Assembly: GCA_025451775.1 (NCBI GenBank)
Contig: JANWJU010000157.1
Location: 635-64,634, forward strand
DNA: 64,000 nt
Source of the DNA: Terriglobales bacterium
GTDB taxonomy: Bacteria; Acidobacteriota; Terriglobia; Terriglobales; SCQP01
Direction: 5' to 3'
The translations under genes and the position numbers were made by a program. Under the pieces are notes generated by a model. That model saw nothing but the letters and a program-made list of their open reading frames with translations, ran no database searches and was not told the origin of the DNA. Positions 1 through 64,000 of this stretch are shown one piece after another; position 1 is the stretch's first letter, and every line of letters begins with the position of its first letter.

Positions 1-2
1 GC

Positions 3-173
3 GAGGCCGACCTGCGCGATCAACTGTTCCGTCTGCGCTTCCAGATGTCGATGGGGCAGAGCGAGAGCATTAAAAAACTCCGCGAACTCCGGCGCGACAT
101 CGCCCGCGTCAAAACCCTTACCACCGAGCGCGCGGCCTCATCGAGCAGCGGCCGCGTGCAAGGAGGCCAGTAG
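3..173 (+). CDS. rpmC: 50S ribosomal protein L29, C-terminal part (5' end outside window)
   Basis: The frame is open from the window edge and reads [43 protein letters not shown]... The stop TAG at 171-173 lies 1 nt before the S17 start. This is the canonical position upstream of rpsQ. Confidence 0.85.
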
Positions 174-174
174 C

Positions 175-573
175 ATGACCGCCCCTGAAACTCCGGCAAA
201 TTTGCGCGACTCCCGCCGCAACGAAAAAGTAGGCCATGTCGTCTCGACCAAAATGGCCAAGACCGTGGTGGTCGAGGTGACGCTGCGCACCGCCCATCCC
301 CTCTACCGCCGCGGTATGACTCATCACCGCCGCTTCTACGCCCATGACGAGCAGGGCGCCTGCCAAGTGGGCGATGTGGTCCGCATTCAGGAGACCCGCC
401 CGCTCAGCCGGCTGAAGCGCTGGCGTCTGCTGGAGATCGTACGCCGCGCCGCCGCCGCCCCCAGCGCCGCCGAAATCGCGGCCGCTCTGGGCCAGGGCGA
501 GCTGGCGCGCGACACCCGCAAACCCAAGCCCAAGGCGGCGCCCGCGGCGCCGGCCAGCGAGGAGACCCGCTAA
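175..573 (+). CDS. rpsQ: 30S ribosomal protein S17 with Ala/Pro/Lys-rich C-terminal tail
   Basis: ORF track, 132 aa. The core [18 protein letters not shown]...YAHDE...[21 protein letters not shown] is the S17 OB-fold signature. Synteny is L29-S17-L14. Confidence 0.95.
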
Positions 574-941
574 TGGTGCAGATGCGAACCATCCTGCAGG
601 TGGCCGACAACAGCGGCGCCCGCAAGCTCCAGGTCATCCTGCCCATCGGTGGCCATACCGGCCTGCGCGCCGGCTTGGGCGACGTGGTCACGGCCGCCGT
701 TAAAGAGGCGGCGCCCGACGGCCAAGCCAAGAAGGGCACCGTGGTGCGCGTGGTCATCGTCCGCACCCGCAAGGAGACGCGCCGCAAAGATGGCACCTAC
801 ATCCGTTTTGATCAGAACGCCGGCGTGCTCATCAACGAGACCGGCGAGCCGGTGGGCACGCGCGTGTTTGGCCCCGTGGCCCGTGAGCTGCGCGACAAAC
901 GCTTCTTGAAGATCGTTTCCCTGGCGCCGGAGGTGCTCTAG
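573..941 (+). CDS. rplN: 50S ribosomal protein L14
   Basis: 122 aa, [18 protein letters not shown]...[24 protein letters not shown]. The start overlaps the S17 stop. Confidence 0.97.
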
Positions 942-977
942 CCGCGGCCGGCAGGGCGGCGAGCTGAGGCTGATTTT

Positions 978-1316
978 ATGAAACAGATGCTGATTCACAG
1001 GGACGATCTGGTGAAGGTCATTGCCGGACGGGACAAAGGCAAGCAGGGCAAGGTGCTGCGTGCCTTTCCCGCCGAGGGCCGGGTGCTGGTCGAGCGCGTG
1101 ATGATGGTCAAGCGCCATACCCGCCCCAACCCCAACCGCCAAATCAAGGGCGGCATCGCCGAGCACGAAGCCCCCATCGCCGTGTCCAACGTCATGCTCA
1201 TCTGTCCCGAGTGCGGTCCCACGCGGGTGCGCAAGCAGGCCTCCACCGGCGACACCGCCCACCACCACCGCCAACGCGTCTGCAAAAAATGCGGAAGGCT
1301 GCTCGATAAGAAATGA
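978..1316 (+). CDS. rplX: 50S ribosomal protein L24 (variant carrying CxxC...CxxC)
   Basis: 112 aa with the KOW motif VKVIAGRDKGKQGKV and synteny L14-L24-L5. The C-terminal half contains CPECG and CKKCG. Confidence 0.92.
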   Translation: MKQMLIHRDDLVKVIAGRDKGKQGKVLRAFPAEGRVLVERVMMVKRHTRPNPNRQIKGGIAEHEAPIAVSNVMLICPECGPTRVRKQASTGDTAHHHRQRVCKKCGRLLDKK

Positions 1317-1385
1317 AACCGCCGTTGGCGGTTGCGTTGCCTCCCGGGCAATCGGCCACCGTCAACCGGCAACTTAAAGGACTCC

Positions 1386-1931
1386 ATGGCTGCCCGTTTG
1401 CACGAACGCTACCTCAACGAGATCGCTCCCGCGCTGATGAAGGATTTCAGCCTCGCCAATCGCATGGCGGTGCCCCGGCTGCATAAAGTCGTGGTCAACA
1501 TGGGCGTGGGCGAGGCTACCCAGAATGCCAAGCTGATGGAAACCGCCGTGGCCGAATTGGGGGCCATCTGCGGCCAGAAGCCGGTGGTCACCAAGGCGAA
1601 AAAGAGCATCGCCGCCTTCAAGCTGCGCGAAAACATGCCCATCGGCGTCTGTGTCACCCTGCGGGGCGAGCGCATGTATGAATTTGTCGACCGCCTGCTG
1701 AACGTGGTGCTGCCCCGCGTCCGCGATTTCCGCGGCGTTTCGCCCAAGAGCTTTGATGGCCGCGGCAACTACACGCTGGGGTTGCGCGACCAGATTATTT
1801 TCCCCGAGATCGATTACGCCAAGGTGGATAAGACCATGGGCATGAATGTGACCCTGGTGACCACCGCCGCCAACGATGAACAGGCGCGGGCGCTGCTGCA
1901 ACACCTGGGCATGCCCTTCCGCGCCGCTTAG
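1386..1931 (+). CDS. rplE: 50S ribosomal protein L5
   Basis: The internal ATG at 1386 ([21 protein letters not shown]...) is preferred over the ORF-track start at 1332, whose N-terminus is junk-like. The full L5 body follows (...[30 protein letters not shown]...). Confidence 0.93.
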
Positions 1932-1944
1932 GAGAGGTTTCGTA

Positions 1945-2130
1945 ATGGCCACCACCGCCAAAATCGCCAAGACCAAGAAGAAGCTCAAGTTTCAGGTGCG
2001 CCAGCGCCATCGGTGCGCGTTGTGCGGGCGGCCCCGCGCCGTGCTGAGCAAATTCGGCCTCTGCCGGTTGTGTTTCCGCGATCACGCCCTGCGGGGCGAA
2101 ATCGCCGGCGTGACCAAGGCCAGTTGGTAA
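1945..2130 (+). CDS. rpsN: 30S ribosomal protein S14, zinc-binding type Z
   Basis: ATG at 1945 inside ORF 1876..2130 gives a 61-aa protein, [61 protein letters not shown]. It has the Cys4 motif typical of short S14. Confidence 0.93.
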
Positions 2131-2170
2131 GAAATGCCGGTTGGGCAAACTGGTAAGGAGTAGAGAGAGC

Positions 2171-2569
2171 ATGAGTCTAACTGATCCCGTCGCCGATCTG
2201 CTGACGCGTCTCCGCAACGCCGTCCGCTCCCACCACGTCAAGGTCGACGTGCCCAGCTCCAAGCTCAAGCTGGAGATTGTCAGAATCCTGCAGGACGAAG
2301 GCTATGTGGGCGGATTCAAACTCAACGAAGAGAACGGACGCCCCTTGCTCAAGGTCCAGCTCAAGTACGGACCCAACGACCAGCCGGTCCTGAGCAATTT
2401 GCGGCGCGTCTCCCATCCCGGCTGCCGCGTCTACATCGGCCGCCACGACATCCGGCCGGTGCTGGGCGGGTTGGGCATCAGTATTTTGAGTACGCCGCGG
2501 GGCGTCATGACCGGCCGCCAAGCCCGCAAGCTGGGTGTGGGCGGCGAACTGCTGTGCGAGGTCTGGTAA
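2171..2569 (+). CDS. rpsH: 30S ribosomal protein S8
   Basis: ATG at 2171 ([17 protein letters not shown]...) lies inside ORF 2141..2569. The protein ends ...[11 protein letters not shown]. Confidence 0.95.
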
Positions 2570-2573
2570 ATCT

Positions 2574-3113
2574 ATGTCTCGAGTAGGCCGCAAACCCATC
2601 CCTGTTCCCGCCGGCGTCAAAGTGGACGTGCAGCCCCGCCATGTGCAGGTCCAGGGCCCCAAGGGCAAGCTGCAGATTGCGGTTCCCGACGGTGTCACCT
2701 TCAAACAGGTCAAAAGCGAACTCACCGCCGAGCGCCGTTCCGACGCCTTCGCTCCCCTGCACGGCCTCGCCCGCAGCCTGGTTGCCAACGCCGTCCAGGG
2801 CGTCTCGGCCGGCTTCCAAAAGGAGCTGGACATCGTCGGTGTCGGTTTTCGCGCCGAGATGAAGGGCAAGACCATCCTGGTGTTGAACCTGGGCTTCAGC
2901 CATCTGATCGAGTACCGGCTGCCGGCCGAGATTCAGATCGCCGTCGACGCTAAGCTCACCCATCTCACCGTCACCGGCATCGACCGCCAGCGGGTGGGGC
3001 AGGTGGCGGCGGAGTTGCGCGCTCTGCGTCCCCCGGATCCGTATAAAAACAAGGGCGTGCGCTATACCGGCGAACGCCTGAAGAAGAAGGAGGGCAAGAC
3101 CGGCGCGAAGTAG
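2574..3113 (+). CDS. rplF: 50S ribosomal protein L6
   Basis: ATG at 2574 ([19 protein letters not shown]...) lies inside ORF 2535..3113. The protein shows the two-domain L6 pattern. Confidence 0.95.
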
Positions 3114-3176
3114 CGCCGGCCCGGCCGCCCGCGATTCCCCAGCGCTGGCGCCCCGGTCTCTGCCAAGGTCTCAGCC

Positions 3177-3545
3177 ATGATCGACGCCACCTCGAAAAAT
3201 CTCCGCCGCCAACGCCGCCAGCGCCGGGCCCGCTCCCGTTTTCAGGGTACCGCCCAGCGTCCGCGCCTGAACGTGTTCCGTTCGCTGAACCACATCTACG
3301 CCCAACTCATCGACGATCAGGCCGGCCAGACGCTGGTGGCCGCCTCCAGCCAAAAGCTCGGCGGTGCCACCGGCGGCATCAACTCGGGCAACATCGCCGC
3401 CGCCCACGCCGTGGGTGAGGCGATCGCCGCCCGGGCCCTGGAAAAAGGCATCCGCGCCGTGGTCTTCGACCGCGCCGGCTATCCCTATCATGGCCGCGTC
3501 AAGGCGCTGGCCGAAGCCGCGCGCCAGGCGGGGCTGCAATTCTAA
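3177..3545 (+). CDS. rplR: 50S ribosomal protein L18
   Basis: 122 aa, ...[20 protein letters not shown]...[26 protein letters not shown]. Confidence 0.96.
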
Positions 3546-3558
3546 AAGGATCTATCGC

Positions 3559-4068
3559 ATGCCTGCCATTGTCACCCGCCTCAATCCGGACCAGTACCAG
3601 CTGAAAGACCAGGTCGTCTCTATTAACCGCGTCACCAAGGTGGTCAAGGGCGGCAAAAACCTCTCCTTTGCCGCGCTGGTCGTGGTGGGCGATCCCGCCG
3701 CGGGCGTCATCGGCTTCGGCAGCGGCAAAAGCAAAGAGGTGCCCTCGGCCATCCGCAAGGGCATCGAGAGCGCCAAGAAAAACCTGGTGCACGTCCATCG
3801 CCTGCAGACCACCATCCCCCACCTGGTGCTGGGCCGCTTCGGGTCCGGCCAGGTGCTGCTGAAACCCGCCCCGGAAGGCACCGGCGTCATCGCCGGCAAA
3901 GCCGTCCGCGCCGTGATGGAGTCGGCCGGCATCTCCAACGTGCTCACCAAAAGCATCGGCACCACCAACCCCCACAACGTCATCAAGGCGACTTTCGCCG
4001 CCCTCACCCAGTTGCGCGACAGACAGCAGGTCGCCGCCCTGCGTGGCAAATCTCCCGACGAGCTCTAA
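3559..4068 (+). CDS. rpsE: 30S ribosomal protein S5
   Basis: ATG at 3559 lies inside ORF 3364..4068. Signature sequence: ...[27 protein letters not shown]...[19 protein letters not shown]... Confidence 0.95.
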
Positions 4069-4082
4069 TTATTGGAATCGCC

Positions 4083-4328
4083 ATGCCCTCCACCATTCGT
4101 ATCCAGTACTATCGCAGCGCCATCGGACGCTCCTGGCGCCAGAAGGCCATCGTCAAGGGCCTCGGCTTGACCAAGCTCAACCAAGTGGTCGTTCGTCCCG
4201 ATAACCCCGGCTTCCGCGGCATGGTGGCCAAGATTCCCCACCTCATCCGCATCGTGTCCGCCGATGTCGTATCCGGCGCCCCCGCCCGGGCTCAAGCGGG
4301 CGGCGGAGCCGGGCGCCCGCGCCCATAG
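4083..4328 (+). CDS. rpmD: 50S ribosomal protein L30 with Gly/Ala/Pro-rich tail
   Basis: 81 aa, [33 protein letters not shown]...[12 protein letters not shown]. About 20 extra residues follow the L30 core. Confidence 0.9.
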
Positions 4329-4343
4329 AGGAGAGAAGCGCTC

Positions 4344-4784
4344 ATGAACCTCAGTCAGATCAAAAAGCCGAAAGGCGCCACCCATCCCCGCAAGCGCGTC
4401 GGCCGCGGCATGGGCTCGGGCCATGGCAAAACCTCGACCCGCGGCCACAAGGGCCAGCGTTCCCGCTCCGGCCATAGCCTGATGCGCGGCTTCGAGGGCG
4501 GCCAGATGCCCATTCATCGCCGTCTGCCCAAGCGCGGCTTCACCAACATTTTTCGCAAGCGCTACGCCGTCGTCAACCTCGATCAGTTGGTCCGGCTGGG
4601 CGTGGCGGCCGTCTCTCCATCGTTGCTCATCGAACACAAGGTCATCCGCCACGTATATGATGGTCTTAAGGTGCTCGCGCGTGGTGAGCTGAAAACCCCG
4701 CTACGCGTGTCGGCCCACATCTTCAGCGCCGCCGCCCAAGCCAAAATCGAAGCCGCCGGCGGCTCTGTCGAGGTCCTCGTCTAG
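4344..4784 (+). CDS. rplO: 50S ribosomal protein L15
   Basis: 146 aa, ...[26 protein letters not shown]...[15 protein letters not shown]... Confidence 0.96.
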
Positions 4785-4839
4785 GAGCGTTGAAGTGCTC
4801 CTCGTAAGCTGATAGCTAACCGCTAAGAGCTAGCTTCCT

Positions 4840-6249
4840 ATGTTCGAATCCATCGCCAACATCTTTAAGGTTACGGACCTGCGCAAGCGCGTGCTGTTTA
4901 CGTTCTTCATCATGTTCGTTTACCGGTTGGGTTCGCACATCCCCACCCCGGGGATCAATACCGCCGTCCTGGAACAGTGGTTCGCGCAGAACTCCGGCAC
5001 GCTGTTCGGCTACATCAACATGTTCAGCGGCGGCAACTTCAGCCAGATGACGGTGTTCGCCCTGGGCATCATGCCCTACATCACCGCCGCCATCATCCTG
5101 GAGTTGATGACGGTCGTGTGGCCCTATCTGGAGAAACTGCAAAAGGAAGGGGAACTGGGCCGCCGTAAGATCACGCAGTACACCCGCTACCTGACCATCG
5201 TCCTTTCCATCTTCCAGAGCCTGGGCATCGCCATCACGCTGCAAAAGAACACCTTCAACGGCGCCGGTTTCGTCATCAGCCCCGGCTTCGGCTTCATTCT
5301 CATGACGGTCCTGACGCTGACAACAGGCTCGGCATTCGTGATGTGGCTGGGGGAGCAGATTACCGACCGCGGCGTCGGCAACGGCATGTCGCTCATCATT
5401 TTTGCGGGCATCGTCGTGGGCTTGCCGGCGGCCATCGGTGACCTCTGGACCAAAGTCCAGACCAGCTACTGGGGTGCGCTCACCGTCCCCGGCATCCTCC
5501 TGCTGCTGGCGCTGATGCTGGCGGTAGTGGCCTTTATCGTCTTCGTCGAGCGCAGCGAACGCCGCATTCCGGTGCAGTACGCCAAGCGCGTGGTGGGGCG
5601 CAAGCTCATGGGCGGTCAATCCACCCATTTGCCCATCCGCGTCAATAGTGGCGGCGTGATGCCGGTCATCTTCGCGGCCTCCATCCTGACCTTCCCGCAG
5701 TCGATGGCGATGCTGCCGGCGGTGGCCAATAGCAAAGTGTTTGGGCCCATGTTCGCGGCCATGAATTATGGACGGCCGCTCTACAGCCTGGTCTACATCG
5801 TCAGCATCATCTTCTTCGCCTACTTCTACGTCTCCATCATCTTCAACCCCGTGGAAGTGGCCGACAACATGCGCAAGTACGGCGGGTTCGTGCCGGGCAT
5901 CCGGCCCGGCCGCCACACCAGCGAGTTCATCAACAACATTCTCACCCGCATCACGTTGGTGGGCGCCCTCTACTTGGTGATCGTCTCGCTGGTGCCGCAG
6001 TTCCTGATCGCGGGCTCGCAACTCCAACACCTGCCCGGTTTCATGGGCGATTGGTTCGCCAACGCGCCACCCTGGTTTTTGAATGGCCTGGGGGTCAACT
6101 TCTACTTTGGGGGCACGTCGCTGCTGATCGTGGTGGGCGTGGCCATGGACACCGTGCAGCAGGTGGAGGCGCAGCTCATCATGCGCCACTACGAGGGCTT
6201 TACCGCGCGCTCGTCGCGCATCCGGGGACGCCGTTCCTATTGGGCATGA
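4840..6249 (+). CDS. secY: preprotein translocase subunit SecY
   Basis: 469 aa polytopic membrane protein, ...LGIMPYITAAIILELM...GNGMSLIIFAGIV... It sits in the canonical position after rplO. Confidence 0.97.
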   Translation: MFESIANIFKVTDLRKRVLFTFFIMFVYRLGSHIPTPGINTAVLEQWFAQNSGTLFGYINMFSGGNFSQMTVFALGIMPYITAAIILELMTVVWPYLEKLQKEGELGRRKITQYTRYLTIVLSIFQSLGIAITLQKNTFNGAGFVISPGFGFILMTVLTLTTGSAFVMWLGEQITDRGVGNGMSLIIFAGIVVGLPAAIGDLWTKVQTSYWGALTVPGILLLLALMLAVVAFIVFVERSERRIPVQYAKRVVGRKLMGGQSTHLPIRVNSGGVMPVIFAASILTFPQSMAMLPAVANSKVFGPMFAAMNYGRPLYSLVYIVSIIFFAYFYVSIIFNPVEVADNMRKYGGFVPGIRPGRHTSEFINNILTRITLVGALYLVIVSLVPQFLIAGSQLQHLPGFMGDWFANAPPWFLNGLGVNFYFGGTSLLIVVGVAMDTVQQVEAQLIMRHYEGFTARSSRIRGRRSYWA

Positions 6250-6951
6250 ATGGTCCCCATCCTTTTGCTCGGAGTGCCCGGGGCGGGCAAGGGCACGCAG
6301 GCCAAACGTTTGGTCGCGCGCTATCACATCCCCCATCTTTCCACCGGCGACATGTTGCGCGAGATCGAGACCAGCGGCTCGGCGCAGGGAGTGCAGATTG
6401 GCCACGACATGCATCAGGGGAACTTGGTGCCCGACACCGTGGTCTGCCAGGTGGTGGGCAAGCGGTTGCAGCGGCCGGATTGCCGCAATGGCTACATTCT
6501 GGATGGGTTTCCGCGGACGCTCCCGCAGGCAGAATGGCTCATTGGGTTTCTGCACAATGGCGCCAGTTTTCGTCCGGCCGGACCGATTATTGTGGTGTAT
6601 TTGACCGTGGGTTATAATGATCTGTACCGCCGGTTGCTGGGACGGCGGAGCTGCCCGGAGTGTGGGCGGATTTACAACGATTTCACCCAGCCTCCCCGCC
6701 AGGCCGGCGTGTGTGACCTGGATCAGACCGCGCTGGTGCAGCGGCACGACGACGATCCCGCCGTTATCCGCGAGCGCCTGAGCGCGTATGAGGAGAGAAC
6801 GTTGCCGCTGGTGCAGTTTTTCCGCAGCCACGGCCAGTTGCTGGAGATCAATGGCGCTGAGCCGGTCAACCGGGTGAGCGAGCGCATGTTCGCGGCCATC
6901 GATCCGTTTATCGCGGTGCCGGCGTGCCCGCCCACCGGGGGCGGGCAATGA
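6250..6951 (+). CDS. adk: adenylate kinase (Cys3-Asp zinc-lid type)
   Basis: 233 aa. The P-loop is LLLGVPGAGKGTQAKRL and the lid is CPECGRIYN...CDLD. The ATG abuts the secY stop. Confidence 0.95.
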   Translation: MVPILLLGVPGAGKGTQAKRLVARYHIPHLSTGDMLREIETSGSAQGVQIGHDMHQGNLVPDTVVCQVVGKRLQRPDCRNGYILDGFPRTLPQAEWLIGFLHNGASFRPAGPIIVVYLTVGYNDLYRRLLGRRSCPECGRIYNDFTQPPRQAGVCDLDQTALVQRHDDDPAVIRERLSAYEERTLPLVQFFRSHGQLLEINGAEPVNRVSERMFAAIDPFIAVPACPPTGGGQ

Positions 6952-7706
6952 TCGCCCGGCGGTCGCCGCTGGAGTTGGCCAAGATGCGCCGCGCCGGGCT
7001 GGTGGTCTATGAGGTGTTGCAGGCGGTGGCCGAGACGATCCGGCCGGGCGCCAGCACGTGGGATTTGGAGGAGGTAGCGGACCGGGCGATCCGGGATCGG
7101 GGCGCTGTGTCGGCGTTCCGCGGGTACCGCGGCTACCCTTGTGTCTTGTGTGTGTCGGTGAATGAACAAGTGATCCACGGAATTCCCAGCCGAAAGCGCG
7201 TGCTCCAAGCCGGCGAGATCGTCTCGCTGGATTGCGGGGTGGTGATGGAGGGCTACTACGGCGATTCCGCTACCACGGTGATCGCCGGGGCCCCGGCGGC
7301 GGCGGCCGCTCCGGCGCGGAAGTTGCTGGAGGTGACGCAAGCGGCGCTGGCCGCGGCCATCGAGCAGGCGCGGCCCGGCAATCGCCTGGGGGATATCTCG
7401 CAGGCTGTGCAAGAGCGCGCCGAGCGGGAAGGCTACAGCGTGGTGCGGGAGTTTGTCGGCCACGGTATTGGAACCCATCTCCATGAGGATCCGCAGGTGC
7501 CCAATTACGGCGCCGCCGGCCACGGTCCCAAGCTGAAGACGGGCATGGTGCTGGCGATCGAGCCCATGATCAACCAGGGAGCCGCCGCCGTGCAGGTGCT
7601 CTCTGACGGCTGGACCGCGGTCACCGCCGATGGCAGCGCCTCGGCCCATTTCGAACACACCGTCGCCATCACCGACGACGGTCCCTGGGTATTAACACGG
7701 CCTTGA
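6948..7706 (+). CDS. map: type I methionine aminopeptidase
   Basis: ATG at 6948 overlaps the adk stop (ATGA); the ORF track starts at 6924. Motifs: ...SLDCGVVMEGYYGDSA...FVGHGIGTHLHEDPQVPNY...LAIEPMIN...EHTV... Confidence 0.95.
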   Translation: MIARRSPLELAKMRRAGLVVYEVLQAVAETIRPGASTWDLEEVADRAIRDRGAVSAFRGYRGYPCVLCVSVNEQVIHGIPSRKRVLQAGEIVSLDCGVVMEGYYGDSATTVIAGAPAAAAAPARKLLEVTQAALAAAIEQARPGNRLGDISQAVQERAEREGYSVVREFVGHGIGTHLHEDPQVPNYGAAGHGPKLKTGMVLAIEPMINQGAAAVQVLSDGWTAVTADGSASAHFEHTVAITDDGPWVLTRP

Positions 7707-7724
7707 GGGCCGTAAGCGAGGCGA

Positions 7725-7943
7725 ATGAGTAAAGAAGACGCGATTGAGGTCATGGGCACCGTGCTGGAACCGTTGCCCAACGGCATGTTCAAGGTGGAAT
7801 TGGAGAACAAACATCAGGTGTTGGCGCACATCAGCGGCAAGATTCGCAAAAACTACATTCGCATCCTGCCGGGGGACCGCGTCGCCGTCGAACTGTCTCC
7901 CTACGACCTCACCCGCGGCCGCATTGTCTATCGGTATAAGTAG
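7725..7943 (+). CDS. infA: translation initiation factor IF-1
   Basis: 72 aa, ...[52 protein letters not shown]. Confidence 0.97.
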
Positions 7944-7968
7944 TCTGTAGTAGGTTGAAATAAACGCC

Positions 7969-8082
7969 ATGAAAGTTCGCGCTTCCGTCAAAAAAATCTG
8001 TGCCAAGTGCACCGTCGTACATCGCAAGGGCGTGGTCCGCGTGCTGTGCGAGAACCCCAAACACAAACAGCGGCAAGGCTGA
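7969..8082 (+). CDS. rpmJ: 50S ribosomal protein L36 (zinc-ribbon form)
   Basis: Too short (<60 aa) for the ORF track. Manual translation from ATG 7969 gives [37 protein letters not shown], with TGA at 8080-8082. It lies between infA and rpsM as expected. Confidence 0.92.
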
Positions 8083-8108
8083 CCCCAGGCTCACCAAGGA
8101 ACTCCGTT

Positions 8109-8495
8109 ATGGCACGTATCTCCGGCGTTGATCTGCCCCGGCACAAACACACCGACATCGCTCTGACCTATATCTACGGCATCGGCCGCCAACGGGCCGC
8201 CGCCATTGTGGCCCAGGCGGGCGTGGATGGCCGCAAACGCATCGACGAACTCTCCGATGACGAGGTCAACCACATCCGCCAGGTGATTGAGACCCAGGGC
8301 GGGGTGGAAGGCGACCTGCGCAAGGAAACCTCGATGAATATCAAGCGCCTCATCGAGATCGGGTCCTACCGCGGCCTGCGGCACCGCCGCAGCCTCCCCA
8401 CCCGCGGCCAGCGCACCCATACCAACGCCCGCACCCGCAAGGGTCCGCGCCGCGGCACTGTCACCAACAAGAAAAAGGCCACCGGAAAGACCTAG
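8109..8495 (+). CDS. rpsM: 30S ribosomal protein S13
   Basis: ATG at 8109 ([26 protein letters not shown]...) lies inside ORF 8007..8495. Confidence 0.95.
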
Positions 8496-8507
8496 GTCCC
8501 CGGGTTG

Positions 8508-8555
8508 AGGACTAGGGATTAGGACTGGCATTAGGACTGGCATTTAGGACTATCA
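8508..8555 (+). repeat. four tandem AGGACT-containing 12-13 nt units filling the rpsM-rpsK spacer
   Basis: Read directly: AGGACTAGGGATT / AGGACTGGCATT / AGGACTGGCATTT / AGGACTATCA, followed immediately by the rpsK ATG at 8556. Confidence 0.8.
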
Positions 8556-8993
8556 ATGGCGAAAGCACAAACCAAAGCCGCCGCGGGCAAGCCCGCTGCC
8601 AAGCCCGCCGGCAAAAAGAAATCGTTCAAAAAGCGGGAGAAGAAGAACGTTCCCCTGGGCGTGGTCCACATTCAAGCCACGTTCAACAACACCCTGGTGA
8701 CCATCGCCAGTCCGGATGGCAAAGTGTTGTCCTGGTCCAGCGCCGGTTCCTTGGGCTTTCGGGGCTCGCGCAAGGGCACGCCCTTCGCCGCTGGCCAGGC
8801 CGCCCTACGCGCCGCCACCGGCGCCCGTGATCAAGGCATGCGCTCGGTCGAAGTGCGCGTCACCGGCCCCGGCTCCGGACGCGAAACCGCCATCCGCTCC
8901 CTCGCCACCGCTGGCCTGGAAGTGCGCGCCATCAAGGACGTCACCCCCATTCCCCACAACGGCTGCCGCCCCGCCAAGCGCCGCCGCGTTTGA
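8556..8993 (+). CDS. rpsK: 30S ribosomal protein S11 with Lys/Ala-rich N-terminal extension
   Basis: 145 aa, ...[46 protein letters not shown]... Confidence 0.96.
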
Positions 8994-9028
8994 AACTGAC
9001 CACTAGCAACTGGTAACTGGCAACTTTT

Positions 9029-9658
9029 ATGGCTCGATACACTGGTCCCGTTTGCCGCCTCTGCCGCCGCGAAGGCATGAAGCTGTTCCTCAAGGGTGAG
9101 CGCTGCTTTTCCAGCAAGTGCGCGGTGGAGAAGCGCAACACCCCGCCCGGACAGCACGGCGCCGCCCGCCGCCCCAAAATTGTCGGCTATGGCTTGCAGT
9201 TGCGGGAAAAACAAAAGGCCCGCCGCATTTATGGGGTGCTGGAAAAGCAGTTCCGCGGCTACTTCGAGCGCGCCAGCCGCCGCCCCGGCATCACCGGTGA
9301 TTTGTTGCTGCGCCAACTCGAACTGCGCCTCGATAACGTCGTCCACCGCCTCGGCTTTGCCACCAGCCGCGCCCAGGCCCGCCAGTTCGTGCGCCACGGC
9401 CACATCCTGGTCAACGAGCGCAAAGTCAACATCCCCAGCTTCCAGCTCAAGCCCGGCGATTCCGTCGCCGTGCGCGAAAAGAGCCGCCAGCTTGCCCCGA
9501 TCGTCCACGCCGCCGAGTTTCTTGGCCACGGCAACCTGGCTCCGTGGCTGGAACTGGACCGCGCCCTATTCACCGGCCGCATCTTGCATCCGCCCGAGCG
9601 TGCCGACATCAATCTGCCGCTGCAGGAGCAGATGATCGTTGAGCTTTACAGCAAATAA
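9029..9658 (+). CDS. rpsD: 30S ribosomal protein S4 (Cys4 N-terminus)
   Basis: 209 aa, starting [31 protein letters not shown]. The S4 RNA-binding domain follows (...[38 protein letters not shown]...). Confidence 0.96.
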
Positions 9659-9727
9659 CATCTGCATTTTTCAGGAGAGTGGGTCATCACCATGCCGACA
9701 GCTTGGACCGCCGAGGAGAAACACAGC

Positions 9728-10720
9728 ATGCTCTGGAAGGGCTTTCAAAAACCAAAGCGCTTGGCCGTCGATCCGGACACGCTCACCGACCGCTATGGAA
9801 AATTCACTGCCCAGCCGTTTGAACGCGGCTTCGGCAATACCATCGGCAACGCCCTGCGCCGGGTGCTACTCTCCTCCATCGAGGGGGGCGCCATCACCGC
9901 CGTGCGCATCGAAGGCGTGCTGCACGAGTTCCAATCCATCCCGGGCGTGGTCGAGGACGCCACCGACATCATCCTCAACCTTAAACAGATCCCCTTCCGC
10001 CTCTTGGTCGATGGCCCCAAGCACATCTATCTCAAGGCCGACCGCCCCGGCCCCATCACCAGCGGCATGATCGAGACCGATGGTGACGTCGAGGTGCTGG
10101 ATAAGAACGTCTACATCGCGACGGTCAGTGAAGGCGGTTCCCTGGACATGGATCTGCGGCTCAAGATCGGCCGCGGCTACGTCTCTGCCGACCGCAACTT
10201 CGACGAGGACTTGGCCGTCGGCTTCATCCCCGTCGACAGCGTGCACTCGCCGGTGCGCAAGGTCAACTACACCGTGGACGCCGCCCGCTTGGGCCAGACC
10301 ACCGATTATGATCGCTTGGCCATGGAGGTCTGGACCAACGGCGCTGTCAGCCCCACCGATGCCGTGGGGTTGGCTGCCAAGCTGCTCAAGGATCACATGA
10401 GCATCTTTGTGAACTTTGAGGAAGTCTCTGAAAGTGGGGAGTTCACCGAGGGCCGCTCGCTGCAACTGCGCAATGAGAACCTCAACCGTTCAGTCGAGGA
10501 GTTGGAGCTCTCGGTGCGCTCCTACAATTGCCTCAAGAATGCCAATATCCAAACCATCGGCGAACTGATTCAGAAGAGCGAAAACGAGATGCTGAAGACC
10601 AAGAACTTTGGCCGCAAATCGCTCAATGAAATCAAGGAGATCCTGGCGACCATGGGCTTGTCCTTGGGCATGCGCATCGATGACCAGGGTAACGCCGTCT
10701 CCAGCCCGGAAAGCGTCTAA
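9728..10720 (+). CDS. rpoA: DNA-directed RNA polymerase alpha subunit
   Basis: The ORF track gives 9692..10720. The internal ATG at 9728 ([12 protein letters not shown]...) matches the conventional alpha N-terminus. Both the NTD and the CTD (...[43 protein letters not shown]...) are present. Confidence 0.95.
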
Positions 10721-10725
10721 CTGCT

Positions 10726-11193
10726 ATGCGACACCTCAACGCCGGCTTTAAACTCGGCCGCAACACCTCCCACCGCCGCGCCCTGTTGCGCAACCTGGTC
10801 ACCTCGCTGGTGCTGGAGGAGCGGATTCAAACCACGGTGCCCAAGGCCAAGGCCATCCGTCCGTTGGCTGAGCGCATGGTGACGTTGGGCAAGCGCGGCG
10901 ACCTGCACGCCCGCCGCCAAGCCGCATCTTACCTGCTCGACGCGCAGGCGGTGGCCAAGCTGTTCGATTCGCTCTCGGCACGCTTCGGTGATCGCGCCGG
11001 CGGCTACACCCGCATTGTCAAGGCCGGCTTCCGCAAGGGTGACAACGCCCCGGTCGCCTACATCGAGTTTCTAGGCAGCGAGGGCATGCAGGCCGCCAAG
11101 CGGCAGCGCCGCTCGGAACTGCTCGATCGCAAAGCCGCCGCGCAGAAGAAGGCCACCGAGGAGCTGGGGCAAAAGCCCGAGGGAAGCGAATAG
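10726..11193 (+). CDS. rplQ: 50S ribosomal protein L17 with charged C-terminal tail
   Basis: 155 aa, [37 protein letters not shown]... Confidence 0.96.
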
Positions 11194-11248
11194 GTTACCT
11201 ACCGTCTCGCCTCTCAATCCCGAGTCATTAAGGCTAAAATTGTAGGGA

Positions 11249-11277
11249 TTGACATCGTCTCGCCTCAACTCTAAATC
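11249..11277 (+). promoter_or_regulatory. candidate sigma70-type promoter (TTGACA-17 nt-TAAATC)
   Basis: TTGACA at 11249-11254, a 17-nt spacer, then TAAATC at 11272-11277. It sits just upstream of the probable GTG start at 11291 of the lipoprotein gene, in one of the few AT-richer spacers. This is a pattern match only. Confidence 0.3.
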
Positions 11278-11290
11278 GACGTGCCCGGGT

Positions 11291-12157
11291 GTGTCCGCCA
11301 TCCGGTGGATCTTGGCGCTAGCCTTGGTGCTGATGGCGGCTTGCGGCGCACCCAGGCCAGTGCCCCACGCGCCCGCTCCCAAGCTCGAATCGGCTTCACT
11401 CGAGCAGCTCGTCACCACCTTCAACCGCAATGCAGCGGCGGTGCGCACCATGCAGCTCAAGCTCGAGCTGACCGCTCGGGCTGGCAAAAAGAAGTACGTC
11501 CGCATCAGCGCTTTTTTGCTCACCCAAAAGCCCTCCAGCATCCGCATCACCGGCAAGTTCCCCTTGCTGGGAACAATATTTGACATGGCCAGCGACGGCA
11601 GTGTCTTCGAGCTCAACATCCCGACCCAAGGGCAATTTCTCGAGGGGCGCAACGACGTGATCCCGGCGGTCACGCCCAACCCGCTCGAAAAGCTGCGCCC
11701 GCAAGTCGTGCTCAACGCACTGCTGATCAACCCCATACCGGATCAGGACCATGTCGCGCTCGATCCCTCCGCCGATCCGGCTGAGTACCAGGTTCTTGTC
11801 CTCTCCCCCGGCACGGATGGCATCGACCACATCGTGCGCCGCATCACCTTCAGCCGGTACGACCTCCTACCGCACGCCCAGGTGCTTTACGACGGTGACG
11901 GGGTGCACTCGACCGTTGCCACCTACTCCAACTTCAGCCTCGTCGACGGACTCCCGCTACCTATGGAGATGACCATTGATCGTCCGGTCGATGGCTACGC
12001 GCTGCGCCTGCAAGTGGTGAAAAACGGCACCCTCCTCAATCATCCATTCGTCCAAGCCGATCCCTTCCAATTGCAGCCGCCCGCGGGCAGCAAGGTCGTC
12101 AAGTTGAGTGCCAATCTCGGCGCTCAGCCCGCCGCCGATTCGACGGCGGCGCGGTAG
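11291..12157 (+). CDS. outer-membrane lipoprotein, LolA/LolB-fold (DUF4292-like) candidate
   Basis: The ORF-track start at 11249 is a TTG inside the promoter-like hexamer. The in-frame GTG at 11291 gives signal peptide VSAIRWILALALVLMAAC with a lipobox Cys. The mature part (...KKKYVRISAFLLTQKPSSIRITGKFPLLGTIFDMASDGSVFELNIP...) resembles lipoprotein-sorting-fold proteins, so the family call is tentative. Confidence 0.55.
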   Translation: MSAIRWILALALVLMAACGAPRPVPHAPAPKLESASLEQLVTTFNRNAAAVRTMQLKLELTARAGKKKYVRISAFLLTQKPSSIRITGKFPLLGTIFDMASDGSVFELNIPTQGQFLEGRNDVIPAVTPNPLEKLRPQVVLNALLINPIPDQDHVALDPSADPAEYQVLVLSPGTDGIDHIVRRITFSRYDLLPHAQVLYDGDGVHSTVATYSNFSLVDGLPLPMEMTIDRPVDGYALRLQVVKNGTLLNHPFVQADPFQLQPPAGSKVVKLSANLGAQPAADSTAAR

Positions 12158-13884
12158 CGCCGCCCCGCCCGCCAAAATCGGAAAGCCTCATCCGGCGCGA
12201 CTTGCGTCGCCGCAAAGGCACAGAACGCTGCGTGAAACGCACCGTACGCCAGGCGGTGCCAGGCTAGGCGTGGCGCCAGCGCGGCCGCGGTTTCGCCGCT
12301 GTGGCGGCAGTACGCGGCCACTACGGCGGCGCCCGGCGCCGACCCAAACTCCACAGCGATCCCCGCTAGATCCCAGGCGATATCGGCCGGACCGGGGAAG
12401 AAGGGATCGTCGCCGTGGTCGGCGCCGTCAAATTTCACCCATCCGCTCCGGGTGACTCCCCACTCGCAGCGCTGCAGGCGGGCATCGAGCGCCACCGGCA
12501 CCGCTTCCACCATGGGCGGAGGCCTCATCGTCCAGCGCAGCCGGCCTAAATTGATGGGCAGCATCTCGGCCAGCTCCGGGGTAGGCGGCACGGCGCCACC
12601 CAAGGCATACTCGGATCGTCGCCAGGCGAGGTAATTGCCTGCCCACTCCGCCCACGCCTGTCCCGGCCGCGCCGCGAGCCGGCGCACGCGGAGACAGCGG
12701 TACACCACCCAACCAGCGGCGGCGTCGGCGGCGCTGCCCACCACCTCCGGTCCCCAGCCAGCGCGCGCCAAACGCCGTGCCCGCTCCCAGGTGGCCACCC
12801 CATATGGGCCCACGCCGCCGAACTTGGTGAGGGTGCGGCCGCCGCCGGTAAGGTATTTGAGCCGCTCGTGGGTGCCCCATACCGGCGTGGTGACGCCGTG
12901 GCCGAGCCGCTGTCGCCAAACTCCGCCGTGCAGCGGCTCGCCATCAGGCGCCGTGAGCGGTTCCGCTGGATAGCAGCGCCAGCCCGTCCATTGGCGGGCG
13001 GCGATGGGTGAGCTGAGGCGGGCGGCCGCGGCTGCGTCCACCTCCCAACTGGGCAGCAGCACGATCCTCATCGGGCTTACGCCCAGTGATTGCAGCAGCA
13101 TCACCGTGCCGGCGAAACTGGACCCGCTGAGCCCCGGTCCTTCGTCCACGATCAAAAACGCGCCCGCCCACGCCTGCATCCGTCGCCGCAGCCGATCGGA
13201 GATGCGGATGACCCGGCTCTGGGGATCGCCTTGTGGCCGGAGCGTGGTACAACGATGAGCCACATCGCCGGATGGGGGCCGCAGCGCCGCCCACACCACC
13301 GGCGCCAGCGTGCTGCCCATGGTGCGCAACCCCAGCACCCAGGCGGGTGTGCCTTCCGCCGCCGCGGCCTGCCACCGCCGCGCCGCCACGGCGTAACCGT
13401 CCACGTTCAGGCTGTAGTAGCGCAATCCTTCAGGATCGCTACAGTGCAGCATCGCGCCACCGTCCTCCCAGGGACAGCCGCGGTCCGGAAGCAGCGCCTC
13501 TGTCCTCCTCTTCAGGTACCATTCCGCGGCAGCCTGGCTCCAGCGCACCGCCGCCTGCCGGCGCGGACTCTCATCGTCCACCCCTCCCGCTTGCGCTGAC
13601 CAGCGGTCACTGAGGCCGCACTCCAGCCGCGCGGCCGCCAGCAGCAGTCCGAGGCGGTCGCCACGCTGCTGCGCCGCCGTGCAGGCCGCCCACGCCGCGG
13701 CCACCGTCATCTCGCGCTGTGTGTGGCGGAATATATGCATTTCGAGGCTGAGATGCCCTCCGTGCACGCAGTAGCGGCTGCCAGCTCGGTCGAGTAGAAT
13801 GGGAGGGCTCGACATCTGGAGGTACTCCGTGGCGCTTGGCGGCAACGATTCCCGTTCTGAAAATTCCCACTTGGGCAAAACCAT
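12124..13884 (-). CDS. hypothetical protein; possible PRTase-like N-terminal half and protein-kinase-like/APH-like C-terminal half
   Basis: 586-aa ORF; the true start may be an internal Met at 13815 or 13740. AFLIVDEGPGLSGSSFAGTVMLL resembles the PRPP-binding loop of phosphoribosyltransferases. WVKFDGADHGDDPFFPGPADIAWDLAGIAVEF resembles the DFG/DLA region of aminoglycoside/choline-kinase-like phosphotransferases. Confidence 0.6.
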   Translation of the reverse strand: MVLPKWEFSERESLPPSATEYLQMSSPPILLDRAGSRYCVHGGHLSLEMHIFRHTQREMTVAAAWAACTAAQQRGDRLGLLLAAARLECGLSDRWSAQAGGVDDESPRRQAAVRWSQAAAEWYLKRRTEALLPDRGCPWEDGGAMLHCSDPEGLRYYSLNVDGYAVAARRWQAAAAEGTPAWVLGLRTMGSTLAPVVWAALRPPSGDVAHRCTTLRPQGDPQSRVIRISDRLRRRMQAWAGAFLIVDEGPGLSGSSFAGTVMLLQSLGVSPMRIVLLPSWEVDAAAAARLSSPIAARQWTGWRCYPAEPLTAPDGEPLHGGVWRQRLGHGVTTPVWGTHERLKYLTGGGRTLTKFGGVGPYGVATWERARRLARAGWGPEVVGSAADAAAGWVVYRCLRVRRLAARPGQAWAEWAGNYLAWRRSEYALGGAVPPTPELAEMLPINLGRLRWTMRPPPMVEAVPVALDARLQRCEWGVTRSGWVKFDGADHGDDPFFPGPADIAWDLAGIAVEFGSAPGAAVVAAYCRHSGETAAALAPRLAWHRLAYGAFHAAFCAFAATQVAPDEAFRFWRAGRRYRAAVESAAG

Positions 13885-14284
13885 TCACTTCAATGGCACG
13901 ATTACCGGTTCCGAAGATGTTTCTATCGACGGCGAGGTCGAGGGCACGATCGAACTCGGCGCTCACGTCGTCACCGTCGGGCCGCACGGCAACGTCGCCG
14001 CCAACGTCCAGGCCCGCGAGCTGATCGTGCACGGTAAGCTCAAAGGCAACGCTCAGGCGCGGGATCGAATCGAAGTAAGCCGCACCGGTTCGGTGCGGGG
14101 AGATCTCGCCATGGCCCGGATATCGATTGAAGATGGCGCGTTTATTCAAGGGCGGATCGACATCCGTGCCGCCAACGCTCCCGCACTTCCCGTGGTCGTG
14201 GGGGCAGCCGCGAGCGTGAGCTCGGGGCTCGCGCCGGCCACGGCCGCGCCGCCTCAACAGAGCTCGTTTTTGGACCAGAAATAG
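13829..14284 (+). CDS. bactofilin (polymer-forming cytoskeletal protein)
   Basis: The ORF track gives 13799..14284. The in-frame GTG at 13829 is preceded by GGAGG 7 nt upstream. The bactofilin beta-helix pattern is present: ...IHFNGTITGSEDVSIDGEVEGTIELGAHVVTVGPHGNVAANVQARELIVHGKLKGNAQARDRIEVSRTGSVRGDLAMARISIEDGAFIQGRIDI... Confidence 0.85.
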   Translation: MALGGNDSRSENSHLGKTIHFNGTITGSEDVSIDGEVEGTIELGAHVVTVGPHGNVAANVQARELIVHGKLKGNAQARDRIEVSRTGSVRGDLAMARISIEDGAFIQGRIDIRAANAPALPVVVGAAASVSSGLAPATAAPPQQSSFLDQK

Positions 14285-14323
14285 CGCGCGCGCAACCGGC
14301 AGCACTTCGCTTGGCTCGTCGTT

Positions 14324-14995
14324 ATGCTTACGAAAGTCCGTAGCCTGTTCCAGCCCGGCGCCCACACCGCCGCGGTGGGGACGCTAGCCGCGCCAGCGCA
14401 CGCGCCCGGCACCCTGCGGCACAGCAACGGCTTGCGCGACTTCCTCAACGGCTGGGACAAGGTGGAAGGCCGTCGCGTCCTCGATTTAGGCTGCACCTCC
14501 AGCGCCAACCTGAGCTTTTTCACCACCCACGGCCACAATATCCATAGCGACGACTTGCTCCACGAGACTGCCCAGCCGGTCTACTTTCACCCTCCCGCGG
14601 ACGACCCCGCCGCCCCCGCCGTCTTCGACGCGGACGCGTGGCTCGATGCCAACCTCGCCTTCCCCGACCAGCGCTTCGACGCCGTGCTGCTTTGGGATCT
14701 GGTCGACTACATGCCCGAGCCGTTGGTGCGCCCCCTGCTCGAACGCCTCACCTTGATTCTCAAGCCCGGCGGCACCATCCTTTCCTATTTCCACACTCGC
14801 GATGCCGGGGCCGAAGCGCCTTTTTTCCGCTACCACATCCATGATCGCGAAACCCTCGAGATGCGCGTCGCCGCCGCCTATCGCCTGCAGCGCATTTTCA
14901 ATAATCGCCACATCGAAAACCTCTTCCGCGGCTTCCGTTCCGTGAAGTTCTTCCTGGCGCGCGACAACTTGCGCGAAGTGCTCGCCACCAAGTAA
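14324..14995 (+). CDS. class I SAM-dependent methyltransferase
   Basis: 223 aa. Motif I-like sequence is RVLDLGCTSSANLSFF. A later stretch reads FDAVLLWDLVDYMPEPLVRPLLERLTLILKPGGTILSYFH. Confidence 0.75.
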   Translation: MLTKVRSLFQPGAHTAAVGTLAAPAHAPGTLRHSNGLRDFLNGWDKVEGRRVLDLGCTSSANLSFFTTHGHNIHSDDLLHETAQPVYFHPPADDPAAPAVFDADAWLDANLAFPDQRFDAVLLWDLVDYMPEPLVRPLLERLTLILKPGGTILSYFHTRDAGAEAPFFRYHIHDRETLEMRVAAAYRLQRIFNNRHIENLFRGFRSVKFFLARDNLREVLATK

Positions 14996-15022
14996 AGGTG
15001 GGCCCGCCAAAGCGTTCGCCGC

Positions 15023-15170
15023 TCGAGGCAGCTTGGAAGTGCCACGAGCAGAGCGGGGCAACGAGCGGCAGTGCCGCTCGTGCGCCGCCCATCGAAGCCC
15101 GCCCTCAAGCGAGCGATGCTCAAAATGCGAGCCTCGCGGGAGCGACCCAGCGAAAAGTGGCGAGCCACCG
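15023..15170 (+). repeat. dispersed intergenic repeat, full-length copy A (5' hairpin module + 3' module)
   Basis: Sequence: GAGGCAGCTTGGAAGTGCCACGAGCAGAGCGGGGCAACGAGCGGCAGTGCCGCTCGTGCGCCGCCCATCGAAGCCCGCCCTCAAGCGA...GGGAGCGACCCAGCGAAAAGTGGCGAGCCACC. The same modules recur at 15440, 26261, 40568, 54048, 62753 and 63039. Confidence 0.9.
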
Positions 15171-15189
15171 CCGCCTCCGGCAATGGAAA

Positions 15190-15219
15190 GGGTAGCCCGG
15201 GAGCGCTCCCGGGCTACCC
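15190..15219. terminator. perfect 30-nt palindrome, candidate bidirectional terminator hairpin
   Basis: GGGTAGCCCGGGAGC|GCTCCCGGGCTACCC read directly. It lies between the convergent methyltransferase (+) and histidine kinase (-) genes. No U-tract follows it. Confidence 0.45.
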
Positions 15220-15439
15220 TGGTAGGATTGGGTGAAGGGTTCCCTCTTCGGCGCCATCGGTCGATTCTAAGAGGGACACCGGTGTAGATGTCGCCTGCTT
15301 CGGAGCGTATGTCCGCAACGTGAGCACCACCAACCGGCACCGTCCCGATTTGACATCGCCCGCCCCGCGTCCTACGCTCTCGCCCATGTTGAAACCCACC
15401 GCTGGTTGATGGCCTGCTGCGCCACCTCGTTAACATCAA

Positions 15440-15604
15440 TTGGAGGCAGCTTGGAGATGCCACGAGCAGAGCGGGGCAACGAGCGGCAGTGCCGCTCGTG
15501 CCCCGCCCATCGAAGCCCGCCCCCAAGCGACCAGGGCCGGGGCCCTCAGCGCGCAGCGCCGGGGTGGCAGCGGGAGCAACCAAGCGAACAGTGGCGAGCC
15601 ACCC
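15440..15604 (+). repeat. dispersed intergenic repeat, full-length copy B
   Basis: The 5' module differs from copy A at about 4 of 88 positions by eye. The 3' module is GCGGGAGCAACCAAGCGAACAGTGGCGAGCCACCC. The copy ends 2 nt before the histidine kinase stop codon. Confidence 0.9.
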
Positions 15605-15606
15605 GC

Positions 15607-17865
15607 CTACTGCAGCTTTTGACCGGCGGCGGCACTTGAGGCCGCGGTACCGGGTGCCGGATGCAGCAGCTCGTGAATGATCTGCAGCATGGCTTGGGGG
15701 CTATACGGTTTGCGCAGAAAATCCACGCCCAGTTCGGTTGGCAAGCGCTCCGCCACCCCCATATAACCGGAGCTATAGAGCACGCGCAGTGCGGGGGTCC
15801 AATCCTTCAGGGCGGTTATGAGTTCACGTCCGCCCATCTTGGGCATGACCAGATCGGTGAAGACCAGATCAATCGGCGTGGCCGTTTCCTGCGCCAACCG
15901 CAATGCCTCGAGCCCGTTGGCGGCCTCGATCACGGCGTAGCCGGCCTCCTGCAACGCTTCCCGGGCCATGGCGCGCAGGCCGTCCTCATCTTCGACCAGC
16001 AAGATGAGCTCCGAACCTCCCGTGGGGTGCGGGCGCGTTGAGGAGGCGATCTCGACGGCGGCCGTGGTTTCGCTCTCACGAGCCGGCAGCAGCAGGCGAA
16101 AGCAGGAGCCCTGGCCCAGGGCGCTCTCGACGAGCAGGTGTCCGTCGGCTTGCTTGGCGATGCCGTAGATGGTGGCCAAGCCCAGCCCCGTGCCCTTGCC
16201 GGTTTCCTTGGTGGTGAAGAACGGCTCGAAGATGTGCTTTTGCGTCTCCGCGTCCATACCGGTCCCGGTGTCACGGAAGGCGAGCTCGACGTAGCGCCCG
16301 CTGGGCACACCGTCGCTGGCGGGCGGCGGCGCGGTGCCATCCAGGGTGAGGTTGGCGGTTGAGATCGTGTACTGGCCGCCATCCGGCATGGCATCGCGGG
16401 CGTTGGCGGCGAAGTTCATGACCACCTGCTCGAGGTGGGTGGGATCGATGCACGCGGCGGCGGCATCGGCGGCCAGATCCAAGCGGATCTCGATGGCCTC
16501 GCCCATCAAGACGGCGAGCATGTGCCGCATCGGCTCGATCACCGGGCCGAGCGCTAGGGCGCGCGCGCCCGCTGGCACCGGATGCTTGCGGCTGAAGGTG
16601 AGCAATTGCCGGGTAAGGGCGGCGGCGCGGTCGCCCGCTTTGATGATCTGCTGGACGTAGGCGCGGCAGCTGTCGCCGGGCGGCAGCTTGGCGAGCGTCA
16701 TCTCGCCGAAGCCGTTGATCACGGTGATGAGGTTGTTAAAGTCGTGAGCGACGCCGCCAGCGAGCTGGCCGATCGCTTCCAGGCGCGCGGCGCGCAAGAT
16801 GCGCTGCTGGGTATGATCGAGGGTCGACCGCATGCGCGCGAACGCCGCCGTGAGCTGCCCCGCCTCGTCGCCTCCAGCCGCGTGCAGCGGCGAGGAGTAA
16901 TCACCCTGCTCCATGGCGCCTACGCCGGTTACCAGTTCCGCGAGCGGGCGCGTGAAGGCGTGGGCGATGAGATACACCAGCCCGGCGCCGATGAGCAATG
17001 CCCCCAAGCCGACCAGCAGAATCAGCCGGTTCAGGGCGTGCAAAAACGCCATCACCGGCGTGAACGAGCGCAGCACCGTCAGCGTCGGAGCGACGCCGGC
17101 TCCGGGGCTGGCGGCGAGTGCTTCCGTAGCGGCGGCGAAGCGCTCCCCATTGAGCTCGACGCCGTTGCGCAAGCGGCGGCTCGCCGCCAGGCCCAGGCGC
17201 ACGAAATCCCGCTGCTGTGCCTCTGGCAGCGTGCTCACCACCGGCGTGCCGGCGTAGGCGAACACCACCTCGCCGCCCGCCGCGCGGCTGATCTGCTCCG
17301 CCAGCGTCTGATCGATGGGGCGGCCCAGCACCAGCGTGCCCACCCAGTTGCCGTCGGCCGGATCGCCGCGATAGATCGGGCGCAAAAACACCTGGAATAA
17401 ACGCCCGTCGGCGAACCACCAACCGCTGCCAGCGCCGCTCGCGAAGGTGGCGTTCAGCAGGCGGACGATGCTGCCGGCGTCGAGCCCGTCCCGGTACGGG
17501 TACCGGGCCAGCACGCGCCGGTTGCGGTCGGCGACCAGCAGCATCGTGCCCGGCACCAGCGTGCGGCTGATGTCGTCCACCGGCCCGGAGACGGTGAGGG
17601 CATCATCGGTGGTCATCGCGGCCTCCAGCGAGGGCACGGTGGCGGCCAAGGCGGCCGTGCTCTCCGCCAGGGCGTCGCTGCGGGCCTGCAGATTTTGAAA
17701 GGTGGCGAGCGAGCCTTGCACTTGGGCCGCGATCTGGCCCGAAATCTCGGCGTTCACCCGCAGTTGGACGATCGACAACGCCGCGCCGGTGAGCAGCGCC
17801 GATACCAACGCCATCGAGACGAACAGCTTGTTCCGCAGGCGGAGGTTATTCCAGCGAAGCATCAT
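15607..17865 (-). CDS. hybrid sensor histidine kinase/response regulator
   Basis: 752 aa. An N-terminal TM, a periplasmic sensor region, a second TM and a HAMP region come first. HisKA (...AGGVAHDFNNLITVING...) and HATPase_c (...DTGTGMDAETQKHIFEPFFTTKETGKGTGLGLATIYG...) follow. The C-terminal REC domain reads ...ILLVEDEDGLR...FTDLVMPKMGG... Confidence 0.93.
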   Translation of the reverse strand: MMLRWNNLRLRNKLFVSMALVSALLTGAALSIVQLRVNAEISGQIAAQVQGSLATFQNLQARSDALAESTAALAATVPSLEAAMTTDDALTVSGPVDDISRTLVPGTMLLVADRNRRVLARYPYRDGLDAGSIVRLLNATFASGAGSGWWFADGRLFQVFLRPIYRGDPADGNWVGTLVLGRPIDQTLAEQISRAAGGEVVFAYAGTPVVSTLPEAQQRDFVRLGLAASRRLRNGVELNGERFAAATEALAASPGAGVAPTLTVLRSFTPVMAFLHALNRLILLVGLGALLIGAGLVYLIAHAFTRPLAELVTGVGAMEQGDYSSPLHAAGGDEAGQLTAAFARMRSTLDHTQQRILRAARLEAIGQLAGGVAHDFNNLITVINGFGEMTLAKLPPGDSCRAYVQQIIKAGDRAAALTRQLLTFSRKHPVPAGARALALGPVIEPMRHMLAVLMGEAIEIRLDLAADAAAACIDPTHLEQVVMNFAANARDAMPDGGQYTISTANLTLDGTAPPPASDGVPSGRYVELAFRDTGTGMDAETQKHIFEPFFTTKETGKGTGLGLATIYGIAKQADGHLLVESALGQGSCFRLLLPARESETTAAVEIASSTRPHPTGGSELILLVEDEDGLRAMAREALQEAGYAVIEAANGLEALRLAQETATPIDLVFTDLVMPKMGGRELITALKDWTPALRVLYSSGYMGVAERLPTELGVDFLRKPYSPQAMLQIIHELLHPAPGTAASSAAAGQKLQ

Positions 17866-17975
17866 GCGAAGGATCTTGCGCAGACAATACCATTAGTCAT
17901 GGACGCATGGGCGCCGCGCCCGATGCAAAAGTTACCCAGATCCCGCCGCCGCGTGATAGCTTTAGTGACTGTTCC

Positions 17976-19418
17976 ATGTCTGTGGGCGCGATGCGCGGTT
18001 TCGCTCATCTTCTAATCTGTGCGGCGATTGCTTGCGGCTGGGCAGCCGCTCAGGCGGCGCCCGGGGCGCGCCTCGAGCAGGGAATCGAGCAGGGAATCGA
18101 GCAGCGGATCGACCAGCTCAGCGTCCAGTTGGAGCAGGATCAGGCGCGTCTGCGCGCCGAGCAAACCGAGATCGATGCGCTCAAGGCTCAGCTCGCGGTG
18201 CAGGTGCAAGCCGTGCAAGACCGGGAGACGGTGGATGCCGGCAAGATCGACACTCAGCATCAAACCAAGGTGGCGAGCGGCTCCCGGTTCCGGGTCACGC
18301 TCTCCGGTTTGTTGCTCATGAACCTCTACGGCAACGCCGGCACGGTGGAGAACAGCGACGTCCCCAACCTGGCGCTGGCCCCGGCGGCAGGCAGCACGGG
18401 CGGTGACGTCGGCGCCACCGTGCGGCAAAGCGAGTTGGGCTTGCGGGTGAGCGGGGCCACGCTGGCCGGGGCGCGCGCCAGCGGCGAGATCCTGGCGGAC
18501 TTTTACGGCGGCTTTCCCGGCTACCTCGATGCCACCGCCTCCGGCCTGTTGCGCCTCAAGATCGCCCGCGGACGGCTGGACTGGAGCCATACCTCGTTGC
18601 TATTTGGCGTGGATGAGCCCTGGATCTCGCCCCTCTCGCCCACCTCCTATGCGTCGCTGGGCACGCCCGCGCTCGCCTACTCCGGCAACCTCTGGACCTG
18701 GACCCCGCAGATCGGCGTGGAGCAGCGCTGGAGTCTGGGGACTCAATGGCGCGATACGTTGCGCCTGGGCCTCATGGATCCGCTCTCGGGGGAGTTTCCT
18801 GCCCGCACCACGGTGCGCAAGCCGGAGGCGGGCGAAGTTTCGCGCCAGCCCGCCCTCGAGGTGCGCGAGGCGGTCGGACGCGAGCTGTTTGGGCGGGATT
18901 TTACCCTGGGCGCGGGGGCCTACTCCAGCCGCCAGGCCTATGGCTTCGGGCGTTCGGTCCAAGCCTGGGCGGCGACCGGGGATTGGAACTTGGCCCTGAC
19001 GCCGTGGCTCGATTTCAGCGGTGAAGCCTACCGCGGCCGCGCCCTCGGCGGCCTCTGGGGCGGGGTGGGAGACAGCGTCGTCGCCAGTGCCGCGGCGCGC
19101 ACCGATCCCGGCACTCTCATCGCCGGATTGAACACCGCCGGCGGTTGGGGCCAACTCAAGTTCCATCTCTCCCCGACGCTCGAATTTAACGCCGTGTACG
19201 GCCTCGATAACCCCTTCACTCAGGACCTGCGGCGCTTCGCCGCCACCCAATCCACCAATCCCTTCGACCGCAACCAGACGGCGCTGGTGAACCTCATCGC
19301 GCGGCCCCGTTCCGACCTCGTGTTTGCTTTGGAGTACCGCCGGCTGCGCACCGTGCGTTTAAACAGTGGCGCGAACACGGCCGGGCACGTCGACGCCGCC
19401 GTAGGGGTGAGCTTTTGA
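17976..19418 (+). CDS. outer-membrane beta-barrel protein with N-terminal coiled coil (porin-like)
   Basis: The ORF track gives 17907..19418; the Met at 17976/17991 gives signal peptide MRGFAHLLICAAIACGWAAAQA. The coiled coil reads QGIEQGIEQRIDQLSVQLEQDQARLRAEQTEIDALKAQL. Alternating beta-strand-like sequence follows, ending in ...AAVGVSF (aromatic C-terminus typical of OMPs). Confidence 0.7.
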   Translation: MSVGAMRGFAHLLICAAIACGWAAAQAAPGARLEQGIEQGIEQRIDQLSVQLEQDQARLRAEQTEIDALKAQLAVQVQAVQDRETVDAGKIDTQHQTKVASGSRFRVTLSGLLLMNLYGNAGTVENSDVPNLALAPAAGSTGGDVGATVRQSELGLRVSGATLAGARASGEILADFYGGFPGYLDATASGLLRLKIARGRLDWSHTSLLFGVDEPWISPLSPTSYASLGTPALAYSGNLWTWTPQIGVEQRWSLGTQWRDTLRLGLMDPLSGEFPARTTVRKPEAGEVSRQPALEVREAVGRELFGRDFTLGAGAYSSRQAYGFGRSVQAWAATGDWNLALTPWLDFSGEAYRGRALGGLWGGVGDSVVASAAARTDPGTLIAGLNTAGGWGQLKFHLSPTLEFNAVYGLDNPFTQDLRRFAATQSTNPFDRNQTALVNLIARPRSDLVFALEYRRLRTVRLNSGANTAGHVDAAVGVSF

Positions 19419-20122
19419 GCGAGCGGAGACTCCTGTTGCTGGCATCGCTGGGGCTGGTGATGGCCACGGCGCTGGCGCAAACGCCGGCCCCCGCCACGCT
19501 GCCCGGCCAAGCCACCGTCCGCCAACTGAACGCACGGAAGGTCAGCAACGCCGGTGTGGTGGTTTGGCTCACGCCCGTAGCCGGTTCGGCGCCAACGGTC
19601 ACGCCGGCTCGAACCTATCAGATGGCCCAGCGCAACAAGGCCTTCGAGCCGCACCTGCTGGTGATTCCCACCGGCTCCATGGTGGCGTTCCCCAATTTCG
19701 ATCCGTTTTTTCATAATGTTTTCTCGTTGGGCAACGACCGGCCGTTTGACCTGTTGTTGTATCAAGGCGGCGCCAGCCGCTCGCAACGGTTCTCGCGACC
19801 CGGCATTACCTATGTTTTTTGCAATATCCATCCGCAGATGAGTGCGGTCATCGTCACCGTGCCCACGCCCTGGTATGGCATCAGCGATGCTGCCGGCGCC
19901 TACGCCCTGCCCGCGCCGCCCCCCGGTGAATACCAACTCCACGTCTGGTACGAGCGCGCCCAACCGGCGGACTTGGCGCGGCTGCAGCGCCAGGTCGAGA
20001 TCGCCCCCAACACCGGGCTTCCATCCATCCAGGTTGACGAAAGCCCGGTTCCGGCCATGCACAAGAACAAATACGGCCAGGATTACGACACCCCCGGCAG
20101 CTACGGCACGGTCGATCAATAG
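19415..20122 (+). CDS. secreted cupredoxin-like protein (amicyanin-type Cu-site motif) with C-terminal beta-sandwich
   Basis: 235 aa, with a TTG start overlapping the OMP stop. The signal peptide is MSERRLLLLASLGLVMATALAQ. FPNFDPFFHNVFS plus CNIHPQM gives His...Cys-x2-His-x2-Met spacing as in amicyanin CTPHPFM. The tail YGISDAAGAYALPAPPPGEYQLHVWYE resembles a carboxypeptidase-regulatory-like fold. Confidence 0.65.
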   Translation: MSERRLLLLASLGLVMATALAQTPAPATLPGQATVRQLNARKVSNAGVVVWLTPVAGSAPTVTPARTYQMAQRNKAFEPHLLVIPTGSMVAFPNFDPFFHNVFSLGNDRPFDLLLYQGGASRSQRFSRPGITYVFCNIHPQMSAVIVTVPTPWYGISDAAGAYALPAPPPGEYQLHVWYERAQPADLARLQRQVEIAPNTGLPSIQVDESPVPAMHKNKYGQDYDTPGSYGTVDQ

Positions 20123-20147
20123 CCCGCCGCAGGGCGCCAATTTTTTC

Positions 20148-20175
20148 TTTACCTCGTGCTTAGTTGAGGTATGAT
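20148..20175 (+). promoter_or_regulatory. candidate promoter (TTTACC-16 nt-TATGAT) upstream of the TIM-barrel/permease module
   Basis: TATGAT at 20170-20175 and TTTACC at 20148-20153, within the AT-richer spacer after a T-run. This is a pattern match only. Confidence 0.25.
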
Positions 20176-20237
20176 CCACGCGTACGGAGGCCGAGGGCGG
20201 CTGGCGTAAACATGAGTCCCAAAGGAAGGATTGCCTA

Positions 20238-21278
20238 GTGTCCAATTTGTCCCGCCGTGAGTTTGCCAAAGTCGCCGCCGCCGGTTCAGTGTCGATCGCA
20301 GCCCTGGGTGCACTCGCCCGCACGGCCGCTGGCTTGGCGCCGGCCCCGCAGGCTTCCGCCTCCGTCCTCGCCCCCTGGGGCAAGCAGGTTGGGCTGGAAC
20401 TGTACACGGTTCGTGACTTGATCGAGAAAGACCAAGCGGGCACGCTGGCCAAGGTCGCCGCCATCGGCTACAAAGAGGTCGAGCCGGTGGGCTTTGGCGG
20501 CCTCGACCCCAAGGCCTACCGCGCCCTGCTGGACCAGAACGGCCTCACCGCCCCCAGCACCCATACCACCGTTTCGCCTGGCCCGGACCTGGAGAAGACC
20601 CTCGAGGGCTACCAGATCATCGGGATCAAATACATTACGGCCGGTGGGCCGCGTCCGGCCGCCCGCCGCCCTCCCGCCCCCGCCGCCCGGGGTGGCGCCG
20701 GTGGCGGCACGGCCCCCCGTGGCCGGGGTGGCCCCGGCGGCGGCCAGCGTCCGCCCGAGACCCCCGAGACCGTCAAGCGCACCGTCGACAACTACAACCA
20801 GGTCGGCAAGATGGCGCAGACGTATGGCATGCAGGTGCTGGTCCACAACCACGCCATGGAGTTTGAGAAGTTTGCCGGCAGCGAGCAGTGTCCTTACGAC
20901 ATCATCCTCGCCGAGAGCGATCCCAATCTGGTCGTCATGCAGATGGATATCGGCTGGGCCTCGGTCGCCGGCCAGGACCCCGTGGCCATGTTCCACAAAA
21001 ACCCCGGCCGCTTCGTCCTCTGGCACGTCAAGGACTTCATGAACCTGCAGTACCTGTTCCCACAGCCGGAGATGACCGAGTCGCAGCGCATGCAGGTGGC
21101 GGGCAACTGGATGGTGCCGTTCGGTTTGGGCGGCATCGATTACAAATCCATCTTCGAAAACGCCGCCGTGGCCGGCATGAAACACTTTTGCATCGAGCAG
21201 GACACCGCCGCCAATTGGGGCGATTCCGTCGCCGCCGCCGGCGTCAGCTACAAAAACCTGAAAAAAATGCTTTCCTAA
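20238..21278 (+). CDS. Tat-exported sugar phosphate isomerase/epimerase family protein (xylose-isomerase-like TIM barrel), paralog 1
   Basis: 346 aa, GTG start preceded by AAGGAAGG. The twin-arginine signal is MSNLSRREFAKVAAAGS. TIM-barrel motifs: ...VLVHNHAMEFE...MQMDIGWASVAGQDP...FVLWHVKD... Confidence 0.8.
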   Translation: MSNLSRREFAKVAAAGSVSIAALGALARTAAGLAPAPQASASVLAPWGKQVGLELYTVRDLIEKDQAGTLAKVAAIGYKEVEPVGFGGLDPKAYRALLDQNGLTAPSTHTTVSPGPDLEKTLEGYQIIGIKYITAGGPRPAARRPPAPAARGGAGGGTAPRGRGGPGGGQRPPETPETVKRTVDNYNQVGKMAQTYGMQVLVHNHAMEFEKFAGSEQCPYDIILAESDPNLVVMQMDIGWASVAGQDPVAMFHKNPGRFVLWHVKDFMNLQYLFPQPEMTESQRMQVAGNWMVPFGLGGIDYKSIFENAAVAGMKHFCIEQDTAANWGDSVAAAGVSYKNLKKMLS

Positions 21279-21290
21279 GGAGCGACATCC

Positions 21291-22640
21291 ATGGCTCTGC
21301 CGCGTTATCTCCGCGCCTCCGTTCCCAATCCCGCCGACAAGCGGGCGCCGTGGTATAAAAACACGGCGCCCGCCTACGCGGGCATCTTTTTAGCTGTCAT
21401 CTTCTACCAGCAGATGGCGGAGAACACGCTCAGCCAAGCCAGCGTGGGCACGTGCCTGTTGGGTCTGCTGGTGGGCGGCCTCATCGCCTGGGGCCTGTTC
21501 TACTACGCTCCGGCGATGCTGGGCATGAAAACCGGCCGTCCGCTCTACATCGTCGGCACCTCGACCTTCGGCACCCAGGGCAACTACCTGCCCGGCTTTT
21601 TAATGGGCCTGCTGCAGGTGGGTTTCATCGGCGTCATCACGCTGCTGGTGGCTAACTACATCATGGCCGCGGCGCACGCGCAGTCGCATGCGGTGGTGAT
21701 CCTCATCTGCATTATCTGGGCATATGCGCTGGCCTGGATCGCGATGCGCGGCATCTCGCATGTGGCGCGCGCCGGCAACATCCTCAACTGGATTCCGCTG
21801 ATCATGCTGGCGCTGGTGGTGTTTGCGGTGCGCGGGGGCATCGGGAAGTATCATCCCGCCGTGACCCACACCGGCACCGGTTTCGCAATCATGCTCGACG
21901 TCGTGCTCGGGTTCTTCGCCACCGCGGGCGCGGCGGGCGCCGATTTTGGCATCAATAGCCGGAATCAGCGCGACGTCAGCTTGGGCGGCCTGTTTGGCAT
22001 TGCGCTGGCGGCGCTGGTGGCTGGCGGATTGGCGATTCTGGCCGTGGCCGGTGCCATCGGACTCAACTCGGCGCTGCCGGTCGGGGCGGCCAGCCGCTTC
22101 GACTTCTCGGCCGCCATTGGCAGCGTCGGATCGGCGGCGTCGTTGGTTTACATCCTGTTTGTGATCGCGCTGTTGCCGTGTTGCACCTTCAGCACCTTCA
22201 TCGCCACCAACTCGTTTTCGACCATGATCCCCAACGCGCCCCGCTCGGTGTGGGCGTACGCGGCTGCCACCGGTGGCATTCTGCTCGCCATCACCGGTCT
22301 GGCCGCCAACTTGGGCGGATTCTTCGGATTGGTGGGCGCCACCTTTGCCCCGGTCTGCGGCGCCATGACCGCCGACTATCTATTGGCCGGCAAAAAGTGG
22401 AGCGGCCCGCGCCACGGCATCAACTGGGCCGGCTACCTGGCCTGGATCATTGGCTGCTGGGTGGGGCTGCTGATTAATCCCGGCCTGCATCTGGCGCCGG
22501 CGAGTTGGCAGCAGGCCGATCATCCCGCCGTCCTGTTCTCCTACCTCGTCGCCTTGGTCGTCTACTGGATTCTGGCAAAAGCCGGCGTCCGGCCCCGCCT
22601 CGTTGGCGAGGAGGAAATGAAAGCCGCTGCCAGGGCCTAG
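21291..22640 (+). CDS. NCS1/cytosine-purine-permease-like transporter, paralog 1
   Basis: 449 aa, about 12 predicted TM segments. The stretch ...YYAPAMLGMKTGRPLYIVGTSTFGTQGNYLPGFLMGLLQVGFIG... resembles the CodB/NCS1 family. The family call comes from memory of the motif, not from a search. Confidence 0.6.
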   Translation: MALPRYLRASVPNPADKRAPWYKNTAPAYAGIFLAVIFYQQMAENTLSQASVGTCLLGLLVGGLIAWGLFYYAPAMLGMKTGRPLYIVGTSTFGTQGNYLPGFLMGLLQVGFIGVITLLVANYIMAAAHAQSHAVVILICIIWAYALAWIAMRGISHVARAGNILNWIPLIMLALVVFAVRGGIGKYHPAVTHTGTGFAIMLDVVLGFFATAGAAGADFGINSRNQRDVSLGGLFGIALAALVAGGLAILAVAGAIGLNSALPVGAASRFDFSAAIGSVGSAASLVYILFVIALLPCCTFSTFIATNSFSTMIPNAPRSVWAYAAATGGILLAITGLAANLGGFFGLVGATFAPVCGAMTADYLLAGKKWSGPRHGINWAGYLAWIIGCWVGLLINPGLHLAPASWQQADHPAVLFSYLVALVVYWILAKAGVRPRLVGEEEMKAAARA

Positions 22641-22664
22641 CCCGCTGGGTATCGAAGAAGAACC

Positions 22665-23603
22665 ATGAACCTCTATTCGCGTCGTAATTTTGTCAAGCGG
22701 GCCGCCGGGCAACCGGCGGCCTTCCTTCAGGCCCCCGAACCCTCCGCCGCGTCCTCGAGTCCGTGGGCCGCGCGCATGGGATTGGAACTGTACACGGTTC
22801 GCGACGCCATTCAGCGGGACGAACCCGGCACGCTCGCCCAAGTGGCGGCCATGGGGTACAAGGAGGTCGAGCCCTCGGTGACGTACGGCGGCCTCGATCC
22901 CAAACAATACCGCGCTCTGCTCGACAAACTGGGCCTCATCGCCCCCACCACCCACATGTCGGTGACGCCGGGCCCAGATCTCGAGCAACAGCTCGAAGGC
23001 CACCAGATTATGGGCCACCGTTACACCTCGGTGGCGGAGCCGCGCAGCCCCGCGCCCCGAACTGCTGGCGCTGCCCGTGGCCCCAGCCCCGACGCCACCA
23101 AACGCACCTGCGAGATGTATAACCAGGTGGGCGCCGTGGGGAAAAAATACGGCATCCAGGTGCTGGTGCACAACCACACCACCGAGTTCGAACGGTACCC
23201 TGGCAGCGATCAGTGCCCCTATGACGTAATCCTCGCCACCTGCGACCCCGATTTGGTAGTCATGGAACTCGACATCGGCTGGGCCTCGGTCGCCGGCCAG
23301 GATATTCTGGCCCTGTTCCACCAGCATCCCGGCCGCTTTGTCCTCTGGCACGTCAAAGATTTCATGAACCTCCAGTATCTGTTCCCGCAGCCGGAGATGA
23401 CCGAATCCGAGCGGCAGCGCACCGCCGGGAAGTGGATGGTTCCGGTGGGTCTGGGCGGCATCGACTACAAGGCGATCTTCGCCCAACATGAGCTCGCCGG
23501 CATGAAGCACTTCAATATCGAGCAGGACAGTGCCGCCTCCTGGGGCAGCTCCATCGCCGCCGCCCACGTCAGCTATACCAACCTGTTGCGCGCCATCTCC
23601 TAA
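22665..23603 (+). CDS. Tat-exported sugar phosphate isomerase/epimerase family protein, paralog 2
   Basis: 312 aa with Tat signal MNLYSRRNFVKRAAG. It aligns along its whole length with 20238..21278 (for example FVLWHVKDFMNLQYLFPQPEMTES is identical in both). Confidence 0.8.
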   Translation: MNLYSRRNFVKRAAGQPAAFLQAPEPSAASSSPWAARMGLELYTVRDAIQRDEPGTLAQVAAMGYKEVEPSVTYGGLDPKQYRALLDKLGLIAPTTHMSVTPGPDLEQQLEGHQIMGHRYTSVAEPRSPAPRTAGAARGPSPDATKRTCEMYNQVGAVGKKYGIQVLVHNHTTEFERYPGSDQCPYDVILATCDPDLVVMELDIGWASVAGQDILALFHQHPGRFVLWHVKDFMNLQYLFPQPEMTESERQRTAGKWMVPVGLGGIDYKAIFAQHELAGMKHFNIEQDSAASWGSSIAAAHVSYTNLLRAIS

Positions 23604-23620
23604 ACTGGCCCTCCGCTCCT

Positions 23621-24859
23621 ATGGACATCCAGCGCCTGCGCATCGGGTTTGTCGGCAGCGGCTTCATCACCCGTTTTCATATTCAATCGCTGCTGGGCGT
23701 GCGGGACGCTGAAGCCGCCGGGGTCTGGAGCCCCAATGCGGTGAACGCGCGCGCCGCCGCCGCCTTGGCGCGGCAGCTTGACGTCGGTGCGGCGCGCGCC
23801 TTCCCGTCGCTTGAGGCCATGGTTGCCGATGATGCCATCGACGCCATTTGGCTCTGCGGGCCCAACCATCGCCGGCTGGACAACATGGCGGCGATCACCG
23901 CCGGCGCGGCGCGGCGGTCGCGTCCGCTGCGCGGCATCGCCTGTGAGAAGCCGCTGGCCCGCAACGTCGCCGAGGCGCGCCAGATGGCCGCCCTGGCGCG
24001 CAAGCTGGGCGTGCCCACCGGCTACCTGGAAGACCAACTCTTTGCCCCTGCCACCGAAGCCGGACGTGCCTTGGCCTGGGGACGGGGCGCGGCCGCCACC
24101 GGCCGCCCCTACCTCGCTCGCGCCGCCGAGGAGCATAGCGGCCCGCACCGCCCCTGGTTCTGGATGGGCGCCTTGCAGGGTGGCGGCGTCATGAACGACA
24201 TGATGTGCCACTCGGCCCTGCTCGTCCGCCACCTGCTTACCCGCCCCGGCGAGCCCCTCAGCACGGTGCGTCCCAAACGCCTTGCCGCCCACGTCGCCAG
24301 CCTGAAATGGTCCCAGCCCCTGTACGCGCGCCGCCTCGCCCGCACCATGGGCCGGGAAGTCGACTACCGGAAAAATCCCAGCGAGGACTTTGCCAGCCTG
24401 CACGTCGAGTTCGAAACGGCCGACAAGACCACCGTGATCGGCGAGTGCTCCGTCTCCTGGAGCTACGTCGGCGCCGGCCTGCGCTTATCCGCGGAGTTGC
24501 TCGGCCCCGAGTATTCGATGAGCTGGAACTCGCTCGATACCGGGCTGAAGCTGTTCTTCAGCCGTGAGGTGCAGGGCAAGGCAGGCGAGGACCTGGTCGA
24601 GAAGCAGAACGCCGAAACCGGCCTGATGCCCGTCGTCGTGGGCGAGGCCGCCGTGTATGGCTACGAGGCCGAGAACCGGCATTTTGCCCGTGCATTCCTG
24701 CATGGCACGCCGCCGGCGCTGAGCTTCGCCGACGGTGTCGGCGTGGTTGAGCTGCTCATGGCTGCCTATAAGAGCGCCGAATCCGGGCGCACGTTGAATT
24801 TTCCGCCACCGGGTCTGGCCACCTATGTTCCCGCCTGCGCCCGTACCGCTCCCCGTTAA
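23621..24859 (+). CDS. Gfo/Idh/MocA family oxidoreductase
   Basis: 412 aa. The N-terminal Rossmann motif is LRIGFVGSGFITRFHIQSL. The C-terminal alpha/beta domain is typical of the family. Confidence 0.85.
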   Translation: MDIQRLRIGFVGSGFITRFHIQSLLGVRDAEAAGVWSPNAVNARAAAALARQLDVGAARAFPSLEAMVADDAIDAIWLCGPNHRRLDNMAAITAGAARRSRPLRGIACEKPLARNVAEARQMAALARKLGVPTGYLEDQLFAPATEAGRALAWGRGAAATGRPYLARAAEEHSGPHRPWFWMGALQGGGVMNDMMCHSALLVRHLLTRPGEPLSTVRPKRLAAHVASLKWSQPLYARRLARTMGREVDYRKNPSEDFASLHVEFETADKTTVIGECSVSWSYVGAGLRLSAELLGPEYSMSWNSLDTGLKLFFSREVQGKAGEDLVEKQNAETGLMPVVVGEAAVYGYEAENRHFARAFLHGTPPALSFADGVGVVELLMAAYKSAESGRTLNFPPPGLATYVPACARTAPR

Positions 24860-24890
24860 GCAGGCCTCGCACCCCCAAAGGAAAACCCCT

Positions 24891-26243
24891 ATGCCGCTTC
24901 CCAAGTATTTACTGGCAGCCACCGCTAACCCGGAATCCAATCGCCGCGCATGGTACAAGAACACCGCTCCCGCCTACGCCGGGATTTTTCTCTCGGTGGT
25001 CTTTTACTTGCAGTTGTCCTCCATTCCGCTGGGCAGTGATGGCATCGGGATGGGCCTGATCGCCTTGGCGGTCGGCGGGCTGCTGTGCTGCATGTTCTAC
25101 TACGCCCCAGCCATGCTGGGCATGAAGACGGGCCAGCATCTCTACGTGGTCGGCACGTCGACGTTTGGGGTGCAGGGCAATTACTTTCCCGGCCTGCTCA
25201 TGGGCTTGCTGCAGGTGGGCTTTATCGGCGCCAACACCTACTTCGCGGTGGATTTCATCATGCGCGGCTTGCACGCCGGTTCGCCCGAACTGCGGGTGGC
25301 GCTGGTGATCGTTTGGGCCTACGTGTTCGCCTGGGTCGCCATGCGCGGCATTTCGCACGTGGCCCGCGCCGCCCAGATCTTGAACTGGATCCCGCTGGCG
25401 ATGTTGGTCATCGTGTTTTTCGCCACGCGCCACGGTCTGAGCCACTTCCAGCCTGCGGTGCATCACCCGGCGGAGAGTTTCGCGCTGACCCTCGATTTCG
25501 TCCTCGGCTACATTGCCACCGCCGCCGCCGCCGGCGCCGACTTCGGCAGCAACAGCCGCAATCGCGGTGACGTGATCCGGGGCGGTCTGGTGGGCATTGC
25601 ACTCGCCGTTTTTGTCGCTGGCGGCTTGGCCATGCTCGGTGTGGCCGGCGCTATGGGGTTGCACGTGGCCATTCCGGCCGGCGTCTCCAGCCCATTTGAT
25701 TTCACCACCGCCATCTCCAGCGTGGGTCCGCTATCGGGCATCATCTTCTTCCTGTTCGCGGCCGCGCTGCTGGTGCCGACCGCGTTCTGCACCTTCATCG
25801 CCACCAACTCGTTGACCACCATGCTGCCGGTGGCCAAGCGCGAGTTCTGGGCCTTCGCCGCCGCCAGCGGCGGCATCCTGCTGGCCGCCACCGGCGTGGC
25901 CGAGAACCTGCACGCCTTCTTCGGGCTGGTGGGCGCCTCGTTTGCCCCGGTCTGCGGCGCCATGGCCGCCGATTACTGGCTCGCTGGCAAGCGTTGGAGC
26001 GGTCCCCGCCACGGCATCAACTGGGCCGGGTTCGCGGCCTGGATCGTGGGCTTCTGGATCGGTGACATGGGCCGTCTGGGCATGGGCCCGGCCTCCTGGC
26101 AACAGGTCGACCATCCCTCCATCCTGTACGCCTTTATCGCCGCCTTCGCGGTTTACTGGGTGCTGGCGCGCGCCGGCGTCCGGCCGGCGGTGGTCGCGGC
26201 TTCCGAATTGGAGGCGATGACAGCCGGGAAGCGCCACGAATAG
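24891..26243 (+). CDS. NCS1/cytosine-purine-permease-like transporter, paralog 2
   Basis: ATG at 24891 (MPLPKYLLAATANPESNRRAWYKNTAPAYAGIFL...) lies inside ORF 24825..26243. It is collinear with 21291..22640. Confidence 0.6.
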   Translation: MPLPKYLLAATANPESNRRAWYKNTAPAYAGIFLSVVFYLQLSSIPLGSDGIGMGLIALAVGGLLCCMFYYAPAMLGMKTGQHLYVVGTSTFGVQGNYFPGLLMGLLQVGFIGANTYFAVDFIMRGLHAGSPELRVALVIVWAYVFAWVAMRGISHVARAAQILNWIPLAMLVIVFFATRHGLSHFQPAVHHPAESFALTLDFVLGYIATAAAAGADFGSNSRNRGDVIRGGLVGIALAVFVAGGLAMLGVAGAMGLHVAIPAGVSSPFDFTTAISSVGPLSGIIFFLFAAALLVPTAFCTFIATNSLTTMLPVAKREFWAFAAASGGILLAATGVAENLHAFFGLVGASFAPVCGAMAADYWLAGKRWSGPRHGINWAGFAAWIVGFWIGDMGRLGMGPASWQQVDHPSILYAFIAAFAVYWVLARAGVRPAVVAASELEAMTAGKRHE

Positions 26244-26260
26244 ATTGGGTGCCAGCTGCC

Positions 26261-26323
26261 GATTGGCGGAGCCGGTTGACAAGCGACCAACGGGAGCGAC
26301 CCAGCGAAAAGTGGCGAGCCACC
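26261..26323 (+). repeat. dispersed intergenic repeat, short copy E (3' module, degenerate 5' stub)
   Basis: ...AAGCGACCAACGGGAGCGACCCAGCGAAAAGTGGCGAGCCACC, ending at the stop codon of the convergent NIPSNAP gene. Confidence 0.8.
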
Positions 26324-27123
26324 TACACCTGCGAGTAAGCAGCCGGCGTGAGAATGGCGTTATCGACGTTGGCCACCAGCGCCTCAAAGTTGTAGCGCGG
26401 ATTGCCGGTGAGGGCCTTCCATTCGTCCGAGCCGAAGAACGTCTTCCAATAGGCATCCCGCTCGGCGAGGGAAGGGAAGCCGATCATATACGTCAGGTTC
26501 GGCTGCCGGGAACCGATCAGCGTGTCGCCCATGAAGATGGGCCAGAACCCGGACTTTTTGAAGATCGGCAGCTCGCCGACGTTCACCATCTCGACCTTGC
26601 GCCGGTGATCCTGGTCGGTCGAGCTCTCGTAGGTGCGCAGTTCGAACATCCGCGTCTCCTTGGCCGCACCGCCCGGCGGCGGCGTCAGCTTCGGCAGCGC
26701 CTCCAGCGCGTACAGCATGGCGCTCTCCAGCCGCACAAACCCCGGCTGCGCCATGGGCGCATTGAGAAACGCCGCCGCGGCCTTTTGATAGACGGCATCA
26801 TCGACCAGCCGGTACTCGGCGGTGAGCAGCGTCTCCGCCTTCGCCGCCGGCATGAGCACGTAAGTCGAGGGCCCACCGGCGCCGATGGACACGCTGAACA
26901 CGCCCACCGGCCCAATCCCCAGCCGGTTCAGCGCCGGAATCAGCGCGTCGCGGAAGTACGCCGACGCCAACCGCTGCTGGGGCCCTGAAAGCAGATGGTA
27001 GCGGCGCAGTTCGTAGTACTCGCGGCTGCCGCTGCCCGCTGCCTGCGCCGCCAGCCCGCCCGCCGCCGCCGTCGCCGCGGCCGCCGTCGCCAGTGAGGAT
27101 GCCAAAAAGTCGCGTCGATCCAT
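26323..27123 (-). CDS. Tat-exported tandem NIPSNAP-domain protein
   Basis: The Met at 27123 gives Tat signal MDRRDFLASSLATAAAAT; the ORF track extends to 27168. Two NIPSNAP-like halves are present: ...YYELRRYHL... and ...MFELRTYES... Confidence 0.75.
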   Translation of the reverse strand: MDRRDFLASSLATAAAATAAAGGLAAQAAGSGSREYYELRRYHLLSGPQQRLASAYFRDALIPALNRLGIGPVGVFSVSIGAGGPSTYVLMPAAKAETLLTAEYRLVDDAVYQKAAAAFLNAPMAQPGFVRLESAMLYALEALPKLTPPPGGAAKETRMFELRTYESSTDQDHRRKVEMVNVGELPIFKKSGFWPIFMGDTLIGSRQPNLTYMIGFPSLAERDAYWKTFFGSDEWKALTGNPRYNFEALVANVDNAILTPAAYSQV

Positions 27124-27197
27124 GTTCCCTCCTGCTCGCGAAGCGATCATCCCACAGTCAATGCCCACCCGTCCACATGGTAAACTGGCACCTGCGT

Positions 27198-27274
<77 letters not shown>

Positions 27275-27293
27275 CCCTCCCTGGAGTTCATTC

Positions 27294-28589
27294 TTATAAA
27301 TCCTGCGCCGCGAGTACCGCCGGTTCCAGCCGCGGCGCCAGCAGGTGGATGGCGGCGATGGCGATCAGATAGGCGGAGCCGGCGATGATGAAGGGGATGG
27401 CGTAGCTGCCGGTCCATTGCAGCAGGTGCCCGACCACGCTGGCGATGACCATGCCGCCCAGCGCGCCGGCCGTGCCGCCGATGCCGACGACTGAGGCCAC
27501 CGTGCGGCGGGGAAACATATCGCTGGGCAGCGTGAACAGGTTGGCGGAAAATCCTTGGTGCGCCGCCACCGCCAGACCGATCAGCAGCACGGCTCCGGTG
27601 GTGGATTCGACCCTCGACGTGAAGACGATCGGCGTCACGGCCACGGCGCAAATCAACATGGCGATCTTCCGTGCCGCATTGACGCTTTTTCCCCGCTGTA
27701 TCAGCGATGACGACAACCAGCCACCGGCGACGCTGCCGACGTCGGCCATGAGGTAGATCAACATGATGGGCACGCCAAGCTGGATTAGGGAGAGGCCATG
27801 CTCCCGCTGCAGAAAGTCGGGAATCCAGAAGAGGAAAAACCACCAGATCGGATCGGTCAGAAGTTTGCCGACGGTGTAGGCCCAGGTTTGCCGGTAGGGC
27901 AACAACGTCAGCCACGAGACGCGGATCTCGGGATCGGCCGGGTCGCTGCGGATGTAGGCCAACTCCCCGGCTGAGCAGCGTGGTTGTTCCGCTGGCGGAT
28001 GATAGAGCCAGAACCAGGCGGCCAGCCACACAAATCCCAGGCCACCAATAAAATAAAACGCTGCGCGCCAGCCCCAGTGAATGGTGATCCAAGGCACGAG
28101 AAACGGGGTGACGACGGCGCCGATGTTGGTGCCGGCGTTGGCGATGCCGAAAGCCAGCGAGCGCTCCTTGCGGGGGAACCATTCCGCGATGGCTTTCAGG
28201 CTCGCCGGGAATACCGCCGACTCCGAGAGGCCGAGGGCAAAGCGGGCGGCTAAAAATTCGGTAAATGAGGACGCAAACCCATGCGCCATCGAGGCCAGAC
28301 TCCAGATCGCCATCGCCCAGGCGTAACCAATGCGGGTTCCCCAACGATCAATCGCCTGCCCCGCCGCGATCATCCCCAGCGCGTACGCGGCTTGAAAAGC
28401 AACGACCAGATTGCCGTAGTCGATTTCGTTCCAGCCAAACTGGTGTTGCAGGGTGTCCTTCAGGATGCCGATCACCTGCCGGTCCATGTAGTTTTTGGTG
28501 GTACCGGCGAGCAGCAGCGCGCAGATCGTCCAGCGGAAACCGGTGGCCAGTCGAGTTTTCGTCGTGGATGTTGCTGTTGACTGGGGCAT
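27294..28589 (-). CDS. MFS transporter, hexuronate (ExuT)/ACS-family-like
   Basis: 431 aa, ...FRWTICALLLAGTTKNYMDRQVIGILKDTLQHQFGWNEIDYGNLVVAFQAAYALG..., typical of ExuT-like anion:cation symporters. It is the last gene of the minus-strand sugar operon. Confidence 0.8.
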   Translation of the reverse strand: MPQSTATSTTKTRLATGFRWTICALLLAGTTKNYMDRQVIGILKDTLQHQFGWNEIDYGNLVVAFQAAYALGMIAAGQAIDRWGTRIGYAWAMAIWSLASMAHGFASSFTEFLAARFALGLSESAVFPASLKAIAEWFPRKERSLAFGIANAGTNIGAVVTPFLVPWITIHWGWRAAFYFIGGLGFVWLAAWFWLYHPPAEQPRCSAGELAYIRSDPADPEIRVSWLTLLPYRQTWAYTVGKLLTDPIWWFFLFWIPDFLQREHGLSLIQLGVPIMLIYLMADVGSVAGGWLSSSLIQRGKSVNAARKIAMLICAVAVTPIVFTSRVESTTGAVLLIGLAVAAHQGFSANLFTLPSDMFPRRTVASVVGIGGTAGALGGMVIASVVGHLLQWTGSYAIPFIIAGSAYLIAIAAIHLLAPRLEPAVLAAQDL

Positions 28590-28615
28590 AGAGCAGTCCC
28601 AAATGTTTGTGCGTT

Positions 28616-31144
28616 TTACGGTTGGGAGGGATGAATCGACACGTAATCGAGCGGCGCCAGCTCGCGGCCGTCCGGCGTGCCCTCGATGCGAATAACGTCG
28701 CCGGGGCGCAGCGCCAGGCCGGGTATCTGGCGGCGGGTTGAGGTGTCGCCGCCCAGGCGGAAGCCGGGCAGGTCATTATCGGCGCTCCACTCATCGACCA
28801 TCTGTTGGCCCACGAAAACCTTGAACGTGGACTCTCCCCGGCTCAGGTCGAAGTATTGCACGTTCATCTGGTACCATCCGGCGGGCCGCTCGAACTTAAA
28901 GCTGGCCACGCACGCCTTGCCGGGCGTGTTGCAGGTCACCGCTTTTCCGCCCGAGGCGTTTTCTGCCGGCGTCACGTTGACGGGAGCATAACCCTGGAGC
29001 GTCATCGATTCTGCTTCGGTGCGATCAGGATAGTAACCGACACGGCCGCGGGCATCGGCGATGCCCGACATGCGCAAAAACCAGTTGCACACCGCATCCC
29101 GCCAGACGATGGCGTTCCCGGCCTGATATTGCAGCCGGCCCAGCACAAACGCATACCGTTCTGGATCGATCAGTCCCCGCAGCGACTCCCAGTCACGAAC
29201 GTACTGTTGCACCCGCTGGACGCCCGTGTAGTGCGCGTCGTAGATGTACTGAATGACCGTTTGGCCCGAGTGCAACTTGTAGGTGTAGGGAACATGGTGG
29301 AAGAACAGCAGTAGATCGTCCGGTGTCGCGGCCAGCGTTTCAAACTGCTTCTGCACCGCGGGGGAATACTGTCCGATGAAGCCGGTGCCGGTGGCCACGG
29401 TGCGATCCATGCCGACGCCCTGGGGATCGGCGCGAAACCATTGGCCCCATCCGTTGTGCTCCGCAGAGCCCACGCCGGGACCATAGTGCGTGCCGAGAAT
29501 GTCGGTGAGCGTGCCGATGCCGAGTGAGCCCGTGTAGTCCTCATAGGTGCGCCACGAAGACATCTGCATCTGGTCGATGGTGCGGACAACTTCGGGGTTG
29601 TTGCCAAAGGTCAGTCGGGTCCACTCGTTCACGATCGCCGCGGCGCTCAAATCCGGGTTCCATGCCAGCCGTCCGAAGCCGTAGAGATTGGCCATGGACA
29701 TGGGGTTGCCGTCCCAGTTCGCGTCCAGCCCGACGTTGCTCACGCCCGCAAACCCGCCCAGCGGGCGATGCAACGAACGGCCGGTCACGATGTCCTTCAC
29801 CGGCGTGAGCCGGCCATCCACGTGCATGTCGAAATCGAGTGTCTTTTTCCACATCGGCACCAGGAAAACGAGGTGCCGCTGCTGCCCCAGATACTCCTGG
29901 GTGATCTGCAGCTCGATGGCTTGGTTGGTTTTGGTCAGCCCTCCAAAGAGCGGCGACGCCGGTTCGCGCACTTGGAAATCAATTGGCCCGTTTTTGATCT
30001 GGATGATGACGTTGCTGGCGAATTGGCCGTCGAGCGGATGAAAAATGTCATACGCCGCTTTGGCGCGGTCGTTCTTCAGATTGCGCCAATCGAGATGGGA
30101 GTCATAGACGAAGGCACGGTAGAACAGCAACCCGCCATGCGGCTGGAGCGCGCCGGCCAGCATGTTGGCGGCATCGGCCGGCGTGCGCCCATAACTGGCG
30201 GGACCAGGTTTGCCTTCCGAATCCGCCTTGACCAGAAATCCGCCAAAATCCGGAATCTGGCGGTAAATCGCGTCGACTTTCTGCGTCCACCAGGCGATCA
30301 CCCGCGGGTCCTTGGGGTCATAGGTATCGAGTTGGCCCAAGGCTTTCGGCGTGCTGAAATTGACGGCGATCTCCAGCTTCACCCCCCAGGGACGGAAGGC
30401 GTCGGCGATCCGTGCCAACTGCGGAATAAAGTCATCGGACAAGATCTTCGGGTCGGCATTCACATTGTTGACCACGCAACCATTGATGCCCACCGACGCC
30501 AGCAGCCGTGCGTAATCGCTGGCACGGCTCAGATCGGCGCGCACGCCGCCGTTGTCAAAGAAGATCGAGCGGCCGCCATACCCGCGCTCAATGCTGCCGT
30601 TCAGGTTATCCCATTCATTCACCCAGCGCACGGGCGCGGAGGGCTGCTCCGTCACCCGCAAGGAGCGCACATCTTCGTCCAGGGCGATTCTGTGCAATAG
30701 ATCGAAGGTGCCGTAGAGCGCGCCGGGCGCGTCGGCGCCGGCGACGATCAGGCACTCATGCCCGTGCACCGGGGCAGTCGCGATCCAGTAGCCACCCGCA
30801 GCCAGGGAGTGCGGTGCTTGTGCGCTCGGGGCCGCCGTCCGCAACGCCTCCAGCGTCGTGATCAGAATGGCGTTTTCCGTGGGCAGACCCTGCTCGTTAC
30901 GTAAAGTCCGCCCCAGCATCCCGCGCACGCCACGGATCAGCTCCGTCTGCGCCGTCTGCAATACGGTTGCAGGTCCCAGCACGGCCACCGTGGCCGGCAG
31001 GGTGTTGTACTGGGTTCGCTCCACCGCTGTCAGTGGCGCGTACCGGAGCCACGCTGCGCTGCCGTCGTCGGCGTGAGCGCTGGTTGCGTTGGTTGCAACT
31101 ACCAGCACAGCCAGTAGCAGACTCAGGGGACGGAATCGCGTCAT
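28616..31144 (-). CDS. aguA: alpha-glucuronidase (GH67) with C-terminal carbohydrate-binding-like domain
   Basis: 842 aa with a signal peptide. ADDGSAAWLRYAPL matches the GH67 N-terminal motif, and ...GYGGRSIFF...INGCVVNNVNA... matches the catalytic-domain motifs. About 130 extra C-terminal residues (...GGKAVTCNTPGKACVASFKFERPAGWYQMNVQYFD...) look CBM-like. Confidence 0.85.
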   Translation of the reverse strand: MTRFRPLSLLLAVLVVATNATSAHADDGSAAWLRYAPLTAVERTQYNTLPATVAVLGPATVLQTAQTELIRGVRGMLGRTLRNEQGLPTENAILITTLEALRTAAPSAQAPHSLAAGGYWIATAPVHGHECLIVAGADAPGALYGTFDLLHRIALDEDVRSLRVTEQPSAPVRWVNEWDNLNGSIERGYGGRSIFFDNGGVRADLSRASDYARLLASVGINGCVVNNVNADPKILSDDFIPQLARIADAFRPWGVKLEIAVNFSTPKALGQLDTYDPKDPRVIAWWTQKVDAIYRQIPDFGGFLVKADSEGKPGPASYGRTPADAANMLAGALQPHGGLLFYRAFVYDSHLDWRNLKNDRAKAAYDIFHPLDGQFASNVIIQIKNGPIDFQVREPASPLFGGLTKTNQAIELQITQEYLGQQRHLVFLVPMWKKTLDFDMHVDGRLTPVKDIVTGRSLHRPLGGFAGVSNVGLDANWDGNPMSMANLYGFGRLAWNPDLSAAAIVNEWTRLTFGNNPEVVRTIDQMQMSSWRTYEDYTGSLGIGTLTDILGTHYGPGVGSAEHNGWGQWFRADPQGVGMDRTVATGTGFIGQYSPAVQKQFETLAATPDDLLLFFHHVPYTYKLHSGQTVIQYIYDAHYTGVQRVQQYVRDWESLRGLIDPERYAFVLGRLQYQAGNAIVWRDAVCNWFLRMSGIADARGRVGYYPDRTEAESMTLQGYAPVNVTPAENASGGKAVTCNTPGKACVASFKFERPAGWYQMNVQYFDLSRGESTFKVFVGQQMVDEWSADNDLPGFRLGGDTSTRRQIPGLALRPGDVIRIEGTPDGRELAPLDYVSIHPSQP

Positions 31145-31176
31145 TTACTTCCTCGGTCGTAACTATACTCCGCGCG

Positions 31177-32811
31177 TCAATCTCCCGTGGCGCTGGCGCT
31201 CGCGGTGGCGGAGGCAACCCGAATCAGTTCCGGCAGGCAGGCGCCGGCGGCGGCTCCGGTTTGCCCGAGGGCGAAGTAGAGGTCGCGGTACAAAGGGTAG
31301 AGGCGGGCATAGATGGCCTCGGCGGCGGGGTCGGGGAGGTAGACCTTGTGGGGCGGGCAGAGGGCGTCCTGGGCCGCCTCAATGGTTGGGTAGGAACCGG
31401 CCGCGAGGTGGGCGAAGACGGCCGCGCCCAGGCTCGTGACCGGGGCGGTGGGCACCAGCACCGGGCGCCCCAGCACGTTGGCGTAGACCTGGTTGAGGGT
31501 GGAGTTCGTCTGCGGAATGCCGCCGCCGTGGATAATGCGGGTGAAGCGGGCGCCGTGTTCGGCCATGCGGTCGAGGATCAGGCGGGTGTGGAAGGCGGTG
31601 CCTTCGATGGCGGCGAAGAGCTCGTCCTGCGCGGTGTGGTGCAGCTTCCAGCCCAGGGTGACGCCGCCCAGGTTGGGGTTGACCAGCACGGTGCGGTCGC
31701 CGTTGTCCCAGCTCAGGCGCAGAAGGCCCGTCTGGCCGGCGCGATAGCGTTCCAAGCCTTGGCTGAGCGTCCCCACGGAGACGCCGGCGCGGCGGGCGAT
31801 GGCGTCGAAGATGTCGCCGGTGGCCGACAATCCGGCTTCCACGCCCGTGTAGCCGGGGTGTACGCTGCCCCGCACCACGCCACACACGCCCGGGATCAAT
31901 TGCGTCTCGCCGGTGATGCCGATCATGCAGGTCGAGGTGCCGATCACGTTGACCATGTCGCCCTCGCGCGCCCCAGCGCCAATCGCATCCCAATGGGCGT
32001 CGAAGGCGCCGACCGGGATGGGGATGCCAGCGCACAGGCCCAGCTCGGCCGCCCATGCGGGGGCGAGGTGGCCGGCGATGCAGTTCGAGGTCTGGGGCTC
32101 GCCGGCCATTTTGGCGCGCACCCCGGCGAGCAGCGGATCGAGCCCCGTCAGGAAACGCTCCGGCGGCAAGCCGCCCAGGTCAGGGTGCCAGAGCCATTTG
32201 TGGCCCAGGGCGCACACGCTGCGCGCGGCCTGCCGGGGAGCGGTGACGCCGGCGAGCGTGGCGGCGATGAATTCACAGTGCTCAAAGGCGTTGGCGAAGC
32301 TCGGGCGTTCATCAGGGTGGTGGCGCAGCCAGTGCAGGAGCTTCGCCCATCCCCACTCTGAGGAGTAAACACCGCCGCACCACTCGATCGCCGGGAGCGC
32401 CTCGCGCCGCGCCCGCTCGGTAATCTCGGCGGCTTCGGCCTTGGCGCGGTGGTCGCACCAGAGGTAGTACTCGCTCAGCGGCTGCATGTGCGCATCCACG
32501 GGAATCACCGAGGAGCCGGTGGTGTCGAGGGCGAGGGCGGCGATGGCGTTAGCGGGGAGGCCCGATTCGCGCAAGGCTTGGCGGGTGGCTTGGGCCAGCG
32601 CGCGCAGGTGATCGGCGTGGGACTGGGTGGCGTACTCGGGATCGCTCGGGCGGCGGTGCAACGGGATCTCGGCCACGGCGGAGGCGAGGCGGCCGCGGGC
32701 GCTGTCCACCAACGAGACGCGCACGCTGAGCGTCCCGAAATCGACGCCGGCTACGACTTGTTGGCCGCCGGCCCCAGCGCGGCTAGGCCGCCCGTCCCGT
32801 GGCTCAGGCAT
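31177..32811 (-). CDS. araB: ribulokinase (FGGY family)
   Basis: The Met at 32811 (MPEPRDG...VVAGVDFGTLSVRVSLVD...) is preferred; the ORF-track start at 33039 would overlap the upstream gene by 230 nt. The protein is collinear with E. coli AraB motifs (...LDTTGSSVIP...LWCDHRAKAEAAEIT...). Confidence 0.88.
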   Translation of the reverse strand: MPEPRDGRPSRAGAGGQQVVAGVDFGTLSVRVSLVDSARGRLASAVAEIPLHRRPSDPEYATQSHADHLRALAQATRQALRESGLPANAIAALALDTTGSSVIPVDAHMQPLSEYYLWCDHRAKAEAAEITERARREALPAIEWCGGVYSSEWGWAKLLHWLRHHPDERPSFANAFEHCEFIAATLAGVTAPRQAARSVCALGHKWLWHPDLGGLPPERFLTGLDPLLAGVRAKMAGEPQTSNCIAGHLAPAWAAELGLCAGIPIPVGAFDAHWDAIGAGAREGDMVNVIGTSTCMIGITGETQLIPGVCGVVRGSVHPGYTGVEAGLSATGDIFDAIARRAGVSVGTLSQGLERYRAGQTGLLRLSWDNGDRTVLVNPNLGGVTLGWKLHHTAQDELFAAIEGTAFHTRLILDRMAEHGARFTRIIHGGGIPQTNSTLNQVYANVLGRPVLVPTAPVTSLGAAVFAHLAAGSYPTIEAAQDALCPPHKVYLPDPAAEAIYARLYPLYRDLYFALGQTGAAAGACLPELIRVASATASASATGD

Positions 32812-34201
32812 GGAGATGCATGTCCCATTGCAGGTACCGGGTTGTGGCTTCGTGGATGGCGGCCGCGCATTGGGAGAAGTTGGCCGCGACGTGGTGCTCG
32901 AAGCCCTGCTCGCAGATGTAGCGCAGCAAGCGCTGCATCTGCGGGATCTCGACCACGCCCGCGCCGCCAAAGGTCTGCAGCGGATCGTCGGTGAAGCGGC
33001 CCTCGCCGCTGTAGCCGCGCATGCGGCCCGAGGTGTCATCGGTCGAGAAGCGGGCGTAGGTCATGGCGCCGGCTTTCACTTTCCCCACCACCGTGCCGTA
33101 GGTGTTCTCGACGCCCACCGTGCCGGCGATGATGGCCTGGAAGTCCATCTTGGTGGAGTTGAAGAAATGCTTGGGCAGGTTGCTGCAATGGAAGCAAACC
33201 GCCTTGTTGGGGTCGGCGCCGTAGTTGTTGTTCCAGTCGAGCAGGGCGCTGGGGGTGCCGGAGGCGAGGCGGAGCGCGTGCATGGCGAGGACGCCGCAGA
33301 TGTCCACCTCGCAAGCGCTGGAGAGCAGGCCCTCGCTCATCATGCTCATCAAGGTGCAGGGGACGACGCCCAGGTTCTCCTCAATCGACGTCCAGCACTG
33401 CACCGCGCTGATCTCGACCGCGGCGTGGCGCATCCAGCGATCGATGACCGCGCCCAGTTTGGCCATTTTCAGCAGTGCGGCTTCGGGCGTGTTGCCGGTA
33501 TCGACGTAGCGGCGGATGGCGGCGAGCTTGGCCTGGGCGGCGTCGTCGTGGTCGGGCAGGCGTTGGATGCGCCCGATGACCTCGCTGAGATCCAGCGTCT
33601 CGACGGTGATGCCCTGGGCTTCGAGGATTTTTTCACTGTAGCGCACGGTGTTGAAGGCGGTGGGCCGGGCGCCGATGCTGCCGATGCGGAGGTTGCGCAG
33701 GCCGCGCACGATGCGGCACACGGCGGCGAATTGGGCGAGATCGGCGGCGAAGGCGTCACTCTCGGGCGCGACGGTGTGGGAGGCGGTCAGCGAGTAGGGG
33801 ATGCCGTACTGGCGCAGGTTGTTGCAGGCCGACATCTTGCCGCAGAAGCTGTCGCGGCGGGCGGCGATGGACATCTGCGCCGGGACGTCGGGTGTGGCCT
33901 GCACCAATACCGGGACGCGGAGGCCGGAGAGGCGCAGCGTGTCGGCCACGGCGCGCTCGTCGCCGAAGTTGGGCAGGGTGACGATGACGCCCGCGAGGTC
34001 GTCCTGATGGCTGCGGAACAGCGCGGCGCAGCGCTTGGCCTCCGCGTAGCTTTCGACCGCGCCATGGCGGGATTGCTCGGGGGTGAGCGCCACCGCTTCC
34101 AGGCCGGCGCGCTGCAGCGCCGCGAGCATTTCGGTGCGGCCGGATTCCGCGAGGTGGCCAGGGAAAAAACCGCGGTTGCCGACGATAAGGCCGATTTTCA
34201 T
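32804..34201 (-). CDS. L-fucose/L-arabinose isomerase family protein (probable non-canonical L-arabinose isomerase)
   Basis: 465 aa, MKIGLIVGNRGFFPGHLAESGR...VTLPNFGDERAV..., not E. coli AraA-like. It sits between araD and araB with 4-8 nt overlaps. Confidence 0.75.
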   Translation of the reverse strand: MKIGLIVGNRGFFPGHLAESGRTEMLAALQRAGLEAVALTPEQSRHGAVESYAEAKRCAALFRSHQDDLAGVIVTLPNFGDERAVADTLRLSGLRVPVLVQATPDVPAQMSIAARRDSFCGKMSACNNLRQYGIPYSLTASHTVAPESDAFAADLAQFAAVCRIVRGLRNLRIGSIGARPTAFNTVRYSEKILEAQGITVETLDLSEVIGRIQRLPDHDDAAQAKLAAIRRYVDTGNTPEAALLKMAKLGAVIDRWMRHAAVEISAVQCWTSIEENLGVVPCTLMSMMSEGLLSSACEVDICGVLAMHALRLASGTPSALLDWNNNYGADPNKAVCFHCSNLPKHFFNSTKMDFQAIIAGTVGVENTYGTVVGKVKAGAMTYARFSTDDTSGRMRGYSGEGRFTDDPLQTFGGAGVVEIPQMQRLLRYICEQGFEHHVAANFSQCAAAIHEATTRYLQWDMHLHA

Positions 34202-34905
34202 GAGGGCTGTCCGTAATAGGCGCTGGCGCCGTGTTTTCTCAGGAAGTGCTTGTCGTGAAGGGCGCGGGCCAGGGGAGCGGCATGCGCCGCCGAGTCCCCT
34301 GACAAGACCAGCGTCTGGTAGGCCATCTGGGCGATGGCTTCGAGGATCACGGCGTGATGGGCAGCGGCGGCGGGATCGCGGCCCCAGCTGAAGGGCCCGT
34401 GGCCGTGCACCAGAGCGCCGGGGATGTGGTCGGGGTTGAGACCCTCGAGGGCGCGGCAGATGGCGGTACCGGTTTCGGCCTCGTAGCCGGCCGCGATGGC
34501 CTGGTCGGCCAGGGGCGCGGTGACGGGTACGGGACCGTGGAAGTAATCGGCGTGGGTGGTGCCGAGGCAGGGAATGGAGCGCCCGGCCTGGGCCCAGGCG
34601 GTGGCGTAGTTGGAGTGGGTGTGGGCGACGCCGCCGACGGCGGGAAACTCACGGTAGAGGCGCAGGTGCGTGGGGAGATCGGAGGAGGGGCGAAGCGTGC
34701 CTTCGACGGGGCGCCCCTCCAGGTCGGTGATGACCATGTCGGCGGGCGTGAGCTGATCGTAGTCCACGCCGCTGGGCTTGATGACGACCAAGCCAGCGGC
34801 GCGATCGATGCCACTGGCGTTGCCAAAGGTATAGAGCACCAAGCCCCGGCGCACGAGTTCGAGGTTGGCCTCAAGGACCGCAGCTCTGAGTTCAGGCAGG
34901 CGCAT
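34198..34905 (-). CDS. araD: L-ribulose-5-phosphate 4-epimerase
   Basis: The Met at 34905 (MRLPELRAAVLEANLELVRRGLVLYTFGNASGIDR...VIKPSGVDY...PSSDLPTHLRLY...GGVAHTHSNYATAWAQAGRSIPCLGTTHADYF) is near-collinear with E. coli AraD. The ORF track extends to 34983. Confidence 0.92.
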   Translation of the reverse strand: MRLPELRAAVLEANLELVRRGLVLYTFGNASGIDRAAGLVVIKPSGVDYDQLTPADMVITDLEGRPVEGTLRPSSDLPTHLRLYREFPAVGGVAHTHSNYATAWAQAGRSIPCLGTTHADYFHGPVPVTAPLADQAIAAGYEAETGTAICRALEGLNPDHIPGALVHGHGPFSWGRDPAAAAHHAVILEAIAQMAYQTLVLSGDSAAHAAPLARALHDKHFLRKHGASAYYGQPS

Positions 34906-34918
34906 GGTCTCGTGATGA

Positions 34919-37900
34919 TCAGTGATAGCGGTTGGGTGCTCCCGGCGTAGGCTCGCCATCGGATACCTGCGCGCCGCTGGCATGCGCCCGGGCCAAGGCC
35001 GCGCTGAGCCTAATTCCCGTGCCAGAGACTTGGACGCCGGCCGCGTGCGGATGCGCCAGCGGCGCTGCGACGGTGACCGTCATGGGGGTGCCAGGCCGGC
35101 CCCGGCGCACGGCGGCAATCGTCGCCGTCTCCGCGTCTGCGCCGCGATCAAGAGTAATGACCTGGCCATCGCGGAAGCCTTCCGCACTCGCCACCGGAAT
35201 CTCGGTCGCGCCCGCGTCAACGGCGCCGCTTACCGTGGTGCCGCCGGCCGTGCCCACGTTGGCGATCACCGCCGTTTCGAGGTTGGCGCCCATCCCGATC
35301 CGGATCGTTTCGCCGGCCTCGAAGCCGGCCACGCTGGTGACTTTAACATTGGTCGCCCCGGCGGCCGCCGCGGCCGCCAGCGCGGCATCGGTTTGCGTCC
35401 GGAAGTCGGCGCAGTTACTGTCGCTGTTGGCGCCGTCCGGGAAGCGGCCCGCGCTCGTATTGGTTGCAGCCGGTGCCGCGCCGAAGCGTCCGAACCCGGC
35501 TTGGGCAGGGCCGGGTGCGGCGACGTAGCAGCCGCTCTTCCCGGCGCCGGAGGCGCCCTGGTACCCCTCGGCGGCCCAAGGATCCACCAAGGCGCCGTAG
35601 TTGAGGCTGTCGACCACCAGGTCGGAGGCGTCCCGCAGCACCATGCTGCCTTGCCGCAGGGAGGAGGTGAAATTACCGAAACGGACGATGGTGGTGGCAA
35701 GCTCCGGGCCCCCAAACCATTGGTTGGGTGCCGGCGTCCCTTGATAGCCGGCGGTCGTGACCGCGGCATCGCGCACTGCCTCGTCGATGGCATGGTCTTT
35801 GGCCAACGGCCGATCGAGCGTTATTCCGGTGCCGAGCGGCAGGACCGGCTCGTTGCTCACATGCGCAAAGGCGGTGGCGGGCTCGAAGCTGATCCCCGTT
35901 CCGCGATCGCTGAAGGGGAGGTTGGACGCATGGTTGAACCGTAGCGGGGCAGCCAGATCGAGACCCGTGCCCAGGGTCTGCACCTCCTCGCCATTGGCAT
36001 GCGCTTGGTCGAGAGCCGGCGCAAATGCGATGCTCCCGCCTGCTCCGCCCGGCCTGAAACCCGCCCGCCCGCCGGTGCGAACCGTGGGCGTTAGGGCGCT
36101 GATGGTGACCGTGCTGCGGTGGTCCGGGGCGCCAATCAAGAGCTGATCGCCCACGGCAAAGCCGTTGAGGGAGCGCGCTTCGATCGTGGTCGCGCCCGCG
36201 CTGGCATCCCCCATCAGATTGGTGCGCACCATCGGCGTGCCCACGTGCGTGACGGTGACCGTCTCGATGCCATGGCCAACGCTGTCGATATCCAATGTGA
36301 TTTTGTCACCAACTGAAATGTCGGCGGTGGAGTTCACCTTGATATTGGTAGCTCCCTCGGGCGCCGCCGCGCCCAGCAACGCTTGCGTGCCCGGTTTTCC
36401 AACCGCGGTGATGGTAGCGACCTCATAGCGCTCGGTGGCATTGGCCACCGCTGGGGAGGTGGCGCCATAGCCGATGCCGATCTTCTCGCCCACCTTGAAG
36501 CCAGCCACGCTCGTGACCGGCACGTCGGTGGAACCTGCTGGAATCGTCACTGGACCTTCCGGGAGCGGCTGCCACACGGTCGTACTGTTGCCCGCCGCCG
36601 TCCCGAGGCTGGCGATCTTGCCAGTCTCCGCGCCGGAGCCGGTGCCGATGCTGACGCTATCGCCCACCGCCATGCCCGTCGTGTTTCTGACATGGATGGT
36701 GGCATCACCGGCGTGCGCCGCCACCGCCAGCCCGGAGTTGGCAAGGCCGAGCAGGTAGAAACCCTTGGCGGCGAGGTGCGTCCCGGCCGGAATCGTGACC
36801 TTGGAAAAGATCGCTTGCTGGGCCGGGTGCTCGGTCAGTGACCAGTTGGAGATGTCCGCGCTTTGGGAACCAGCGTTATAAAGCTCGATGAACGAATTCG
36901 TCGGGGAATCGGCGCTGATGCGGAACTCGTTGATCCTGATCGGGCTCTCGTTGCGTACCTTTTCGCTGGCCGTCACCGAGCGCTTCCCGCCGCTGACCGT
37001 CCACGAGGCATGGCTCACCAAATCGCCATTCAAGGCCGCCCGTCCCGAGGTGACCTTGAACGTCGCGCTCACGCTTGCACCCGGCGCCACCGGATGGGTG
37101 AACACGGCTGACTGCCTGCCAGTGCCCAGAACGACCGCCTTCCACTGTGGGTTGGGCAGGGCAAGGCTGAGGCTCAGCCCCGCCGCGGGGACGGCCGCAG
37201 TATTGGTGAAGGTCACCGTGGTGTTCTGCGAGGTGCCCGGCGCGAACGTCTGCAATCCGGTCGGCGCGGCCGTGGCCGCGGCCGGCGCCAGGCGCAGTGC
37301 CGCTACCCCGTACCCAGCCGCCACCACGTTAGCCTGCACCAATTGATCGGTGGCGTCGGTGGGGAACGTGCCCGCGGCGGTCATCGCGCCTTCATAGAAG
37401 GTCCCCTGGGCGCCGTTGCTGTTATCCCCACCATTGCCTAGGTCGATGGCGCCCTGCTTGCGCATCGGTGCATAGGTGGAGTTGACCCGGGGCCCGTTGT
37501 ACAGGACTGTGAGTTGGCCCTGCTGCGCATTGCCACCCAAGGTGGTCCAATGGTTCGCCTCGCCCTTGGCGATCGCGGTAACAAAGGGCCAGGTAATTGT
37601 TTTCAGGCTGGGACAGGTTTTGGAGCCGTCCGCGTTGACGCATCCGACTAAATTGTTCTCCTGGTCGGTCATGATCCAGGGGCCAGGAGCGGCTCCATGA
37701 AACCAGGCGCCGGCGTTGCCGAAGTAGGCAGTCTCCATGGTGCCGTTATCGTCGTCGTGGCTGTCGGTTTCGGCGTTGCCGTAATCGAAGCAGCACCCGG
37801 AGTTAAAGTGCCGTCCGTTAATCACCCAGTAAATCCCCTCGGCTTGGTCATCGACGGCGGTGCCTTTGGGGTTGTCGTTACGCAGGCCCATGCCGGGCTC

Positions 37901-38410
37901 GATGAAGACGCCGTAGACCTTGTGGCCCATGATCGTGACCGGCGCCATGTCGGCGACTGGGACGTTGTTCAACCCGCCCAGGGCGGGACCGCTGAAGTTG
38001 CCGCGCGGGGCCTGGGTGAGGTTGTTGTGCTTGGAGGATTGGTCGTAGATGGTGGTGATCCAGCAGTAGGTGTTGGCGCAAAAGCGGTCCTGCGCGACCG
38101 CATCGGCGTATCCGCCCGCGTCGGGGACAGGCGAGGCGACGGGCGGGACCACGCCAATGTCCAGGGTCTTGCCATCGGACTGGCGCACGACTTGGTACAG
38201 CGGCCCATTGTAGGAGGCGTACAAGGCGCGCGTGGTGCTGTCGGCGGAGACGCACGGGGTACCGGCGGCGGCGTAGATATCGCAGGGCCCTTGCGGCCGG
38301 GGCGGAGCCCCAGTGCTTTGCGCTACGGCCCACGCCGCACCCAGCAGCGCCAGCGTCATGGTGAGCCTAACGACACAATGGAAAACTTCAAAACCAAGTC
38401 GCGTCTTCAT
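34919..38410 (-). CDS. secreted GH54 alpha-L-arabinofuranosidase fused to NEW3-like, two lamin-tail (LTD) and multiple ~35-aa repeat domains
   Basis: The Met at 38410 gives signal peptide MKTRLGF...LALLGAAWAVAQS; the ORF track extends to 38458. Residues 57-385 (GPCDIYAAAGTPCVSADSTTRALY...CCFDYGNAETDS...GDNSNGAQGTFYEGAMT) are collinear with fungal AbfB (GH54) as I remember it. INEFRISADSPTNSFIELYNAG...ISNWSL is an LTD signature. Confidence 0.85.
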   Translation of the reverse strand: MKTRLGFEVFHCVVRLTMTLALLGAAWAVAQSTGAPPRPQGPCDIYAAAGTPCVSADSTTRALYASYNGPLYQVVRQSDGKTLDIGVVPPVASPVPDAGGYADAVAQDRFCANTYCWITTIYDQSSKHNNLTQAPRGNFSGPALGGLNNVPVADMAPVTIMGHKVYGVFIEPGMGLRNDNPKGTAVDDQAEGIYWVINGRHFNSGCCFDYGNAETDSHDDDNGTMETAYFGNAGAWFHGAAPGPWIMTDQENNLVGCVNADGSKTCPSLKTITWPFVTAIAKGEANHWTTLGGNAQQGQLTVLYNGPRVNSTYAPMRKQGAIDLGNGGDNSNGAQGTFYEGAMTAAGTFPTDATDQLVQANVVAAGYGVAALRLAPAAATAAPTGLQTFAPGTSQNTTVTFTNTAAVPAAGLSLSLALPNPQWKAVVLGTGRQSAVFTHPVAPGASVSATFKVTSGRAALNGDLVSHASWTVSGGKRSVTASEKVRNESPIRINEFRISADSPTNSFIELYNAGSQSADISNWSLTEHPAQQAIFSKVTIPAGTHLAAKGFYLLGLANSGLAVAAHAGDATIHVRNTTGMAVGDSVSIGTGSGAETGKIASLGTAAGNSTTVWQPLPEGPVTIPAGSTDVPVTSVAGFKVGEKIGIGYGATSPAVANATERYEVATITAVGKPGTQALLGAAAPEGATNIKVNSTADISVGDKITLDIDSVGHGIETVTVTHVGTPMVRTNLMGDASAGATTIEARSLNGFAVGDQLLIGAPDHRSTVTISALTPTVRTGGRAGFRPGGAGGSIAFAPALDQAHANGEEVQTLGTGLDLAAPLRFNHASNLPFSDRGTGISFEPATAFAHVSNEPVLPLGTGITLDRPLAKDHAIDEAVRDAAVTTAGYQGTPAPNQWFGGPELATTIVRFGNFTSSLRQGSMVLRDASDLVVDSLNYGALVDPWAAEGYQGASGAGKSGCYVAAPGPAQAGFGRFGAAPAATNTSAGRFPDGANSDSNCADFRTQTDAALAAAAAAGATNVKVTSVAGFEAGETIRIGMGANLETAVIANVGTAGGTTVSGAVDAGATEIPVASAEGFRDGQVITLDRGADAETATIAAVRRGRPGTPMTVTVAAPLAHPHAAGVQVSGTGIRLSAALARAHASGAQVSDGEPTPGAPNRYH

Positions 38411-38558
38411 GGATACCTGCCTCATCATCTGGGTGTCATGGATCACCCGCAGATTCAAGTTTTGTCTTACGGCGCTCTCAGTATAGGCCCGTTATCGTTA
38501 ACGTAAAGCCTAAAGTCGGGCTGGGAGCGCCAAGGCCTGATCTCCAGCGTTGTGGAGG

Positions 38559-39641
38559 TTACGACCGGGGAACCACCACCACACCCCACGGTCCTTGGCC
38601 CGCCGGTACCGTCTTAATGACCGAATTGGTGGCCAGATCCACCACCGACACGTCATTCGACGGCCCATTGGCCGAGAACAGCGTCGCACCGTCAGGCGAG
38701 AGCGCAATGCCCCAGGGGCGTGCGCCCACCTCGACCGAACTGAGGACCTTGTTGGTCTTGGTGTCCACTGTGAAAACCAAGCGGCCATGCCCGGTGGAGA
38801 CGTAGAGCTTGCTGCCGTCGGGCGACATGATCACGTCCATCGGTTTGATGACTCCCGCCTTGCCCAGCGTCATGGTCTTCATGACCTTGTAGGTCTTGGC
38901 GTTGACTTCCAACACGGTGCCGTCGTTTTCGGCGGGGATGTAGGCCCGCGAGCCATCCGGGGTGAAGACAATATTGCGGGGCCGGTGGCCCACGTTGAAG
39001 ACCGTGACCACCTTGTTGGTCGCTGGATCAAAGACGGTGATTTTCGAGGACTCTTCGGAAGTAAACCAGACTTGCTGGCCATTGGGCGTGAACTCAACGC
39101 CTTCGGGTTCAGCCCCCATCTTGACCGTCTGGATCACGTTGCCGGAGGCGATATCAACAATGGCGATGTCGGACGCGTCCTCGTTGGAGACATAGAGCCG
39201 CTTGCCATCGGGGCTAACGGCGAATTGCTCCGGGTTGTCACCGCCCTGAATGGTGCGCACCACCTTGTTTTGCTCCACGTCGTAGACCGCGATCCCATCG
39301 AGGCCGTGGTTGGGCGGCGGCAGCTTGCTCTCGTCCACGCCGGGGCCGGCGATGGGCGAGCCGCTGAGGGCGACGTAGATGAATTTACCGTCGGGGCTGG
39401 CGTGAATGCCCCGTGGCCGCCGGCCCAAGGGCACGGTCGCCAGAACGTTGAACCCATCTGAGCCGATCACGCTCATGTCGTTGCCGCGCTCGTCGCTGGC
39501 GTAGATGCGGTACGGGGAGGTGTCCTGCTGCAACGGCGTCTGCGCCACCGGTTGCGAGTTCGAGGATTTCGGGGACGAGTTGCATGCCCCCAGGCACGCC
39601 GCCAAGCCCGCCGCCAACAGCACCAGAGCCAGTTTGCGCAT
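38559..39641 (-). CDS. YVTN-family beta-propeller repeat lipoprotein
   Basis: The Met at 39641 gives MRKLALVLLAAGLAACLGAC (lipobox); the long ORF-track N-terminus to 40028 overlaps the ABC gene and is junk-like. Repeated ...PRGIHASPDGKFIYVA.../...FAVSPDGKRLYVS.../...IVFTPDGSRAYIP.../...IALSPDGATLFSA... blades are present. Confidence 0.85.
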   Translation of the reverse strand: MRKLALVLLAAGLAACLGACNSSPKSSNSQPVAQTPLQQDTSPYRIYASDERGNDMSVIGSDGFNVLATVPLGRRPRGIHASPDGKFIYVALSGSPIAGPGVDESKLPPPNHGLDGIAVYDVEQNKVVRTIQGGDNPEQFAVSPDGKRLYVSNEDASDIAIVDIASGNVIQTVKMGAEPEGVEFTPNGQQVWFTSEESSKITVFDPATNKVVTVFNVGHRPRNIVFTPDGSRAYIPAENDGTVLEVNAKTYKVMKTMTLGKAGVIKPMDVIMSPDGSKLYVSTGHGRLVFTVDTKTNKVLSSVEVGARPWGIALSPDGATLFSANGPSNDVSVVDLATNSVIKTVPAGQGPWGVVVVPRS

Positions 39642-39759
39642 GATGAGTCCTTTCCATTCTTTGGCCACGTCCGGGAGCGAAAGCCCCCAACTGCTATTCT
39701 GTTCAGACATTATTCCCCGGTCAACCGGAAATCCACGCCCGGCGCCTCGCCCGGCGTGT

Positions 39760-40539
39760 CTACCAGGCGTGGTAGTAACCGTCCTTTTCGTGGACGGTGA
39801 TAGGCGTGCCGAATAGCTCCGAGAGCACCTCCGAGCGCAGCACTTCGGCTTTGGGGCCATCGCGAAAGATCTGGCCCTGGCGCAGCAGCACCACACGCTC
39901 GATTTGCGGCAGCACCTCGCCGGTGTGGTGGGTGACCAGAACGATACTGTGGCCAGCATCGGCGAGGCCGGAGAGGATGGCGAGGAAGTCGCGCCGTCCG
40001 GGCAGGTCGAGGCTGGTGGTGGGCTCATCGAGCAAGAGCGTGTGTGGGCGGTGCACCAGGGCGCGGGCTAGCAGGCAGCGTCTCCCCTCGCCCGACGACA
40101 TGGCCTCCAACGAGCGATCCACGACCGATTCGATTTGGAGCTGCCGCACGGCCTCGCGCGCGCGCCGAGTCATCTCCGAAGTGGGCTGGCGCCGCCACAG
40201 CCCCACGGACGCCGAAAAGCTCGAGACGATCAGGTCCCACCCGGTGATGCCGCGAGCGAGTTCGCTCAGCATATCCGGGCTGACGATGCCCAGTTGGGAG
40301 CGTAGCTCGAACACATCCCAGACGCTCCGGCCGAAGATGGCGAGGCGGCTCCCCGGCTGGTACAAGGGATAAAGTTCCCGCGTCACCAGCTTGAGCAGCG
40401 TGGATTTCCCCGAGCCGTTGGGACCGAGGACGGCCACATGCTGGCCGCGGGGAATGTGCAGGGACACATCGTGGAGCCCCAGCTTGTGGCCGCGCTGCAC
40501 CGACACATGGTCCAGGCAAAGCAAATCTGGATCAGGCAT
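39760..40539 (-). CDS. ABC transporter ATP-binding protein (orphan, no adjacent permease)
   Basis: 259 aa. Walker A is GPNGSGKSTL, the signature is MSSGEGRR, and Walker B is LLLDEPTTSLD. Confidence 0.88.
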   Translation of the reverse strand: MPDPDLLCLDHVSVQRGHKLGLHDVSLHIPRGQHVAVLGPNGSGKSTLLKLVTRELYPLYQPGSRLAIFGRSVWDVFELRSQLGIVSPDMLSELARGITGWDLIVSSFSASVGLWRRQPTSEMTRRAREAVRQLQIESVVDRSLEAMSSGEGRRCLLARALVHRPHTLLLDEPTTSLDLPGRRDFLAILSGLADAGHSIVLVTHHTGEVLPQIERVVLLRQGQIFRDGPKAEVLRSEVLSELFGTPITVHEKDGYYHAW

Positions 40540-40567
40540 GAACGTCAGTATGCCCGACCGCCCGCGG

Positions 40568-40676
40568 TTGGAGGCAGCTTGGAGATGCCACGAGCAGAGC
40601 GGGCATCCCCTGCCGCCAATCGCAGCCCGCCCTCACGCGACCAGCGGGAGCGACCAAGCGAAGAGTGGCGAGCCAC
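40568..40676 (+). repeat. dispersed intergenic repeat, copy C (5' module with internal deletion + 3' module)
   Basis: TTGGAGGCAGCTTGGAGATGCCACGAGCAGAGCGGGCATCCCCTGCCGCC...AGCGGGAGCGACCAAGCGAAGAGTGGCGAGCCAC, in the divergent ABC/DoxX spacer. Confidence 0.85.
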
Positions 40677-40777
40677 ACAAAAGCCGAGATGCAAGGGGCC
40701 AAGCTTCGCGCGATCAGCCGCGGCCGGCGCCACCTGCGCCTTGACTTCGGCCGCCGACATCGGTACAACCAGAAGCT

Positions 40778-41224
40778 ATGACCCAATCCAGCCTCGCGGA
40801 TCGCTGGCATGCGGCGGCGCCGTACCTGCTCAGCGTGCTTCGCATCCTGGCGGCCTTCGTCTACATCGAGTACGGTACGACGAAGCTGTTCAAATACCCT
40901 TTCACCGTGATCCATTTCACTCCTGGCATCCTTACCACCATCGCCGGGCCCTTGGAGACGATCGGCGGCGCGCTGCTGCTGGTGGGCCTGTTCAGCCGCC
41001 CGGTGGCGTTCATCCTCGCTGGCGAAATGGCGGTCGCCTACTTCCACGTGCACGCGCCACGTGCTTTTTGGCCCATCAGCAACAGCGGCCAGTCGGCGGT
41101 GCTGTTCTGCTTTATCTGGCTCTACATCTCCGCCGCCGGACCCGGACGTTGGAGCTTGGATTGGCTCTGGCGCCGCCGCCGTCCCGCTCCCTCTCCGGCC
41201 CAGCAGAAAGCCTCTGCGGGCTGA
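40778..41224 (+). CDS. DoxX family membrane protein
   Basis: 148 aa with 4 TM segments. ...LLSVLRILAAFVYIEYGTTKLF...GGALLLVGLFSRPVAFILAGEMAVAYF... is the typical DoxX pattern. Confidence 0.8.
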   Translation: MTQSSLADRWHAAAPYLLSVLRILAAFVYIEYGTTKLFKYPFTVIHFTPGILTTIAGPLETIGGALLLVGLFSRPVAFILAGEMAVAYFHVHAPRAFWPISNSGQSAVLFCFIWLYISAAGPGRWSLDWLWRRRRPAPSPAQQKASAG

Positions 41225-41405
41225 GTTCCGGCCTGCCCGAGTTGCTCCCGGCGGCAGGGAAGATTTTGTAACTAACCTGCCGCCTGCCGGCTCTAATCCA
41301 TGCCGCGGCCGGCACATGATGATTGCTTCCTGTCGTTGGGCGATGCGCCGCCACGGGGCTTTCGCCGTACCTCGCCAGACAAGGTAAAATCATACAGAAT
41401 CCATC

Positions 41406-42584
41406 ATGCGCGCAACCTTCTCCCGTCAACTCGCGGGCTCCCGTCAATTTGCGGCGCTCTTGGCCGGCGCCGCCGCCGTCCTGGCTTTTGCGGGCTGCCA
41501 GCAGTCCGTGTCCAAGCCCACCGCCCGCGCCCCCGTGCCGGTTACCATCGCCCGCGTCACCGCCCAGAACGTGCCGACGCAGTTGCAGGCGATCGGCGCC
41601 GTGAAAACGGTCTCGACCGTGGCGGTTAAGTCCCTGGTCGGAGGCCAGCTCCGCACCGTGGAGTTCAAGCAGGGTGACACCGTCCGCAAGGGGCAGGTGC
41701 TGTTCACCATCGATCCCCAGCCCTATGAGGCGGCCCTGGCGCAAGCGCAAGCCAACTTGGCGCGGGATATGGCCAACAATTCCCAGGCCCAGCTCGAAGC
41801 CCACCGCTACGCCGATCTGGCCAAGCAGGGTATCGTTTCCGTCGAGGAAAACGAACAGCGCCAATCCGCCGCCGCCGCCGACGCCGCCATCGTCAGCGCT
41901 GATCAGGCCGCGGTGCAATCCGCCAAACTGAACCTCAGCTACGGCACCATCACCTCGCCCATCGATGGCCGCACCGGCAGCTTGTTGGTGCAGGCCGGCA
42001 ACGTGGTGCAGGCCAACACCACCATTCTTGTGACCATCAATCAGATCTCGCCCATCTACGTTGCCTTTTCCGTGCCGGAACAGTACCTGTTGGAGCTGAA
42101 GAAGTTCAATGCCAGCCATGCCTTGCCGGTGCAGGCGCAGGCGCAGGGCAATCCGCACATGGAGACCGGCGAGCTCTCGTTCATCAACAACAGCATCGAC
42201 AGCTCCACCGGCACCATCGAACTCATGGCCACCTTCCCCAACCAAGACCAGAGTCTGTGGCCGGGCGAGTATGTGAATACCGATGTGACCCTGGCCGTCG
42301 CCCGCAACGCCACCGTCGTCCCCTCCACGGCGGTGCTCACCGGCAACGACGGCATGTATGTGTACGTGCTTCAGCCCAATCGCACGGTCGAGGATCGTGC
42401 GGTGACGATCGGCACCATCATGAACGGCTTCACCGTCATTACCAAGGGGCTGACCCCGGGCGAGACGGTGGTGACCGATGGCCAGTTGTCGCTCGCGCCG
42501 GGCTCCGAGGTGCTGGTCAAGCAGGCCAGCGCGGATGTGGCCGGCGCCTCCAGCGCCGCCATGGGGGGTGCCACGGCGCAGTGA
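41406..42584 (+). CDS. efflux RND transporter periplasmic adaptor subunit
   Basis: 392 aa with a lipoprotein-like signal (LAFAGC). ...VGGQLRTVEFKQGDTVRKGQVLFTIDPQPYEAALAQAQANLA...NLSYGTITSPIDGRTG... matches the HlyD/AcrA family. Confidence 0.92.
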   Translation: MRATFSRQLAGSRQFAALLAGAAAVLAFAGCQQSVSKPTARAPVPVTIARVTAQNVPTQLQAIGAVKTVSTVAVKSLVGGQLRTVEFKQGDTVRKGQVLFTIDPQPYEAALAQAQANLARDMANNSQAQLEAHRYADLAKQGIVSVEENEQRQSAAAADAAIVSADQAAVQSAKLNLSYGTITSPIDGRTGSLLVQAGNVVQANTTILVTINQISPIYVAFSVPEQYLLELKKFNASHALPVQAQAQGNPHMETGELSFINNSIDSSTGTIELMATFPNQDQSLWPGEYVNTDVTLAVARNATVVPSTAVLTGNDGMYVYVLQPNRTVEDRAVTIGTIMNGFTVITKGLTPGETVVTDGQLSLAPGSEVLVKQASADVAGASSAAMGGATAQ

Positions 42585-42614
42585 AATCCACCGGTGGCCG
42601 GGCGATGCGGTGAT

Positions 42615-45600
42615 ATGAACCTCTCCAGCCTTTTTATTAAACGCCCGATCGCCACCGCCCTGCTGATGATGGCGCTGCTGGTGTTCGGCATCGTCGCCTA
42701 TCGGCAATTGGCGGTCAGCGACCTCCCCAACGTCGATTTCCCCACCATCGAAGTGCGCGCCTCGCTGCCGGGCGCCAGCGCCGAAACCATGGCCGCTTCG
42801 GTGGCCACCCCGCTGGAGAAGCAGTTCTCGGCCATCCCCGGGCTGGACGAGATGAGCTCCAGCAGCTCGCAGGGAAGCACCCAAATCGCGCTGCAATTTG
42901 CCCTGTCCCGCGACATCGATGGCGCGGCCGGAGATGTGCAGACGGCGATCTCCTCGGCCGGCGGTGAACTCCCGCCCATGCCCTCACCGCCGACGTTCCG
43001 CAAGGTCAACCCGGCCGACTCCTCGGTTCTGAACCTCGCCCTCAGTTCCAGCACGCAACCGCTCTCCACCGTCGACCACTATGCCGAGGTGGTGGTGGGG
43101 CAGCAGCTTTCGATGCTCTCCGGGGTCTCCGAGGTGAACGTGATGGGCGCGCAGAAATACGCCGTGCGCATTCAGCTCAATCCGCTCGCCATGGCCGCCC
43201 GCGGCGTGGGCATCGATTCGGTGCAAACCGCCGTCCAAAACGGCAACGTCAATTTGCCCTCGGGCGTGCTCTGGGGCGCCGACAAAGCCTACACCGTGCA
43301 GGCCACCGGCCAGCTCACCGACGCGGCCGCCTACCGCAACCTCATCGTTGCTTATGATAACGGCGCGCCCGTGCGCCTGCGCGACATCGCCGACGTGAAC
43401 GACAGCGTCGAGGTGGACAAAAACGAGGGCTGGGTCAACGGCACCCCCGCCGTGCTGCTCTCCATCATGAAGCAGCCCGGTTCCAACACCATCGATGTCG
43501 TTGACCGGGTACTGCGGGAGATGCCCAACGTCGAGCGCAGCATCCCGCCCTCGATCCATCTCTCCGTCGAGTACGACAAATCCATCCCCGTCCGCGCCTC
43601 GGTCAACGACGTCAAGTTCACGCTCCTGCTCACCATCTTCCTGGTGGTGATGGTCATCTTCCTGTTCCTCAAGAACATCCCCGCCACCCTCATCCCCAGC
43701 CTGGCGCTCCCCTTCACCATCGTGGGCACCTTCGCGGTGATGTACCTGCTCGACTACAGCCTCGACAACCTGTCCCTGCTGGCACTGACGCTCTCCGTGG
43801 GCTTTATCGTGGATGACGCCATTGTCATGCTGGAGAACATCGTCCGCCATCTGGAGATGGGCAAGACCGCCATGCAGGCGGCGCTCGATGGCTCCAAGGA
43901 GATCAGCTTCACCATCCTGTCGATGACGCTGGCGCTGACGGCGGTGTTCATCCCGTTCCTGTTCATGGGCGGGGTGCTGGGCCGGCTGCTGCACGAGTTT
44001 GCGGTCACCATTGGGGTGGCGATTCTGATCTCCGGCTGCGTGTCGTTAACGCTGACGCCAATGCTGTGCAGCCGTTTTTTGCGTCCCTATCAGGAGCACC
44101 GCCAGCATGGCTGGATGTACAACTTCCTGGAGAGTGGCTTCCAGGGCATGTACAAGTTCTACGATGTCACCCTGAAAGGCGTGTTGCGGCATCCGCTGCT
44201 GACCATGATCGCGTTTCTGGCGGTCCTGGCGGTGACGGTACAGTTGTTCCTGGTGCTGCCCACCGGCTTTTTGCCTGACTCCGACATGAGCGAGATCACC
44301 GCCAATGTTCAGGCGGCACAGGGTATCTCCTGGGCGGCGATGAAGCAGCATCAGGTCGAGGTGATGAAGATCATCGACGCGCTGCCGGAGACGCAGGCGG
44401 CCATGGCGTTTGCCGGCGGCGGCGCGGGCAACACCGGCCGCGTCTTCGATCACCTGAAGCCGATCGATCAGCGCCAGCGCAGCGCCGACCAGATCATCGC
44501 CGCCCTGCGGCCGCAAATGGACAAAATCCCGGGCGTGAAGGTGTTCCTGCAGAACCCGCCGCCCATCCGCATCGGCGCCCACGGCACCAACGCCCAGTAC
44601 CAGTTGGCATTGCAGGGGAACGATCCCGACGAGTTGTACCATTACGCGCCCTTGTTAGCGGACAAGCTGGCGACCTTCCCCATTTTGAAGGACGTCAACA
44701 CCGACATGCAGATGCAGAACCCCCAGGTGGACGTGGTCATCGACCGCGACAAAGCCTCCAGCCTGGGGGTCACCGCCGATCAGATCGAAAACGCGCTTTA
44801 TACCGCCTACGGCCAGCGCCAGCTTTCGCTGATCTACACGCCCGAGGACGAGTACAAGGTCATCTCCGAGTTGCAGCCGCAGTTTCAGCTCAGCCCGGCG
44901 ACCCTGGCCGACCTTTACATCCACTCCAACTCCGGCGCGCTGGTGCCGCTGAGCGCGGTCACGACGTTCAAACAAACCCTGGGCCCACTGACCGTCAACC
45001 ACATCGGTCAGTTCCCGGCGGTGACCATCTCGTTCGATCTCAAGTTGGGCGCGTCGTTGGGACCGGCGGTGAACCTGATTCAGCAGACGGCGGCGCAGAT
45101 GCTGCCGCCCACCATCACCCCGGTGTTTCAGGGTTCGGCCCAAGTCTTCCAGGACTCGATGCAAGGCTTGGGATTGTTGGCGCTAATGGCGGTGCTGGTG
45201 ATCTATATCGTGCTGGGCGTTCTCTACGAGAGCTTCATCCACCCGCTGACCATTTTGAGCGGACTGCCGGCGGCGGCTTTCGGGGCGCTGCTGACGCTGT
45301 ATATTTTCCACATCGATCTGAATATCTATTCGATTGTGGGCATCATCATGCTCATCGGCATCGTGAAGAAAAATGCCATCATGATGATCGATTTCGCCAT
45401 GGCAGCCGAGCGTAGCCATGGCTACGCGCCGGCGGAGGCGATCTATCAGGGGGCGATCGTACGCTTCCGGCCCATCATGATGACCACCTTCTGCGCCTTG
45501 GTGGGCATGTTACCCATCGCCATGGCCACCGGCGCCGGCGCCGACAGCCGCCGTCCGCTGGGTATCGCGGTGGTGGGCGGGCTGCTGTTTTCGCAGTTCC

Positions 45601-45716
45601 TCACCCTCTACATCACCCCCGTGGTCTACATTTACATGGACCGGTTGCAGAACTGGGCCGGCCACAAAAAGCCCGCTCTCGAACCGGCGCGCCGCCCCGA
45701 GGCGGTGCCATTCTAG
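42615..45716 (+). CDS. efflux RND transporter permease subunit (AcrB/MdtB-like)
   Basis: ATG at 42615 (MNLSSLFIKRPIATALLM...) lies inside ORF 42594..45716. About 1033 aa with 12-TM AcrB architecture. Confidence 0.95.
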   Translation: MNLSSLFIKRPIATALLMMALLVFGIVAYRQLAVSDLPNVDFPTIEVRASLPGASAETMAASVATPLEKQFSAIPGLDEMSSSSSQGSTQIALQFALSRDIDGAAGDVQTAISSAGGELPPMPSPPTFRKVNPADSSVLNLALSSSTQPLSTVDHYAEVVVGQQLSMLSGVSEVNVMGAQKYAVRIQLNPLAMAARGVGIDSVQTAVQNGNVNLPSGVLWGADKAYTVQATGQLTDAAAYRNLIVAYDNGAPVRLRDIADVNDSVEVDKNEGWVNGTPAVLLSIMKQPGSNTIDVVDRVLREMPNVERSIPPSIHLSVEYDKSIPVRASVNDVKFTLLLTIFLVVMVIFLFLKNIPATLIPSLALPFTIVGTFAVMYLLDYSLDNLSLLALTLSVGFIVDDAIVMLENIVRHLEMGKTAMQAALDGSKEISFTILSMTLALTAVFIPFLFMGGVLGRLLHEFAVTIGVAILISGCVSLTLTPMLCSRFLRPYQEHRQHGWMYNFLESGFQGMYKFYDVTLKGVLRHPLLTMIAFLAVLAVTVQLFLVLPTGFLPDSDMSEITANVQAAQGISWAAMKQHQVEVMKIIDALPETQAAMAFAGGGAGNTGRVFDHLKPIDQRQRSADQIIAALRPQMDKIPGVKVFLQNPPPIRIGAHGTNAQYQLALQGNDPDELYHYAPLLADKLATFPILKDVNTDMQMQNPQVDVVIDRDKASSLGVTADQIENALYTAYGQRQLSLIYTPEDEYKVISELQPQFQLSPATLADLYIHSNSGALVPLSAVTTFKQTLGPLTVNHIGQFPAVTISFDLKLGASLGPAVNLIQQTAAQMLPPTITPVFQGSAQVFQDSMQGLGLLALMAVLVIYIVLGVLYESFIHPLTILSGLPAAAFGALLTLYIFHIDLNIYSIVGIIMLIGIVKKNAIMMIDFAMAAERSHGYAPAEAIYQGAIVRFRPIMMTTFCALVGMLPIAMATGAGADSRRPLGIAVVGGLLFSQFLTLYITPVVYIYMDRLQNWAGHKKPALEPARRPEAVPF

Positions 45717-45747
45717 ACTCCGCCACACATTCCCGCAGGAGATGGGC

Positions 45748-46080
45748 TTAGGGCTGCGCGACGGGCTGCGAGGCGCGGGTGTGGCCGCGGCGGGCTGGTG
45801 GCGCGGGTGGCTTGGGGCGAAAGTGGGCGGCCAGGTACTGCACCACTTGCCCCGCCTGCGCCGGTGTCAGCACGGCGCCGTTGCGGATCATCTGATCGAC
45901 GGTAGCTTTCCACTCCGGGGCGCTCTTCTGCGCCGCGCAAATGCGGTCCAGCGTGTGGCAGCCGGTGCAGGTGAACGCCACCTGTTGTTGGGCGGCTCCC
46001 GGTGGCAGCGTGGGGCCTTGGGCGGCGGCGACGCCGAGCCCAGCGCCCAGCACAATCACGAAAAATTGGGTTGCGGTCAT
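45748..46080 (-). CDS. small secreted mono-haem cytochrome c family protein
   Basis: The Met at 46080 gives signal MTATQFFVIVLGAGLGVAAAQG. A single CTGCH haem motif is followed by ...WKATVDQMIRNGAVLTPAQAGQVVQYLAAHF. Confidence 0.7.
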   Translation of the reverse strand: MTATQFFVIVLGAGLGVAAAQGPTLPPGAAQQQVAFTCTGCHTLDRICAAQKSAPEWKATVDQMIRNGAVLTPAQAGQVVQYLAAHFRPKPPAPPARRGHTRASQPVAQP

Positions 46081-46134
46081 GGGATTCCGAACGAATATAA
46101 ACGGTCCCGTGGCCAGGTGCAACCCCCGGCACGC

Positions 46135-47340
46135 TCAGGCAGGCGCGGCGGCAGGGCTAGGGGCATGGGCCAGGATCTCGCCGCGGATGCAATTCCGGCC
46201 CGCCTGTTTGGCCTCATAAAGCATATGATCGGCGCGGCGCAGCAACTCCCGCCACTCCATCTGTCCCGGTACTGAGCCATCCGCGTGGGCGACGCCAAAA
46301 CTGGCGGTCACCGCCAGCCGGCTGCCCTCAAAATCGATACTCATGTCCGCCAGGCGGCGGCGCAGGCGCTCCGCGATGGCCAGCGCAACGCTCCCCTCCC
46401 GCTCCGGCAGGATGGCGATGAATTCTTCCCCCCCAAAGCGGGCGAGCACGTCGGTGGGGCGCAGATTCTTGTTCAGCAACCGGGCCACGGCCACCAAAAC
46501 GGCGTCCCCGCCGGCGTGGCCAAAGCTGTCGTTGAGCAGCTTGAACCGGTCCAGATCGATGGCCACCACCGCCAGGGCTAGCCCGCGGGTGCGGCAGGCG
46601 GCGGCCAAGCCGTCGGCGGCGATGTCCAGCGCGCGGCGGTTGAGTGTCCCGGTGAGCTCGTCGGTGCGCACCTGCCACGCCAGCTTTTGCCGCTGCCGCG
46701 CGATCGCCATCCACAGAAAGCCAAACGCCATGCCCACCGCCAGGGCGAGGTAAGCGGGCATGAGCACCGAACGCAGCGGATTGCGCACCAGAAGCTCGGG
46801 CTGGACCCATCCCATCCGCGTCAGCAAATCACGCAGCAGCGTCAGGCCGGCGAGGCCGGCCAGCAGCACCGCCGTCGTTCGGCAGGCGGTGCGTTCGCCT
46901 TCGGCTGCGTGGGTCGACAGCAGCATCACCGCGACCACCGTTTGCGCCGCATACGCCAGCCCGAACAGCAGAATGCTGGAGGGTTTATCGCCTCCCGGCG
47001 TCCCCGCCACGGTAAGCACCACCTCGACGGCCATGACACTCACCAAAAGCGATGCGCCCCAGGCGAGGGTTTGCGCGCCTTCGGTCACAAACTCGGCGAT
47101 GCCCTGGGTGAACAGCACGGTGCTCGACAACAGAAATAGCCGCCCCACGGTGGTAATCGCGGGCGGCTCCGGTGCGGGATGGAAGAGGCTGGGCAGAATC
47201 GCCAGGGCCGCGCTCACATACGCCCAAGTGAACCAGCGCAAGCCCCGGAGCCCGGTCCCGGCGCGGCTCATGAGAAACAGCCCGGCAGCGCAGCAGAGCT
47301 CCAGCACCAGGCAGGCGAAGGCGAGTGTGAACGGATCCAT
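46135..47340 (-). CDS. membrane-anchored diguanylate cyclase (GGDEF), paralog A
   Basis: The Met at 47340 (MDPFTLAFACLVLELCCAAGLFLM...) is preferred; the ORF track extends to 47499. A multi-TM N-terminus is followed by ...TDELTGTLNRRAL...RFGGEEFIAILP... Confidence 0.88.
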   Translation of the reverse strand: MDPFTLAFACLVLELCCAAGLFLMSRAGTGLRGLRWFTWAYVSAALAILPSLFHPAPEPPAITTVGRLFLLSSTVLFTQGIAEFVTEGAQTLAWGASLLVSVMAVEVVLTVAGTPGGDKPSSILLFGLAYAAQTVVAVMLLSTHAAEGERTACRTTAVLLAGLAGLTLLRDLLTRMGWVQPELLVRNPLRSVLMPAYLALAVGMAFGFLWMAIARQRQKLAWQVRTDELTGTLNRRALDIAADGLAAACRTRGLALAVVAIDLDRFKLLNDSFGHAGGDAVLVAVARLLNKNLRPTDVLARFGGEEFIAILPEREGSVALAIAERLRRRLADMSIDFEGSRLAVTASFGVAHADGSVPGQMEWRELLRRADHMLYEAKQAGRNCIRGEILAHAPSPAAAPA

Positions 47341-47348
47341 GGCTGGCG

Positions 47349-48593
47349 TTAGGTGGTCCGCGAGGCCAGGCGCGGGGCCACCGGCCCCCGCCGCGCCTCG
47401 GGCGCCCCCGCCATCGGCGCCGGTTCGCCGGCGGGGTTGGAGGGGTCGCCTTCCCCGCGCGTGCAGTTGCGGCCCGAATGCTTGGCCAGGTAGAGCCAAC
47501 GGTCGGCGCGGCGGAATAATTCGCCCCAGCTGCTGTCGGCGTTGCCGAGCGCGGCCACGCCAAAGCTGGCCGTCACCATGATCGGCCGGCCTTCATGCTG
47601 AATCGTTAGCCCTTCCAGACGCGTCCGCAGGCGTTCGGCGACCTCGAAGGCCGCGCGCGCTCCGCGGGTCGGCAACATCACCACAAATTCTTCGCCCCCC
47701 ACCCGCGCCAGCAGATCGGAATCCCGCAGCCCTTGGCTGAGCACCTGCGCGGCGGCGCACAGCACGGCATCGCCGCCATCGTGGCCGTGGGTGTCGTTGA
47801 TCCATTTGAACCCATCCAGATCCAACGCCAGCACCGCCAGCGACGTACCCCGCTTGCGGCAGGCGGCCAGCACCGCCGGCGCCGCCTGTTCCAGGGCCCG
47901 GCGGTTGAGCAGGCCGGTCAGGGCGTCGGTGCGCGCCTCGGTCTCCAACTGGCGCTGCAGCCGCATGGTGGCCATGCCGATGAACCCGAACGCCATGGCG
48001 GCGGAAAACACCATGAACACCGTCAGTCCGGCAAAGCGCAGCGGGTCATTGGCCATCGGATTCGTGGGCACGGTACGCCAGGGACTCACCACCGCCCGCA
48101 CCACGCACAGCAGCGCCGTGGCGCCCATCATCCACGCGGCCGCGCGCGCCGTGAATCGCTCTTCGGCATCCTTGTGGGCCTGCAGCACCAGCACCCCGAT
48201 CAAAAGCTGGGCCGCGAAAAACAGGCAGAACACCGTGGCCGCCGCATTGGTGGGCAGGCTCGTGTCGACGCTGGAATCCAGGACGGCGAACAGCAGCAGA
48301 AAGCCGCCTCCCCAAGGCAGGAGATTGGCGGACGAAGCCACATACTCCGCCACTCCTTGCGTCATCAGGACCGCCGACGCCATCACCAGGCAGCGCGCCC
48401 CAAATAAGGCGTGACCCGACTCCGGACCGTACGCGCAGGCGCAGCCTAATCCCAGCGCGGTGCACACGTACGCCCACTGGAACCAGCGCAGTCCGCTCAG
48501 CCCCGCCACCTGGCGCCCGATCGCCCATAAGCCGCCGGCGCAGCACAGCTGCAGGAGCGCGTCGGCCCCCAACATGGTCCGGATATCCAGCAT
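47349..48593 (-). CDS. membrane-anchored diguanylate cyclase (GGDEF), paralog B
   Basis: 414 aa with the same architecture as the downstream paralog. Motif: ...TDALTGLLNRRAL...RVGGEEFVVMLP... Confidence 0.9.
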   Translation of the reverse strand: MLDIRTMLGADALLQLCCAGGLWAIGRQVAGLSGLRWFQWAYVCTALGLGCACAYGPESGHALFGARCLVMASAVLMTQGVAEYVASSANLLPWGGGFLLLFAVLDSSVDTSLPTNAAATVFCLFFAAQLLIGVLVLQAHKDAEERFTARAAAWMMGATALLCVVRAVVSPWRTVPTNPMANDPLRFAGLTVFMVFSAAMAFGFIGMATMRLQRQLETEARTDALTGLLNRRALEQAAPAVLAACRKRGTSLAVLALDLDGFKWINDTHGHDGGDAVLCAAAQVLSQGLRDSDLLARVGGEEFVVMLPTRGARAAFEVAERLRTRLEGLTIQHEGRPIMVTASFGVAALGNADSSWGELFRRADRWLYLAKHSGRNCTRGEGDPSNPAGEPAPMAGAPEARRGPVAPRLASRTT

Positions 48594-48683
48594 CGCTTCC
48601 TCATCTAATCCGGGGGGGGACGGTTAGATTGGGTTTCGCTGCTTAGTATCTCACAAAGTGTGTCTGGAGCCTCGCAGTCTTTG

Positions 48684-49145
48684 TTATGGATGACTCACGC
48701 TCGCCAGCGCCGCCTCCAGCACCTGGCGCAGCGGCACCCCGTGCCGCCGCGCGGCGGCGCGGCAGTCCTCGTACTCCGGCGCCGCCTTGGCGCCCGTGCC
48801 CGCCGGCGCCAGTTTGACCCGGATGGCACCGTAGGGCGTGGTGACGGTGGCCACCTCCCGCGCCAGCACTTCCCGCTGGCAGGTGCCCACCCGCACCCCC
48901 AGGGTCGAGGTCTCCCGCAGCAGCAACTCCACCAGTGCCTGGCGCTGCTGGGGACGCGCCAGGATGGTCAGCAGCACCCCGGGCCGGTTCTTCTTCATCT
49001 GCAGCGGGGTGGCGTAGGCGTCGAGCGCGCCTTGCTCCAGCGCCTGCTCCAGCACATAGCCTACGATCTGCGGCGAGGTGTCGTCGACCGAGGTCTCGAT
49101 CACCAGAATCGTCTCCTGATGGGTGGTCAGCGCCATCGCTCTCAT
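48684..49145 (-). CDS. stand-alone LarC C-terminal domain protein (DUF111/LarC2-like)
   Basis: 153 aa. ...ILVIETSVDDTSPQIVGYVLEQALEQGALDAYATPLQMKKNRPGVLLTILA...ETSTLGVRV...YGAIRVK...PEYEDC... matches the C-terminal third of nickel-pincer cofactor insertase LarC. No N-terminal LarC part is present. The start overlaps the upstream stop (ATGA). Confidence 0.8.
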   Translation of the reverse strand: MRAMALTTHQETILVIETSVDDTSPQIVGYVLEQALEQGALDAYATPLQMKKNRPGVLLTILARPQQRQALVELLLRETSTLGVRVGTCQREVLAREVATVTTPYGAIRVKLAPAGTGAKAAPEYEDCRAAARRHGVPLRQVLEAALASVSHP

Positions 49146-50140
49146 CCCAACCGCGCGGCCGCGCGCTGCGCCAGCAAATGCGCCGCGATCACTTGGCCGT
49201 GAAAACGCCCATTCTCGATGAAAATTTCCGACGTGTTCCGCCCCGCCACGATGACTCCGGCCAGGTACAGGCCCGCCACGTTGCTCTCATAGGTTGCCGG
49301 ATCGCACTCCGGCCGCTGGTTGGCGTCCAACTCCACCCCGGCGGCGCGCAGAAACTGAAAATCGGGGTGGTAGCCGGTCAGCGCGAATACAAAATCGGCG
49401 GCCACCTCGCCCGCCCCTTCCGGCCCCGTGGTCAGCACCGCGCCCGGCCGGATCTCCCGCACCGCGGTGCGAAAACGCGCCTCGATCTCGCCCGCCTTGA
49501 TGCGGTTCTCGATATCCGGCCGGATCCAATACTTGATGCTGGAGCCGAGTTCAGCATGGCGGTGAATCATGGTCACCTTGGCGCCATGGCGATACAGTTC
49601 CAGCGCCGTGATGGCGGCCGAGTTCTTGCCCCCAATCACGGCCACGCGCAGCCCGGAAAAGGGGTGGGCTTCGTGGAAGTAGTGAAAAACGTGCGGCAGA
49701 TCCTCGCCCGGAACGCCCATCATGTTCGGCCGATCATAGTAGCCGGTGGCAATGACCACCGCCTGTGCATGGTACCGGTGTGGGGTCTCGCCCGCGCGGC
49801 TGTGTATCTCGAACCCGGGGTGGGTGGCAGTAATGGATTCGACCTGCTCATACTGCCGCACATCGAGCCGGAAGTAGGTGACGGCGCGCCGGTAATAGGC
49901 GAGCGCCTCCAGCCGCGACGCCTTGGGAACGATCGAGGGAAACGGCAGACCTCCGATCTCGAGCAACTCGGAGGTCGTGAAAAATTGCATGTTGGTGGGG
50001 TAGTGGTAGATCGAATTTACGATGCAACCTTTATCCACCACAACCGCCCGCAACCCAGCTTTGCCCGCTTCGATCGCACAGGCTAGTCCGGTGGGACCAG
50101 CGCCGACAACCAGCAGATCCAGCGAGAGATCGCTGTCCAT
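49142..50140 (-). CDS. YpdA-family FAD/NAD(P)-dependent disulfide reductase (thioredoxin-reductase-like)
   Basis: The ORF track extends to 50167; the Met at 50140 gives MDSDLSLDLLVVGAGPTGLACAIEAGKAG... The stretch ...VDKGCIVNSIYHYPTNMQFFTTSELLEIGGLPF... is the YpdA signature as I remember it. Confidence 0.8.
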   Translation of the reverse strand: MDSDLSLDLLVVGAGPTGLACAIEAGKAGLRAVVVDKGCIVNSIYHYPTNMQFFTTSELLEIGGLPFPSIVPKASRLEALAYYRRAVTYFRLDVRQYEQVESITATHPGFEIHSRAGETPHRYHAQAVVIATGYYDRPNMMGVPGEDLPHVFHYFHEAHPFSGLRVAVIGGKNSAAITALELYRHGAKVTMIHRHAELGSSIKYWIRPDIENRIKAGEIEARFRTAVREIRPGAVLTTGPEGAGEVAADFVFALTGYHPDFQFLRAAGVELDANQRPECDPATYESNVAGLYLAGVIVAGRNTSEIFIENGRFHGQVIAAHLLAQRAAARLG

Positions 50141-50184
50141 GCGGCTATTGTAGTATTCTTTGCTCAACCGAGAGTTTCTGAATT

Positions 50185-50547
50185 ATGCTTCTCTGCCATC
50201 TTCTGTTGGGCTTCCTGTGGTTGGGCCAGACCCCAAAAGTGCACATTGCGCATCCTCACGCGCCCGCCAAGGTGGCGGCGAAGCCGCCCGTGGCAGCGCC
50301 CAAGGGCCCCAAGTCGCAGGCCGAGCTGGAGCAGGATTTGGAAGCCGCGCTGCACGCCGCCCCTTTTACCGGCGGCCAAGTGAGCTTGTCGGTTTCGGGC
50401 AAGGACATCACCATCTCCGGCCAGGTGCTGGGGGCCGAGAACAAGGGCGTGGCGACGCGGGAGGTCCGCCGCATCGCCGCCAGCGATGGTTGGAGCGGCG
50501 TGCATGTTTATAACCACATGAACGTGGTCTTGCCCGCGCAGGACTGA
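50185..50547 (+). CDS. BON domain-containing protein
   Basis: 120 aa with a hydrophobic N-terminus. The BON-like pattern is ...LEQDLEAALHAAPFTGGQVSLSVSGKDITISGQVLGAENKGVATREVRRIAASDGWSGVHVYNHMNV... Confidence 0.6.
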   Translation: MLLCHLLLGFLWLGQTPKVHIAHPHAPAKVAAKPPVAAPKGPKSQAELEQDLEAALHAAPFTGGQVSLSVSGKDITISGQVLGAENKGVATREVRRIAASDGWSGVHVYNHMNVVLPAQD

Positions 50548-50602
50548 TCAGGACGGGGCGCGCGCCCGGGCTACTCGGGCGCGGGCCTATAATTGGTTTA
50601 CT

Positions 50603-51643
50603 GTGGCCCGGAGTGTGATGGCCGTGCTGGTGATGGCGGGAGCGCTGGCTTTGCCGGTGGCTTCCTGGGCGGCCTCCCCGCCTCCCATCACCGAAGCGCA
50701 ACGGGTGGGGATTATCCGCGCCTTGGTCGCGGAGGTGGGCATCGCGCGCCAGCCGCTACCGGCGGATCAGCATGGCGTCGAGATCAGTCCCGAGGGCAAG
50801 GTGCTCAACGCCGGCGACGTTCTCTCCTCCCTTGACGAGCACGGCCGGGCGGTCGACATCGGCGGGCGGGCTGTCATCACCAACATCACCTTTAAAGACG
50901 ACCGCATTATCTTCGACATCAACGGCGGGCCGGTGAAAACTCACTGGTACGACCACCTCGAGGTCGGCATGGGCGGCGCCATGAACCCGATCGATCAGCG
51001 CCGCAATCAGGCGCCCCACGGCGCTCAGATCACCTTGCGCTTTCCCCATGTCCTGCCGGCGCTGACGCCCGCCGAGGTGAAAGGCGATTTGGGCAGCCTG
51101 CTCGATTGGGACCCGCCCTCGACGGCGGAGGTCATGGTCCGGGCCCTCCCCGCTCCGGTCAAGGCCGCCATCGCCCAGCACCACGTGCTGGTGGGCATGA
51201 ACACCGACATGGTGGTCGCCGCCGTGGGGCGCACCGGCAACAAGATCCGTGAGACCGATCCCGCCACCGGTGCAACCTACGAGGATTGGATTTACGGGGA
51301 TCCGCCGAATTCGGTGTTCGTGCGCGTTGAGGCCGGCCGCGTGATCCGCGTCACCACCTACCACCCCGGCGGCGGCGCCACGGTCGAGACCCAGCCCTCG
51401 CCCGCGCTCGCCGCCGCCCTCGCCCACCGTGAAGCCGCCGCCACGGCCTCGTCCGCGTCGGCTCCAGCCGATCAGGCGCCGCCCACCCTGCGCCGTCCCG
51501 GCGATCCGGCCCCGCCCTCGCTCTCCCCCAATTCGCCGCCGCCCGTCAGCAATTCGCCGAACGGCGATACCCCGCCCATCGGCCTGCCCAGCGGCGAGCC
51601 GCCCGCCTCGAGTCCCTCCGGTCCCCCCGGCCCGCCATATTGA
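50603..51643 (+). CDS. secreted hypothetical protein with Pro-rich C-terminal tail
   Basis: 346 aa with signal MARSVMAVLVMAGALALPVASWA. No family was recognised. The last ~70 aa are Pro/Ser/Ala-rich. Confidence 0.6.
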   Translation: MARSVMAVLVMAGALALPVASWAASPPPITEAQRVGIIRALVAEVGIARQPLPADQHGVEISPEGKVLNAGDVLSSLDEHGRAVDIGGRAVITNITFKDDRIIFDINGGPVKTHWYDHLEVGMGGAMNPIDQRRNQAPHGAQITLRFPHVLPALTPAEVKGDLGSLLDWDPPSTAEVMVRALPAPVKAAIAQHHVLVGMNTDMVVAAVGRTGNKIRETDPATGATYEDWIYGDPPNSVFVRVEAGRVIRVTTYHPGGGATVETQPSPALAAALAHREAAATASSASAPADQAPPTLRRPGDPAPPSLSPNSPPPVSNSPNGDTPPIGLPSGEPPASSPSGPPGPPY

Positions 51644-51735
51644 GCTTGGGCCCCAGCCCCGTTGTGTGTTAGTTTTAGCCGGAGCGCTCAGCTCAGGCAG
51701 ATCGCATACAGCGGCCGTGCCGCCAGGAGAACCGG

Positions 51736-52032
51736 ATGGAAGCATTGGGAATGATCGAAACCAAGGGCTTGGTCGGCTCGATTGAAGCCGCCGACGCCAT
51801 GGTGAAGGCCGCCAACGTCGTACTGCTGGGCAAGGAGTACATCGGCGCCGGCTTTGTGACCGTCATGGTCCGGGGCGATGTGGGCGCGGTCAAGGCGGCG
51901 ACCGACGCGGGCGCGGCTGCGGCCCGCCGGGTGGGCGAGCTGGTGAGCGTCCACGTCATTCCCCGGCCCCACAGTGAGGTCGAAAAGATCCTGCCCAACA
52001 AGGGCATCGTCGCCGCTGCCGACAAAAAATAG
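51736..52032 (+). CDS. bacterial microcompartment shell protein, BMC-H (PduA/EutM/CcmK-type single BMC domain)
   Basis: 98 aa, [79 protein letters not shown]. This is a textbook BMC-domain sequence. Confidence 0.95.
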
Positions 52033-52059
52033 CCGCCCCCTCCCAGCGGCCGTGGACCA

Positions 52060-53820
52060 GTGGACAACGATGCTCAATCGGTCGCCGAAGCCCGCGAGTT
52101 GATCGAGCGGGCCTACGCCGCTTGGCTGCAGTACCGGAGCTTCTCCCAAGCGCAGGTGGACGCCATCGTGGACGCCATGGCCGCCGCCGCCACCGCCAAC
52201 GCCGAACGCCTGGCGATCATGGCGGTGGACGAGACCACCTACGGCAAGGTGGCCGACAAAGTCCGCAAGAACCGCTTCGCCTCCGAGCGCGTCTACGGCG
52301 CCATCCGCTCCATGCGCACCGTGGGCGTGCTGCGCGAGCATGCCGCCCAGGGCATCATCGAGATGGGCGAGCCGGTCGGTGTCGTGGCCGCCGTCCTGCC
52401 CTGCACCAACCCCACCTCCACGGCCATCTATAAAATCCTGATCGCGCTCAAGGCCGGCAACGCCATCGTGCTCAGCCCCCATCCGGCGGCCATGCGCTGC
52501 ATCTGTGAGACCGTGGGCCTGATGCGTCAGGCGGCGCTCGCGCACGGCGCTCCCGACGGCCTCATTGGCTGCTTCTCCACCCCCACCCGCGCCGGCACCG
52601 CCGAGTTGATGAGCCACAAGCGCACCAGCGTCATCCTCGCCACCGGCGGCATGGGAATCGTGCGCGCCGCTTATAGCTCGGGCAAACCTGCCTTCGGCGT
52701 TGGTCCCGGCAATGTGCCCGCCTTCATCGACCGTTCCGCCCATCTGGAGAAGGCGGTCGCCGATGTGGTCTTTGGCAAGAGCTTCGATTGGGGGACCATC
52801 TGCAGCTCCGAGCAGGCGCTGGTCGCCGAGCGCGAGCTGCGAACGCCCATCCTCGATCAGCTGCGCGCCCAGCAGGCGTATCTGATGAACGCCCAGGAGA
52901 CCGAGCGCTTGTCGCGCCTGCTGATCCAGGGCGAGCACTTCACCGTCAACCCCAAGTGCGTGGGCCAGTCGCCGCAGACGCTGGCGGCGCTCGCCGGGTT
53001 TGGCGATCGCGTCCCCGCGGCCGCGCGCATCCTGGCCGCCGAGCTGGACGGCATGGGCAGACAGTTCCCGCTCTCGGCGGAAAAACTCTCCCCCGTGCTG
53101 GCGCTGTTTTTCATGCCCGATCGGGATGCCGCCCTGCGCCGCTGCTCCGACCTGCTGCACTTCGGCGGCCTGGGCCACACCTGCGTGATCCATGCCCAGG
53201 ACGACGCCGTGATCCGCGAGTATGGACGCCTCATGCCGGCGTTCCGCGTGGTCGTCAACAGCCCCGCGCCTCTCGGCTCCATCGGCGCCACCACCAACTT
53301 GTTTCCCGCCATGACCCTGGGTTGCGGCGCCCGCGGCGGCAACATCACCAGCGACAACATCGGCCCCCAACACTTGATGAACATCAAGCGCATCGCTTGG
53401 GAGCTCGCCGGGGAGCGGCCCGAAGTCACCGCTGCCGAGGCTGTGCCCTTCGCCTCCCCTGCCTCCGCGACCGCGACCCCCGCCTGCGCCTGCCAGCATG
53501 CGGCTCAGAAGGCAGCGCCGCCCGCTTTGGCCGCGCTTGGCAGCGAAACCACCGAGACGATCGAGCAGATGGTCGAGCGCGTGCTCGCCGCGCGCGGCAT
53601 CCGCCCCCGCCTCAGCACCGCCCCCGCGCCTTCTCCTGCTCCAGAATTCCTGCCCCCGCCGCTGCCGCCCAAGCCCGCGCCCGCCGCCTTCCTCTGTGAG
53701 GCGGACGTGCGCGACGCACTGGCGCAAGGACGCAAGATCACCATTGGTCCGCGCACCATCCTGACTCCATCGGCTCGGGATCTGGGCCGCGAGCGGGACG
53801 TTTTCGAGACCACCGCCTAG
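52060..53820 (+). CDS. CoA-acylating aldehyde dehydrogenase (EutE/PduP/AdhE-N type) with 136-aa C-terminal extension
   Basis: 586 aa, GTG start 27 nt after the BMC-H stop. Motifs: ...[18 protein letters not shown]...[29 protein letters not shown]...[11 protein letters not shown] (catalytic Cys)...[12 protein letters not shown]... The extension holds an amphipathic [16 protein letters not shown] segment. Confidence 0.92.
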
Positions 53821-53844
53821 CCGCCCGCCAGCATCTCACCGGCG

Positions 53845-54015
53845 ATGCCGGATGCCGCCCGCCCCATCTGCCCGAAGTGCCACCTCCCCATCCGGGAAGG
53901 CGAGGCCAAAGTCTTTTATGAAGGCAAGTCTTACCATCGCCACTGTGCTCCCCCGGCCGGGAGCGCTGGCGACCCCGACGACCCCTATAGCGATTCCACG
54001 CCCATCAGCATCTAA
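53845..54015 (+). CDS. possible small zinc-ribbon-like protein (56 aa)
   Basis: Too short for the ORF track. Manual translation from ATG 53845 gives MPDAARPICPKCHLPIREGEAKVFYEGKSYHRHCAPPAGSAGDPDDPYSDSTPISI, with TAA at 54013-54015. It has a CxxC...HxxC arrangement. The gene is only weakly supported. Confidence 0.35.
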   Translation: MPDAARPICPKCHLPIREGEAKVFYEGKSYHRHCAPPAGSAGDPDDPYSDSTPISI

Positions 54016-54047
54016 GGATCGCGGGCACCCGGCTATCGCCGGTTCTT

Positions 54048-54130
54048 TTGGAGGCAGCTTGAAAGCGCCGCTCGTCGCCCGCCCATAAGCGACCATCGGG
54101 AGCGACCCAGCGAAAATTGGCGAGCCACCC
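54048..54130 (+). repeat. dispersed intergenic repeat, copy D (internally deleted)
   Basis: TTGGAGGCAGCTTGAAAGCGCCGCTCGTCGCCCGCCCATAAGCGACCATCGGGAGCGACCCAGCGAAAATTGGCGAGCCACCC. Confidence 0.85.
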
Positions 54131-54239
54131 GCGTGCAGCGCACGCGGTCCGAGTTCGGCACAGATGATTTTATTACCGCCGCGCCGGCCGTCTCCGGTAA
54201 TGGGCGCCGAGGTTGCGCCGAGGCTGAATGTGCGGCGCC

Positions 54240-56741
54240 TCAGCAGCAGGCGGCGCGCAGCGCAGCGGCAAGCTGCGCCTGCATCTCGCCGCTCAGCGGC
54301 CGGTTCTGCTGGGCGACGTAGAAAACGTCCTGGGCGCGTCCGCCCTGGGTGTCGATCAGCACCACCTGGATGTCGCAGCCGGCGCTGGAGAACGCCGAGG
54401 CCAAGCTATAAAGCAGGCCGGGACGATCCTCGGCGTGGATTTCGACCATGGTGGTGGGGCTGGACGGGACGTCCTCGAAGCGGATTTCGGGTTGGGCGCG
54501 GCGGGCCGCTGCCGCCGCCGGCGCTGGACGCATGAGCTTGCGCGCGTCGGTGCGCCCGAGCGCAACCCGGCGGAACAAGTCGGTGAGGCGATCCGCCTCG
54601 GCGGGATTGTTGCCCAGCATGCGGTTGGGGTCGGCGAAAACAAACGTGTCGAGAATCACGCCTTCGCGGTTGGCGTAAGCCTCGGCTTTGAGGATATTCA
54701 TGCCGAAGCTGGCCAAGGCACCGGCAAAGGAGGCAAACAGTCCATTGCGGTCGGGCGCGATCACGGTCAGACGGAAAGCGGAGAGCGTTGCCTCGAGTTG
54801 GACGGCGACACCTGCCGCACCCGCACTGGCCTCCAGCCGGGCATGCGCTTCCAATTCGGTGCGGGTGTGGGAGTGGAGGTAACGGGCCGGGAAGCCGCGC
54901 ACGAACTCGGGCCGGCCTGGCAGTCCAGCCGGCACTTGCTCGATGCGGTCCGCCTCCAGACCCTGGGTGAGCACCGAGCGTGCGCCGCGATAGGCGTGGT
55001 CGAGTTGTTCCAGCCGCCAAGCGGACCGGGATTCCTCGTCCGCTGCCGCGACTTGGCTGTAGGTGAGCAGGACCAGCATCCGGAGCTGCTCGATGGTGCT
55101 GGCCACGGCCGCCAGTTGGCGGGCCTGTTCGCCATCGCCCAAGTCACGCGTTCCCAGCGCCGCTTCCAGTTGCTGGCGGTGCTGGAGCAGAAATTCGATG
55201 CGGGCACGGGCGTCGGCGGATGGGCCCATCGCATCCAGCGCGCGCTGGATCGAGGCCGCGTGTGGCATCGCCTGCAGCAGGACGGCAGCGCTCAGTTCGG
55301 CGCCGTTGCCGGCTTCGGCCAACAAGATAGCGAAGCGCAGGCGCAAGGGGTCGGCCTCAGCGCGCAAGGGACCGCGCAAACGGGTCAGCGCGGCGAAGCT
55401 GCGCAGTGTCTGCTCATCGGCGGTGAAACGCTGCTCCGGTGCGCCCGCCAGCCCCTCGATCGCCTCCCAGCCGGGCAGCAGCACCGTGAGCAGTGCGATC
55501 TCCTCCAGGGCACGCAGCGCCGCGTCGGCATGGGGTAGTGGCAGCAACTCGGCCAGGGCGGCCCAGCGGGCGCCGGGGCGGGAGCAATATTCCTCCAGTG
55601 TGGCGCGCGCGCTGGCCAGCCGTGCCGCCGTGTCAGCGGCGAGTCCGACGCCGTGGCGCGCGACAAAGGTCAACAACTCCATGAGCCGCTCCGGCTCAGC
55701 CCCGAATTGGGCGGGATGGCGCAAATAGAGCCGATCCTGGACCACCGTGAATTCGGCGTTGGAAAGGCCACTACGATAGTCGTGGTAGGCGCCCAATAGC
55801 GATCCGCCCGCCCGCTCTGCCGCTTCCAACTCGGGCCGCAGCGCGCGCAGCACGGTGCGCGCCGCGGCTGAATAGCCGCGTCGCCATCGCTGCATCTCGG
55901 CCTGGGCCTCGCGCTCGATTTCAAACTCGGCCTCGGGCTCGGCCGCGCCATCCCCGGCTGCAGTGAACGGTGGACGCGCCAGCGCCGCCTGGGCGCGGCT
56001 ATCCACCCGGTTCTCGTCGCGGCCGGCGGTAAAGTGCATATAGCAGCGCACGGTGTTGAGCATCCGCTCCGCGCCGGCTACGCTGGCGGGGGCATCGCGG
56101 CCGCCGATCCGGTGCAGCAGGCGCAGGGCATGCACGTCCATGAGCCCGCCGGGGCCATGCTTGACGTCAGGCACCACGTGATGGGAAGTAAGCTGAAATC
56201 GTTGGTGGCGCGCGCGCACCGCCTGCGTCAATTCCTGGCGCAGCCGCCCGCCCTCCCGCGTTAGGAATCGGGGCAGATCCTCTTCCAACCGCGCCAGCCG
56301 GCTGGCGTCGCCGCCCAGCAGGCGGCGGTCGAGCAGTCCCAAGCACACCTGCACGTTATCGTTGCGGGCCCCCAGCGCGGTGTCGAGGGTACGGACGGCG
56401 CAGTTCAACTGCAAGCCTCGATCCCAGAGGTGCTGGACGAAGGCTGCCATGGGGGCTTTGAGCCCCTCCAACTCGGCCTCGCTGGAGCACAGCAGCAGCA
56501 GGTCGGCGCTGGAAAAGGGAAGGGTCAAGCCCCGGGCGTAGGCGCCCAGCGCCACCAGCGTGGCCGGTGCGCCGGGCGCACCCATGGCGGCCGCGAACGC
56601 CTCGGCGACGATGGCATCGGTCGCCGCCGTCAGTGCTGCATGCACCGGCGCCGGCTCGCCGGTGCGATAAAATTCCGCGCGTGCCGCCGCCCAGGCGGGT
56701 GAGGCCTGCAATGATGGCGCCGGATTGGAGCTGTTGGTCAT
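54240..56741 (-). CDS. glnD: bifunctional [protein-PII] uridylyltransferase/uridylyl-removing enzyme
   Basis: 833 aa. It has an N-terminal nucleotidyltransferase region, a central HD region and two C-terminal ACT domains (...VIAPDRNGLFASFAGALASFGMNILKAEAY... and ...IHAEDRPGLLYSLASAFSSAGCDIQVVLIDT...). Confidence 0.9.
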   Translation of the reverse strand: MTNSSNPAPSLQASPAWAAARAEFYRTGEPAPVHAALTAATDAIVAEAFAAAMGAPGAPATLVALGAYARGLTLPFSSADLLLLCSSEAELEGLKAPMAAFVQHLWDRGLQLNCAVRTLDTALGARNDNVQVCLGLLDRRLLGGDASRLARLEEDLPRFLTREGGRLRQELTQAVRARHQRFQLTSHHVVPDVKHGPGGLMDVHALRLLHRIGGRDAPASVAGAERMLNTVRCYMHFTAGRDENRVDSRAQAALARPPFTAAGDGAAEPEAEFEIEREAQAEMQRWRRGYSAAARTVLRALRPELEAAERAGGSLLGAYHDYRSGLSNAEFTVVQDRLYLRHPAQFGAEPERLMELLTFVARHGVGLAADTAARLASARATLEEYCSRPGARWAALAELLPLPHADAALRALEEIALLTVLLPGWEAIEGLAGAPEQRFTADEQTLRSFAALTRLRGPLRAEADPLRLRFAILLAEAGNGAELSAAVLLQAMPHAASIQRALDAMGPSADARARIEFLLQHRQQLEAALGTRDLGDGEQARQLAAVASTIEQLRMLVLLTYSQVAAADEESRSAWRLEQLDHAYRGARSVLTQGLEADRIEQVPAGLPGRPEFVRGFPARYLHSHTRTELEAHARLEASAGAAGVAVQLEATLSAFRLTVIAPDRNGLFASFAGALASFGMNILKAEAYANREGVILDTFVFADPNRMLGNNPAEADRLTDLFRRVALGRTDARKLMRPAPAAAAARRAQPEIRFEDVPSSPTTMVEIHAEDRPGLLYSLASAFSSAGCDIQVVLIDTQGGRAQDVFYVAQQNRPLSGEMQAQLAAALRAACC

Positions 56742-56849
56742 GGGCGCGGGCGGGGCCTGGTATGGGGTGCACTCCGCCTTAATTATCGCGGCACCGGCAG
56801 CGGCGCGCGCGCGATGATAACGGCCATCGAAATTATCTATCTACATCAT

Positions 56850-57830
56850 TTACCTACCGGTGCGGGCGACCAGGTACAGCAGGCCGAAAACCACCACCGG
56901 AATCGCCACCAGCATCGCGTAGAACAGCAAGCGCCGCAGCCAGGGGGTTTTGCGCCGCCGCCACTCACTCAACTCGGCGCGTGCGGCCGGCTGCACTTGG
57001 TCGAGATGTTCCAGGTCCCAGGCCATCTCGGCGGCGGTCGAGTACCGGTTTTGCGGCTCCCGCTCCAGGGCCCGGTAAATGACCTCCTGCAGCGCCAGGG
57101 AGATCCCGGGATGATGTTCGCGCGGCGGTGTGGGATGGTTGACCAGCCGATCGTTCATGATGGCGAATGGGTTGCTGCCGGTAAACGGCGTGGTGCCGGT
57201 GAGCATTTCGTACAGGATGATGCCCAACGCATAAATGTCGCTGCGGCCGTCGCCGCGTTTGCCCCGCACCTGCTCGGGAGCGATGTAGTCGGGCGTGCCC
57301 ACCACCTGGGACAGCTTGCCAAAGGTCAGGCGCCGCGCCCCCAGCTTGCCGGCCACGCCGAAATCGATGAGCTTGACCGTGGATCCGGCCGCATCCGTCA
57401 GGATCATGATGTTCTCGGGCTTCAGGTCCCGGTGCACCACCCCATTGCGGTGGATGTAGTCGAGTGCGTCGGCGATGGCGATGACCAAGGGGATGGCCTG
57501 CTCGGCGGGCAGGCGTGTCCGCTCCTGCAGCAGCGAGCGCAGCAGCCGCCCCTCCACCCATTCCATGACCATGTACACCCGGCTGCGTCCGGGGTTGGGG
57601 TAGACCTTCATGACCCCGGGGTGATCGAGCTTTTCTCCGATTTCTTCCTCACGCTGGAAGCGGTCGAAGAATACCGGATCGGATTCCATCTGCGGATGGG
57701 GAATCTTGATCGCCACGGCCCGCCCGTCGCGGGTGTCGGTGGCGCGATAGATGGAGGCCATGCCGCTGCGCGCCACCAAGGCCTCGATGCGGTAGCGGTC
57801 GAGTTGATCGCCCTCTTGCAGGGAAGTCAT
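56850..57830 (-). CDS. Hanks-type serine/threonine protein kinase with C-terminal TM anchor
   Basis: 326 aa. Motifs: ...AVAIKIP...HRDLKPENIM...DFGVAG...GTPDYIAPEQ... The protein ends in a hydrophobic helix, LLFYAMLVAIPVVVFGLLYLV. Confidence 0.92.
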   Translation of the reverse strand: MTSLQEGDQLDRYRIEALVARSGMASIYRATDTRDGRAVAIKIPHPQMESDPVFFDRFQREEEIGEKLDHPGVMKVYPNPGRSRVYMVMEWVEGRLLRSLLQERTRLPAEQAIPLVIAIADALDYIHRNGVVHRDLKPENIMILTDAAGSTVKLIDFGVAGKLGARRLTFGKLSQVVGTPDYIAPEQVRGKRGDGRSDIYALGIILYEMLTGTTPFTGSNPFAIMNDRLVNHPTPPREHHPGISLALQEVIYRALEREPQNRYSTAAEMAWDLEHLDQVQPAARAELSEWRRRKTPWLRRLLFYAMLVAIPVVVFGLLYLVARTGR

Positions 57831-57870
57831 GGATCGCGGGCCGGTGCCCCGGGACCGGGTGCCGCCGGAC

Positions 57871-58626
57871 TTAGGCGCCGCTGGCCTCGGGAATGCGGAC
57901 CAGAACGAGGCTTATGTTATCACTGCCGTCCCGTGCCTCGGCCAGGGCGACCAGCGCTTGCGCCGCCTGCTCGAGGCCGGGGCCTTGGGCCAGGCAGCGC
58001 GCCAGTTCACCGGCGCTGACCGAGCCGTGCAGGCCGTCGCTGGTGAGCGCCAGCACGTCACCCGGCTCGAGTTCGAGCCGGCGCAGCGCCACGGTGAGGA
58101 ACAGATCCGCGCCCAAGGCCCGTTCCAGCCGGGGGGGCGCGGCGGGCCGCCACGGCCGCCAGCTTCCCCCCCGGCGCAGGTGGTCGCGCGTTAACGCCCG
58201 CGCCCGTCCATCGCGCACCAGATAGCAGCGCGAGTCGCCAGCGTGCGCGATCACGGCCTCCCCCCCCCAGATGCAGCAGGCCACCAGCGTGGTCGCCATG
58301 CGCCCCTGGCCGAGATCGAAGACGTGGTGGTTGGCCTCGCGCACCAGCCGCCCCAGGCGCGCCCGCGGCGCCTCCTCCCCTCCACGCGCCGCGGGCGCGA
58401 CAAACTGGCGCAGCAGATATTCGACCGCGGCGCGGGCCGCCACCTCCCCATCGGCTGCGCCGCCCACGCCGTCGGCTAAGGCAAACAGCCATCCCCGCCC
58501 GCGCGGGCCCGCGCATGCGGCCCAACCCAGATAGTCCTCATTGTTGGGCCGTACCGGCCCCGTGATCGAACGTTGGGCGCTGTCGAGCGCGGGCGCCGTG
58601 GTGGGGAGCGTTGGGAGCGGCAGCAT
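57871..58626 (-). CDS. PP2C-family serine/threonine phosphatase
   Basis: 251 aa. ...RPNNEDY...LFALADGVGG...HAGDSRCYLV...LTSDGLH...DGSDNISLVLV... are the PPM motifs. Confidence 0.9.
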   Translation of the reverse strand: MLPLPTLPTTAPALDSAQRSITGPVRPNNEDYLGWAACAGPRGRGWLFALADGVGGAADGEVAARAAVEYLLRQFVAPAARGGEEAPRARLGRLVREANHHVFDLGQGRMATTLVACCIWGGEAVIAHAGDSRCYLVRDGRARALTRDHLRRGGSWRPWRPAAPPRLERALGADLFLTVALRRLELEPGDVLALTSDGLHGSVSAGELARCLAQGPGLEQAAQALVALAEARDGSDNISLVLVRIPEASGA

Positions 58627-58630
58627 GCCG

Positions 58631-60472
58631 CTACCCTATTTCGCCCATGCTGGCGCGGGTGGTGATCAGGGTTGTCCGGCCTTTTTTCTTGCTTTGCCGG
58701 ACGAAATAGATGCCGCCATAAATGCCCCACACGATGGCGATGCCCAGCGCCGCCAGCGGTTCCAGTTTGGTGCCGTAGCCCATAAAGGGCCCGATCAGGT
58801 AAAAGGCCATGCACACCAGGTTGGCGATCAACCCGAACAGCGGGATGAGGAAGTGCTTCACGACGCTGAATTTCGGATGGCGGTAGAAGGCGACGATGCA
58901 AATGACGCAACTGAGCGCGTACAACAGAAAGGTCCCGAAGTTCGACGCCAGCGTGATGGTCAGCAGCGAGTTGGGCGTCGCCGCCATGTGCGCCGGCGAC
59001 AAGTACCCGAAGCTGGACCAGAAGCCCTGCGGCAGGCTCTTAAGCGTGGCCGCGCTGAGCGCCCCGGCATCGCCGAACAGGTTCGATACGGTGAGGCAGC
59101 CCAGCACCGCCGAGATGCCCGCCAGCGTCCATATGGCCCGGTGCGGGGTTAGATTTTTCTCGTGCAGCAGGCCGAAGTGGGAGCCAAGTTCGTCGTCCTT
59201 GCCCATGGCGTAGGTCACGCGGGCACCCGTGTTGATGCACGACAGCGTGGTGCCGATGATCGCCAGAAACACGGTGAACGCCTCGATCAGCATGAACAGA
59301 TGGCCCCGGCCTGGTCCGAAAATGGCGTTGCCAACCACCACCATCATGTCCCCAATCGGCGCCGCTGACCCGATCGCACTTTGCATCGAGTAGCCGCTAT
59401 TGAGAAAATAATTGGCGGCGAAGTACTCGATCAGGTAACAGAATGCACCCTGGACCACCAACGACGTGATGACCGCGATGGGGATGTGCCGCTTCGGATC
59501 GAGCGCCTCGGCTCCCATGGCGGTCACCGATTCAAACCCCACCAGGATGAGAATGGCGATCGTCGCCTGCACGAATACCCAGCCGAAGTTGTGGATCCCG
59601 ATCACCGACATCGCCGACGGGTGCGACAAAAAGGCGCCGCTGGCATCGGTCTTGGGATAGCTGATCCGGAACGGCACGGGCTGGCCGGCCGCGTTCAGCT
59701 GGGGAAGAGGGACGCCGCGCGCGTCGCGCAGCACAACGATACTGGCCGCTGGGGCCCCCGCTGAATTCGCCGCCTGCCCCACCGCCGCCGGCTGCGTCTG
59801 GGTGGCGAACTGGTAGGTATAGGCGTTCCCGGAAACCGCGTCGAACTGGTAGGCGATGCTGCCCGGCGGGTGGTCGGCGCGGTACATCAGCGCGAACACG
59901 GTAAAGATGAGCAGGGCTGTGATCTGGACCACGTTGATGGCGATGGCCACGCCGGTGGACCCGTTGACGCCGCGATGGGCGATATAGGCAACGAAAAACG
60001 AGAACACGATGGCCACCAGCATCATGAACATCGGCCCCGGATTGGAAGCGCTCATGGCGTGGGGAAACAGCGTGCCCATCAAGTAGCCGCAGAGCACGCC
60101 CATCACGCCCATCATCACGCCGGGGTAGATCCAGTAGTACAAGTGGGAGCCCCAACCCACGATGAACTTGGATATGCGGGCGTAGCGCCACGTCTTGTCG
60201 TGCCGCAGAAAGGCCTGCTCAGCAAAAAAATAGGAGCTGCCCGGCCCGGGGTAGAGCTTCGCCAGTTCGGCGTAGCAGGAGGCCGTGGCCAGGCACAAAA
60301 GCAGCGCCAGCAGGATGCCGGCCCACATCGCCGGCCCGGTGGCGCCGGCCGAGCCCTGCGCCACGAAAGTCAGCCAGAGAAACGCCCCCGGCGCAATCAG
60401 CGCCATGGCGTTCATGGTCAGCCCGGTTAACCCGAGCGTCGGTTTCATCGTTGCTTCTGAATTCGAGGCCAT
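58631..60472 (-). CDS. APC-superfamily amino acid/polyamine permease with large extracytoplasmic insertion
   Basis: The Met at 60472 (MASNSEATMKPTLGLTGLTMNAMALIAPGAFLW...) is preferred; the ORF-track N-terminus to 60673 overlaps the porin gene. 613 aa, multi-TM. Confidence 0.8.
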   Translation of the reverse strand: MASNSEATMKPTLGLTGLTMNAMALIAPGAFLWLTFVAQGSAGATGPAMWAGILLALLLCLATASCYAELAKLYPGPGSSYFFAEQAFLRHDKTWRYARISKFIVGWGSHLYYWIYPGVMMGVMGVLCGYLMGTLFPHAMSASNPGPMFMMLVAIVFSFFVAYIAHRGVNGSTGVAIAINVVQITALLIFTVFALMYRADHPPGSIAYQFDAVSGNAYTYQFATQTQPAAVGQAANSAGAPAASIVVLRDARGVPLPQLNAAGQPVPFRISYPKTDASGAFLSHPSAMSVIGIHNFGWVFVQATIAILILVGFESVTAMGAEALDPKRHIPIAVITSLVVQGAFCYLIEYFAANYFLNSGYSMQSAIGSAAPIGDMMVVVGNAIFGPGRGHLFMLIEAFTVFLAIIGTTLSCINTGARVTYAMGKDDELGSHFGLLHEKNLTPHRAIWTLAGISAVLGCLTVSNLFGDAGALSAATLKSLPQGFWSSFGYLSPAHMAATPNSLLTITLASNFGTFLLYALSCVICIVAFYRHPKFSVVKHFLIPLFGLIANLVCMAFYLIGPFMGYGTKLEPLAALGIAIVWGIYGGIYFVRQSKKKGRTTLITTRASMGEIG

Positions 60473-60540
60473 CTTAGGCCCTCCTTTCACAGTCGTGGTG
60501 AACGTTGCCAAACCCGGCGCGGGCCGGGACTTACTCCCGG

Positions 60541-61716
60541 CTAATTGCCGGGACCAAGGTAGGCGACCAAACCCAGCAGCAGCGTGGGTTGGTTGCGGGA
60601 CATCCCGGTGTTGGTCGAGAAGAACGGCTGATTCGACCAGTCGTCGCGGAACTCGACCCGGCTGAGCAACCATTTGTTGGCCTTGTACTCACCCGTGATC
60701 GTGGCTTCCTTGACCGCTTGCGCCGTGCCGGTGGAAAAGCCCGAGGCATCGTCGAACCATTCCAGGCGGCCGGCGACGGCGTAGCGCTTCCCGATGGCGT
60801 GGCGCGCCGCCAGGGCCAGCCCCGTCCAGTACTGGACCGCCGTGGTCCCGTAGGCTTGGTTGCGGCCGTAGTCGTAGTTGACGTAGTAGCTGAACGCGCT
60901 GCTGGGATTCACCAGGACTTCGGTGTCGTAGAGGTTGCGCCAGCCCTGCGTGGTCCCGGAGTTCTCCGGGCCGCCGTAGTAGTTGCTGGTCCAGGTGGCC
61001 TTTTTCCAGGCGTAGGCGAACGTCAGGCCCAGCGTTTTGCCGCGGTTGATCGGGTAGACGTTGTTCCAGCCGTTGACCACGGCCACGCCGGCGGTGATGT
61101 GCGAGCCGATGGGCGCCAGCATCCGCACTCCGGTGTGGTCGTAGGGGATGGCCCAGGCGAACAACAGCGAGTGCGTGACGTCCCAGTTGCTGTTGGACTC
61201 GATCACCTCTGAGCCGGCCCAGGTAACGAACTCCCCGGCGTCGACCTCGATCCCGCCCAAGGCCTTGGGTTTAAAGCTGACGTAACCCTGCTCGAAGTGG
61301 TCGAACCAGTGCGGATCGCGGTTGCCGTAGTGAATCTCGCGAAACGTCTGGCCGGCTCCGATATCGAAATGAAAGCCGACTGGGGCCGCCGGATGGTCGA
61401 TCGTCACCTTGGCGAAACTCAACTGGGCGGTGTTGGCGAGGTAATCGAAGTTCTGCAGCCCATTGAGACCGGTGGCCGGCGAGTTGGGGTTGTAGTCGGC
61501 GTACCCCTCCGCCATGGCGCTGAAAGTTGTGCCCCCAAACGTGTAGGGCGTGGGCGCAGATGCCACGGTGGCCGTGGCGGCCGGCGGTGCCGGCGGCGGC
61601 GGCGGGGGAGCCTGCTGTCCCCGAGCGGGCGCCAATAGGACAAAGGCCGCTAAGCTGGACAGCGCCCAGCATTTCTGCAATGTCTCACGGAATCGAAACC
61701 AAACAGCTCCGGTCAT
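60541..61716 (-). CDS. outer-membrane beta-barrel porin (bbp2/OmpL-like)
   Basis: 391 aa with a signal peptide, then a Pro-rich linker. Motifs: ...FSAMAEGYADYNPNSP...NFDYLANTAQLSFAKVTI...GFHFDIGAGQTF... This is the alternating beta-strand pattern of porin-2 family proteins. Confidence 0.7.
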   Translation of the reverse strand: MTGAVWFRFRETLQKCWALSSLAAFVLLAPARGQQAPPPPPPAPPAATATVASAPTPYTFGGTTFSAMAEGYADYNPNSPATGLNGLQNFDYLANTAQLSFAKVTIDHPAAPVGFHFDIGAGQTFREIHYGNRDPHWFDHFEQGYVSFKPKALGGIEVDAGEFVTWAGSEVIESNSNWDVTHSLLFAWAIPYDHTGVRMLAPIGSHITAGVAVVNGWNNVYPINRGKTLGLTFAYAWKKATWTSNYYGGPENSGTTQGWRNLYDTEVLVNPSSAFSYYVNYDYGRNQAYGTTAVQYWTGLALAARHAIGKRYAVAGRLEWFDDASGFSTGTAQAVKEATITGEYKANKWLLSRVEFRDDWSNQPFFSTNTGMSRNQPTLLLGLVAYLGPGN

Positions 61717-61919
61717 CGCTCCTCCTCAAACGTCGTTCGGTCGAACTTAAGGGGAGGGCGTCGTGGCCCAGAGTTGCTCACCGCGCCGCTAGCGTCATGG
61801 CCGCCGGTGCGGAGTGCCGAGGGATGTCGCCGATTGCCCCCGTGGGCGGCGGCGAATTCCCCTGAAAAAGACTCTAGTCCAGCCGCGGGCGCAAGGGAAA
61901 TTCAAAGTTTTAATGAGGC

Positions 61920-62390
61920 TTATGTCAAGGCCGCTGGAGGCGGCCGTGCCGCTATGGCGCGTGATCGGGCGACGCTGGCGTGAGCCCGCAAGGCGTGGTG
62001 ATCTCGGCGGGCGAGGGCCTGATGGGCCTCGGCCAGCATCGTGGCAGCGACCCTAGTCCCGACTCCCGGCAAAGAGCGGATGATGTTGAGGTCACGATGC
62101 TGGCATTCGTTTGGGGTATCAGGTTCAGCGGCGGTCAGCTCCTCCCGCAGCGTCTGGATCTGCGCGTCGGCGGCGCGGCCTTGAGCCGCCCAGGCGGCAA
62201 TGACGGGCAGAAGGAGCTTGATTTGGCCGCCGCTGCGCTGGAAGCTGGCTTGGGGCAACGGCAGCGGCGCGGGCGCAGCGACGAGCTGCTCGGGCTCGAT
62301 GCGCCGAATGAGCAGGGCGCTGGTCCGTGATCGGCGCTGTTGCGCGGCTGGCGCTCCTGCTCGCCTGACCTGCCAGCCCACGCAGGCCAC
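61920..62390 (-). pseudogene. IS110-family transposase remnant (C-terminal Transposase_20-like region only)
   Basis: ...IQTLREELTAAEPDT...LNIIRSLPGVGTRVAATMLAEAHQALARRDHHALRAHASVA matches the helix-hairpin-helix region of IS110/IS116/IS902 transposases. The DEDD N-terminal domain is absent and the C-terminus is degenerate. Confidence 0.65.
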
Positions 62391-62411
62391 CTCTCAAAGG
62401 TACAGGGACGG

Positions 62412-62717
62412 TTAGGCGGCCTTGATCCGGGGAACGGGCCGGAGGTAGGTCTCGTCCACATAGCACCAAGCCCAATCGTCTCCCGAGCGGAACGACTGCA
62501 TGACGGGGTGCCGGGTGGCGTGGAAGTGCTGGGTGGCGTGCTTGTTCTTGGAACTATCACAGCAGCCGACGTGCCCGCACGTCATGCATTTGCGCAACTG
62601 CACCCATGTGTCCCCACTGGCCATGCACTCGGCGCAGCCCGTCGTCTGCGCGTCGACGTTGCGGATTTGATCCAGGTGCGAACACCGGTCGGAGAGGGAA
62701 GAACTGGATGTGGACAT
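62412..62717 (-). CDS. UBP-type zinc-finger domain protein
   Basis: 101 aa. CSHLDQI...GCAECMASGDTWVQLRKCMTCGHVGCCDSSKNKHATQHFHATRHPV... is the zf-UBP pattern. Confidence 0.85.
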   Translation of the reverse strand: MSTSSSSLSDRCSHLDQIRNVDAQTTGCAECMASGDTWVQLRKCMTCGHVGCCDSSKNKHATQHFHATRHPVMQSFRSGDDWAWCYVDETYLRPVPRIKAA

Positions 62718-62752
62718 GCCGATGACCTCGTGCCCTCAGTCTAGCTCCGATC

Positions 62753-62847
62753 CGAAGCCGAAGCCCGCCGCAAGCGGCCAGCGCCGGAGCCCCGGCGCGC
62801 AACGCTGGGTGACCGTGGAGCGACCCAGCGAAAGCTGGCGAGCGAGC
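62753..62847 (+). repeat. dispersed intergenic repeat, copy F (middle + 3' module only)
   Basis: CGAAGCCGAAGCCCGCCGCAAGCG...GGAGCGACCCAGCGAAAGCTGGCGAGCGAGC, upstream of tRNA-Glu. Confidence 0.7.
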
Positions 62848-62899
62848 ATGGTAAACTGACTGCATCTGTCGGCCAGCAGCGCGGTCGATTTTCCACTCT

Positions 62900-62977
62900 G
62901 TCCCCGTCGTCTAGCCCGGCCTAGGACACCGCCCTTTCACGGCGATAACACGGGTTCGAATCCCGTCGGGGACGCCA
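62900..62977 (+). tRNA. tRNA-Glu (anticodon TTC), CCA encoded
   Basis: GTCCCCGTCGTCTAGCCCGGCCTAGGACACCGCCCTTTCACGGCGATAACACGGGTTCGAATCCCGTCGGGGACGCCA. It is near-identical in layout to E. coli tRNA-Glu(UUC): acceptor GTCCCCG/CGGGGAC and anticodon loop CTTTCAC. Confidence 0.92.
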
Positions 62978-63038
62978 AGCCGAATCAAAAACCGAGGCCG
63001 CGGCGCCGCGGGCGGCCAAAAGCGCATGCTTGCCCCTG

Positions 63039-63110
63039 CTGGAGGCAGCGTGGAGATGCCTCCAGCCGAGCCGGGCAACGAGCGGCAGTGCCGCGTGTGC
63101 GCCGCCTGCT
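63039..63110 (+). repeat. dispersed intergenic repeat, copy G (5' hairpin module only)
   Basis: CTGGAGGCAGCGTGGAGATGCCTCCAGCCGAGCCGGGCAACGAGCGGCAGTGCCGCGTGTGCGCCGCC, downstream of tRNA-Glu. Confidence 0.75.
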
Positions 63111-63124
63111 GGCCGAAGCGGATC

Positions 63125-64000
63125 CTACAACGTGTTGAGGAAGGCGACCAGGTCGGCCGTCTCCTGCTGGCTCAGGTTGAGGTTGAAGCGTCGATTGTAG
63201 AAGGCCAGCACGTCGTTGAGGCTGGCGGCCGAACCGTTGTGGAAGTAGGGCGCGCGCGCGGCAAGGGCACGCAGGATGGGACCCTTGAATTTGCCGATGT
63301 CGGAGCAGCGGCCGGAGATCAGCGCGCGGCCGAGATCGGTGGTTTGCACGGTCGAGCCGTCCTTGCACTGCACCGTGAAGAGCGGCAGGTCGGGGGTGCG
63401 TTCGGAGGCGGCGGCGGTGCCGATGTTCAGCGGTCCAGGCACGCTGTGGTCGCCCACGTTGGGCGTGTTGTGGCAGGTGGAGCAAGTGCCCAGGATCACC
63501 GGAAGGCCAAGCGCGTCATTCAACCCGGCCACGCCCGAAATGGTGATCGGGCGGGTGTTGAAGATGGCCTCACCCCGTGCCACCGATTGCCGATCGGGCT
63601 GGTTGCTGTGGTTCCAGGCGCGGTACAGATCGAACACGTCGGGCGTGCCGGGCTGGCCCTGCGCATCGAGGTTGTTGATGCCGATGAAGAAGGGCTGCTG
63701 CATCAGCGGCTCAGGCCCGCCGCGCGCCCCTTCGGCTTCCAGGCGCCCAGCGGCGTGGTCCAACACTTGGGCGGTGTAGAGGCTGCGCTCGAAGGCAACG
63801 ATGCTGTCCAGCACGGCATTCGAGGGCGCCGTCGCTGCCTGCTCGTGTCCCATAATAGCGTCGAACGCCTGCGACCGGAGCGAGTCGTTGAGGGTGTTGC
63901 CGGCGGGCGACTCGCGGCCATCCCACATCACGGTGGTGAGGAAGCGCAAGTTCGTGGCGGGCAAGGGGCGGCGGTAGACGGAAACGTTCTGGGTGTCGGC
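63125..64000 (-). CDS. di-haem cytochrome c peroxidase family protein (N-terminus outside window)
   Basis: The frame is open to the window edge; the ORF-track start at 63964 is only a TTG. Motifs: ...WDGRE...GTCSTCHNTPNVG (second haem site)...FKGPILRALAARAPYFHNGSAASLNDVLAFYN... This is the typical CCP/MauG C-terminal half. Confidence 0.85.
   Translation of the reverse strand, partial: ADTQNVSVYRRPLPATNLRFLTTVMWDGRESPAGNTLNDSLRSQAFDAIMGHEQAATAPSNAVLDSIVAFERSLYTAQVLDHAAGRLEAEGARGGPEPLMQQPFFIGINNLDAQGQPGTPDVFDLYRAWNHSNQPDRQSVARGEAIFNTRPITISGVAGLNDALGLPVILGTCSTCHNTPNVGDHSVPGPLNIGTAAASERTPDLPLFTVQCKDGSTVQTTDLGRALISGRCSDIGKFKGPILRALAARAPYFHNGSAASLNDVLAFYNRRFNLNLSQQETADLVAFLNTL

Follow-up and report, generated by a model that had tools for sequence, protein, structure and literature searches.

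An acidobacterial microcompartment aldehyde dehydrogenase with an internal encapsulation peptide and a C-terminal EutQ-like mini-domain proposed to dock on the shell

The 64-kb stretch of Terriglobales DNA analysed here (hereafter the window) contains a pair of neighbouring genes on its forward strand. The first encodes a 98-aa BMC-H shell protein (51736..52032, + strand), which is EutM/PduA-like, matches Pfam PF00936 with an E-value of 2.2e-28 and shares 72% identity with E. coli EutM across 87 aa. Immediately downstream of it lies an ORF (52060..53820, + strand) with a GTG start and a stop at 53818-53820 that encodes a 586-aa acylating aldehyde dehydrogenase (AldDH) with a C-terminal tail. 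This is the only BMC-H in the window, and neither a BMC-P nor a BMC-T was found there. A downstream 56-aa Zn-ribbon-like ORF is not conserved. The GC content of the window is 65.6%, with long spurious ORFs plentiful on both strands.

The catalytic core of the enzyme (aa 1-446, 52060..53397, + strand) is that of a type-I EutE-like CoA-acylating AldDH. It matches Pfam PF00171 (E 2e-23) and, among NCBIfam families, fits TIGR02518 best; the protein has no N-terminal extension, its core beginning at aa 2 of the TIGR02518 model. Note that the latter match reaches 565.2 bits against a curated equivalog cut-off of 620.1. Since the enzyme is closest to TIGR02518 and still below the threshold of that family, we assign it to a divergent clade. 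The catalytic cysteine, Cys248 in the motif TICSSEQ, is invariant across 63 homologs, and the pLDDT of the core in a full-length AlphaFold2 model is mostly above 85. A protein that is 100% identical is annotated as 'aldehyde dehydrogenase family protein' in a Terriglobales MAG (contig GCA_036553825.1 DATBOM010000052.1).

A first-pass annotation of the DNA had claimed that the ORF continues past the dehydrogenase core in four parts, and all four are indeed present, in the order linker 1, amphipathic helix, linker 2 and terminal block. Conservation differs sharply between them: the commonest residue of an alignment column has a frequency of 0.79 in the core, 0.34 in linker 1 (0.65 in a CACQH motif within it), 0.54 in the helix, 0.45 in linker 2 and 0.70 in the terminal block, so that the islands of conservation in the tail coincide exactly with the helix and the block. 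The tail is kept in orthologs: each of the 119 full-length homologs examined, with identities as low as 57%, has the terminal block, and most have the helix. Some 65 AldDH genes spread over four acidobacterial orders also carry the block; module-bearing AldDHs are known from Terriglobia, Bryobacterales, Vicinamibacterales and Pyrinomonadales, and orthologs are confined to acidobacterial orders, bar two MAGs that are probably mis-binned. When representative sequences were searched with a profile of the block, 715 matches were obtained, and all 150 that were listed are AldDH tail fragments. Structure prediction divides the tail in the same manner. In the full-length AlphaFold2 model both linkers have pLDDT values below 50, the helix is predicted at residues 501-511 with a pLDDT of about 77, and residues 541-586 reach 92-97, so that the terminal block is confidently predicted to fold and the linkers are predicted to be disordered.

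Imagine that the tail were nothing but functionless, low-complexity, high-GC read-through, or the product of a mis-called stop. Spurious long ORFs are abundant at the GC content of the window, and Ala/Pro-rich sequence with predicted disorder accounts for around 60% of the tail, as one would expect under this scenario. Yet more than 180 sequences, drawn from four orders, share this architecture, with a terminal block that is 70% conserved and confidently predicted to fold. We see virtually no chance that the tail arose in this way and regard the scenario as ruled out by conservation; conservation and predicted folding together confirm that the tail is more than chance.

Linker 1 (aa 447-498, 53398..53553, + strand) is Ala/Pro-rich, variable in length and predicted to be disordered, with pLDDT below 50 for residues 456-499. 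The CACQH motif (aa 476-480, 53485..53499, + strand) forms a conserved island within it: C-x(1,2)-C occurs in 110 of 144 AldDH tails and precedes the encapsulation peptide (EP) in 99 of 102, and a motif of the CACQH type is missing from subdivision 4/6 relatives. Linker 2 (aa 515-542, 53602..53685, + strand) is Pro-rich and ends in a conserved 11-residue stretch; pLDDT is below 50 for residues 517-530, and conservation rises to as much as 0.61 at aa 536-542.

The helix between the two linkers (aa 499-514, 53554..53601, + strand) had been proposed to be EP-like on account of its hydrophobic periodicity, with its start placed at 53548, 6 nt too early, and its end placed correctly. Its hydrophobic moment of 0.68 is the maximum of the tail and comparable to the values for E. 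coli EutE (0.61; the first-pass annotation had quoted its N-terminal peptide, QDIEQVVKAVLLKM, correctly) and EutC (0.79). However, it is not exceptional when set against shuffled tails, 35% of which reach the same moment, and periodicity alone is therefore no evidence for an EP. Alignment makes a better case. The columns of the helix match one by one those of the C-terminal EPs found on type-I AldDHs in EUT2-like loci (e.g. SAEIEQIVKEVLRRLS). The helix also aligns with terminal EPs of type-I AldDHs from Bacillota, Clostridia and Coatesbacteria, sharing the pattern xxE-I-xx-IV-xx-VL with the type-I BMC AldDH EP (IPR013357/TIGR02518, EUT2 EutE). At least 90% of homologs retain R507 and L509, and the TIGR02518 model spans the helix, aligning to residue 511. 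These comparisons support the view that the helix is the counterpart of the ordinary C-terminal EP of type-I BMC AldDHs. In those enzymes, however, the EP forms the extreme C-terminus, whereas in the window AldDH a further 72 aa follow and the putative EP has become internal. It is for the same reason that the extension first described as 136 aa long, though real as a tail, has to be shortened: because the alignment to TIGR02518 continues as far as residue 511 and the type-I EP is matched by the helix, only about 75 aa (linker 2 plus terminal block) go beyond the normal type-I layout. Note that the terminal module and the EP helix need not occur together, as one relative has the former and lacks the latter.

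The extra part ends in a mini-domain (aa 543-586, 53686..53817, + strand), whose conserved block extends from residue 543 to 583. An earlier delimitation of the final block (FLCEADV...DVFE), from 53686 to 53808, had the end right and the start 3 nt early (53689, aa 544). AlphaFold2 predicts a beta-alpha-beta-beta-alpha-beta topology over some 42 aa, with helices at 547-556 and 570-578, and when folded alone the mini-domain reaches a pLDDT of 95.6 and a pTM of 0.72.

We then asked what the mini-domain is related to. Scans of the tail against Pfam and NCBIfam return no family for the terminal block; the best NCBIfam matches of the 45-aa block, both sub-threshold, are to two eut families and lie at their termini (TIGR02536, 165-201, and EutT, 4-42). 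Pfam Co_AT_N (PF12557) gives no match to the 45-aa block at E-values up to 10, and none either to PF01923 adenosyltransferases whose N-termini bear the module, so that its model must be either insensitive or missing in the copy of Pfam searched. A PDB fold search with the mini-domain model gave no match, tblastn of the block against plasmids gave a single chance match, and the literature on PF12557/Co_AT_N, TIGR02536, PF15953 and a shared EutQ/EutT/PduL N-terminal domain yielded no description of the module. Profile comparison was more informative. The first-pass annotation had named a short xTExxVR...ITPxARD module from BMC-associated proteins, and this module turns out to be both real and BMC-associated: by hhalign, the AldDH block profile matches residues 3-41 of E. 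coli EutT (probability 89.8%, E 1.8e-6, 41% identity) and residues 5-42 of E. coli EutQ (probability 80.7%, E 1.3e-5), while the two E. coli proteins themselves align at their N-termini without gaps and with 33% identity. A comparison with a profile of 14 mixed BMC modules gives a probability of 98.8% and an E-value of 5.5e-17, a figure that is inflated because most of the 14 were selected with the AldDH HMM.

Searching 19,701 six-frame ORFs of the loci analysed with the block HMM recovers eight non-AldDH matches (E <=0.036; best reversed-sequence decoy, 0.65), all of them terminal in BMC-locus proteins, namely PduL, adenosyltransferase, EutQ and TIGR02536-like proteins. The module sits at the N-termini of PF01923 (PduO-type) adenosyltransferases and at both termini of PduL, with E-values of 1.9e-7 for the C-terminus of a Coatesbacteria PduL and 9e-4 for the N-terminus of a Bacillota adenosyltransferase. 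The link to EutQ is based on short sequences: the AldDH block HMM reaches E. coli EutQ with an E-value of only 0.27, phmmer with E. coli EutQ 1-48 as query finds no other sequence significant (its sub-threshold list being enriched for in-register modules), and a search with the aligned N-termini of E. coli EutQ and EutT retrieves enterobacterial fragments only. A common signature, (I/L)T-x-x-x-(V/L)R ... (I/L)(I/L)TP-x-A-x-(D/E), runs through the AldDH mini-domain and the modules of EutT, PduO-type (PF01923) and PduL (PF06130) proteins and the TIGR02536/PDU_like C-terminus. Judged by these profile similarities, the AldDH mini-domain is a member of the same family as EutQ H1/H2, the N-termini of EutT and PduO-type adenosyltransferases, and the terminal modules of PduL and TIGR02536-like proteins. 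At the level of homology, both the EP and the module of the earlier reading are thus supported.

A different ancestry might be suspected from the architecture, since 2-oxoacid dehydrogenase E2 chains are likewise built as 'beads on Ala/Pro strings', with a PSBD/E3_binding element that recruits a partner enzyme. When PDB sequences are searched with a profile, the best match is in fact a branched-chain E2 PSBD (GRKTLATPAVRNLAMENNI; E 0.021, 19 of 45 positions), and Pfam E3_binding weakly matches (E 0.033) the EutQ-like N-terminal module at locus L065. Neither E-value is significant, however, the match is limited to the second helix of the module, Pfam E3_binding (PF02817) does not match the block of the window, and the PDB fold search came back empty. 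Moreover, four short strands are predicted in the fold, which stops about 8 residues past the matched helix, and hence the second PSBD helix is missing. On the strength of the non-significant E-values, the strands and the absent helix we reject homology to PSBDs; that the block works like one is scarcely credible.

The company that the module keeps raises another question. All of its hosts handle cofactors (AldDH, CoA/NAD; PduL, CoA; EutT/PduO, ATP and B12; EutQ, acetate kinase), and a ligand role has been speculated for the EutQ-like N-terminal extension in MIC2 loci (Sutter et al. 2021), so might the mini-domain be a small regulatory or cofactor domain for a nucleotide, CoA or corrinoid rather than a docking element? 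We consider this quite improbable. The domain has only about 42 aa, and T-P-x-A, its sole conservation across hosts, looks more like a helix cap than a binding pocket. It occurs at either terminus, behind long disordered linkers, and deletion of H1/H2 in Salmonella produces an assembly phenotype (PMC12487888).

The genomic setting offers a potential shell partner. In more than 60 loci, almost every module-bearing AldDH gene is immediately preceded by a BMC-H gene whose product is 71-94% identical to that of the window, and the BMC-H + AldDH pair recurs across unrelated gene neighbourhoods.

What the mini-domain might do there is suggested by EutQ. In Salmonella, EutQ H1/H2 associates with the shell; removing it (residues 9-41) separates the shell from the cargo, with EutQ staying on the cargo side, whereas EutQ without residues 62-99 colocalises with shells and not with cargo; residues 1-99 suffice to target GFP; and EPs bind H3/H4 of EutQ, not the shell (Sci Adv 2025, PMC12487888). 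Pull-down of EutM by EutQ is abolished when the N-terminus of EutQ is removed (PMC4827028). The stretch of EutQ with which the AldDH block aligns, 5-42, is H1/H2, and the predicted helices at 547-556 and 570-578 align to H1 (9-21) and H2 (22-41), respectively. In both proteins a flexible linker flanks the module and an amphipathic helix lies beyond the linker, and where EutQ has EutM as its shell partner, a BMC-H homolog with 72% identity adjoins the AldDH. There are also differences: the EutQ module is N-terminal and carried by a cupin/acetate kinase, whereas that of the AldDH is C-terminal and carried by a core enzyme, in mirrored order; the helix is an EP receptor in EutQ and an EP in the AldDH; and H1/H2 has been described as two helices (PMC12487888), to which the predicted AldDH model adds short strands. 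At locus L065, EutQ reads module, Ala/Pro linker, amphipathic helix, cupin, the mirror image of the AldDH tail.

Building on the anatomy of the tail, its conservation, predicted fold and homology, and on the adjacency of its gene to BMC-H, we infer by analogy both the partners and a hub role for the enzyme. With moderate confidence we favour a model in which the tail is a bivalent tether, binding cargo or shell through the EP and the EutM-like BMC-H through the module. The mini-domain would dock on the BMC-H shell layer in the manner of EutQ H1/H2, the EP helix would bundle with other cargo EPs or with the shell, and each AldDH oligomer could act as a multivalent cargo-to-shell tether. The tail would then give the enzyme its own EutQ 1-99 hub in mirror image, with shell module, flexible linker and helix.

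The roles of the two elements might also be reversed. The EP of PduP contacts the shell protein PduA; if the EP helix of the AldDH did likewise, the mini-domain could be a cargo-to-cargo or self-association element that joins AldDH oligomers to one another, or to a different lumen protein, and nucleates the cargo core. The module is found on several lumen or accessory proteins of one EUT2-like locus (adenosyltransferase, PduL, TIGR02536-like, EutQ), as would suit a homotypic network, the predicted beta-alpha-beta-beta-alpha-beta model exposes edge strands, and within +/-10 kb of ACI AldDH genes the AldDH is the only module carrier. The EutQ experiments argue in the other direction. If H1/H2 mediated contacts among cargo, we would not expect EutQ that retains it but lacks 62-99 to go with the shell and not the cargo, nor EutQ without it to remain with the cargo (PMC12487888), and the EutQ N-terminus is required for pull-down of EutM (PMC4827028). 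Such a cargo-to-cargo or self-association role strikes us as rather unlikely, and docking on BMC-H remains the reading we prefer.

One can take shell docking further and suppose that metabolosomes in general use the ~42-aa module as a portable domain for docking on the shell, one that is shared by EutQ, EutT/PduO, PduL, TIGR02536 proteins and ACI AldDHs, forms a second targeting class beside EPs and makes the ACI AldDH a EutQ-like cargo-shell hub. We offer this generalisation tentatively, as a possibility short of an expectation. In a more extreme variant, the BMC-H + AldDH pair of Terriglobales would work as a minimal two-gene scaffold that lacks a full shell. Ties between cargo and shell are known for few microcompartments: CcmN/CcmM, CsoS2, the N-terminus of PduB and, from 2025 on, EutQ. 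Should the 42-aa domain prove to be the EutQ H1/H2 element, the 'domain of unknown function' of ACI AldDHs would gain a testable role, the EutQ mechanism would reach far beyond enteric Eut, taking in soil Acidobacteria as well as PduL, adenosyltransferases and TIGR02536 proteins, a small, folded, terminus-independent tag orthogonal to EPs would become available to engineers, and the AldDH would be indicated as the organiser of an abundant, uncharacterised soil microcompartment.

How does the window compare with microcompartments already described? The modules of EutT, PduO, PduL and TIGR02536-like proteins from EUT2-like loci differ from that of the AldDH in host enzyme and terminus, and the copy of Pfam searched has no stand-alone family for them. 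The closer parallel is the ACI type of Sutter et al. 2021 (Nat Commun 12:3809), for which phylogenetic clustering of the AldDH with MIC3 is one of the expected traits. The main ACI locus encodes a PF00596 aldolase with a C-terminal EP, a hydroxyacid dehydrogenase and a BMC-P triplet (Sutter et al. 2021), whereas the window shows the satellite pair alone, and a BMC-P search aimed at the main locus returned satellite orthologs only. Sutter et al. 2021 place ACI mainly in subdivisions 4 and 6, whereas the copy in the window comes from Terriglobales, in subdivision 1; Ca. Sulfopaludibacter SbA3, classed as ACI in the same paper, has an ortholog with the same tail. The ACI satellite AldDH is likewise acidobacterial and has a shell gene beside it in its satellite locus, and the window, holding no BMC-P, agrees with a satellite locus. 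The gene is best explained as the AldDH of an acidobacterial ACI-type microcompartment, encoded in a two-gene satellite locus with a EutM-like BMC-H. Two proposed docking elements in tandem, which the first-pass annotation had called unusual, are so among BMC AldDHs generally, but the layout is the norm of one whole BMC type. In Supplementary Data 2 of Sutter et al. 2021 the ACI AldDH has an EP close to its C-terminus and, after it, a '~50aa domain of unknown function', the layout that we find in the window; that layout has been known since 2021, and what is new here is the likely function that comparison with EutQ suggests for the ~50-aa domain.

The AldDH, an acylating aldehyde dehydrogenase of 586 aa, is encoded on the forward strand at 52060-53820 from a GTG start, 27 nt downstream of a gene for a bacterial microcompartment (BMC) shell protein of the BMC-H type (51736-52032, 98 aa, Pfam PF00936) whose product shares 72% identity with E. 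coli EutM. Pfam places PF00171 on the N-terminal part of the enzyme, and its best NCBIfam model is TIGR02518 (acetylating acetaldehyde dehydrogenase), which Sutter et al. 2021 call the 'type I' BMC AldDH, at 565 bits, short of the equivalog cut-off of 620. GenBank has an identical protein from the Terriglobales (Acidobacteriota) metagenome-assembled genome (MAG) GCA_036553825.1 (contig DATBOM010000052.1). The 64-kb window (65.6% GC) contains neither a further BMC-H gene nor any gene for BMC-T or BMC-P, and the AldDH tail occurs in it only once, so that the locus amounts to a two-gene satellite of shell protein plus enzyme.

The neighbours of this satellite, including those at 54240-56741 and 56850-58626 (both on the reverse strand), have no microcompartment relation: they encode a uridylyltransferase of the GlnD kind that carries ACT domains, a Ser/Thr kinase, a PP2C phosphatase and an amino-acid permease, with GGDEF proteins upstream. 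The BMC-H and AldDH pair sits in different insertion contexts in different genomes. An uncalled forward-strand ORF of 56 aa at 53845-54015, 25 nt past the AldDH stop, carries a CxxC...HxxC pattern (MPDAARPICPKCHLPIREGEAKVFYEGKSYHRHC...); in the other loci it shows no conservation, except that the AldDH of one locus, L050, is followed by what may be a Zn-ribbon ORF (E 0.5). Pyrinomonadales/Blastocatellia have a larger satellite locus (L040 9500-16000, which also includes a Zn-ribbon protein; likewise L033, L053, L055-57, L066, L068, L069, L073 and L083), in the order BMC-H, AldDH with tail, BMC-P, VWA, ACT-domain, Zn-ribbon and DUF711 proteins, second BMC-H.

Behind the catalytic core (aa 1-446), the four tail parts named in the first-pass annotation are all found, their coordinates at most 6 nt off: linker 1 (aa 447-498), an amphipathic helix segment (aa 499-514; nt 53554-53601), a Pro-rich linker 2 (aa 515-542) and a final block (aa 543-583; nt 53686-53808). 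That annotation had staked its reading on the tail being conserved and not fully disordered, and both hold. Among the 120 best homologs the block is kept in all 119 full-length proteins, down to 57% identity, with the pattern FV(C/S)EA(D/E)(V/I)R...KIxxGxKTIITPAARDL...VF, and most of them also keep a helix that fits (I/V)ER(F/V)LAxK(G). Column conservation in a 63-sequence alignment (the frequency of the commonest residue) is 0.79 in the core, 0.34 in linker 1, 0.54 in the helix, 0.45 in linker 2 and 0.70 in the block. In an AlphaFold2 model built on the same alignment, pLDDT is below 50 at residues 456-499 and 517-530, about 77 for a helix at 501-511, and 92-97 from residue 541 to 586; when the block is modelled by itself, its pLDDT is 95.6 (pTM 0.72) and its elements run strand, helix (547-556), strand, strand, helix (570-578), strand.

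A scan that took a single genome for each species gave 80 loci; among these, block-bearing AldDHs occur in Terriglobia, Bryobacterales, Vicinamibacterales and Blastocatellia/Pyrinomonadales, and directly upstream of essentially every one lies a BMC-H 71-94% identical to that of the window, in neighbourhoods that are otherwise unrelated. In relatives from Bacillota, Clostridia, Ignavibacteria and Chlorobi, the match is confined to AldDH residues 1 to about 447. The tail is a real feature beyond one genome. Full acidobacterial-type tails with an upstream BMC-H also occur in two MAGs that bear Firmicutes labels, L022 (Heliomicrobium sp.) and L047 (uncultured Clostridia), which points to mis-binning or mis-classification more than to transfer.

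Within the variable, disordered linker 1 lies a conservation island, CACQH (aa 476-480; 53485-53499), of the form Cys-x-Cys(-x-His). C-x(1,2)-C is present in 110 of 144 tails, almost always immediately N-terminal of the helix, and the Cys-x-Cys motif is missing from subdivision 4/6 relatives; CGCG follows the helix in two relatives, and a Bacillota type-I AldDH (L062) has CPPC ahead of its terminal encapsulation peptide (EP). The motif may be a metal or disulfide site. Conserved Cys/His have been noted in other proteins of the acidobacterial BMC type, ACI (Sutter 2021).

The helix segment aligns with the peptides that form the extreme C-terminus of type-I AldDHs in EUT2-like loci (SAEIEQIVKEVLRRLS, SREEITEIVKRILAEMK, EEYINVIVEKILQKLKG, RSVVEMVVREVLGEKGLL), and the TIGR02518 alignment reaches AldDH residue 511. 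Judged by these alignments, the helix is an ordinary type-I EP that is now internal. The extension had been put at 136 aa; as the EP belongs to the type-I layout, what is novel is only linker 2 plus block, about 75 aa that follow the EP. The EP-like periodicity proposed earlier stands in that the hydrophobic moment of 0.68 is close to the values for the EPs of E. coli EutE (0.61) and EutC (0.79), but it is not unusual, being attained by 35% of shuffled tails, so that EP identity rests on alignment, conservation and predicted structure. One acidobacterial AldDH (L080 10001-11560) has the terminal module without the EP helix, on a linker of merely 30 aa, and one from Bryobacteraceae (L009 2134-3933) has two tandem EP-like helices, VVAAVERYLAKRG and ASVVDRFLAGKRG, ahead of it.

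What, then, is the block? Neither a Pfam family nor, by Foldseek, a solved structure at E <1 matches it. Of 18,950 NCBIfam models, the two best for the 45-aa block are both eut families, and in each the match lies at a terminus: at positions 165-201 of the 207 in TIGR02536, and at positions 4-42 in EutT. EutQ 1-62 matches the same TIGR02536 region. A profile of 30 AldDH blocks aligns over about 40 residues with EutQ 5-42 (hhalign probability 80.7%, E 1.3e-5) and with EutT 3-41 (89.8%, E 1.8e-6, 41% identity), both from the E. coli K-12 eut operon, and the two N-termini align with each other gap-free at 33% identity. Searched against 19,701 six-frame ORFs of the fetched loci, the block HMM matches, in addition to AldDH tails, a Coatesbacteria PduL C-terminus (E 1.9e-7), PF01923 adenosyltransferase N-termini (E 9e-4), C-termini of TIGR02536-like proteins (E 1e-3 to 1.3e-2), a PF06249 EutQ N-terminus (E 0.036) and, more weakly, PduL N-termini; host domains were verified by Pfam and BLAST, and the best match among reversed-sequence decoys has E 0.65. 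The first-pass annotation had thus correctly placed such a module at adenosyltransferase N-termini; the Pfam family it suggested, Co_AT_N, gives no match to the block or to the module-bearing adenosyltransferases in the Pfam copy searched, where its model is either missing or insensitive. A profile of 14 modules matches the AldDH profile at a probability of 98.8% (E 5.5e-17), a figure that overstates independence because most were picked with the AldDH HMM. All hosts have in common (I/L)T-x-x-x-(V/L)R, then G, then (I/L)(I/L)TP-x-A-x-(D/E). These matches support membership of the block in a BMC-associated mini-domain family. That it is instead a PSBD-like recruiter we consider very improbable: this poorer-fitting idea draws its only support from a weak one-helix match (E 0.021) and is backed neither by Pfam nor by the predicted fold.

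In EUT2-like loci the mini-domain is found on several proteins of one locus (L065 15940-16800; L084 11889-12761; post-AldDH genes of L058, L060, L061 and L062), at the N-terminus of adenosyltransferase or EutQ, either end of PduL, or the C-terminus of TIGR02536-like proteins; L065 also encodes an adenosyltransferase-PduL fusion with an N-terminal module. Pfam PDU_like (PF15953) also seems to have the mini-domain as its C-terminus, at positions about 112-152.

The enzyme of the acidobacterial clade consists of a catalytic core, a flexible linker, an EP helix, a second flexible linker and a folded EutQ-N-like mini-domain, conserved across that clade. AldDHs are oligomers, and for this reason the protein would be a multivalent tether: the mini-domain would dock on the shell, while the EP would join an EP-mediated cargo network or touch the shell like the PduP EP, making the AldDH a cargo-shell tether with, functionally, a built-in EutQ 1-99. 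We regard this as the somewhat favoured reading. Salmonella EutQ 1-99 comprises H1 (9-21), H2 (22-41), a flexible linker (42-61) and H3/H4 (62-99), and suffices for GFP targeting; without H1/H2, shells and cargo separate and EutQ stays with cargo, whereas without H3/H4 it remains on shell assemblies, and H3/H4 binds the EutC and EutE EPs with a Kd of about 6-8 uM (PMC12487888). Removing the first 100 EutQ residues abolishes the EutQ-EutM pull-down (PMC4827028). It is to H1/H2 that the AldDH block aligns, and a Selenomonadales EutQ (L065) presents the AldDH tail mirrored: module, Ala/Pro linker, amphipathic helix, cupin. The main rival swaps the roles, the module serving cargo-cargo or self-association, and strikes us as rather unlikely; a cofactor or regulatory role for the mini-domain fits less well and is more doubtful still. 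At the level of homology, the first-pass interpretation of the tail is supported.

The tail architecture itself has already been described, in Supplementary Data 2 of Sutter et al. 2021 (Nat Commun 12:3809), and Ca. Sulfopaludibacter SbA3, which that study lists as ACI, has an ortholog with the same tail (L026). A BMC-P search aimed at the ACI main locus (aldolase, BMC-P triplet) gave, among the matches listed, only satellite orthologs. A literature search of incomplete coverage, and hence weak as evidence, returned no statement equating the domain with EutQ H1/H2, nor, with the same incompleteness, one of a domain common to EutT/PduO, PduL and TIGR02536 proteins. To this described architecture the window AldDH adds a Terriglobales (subdivision 1) case, and the comparison with EutQ adds a putative function for a previously unassigned domain.
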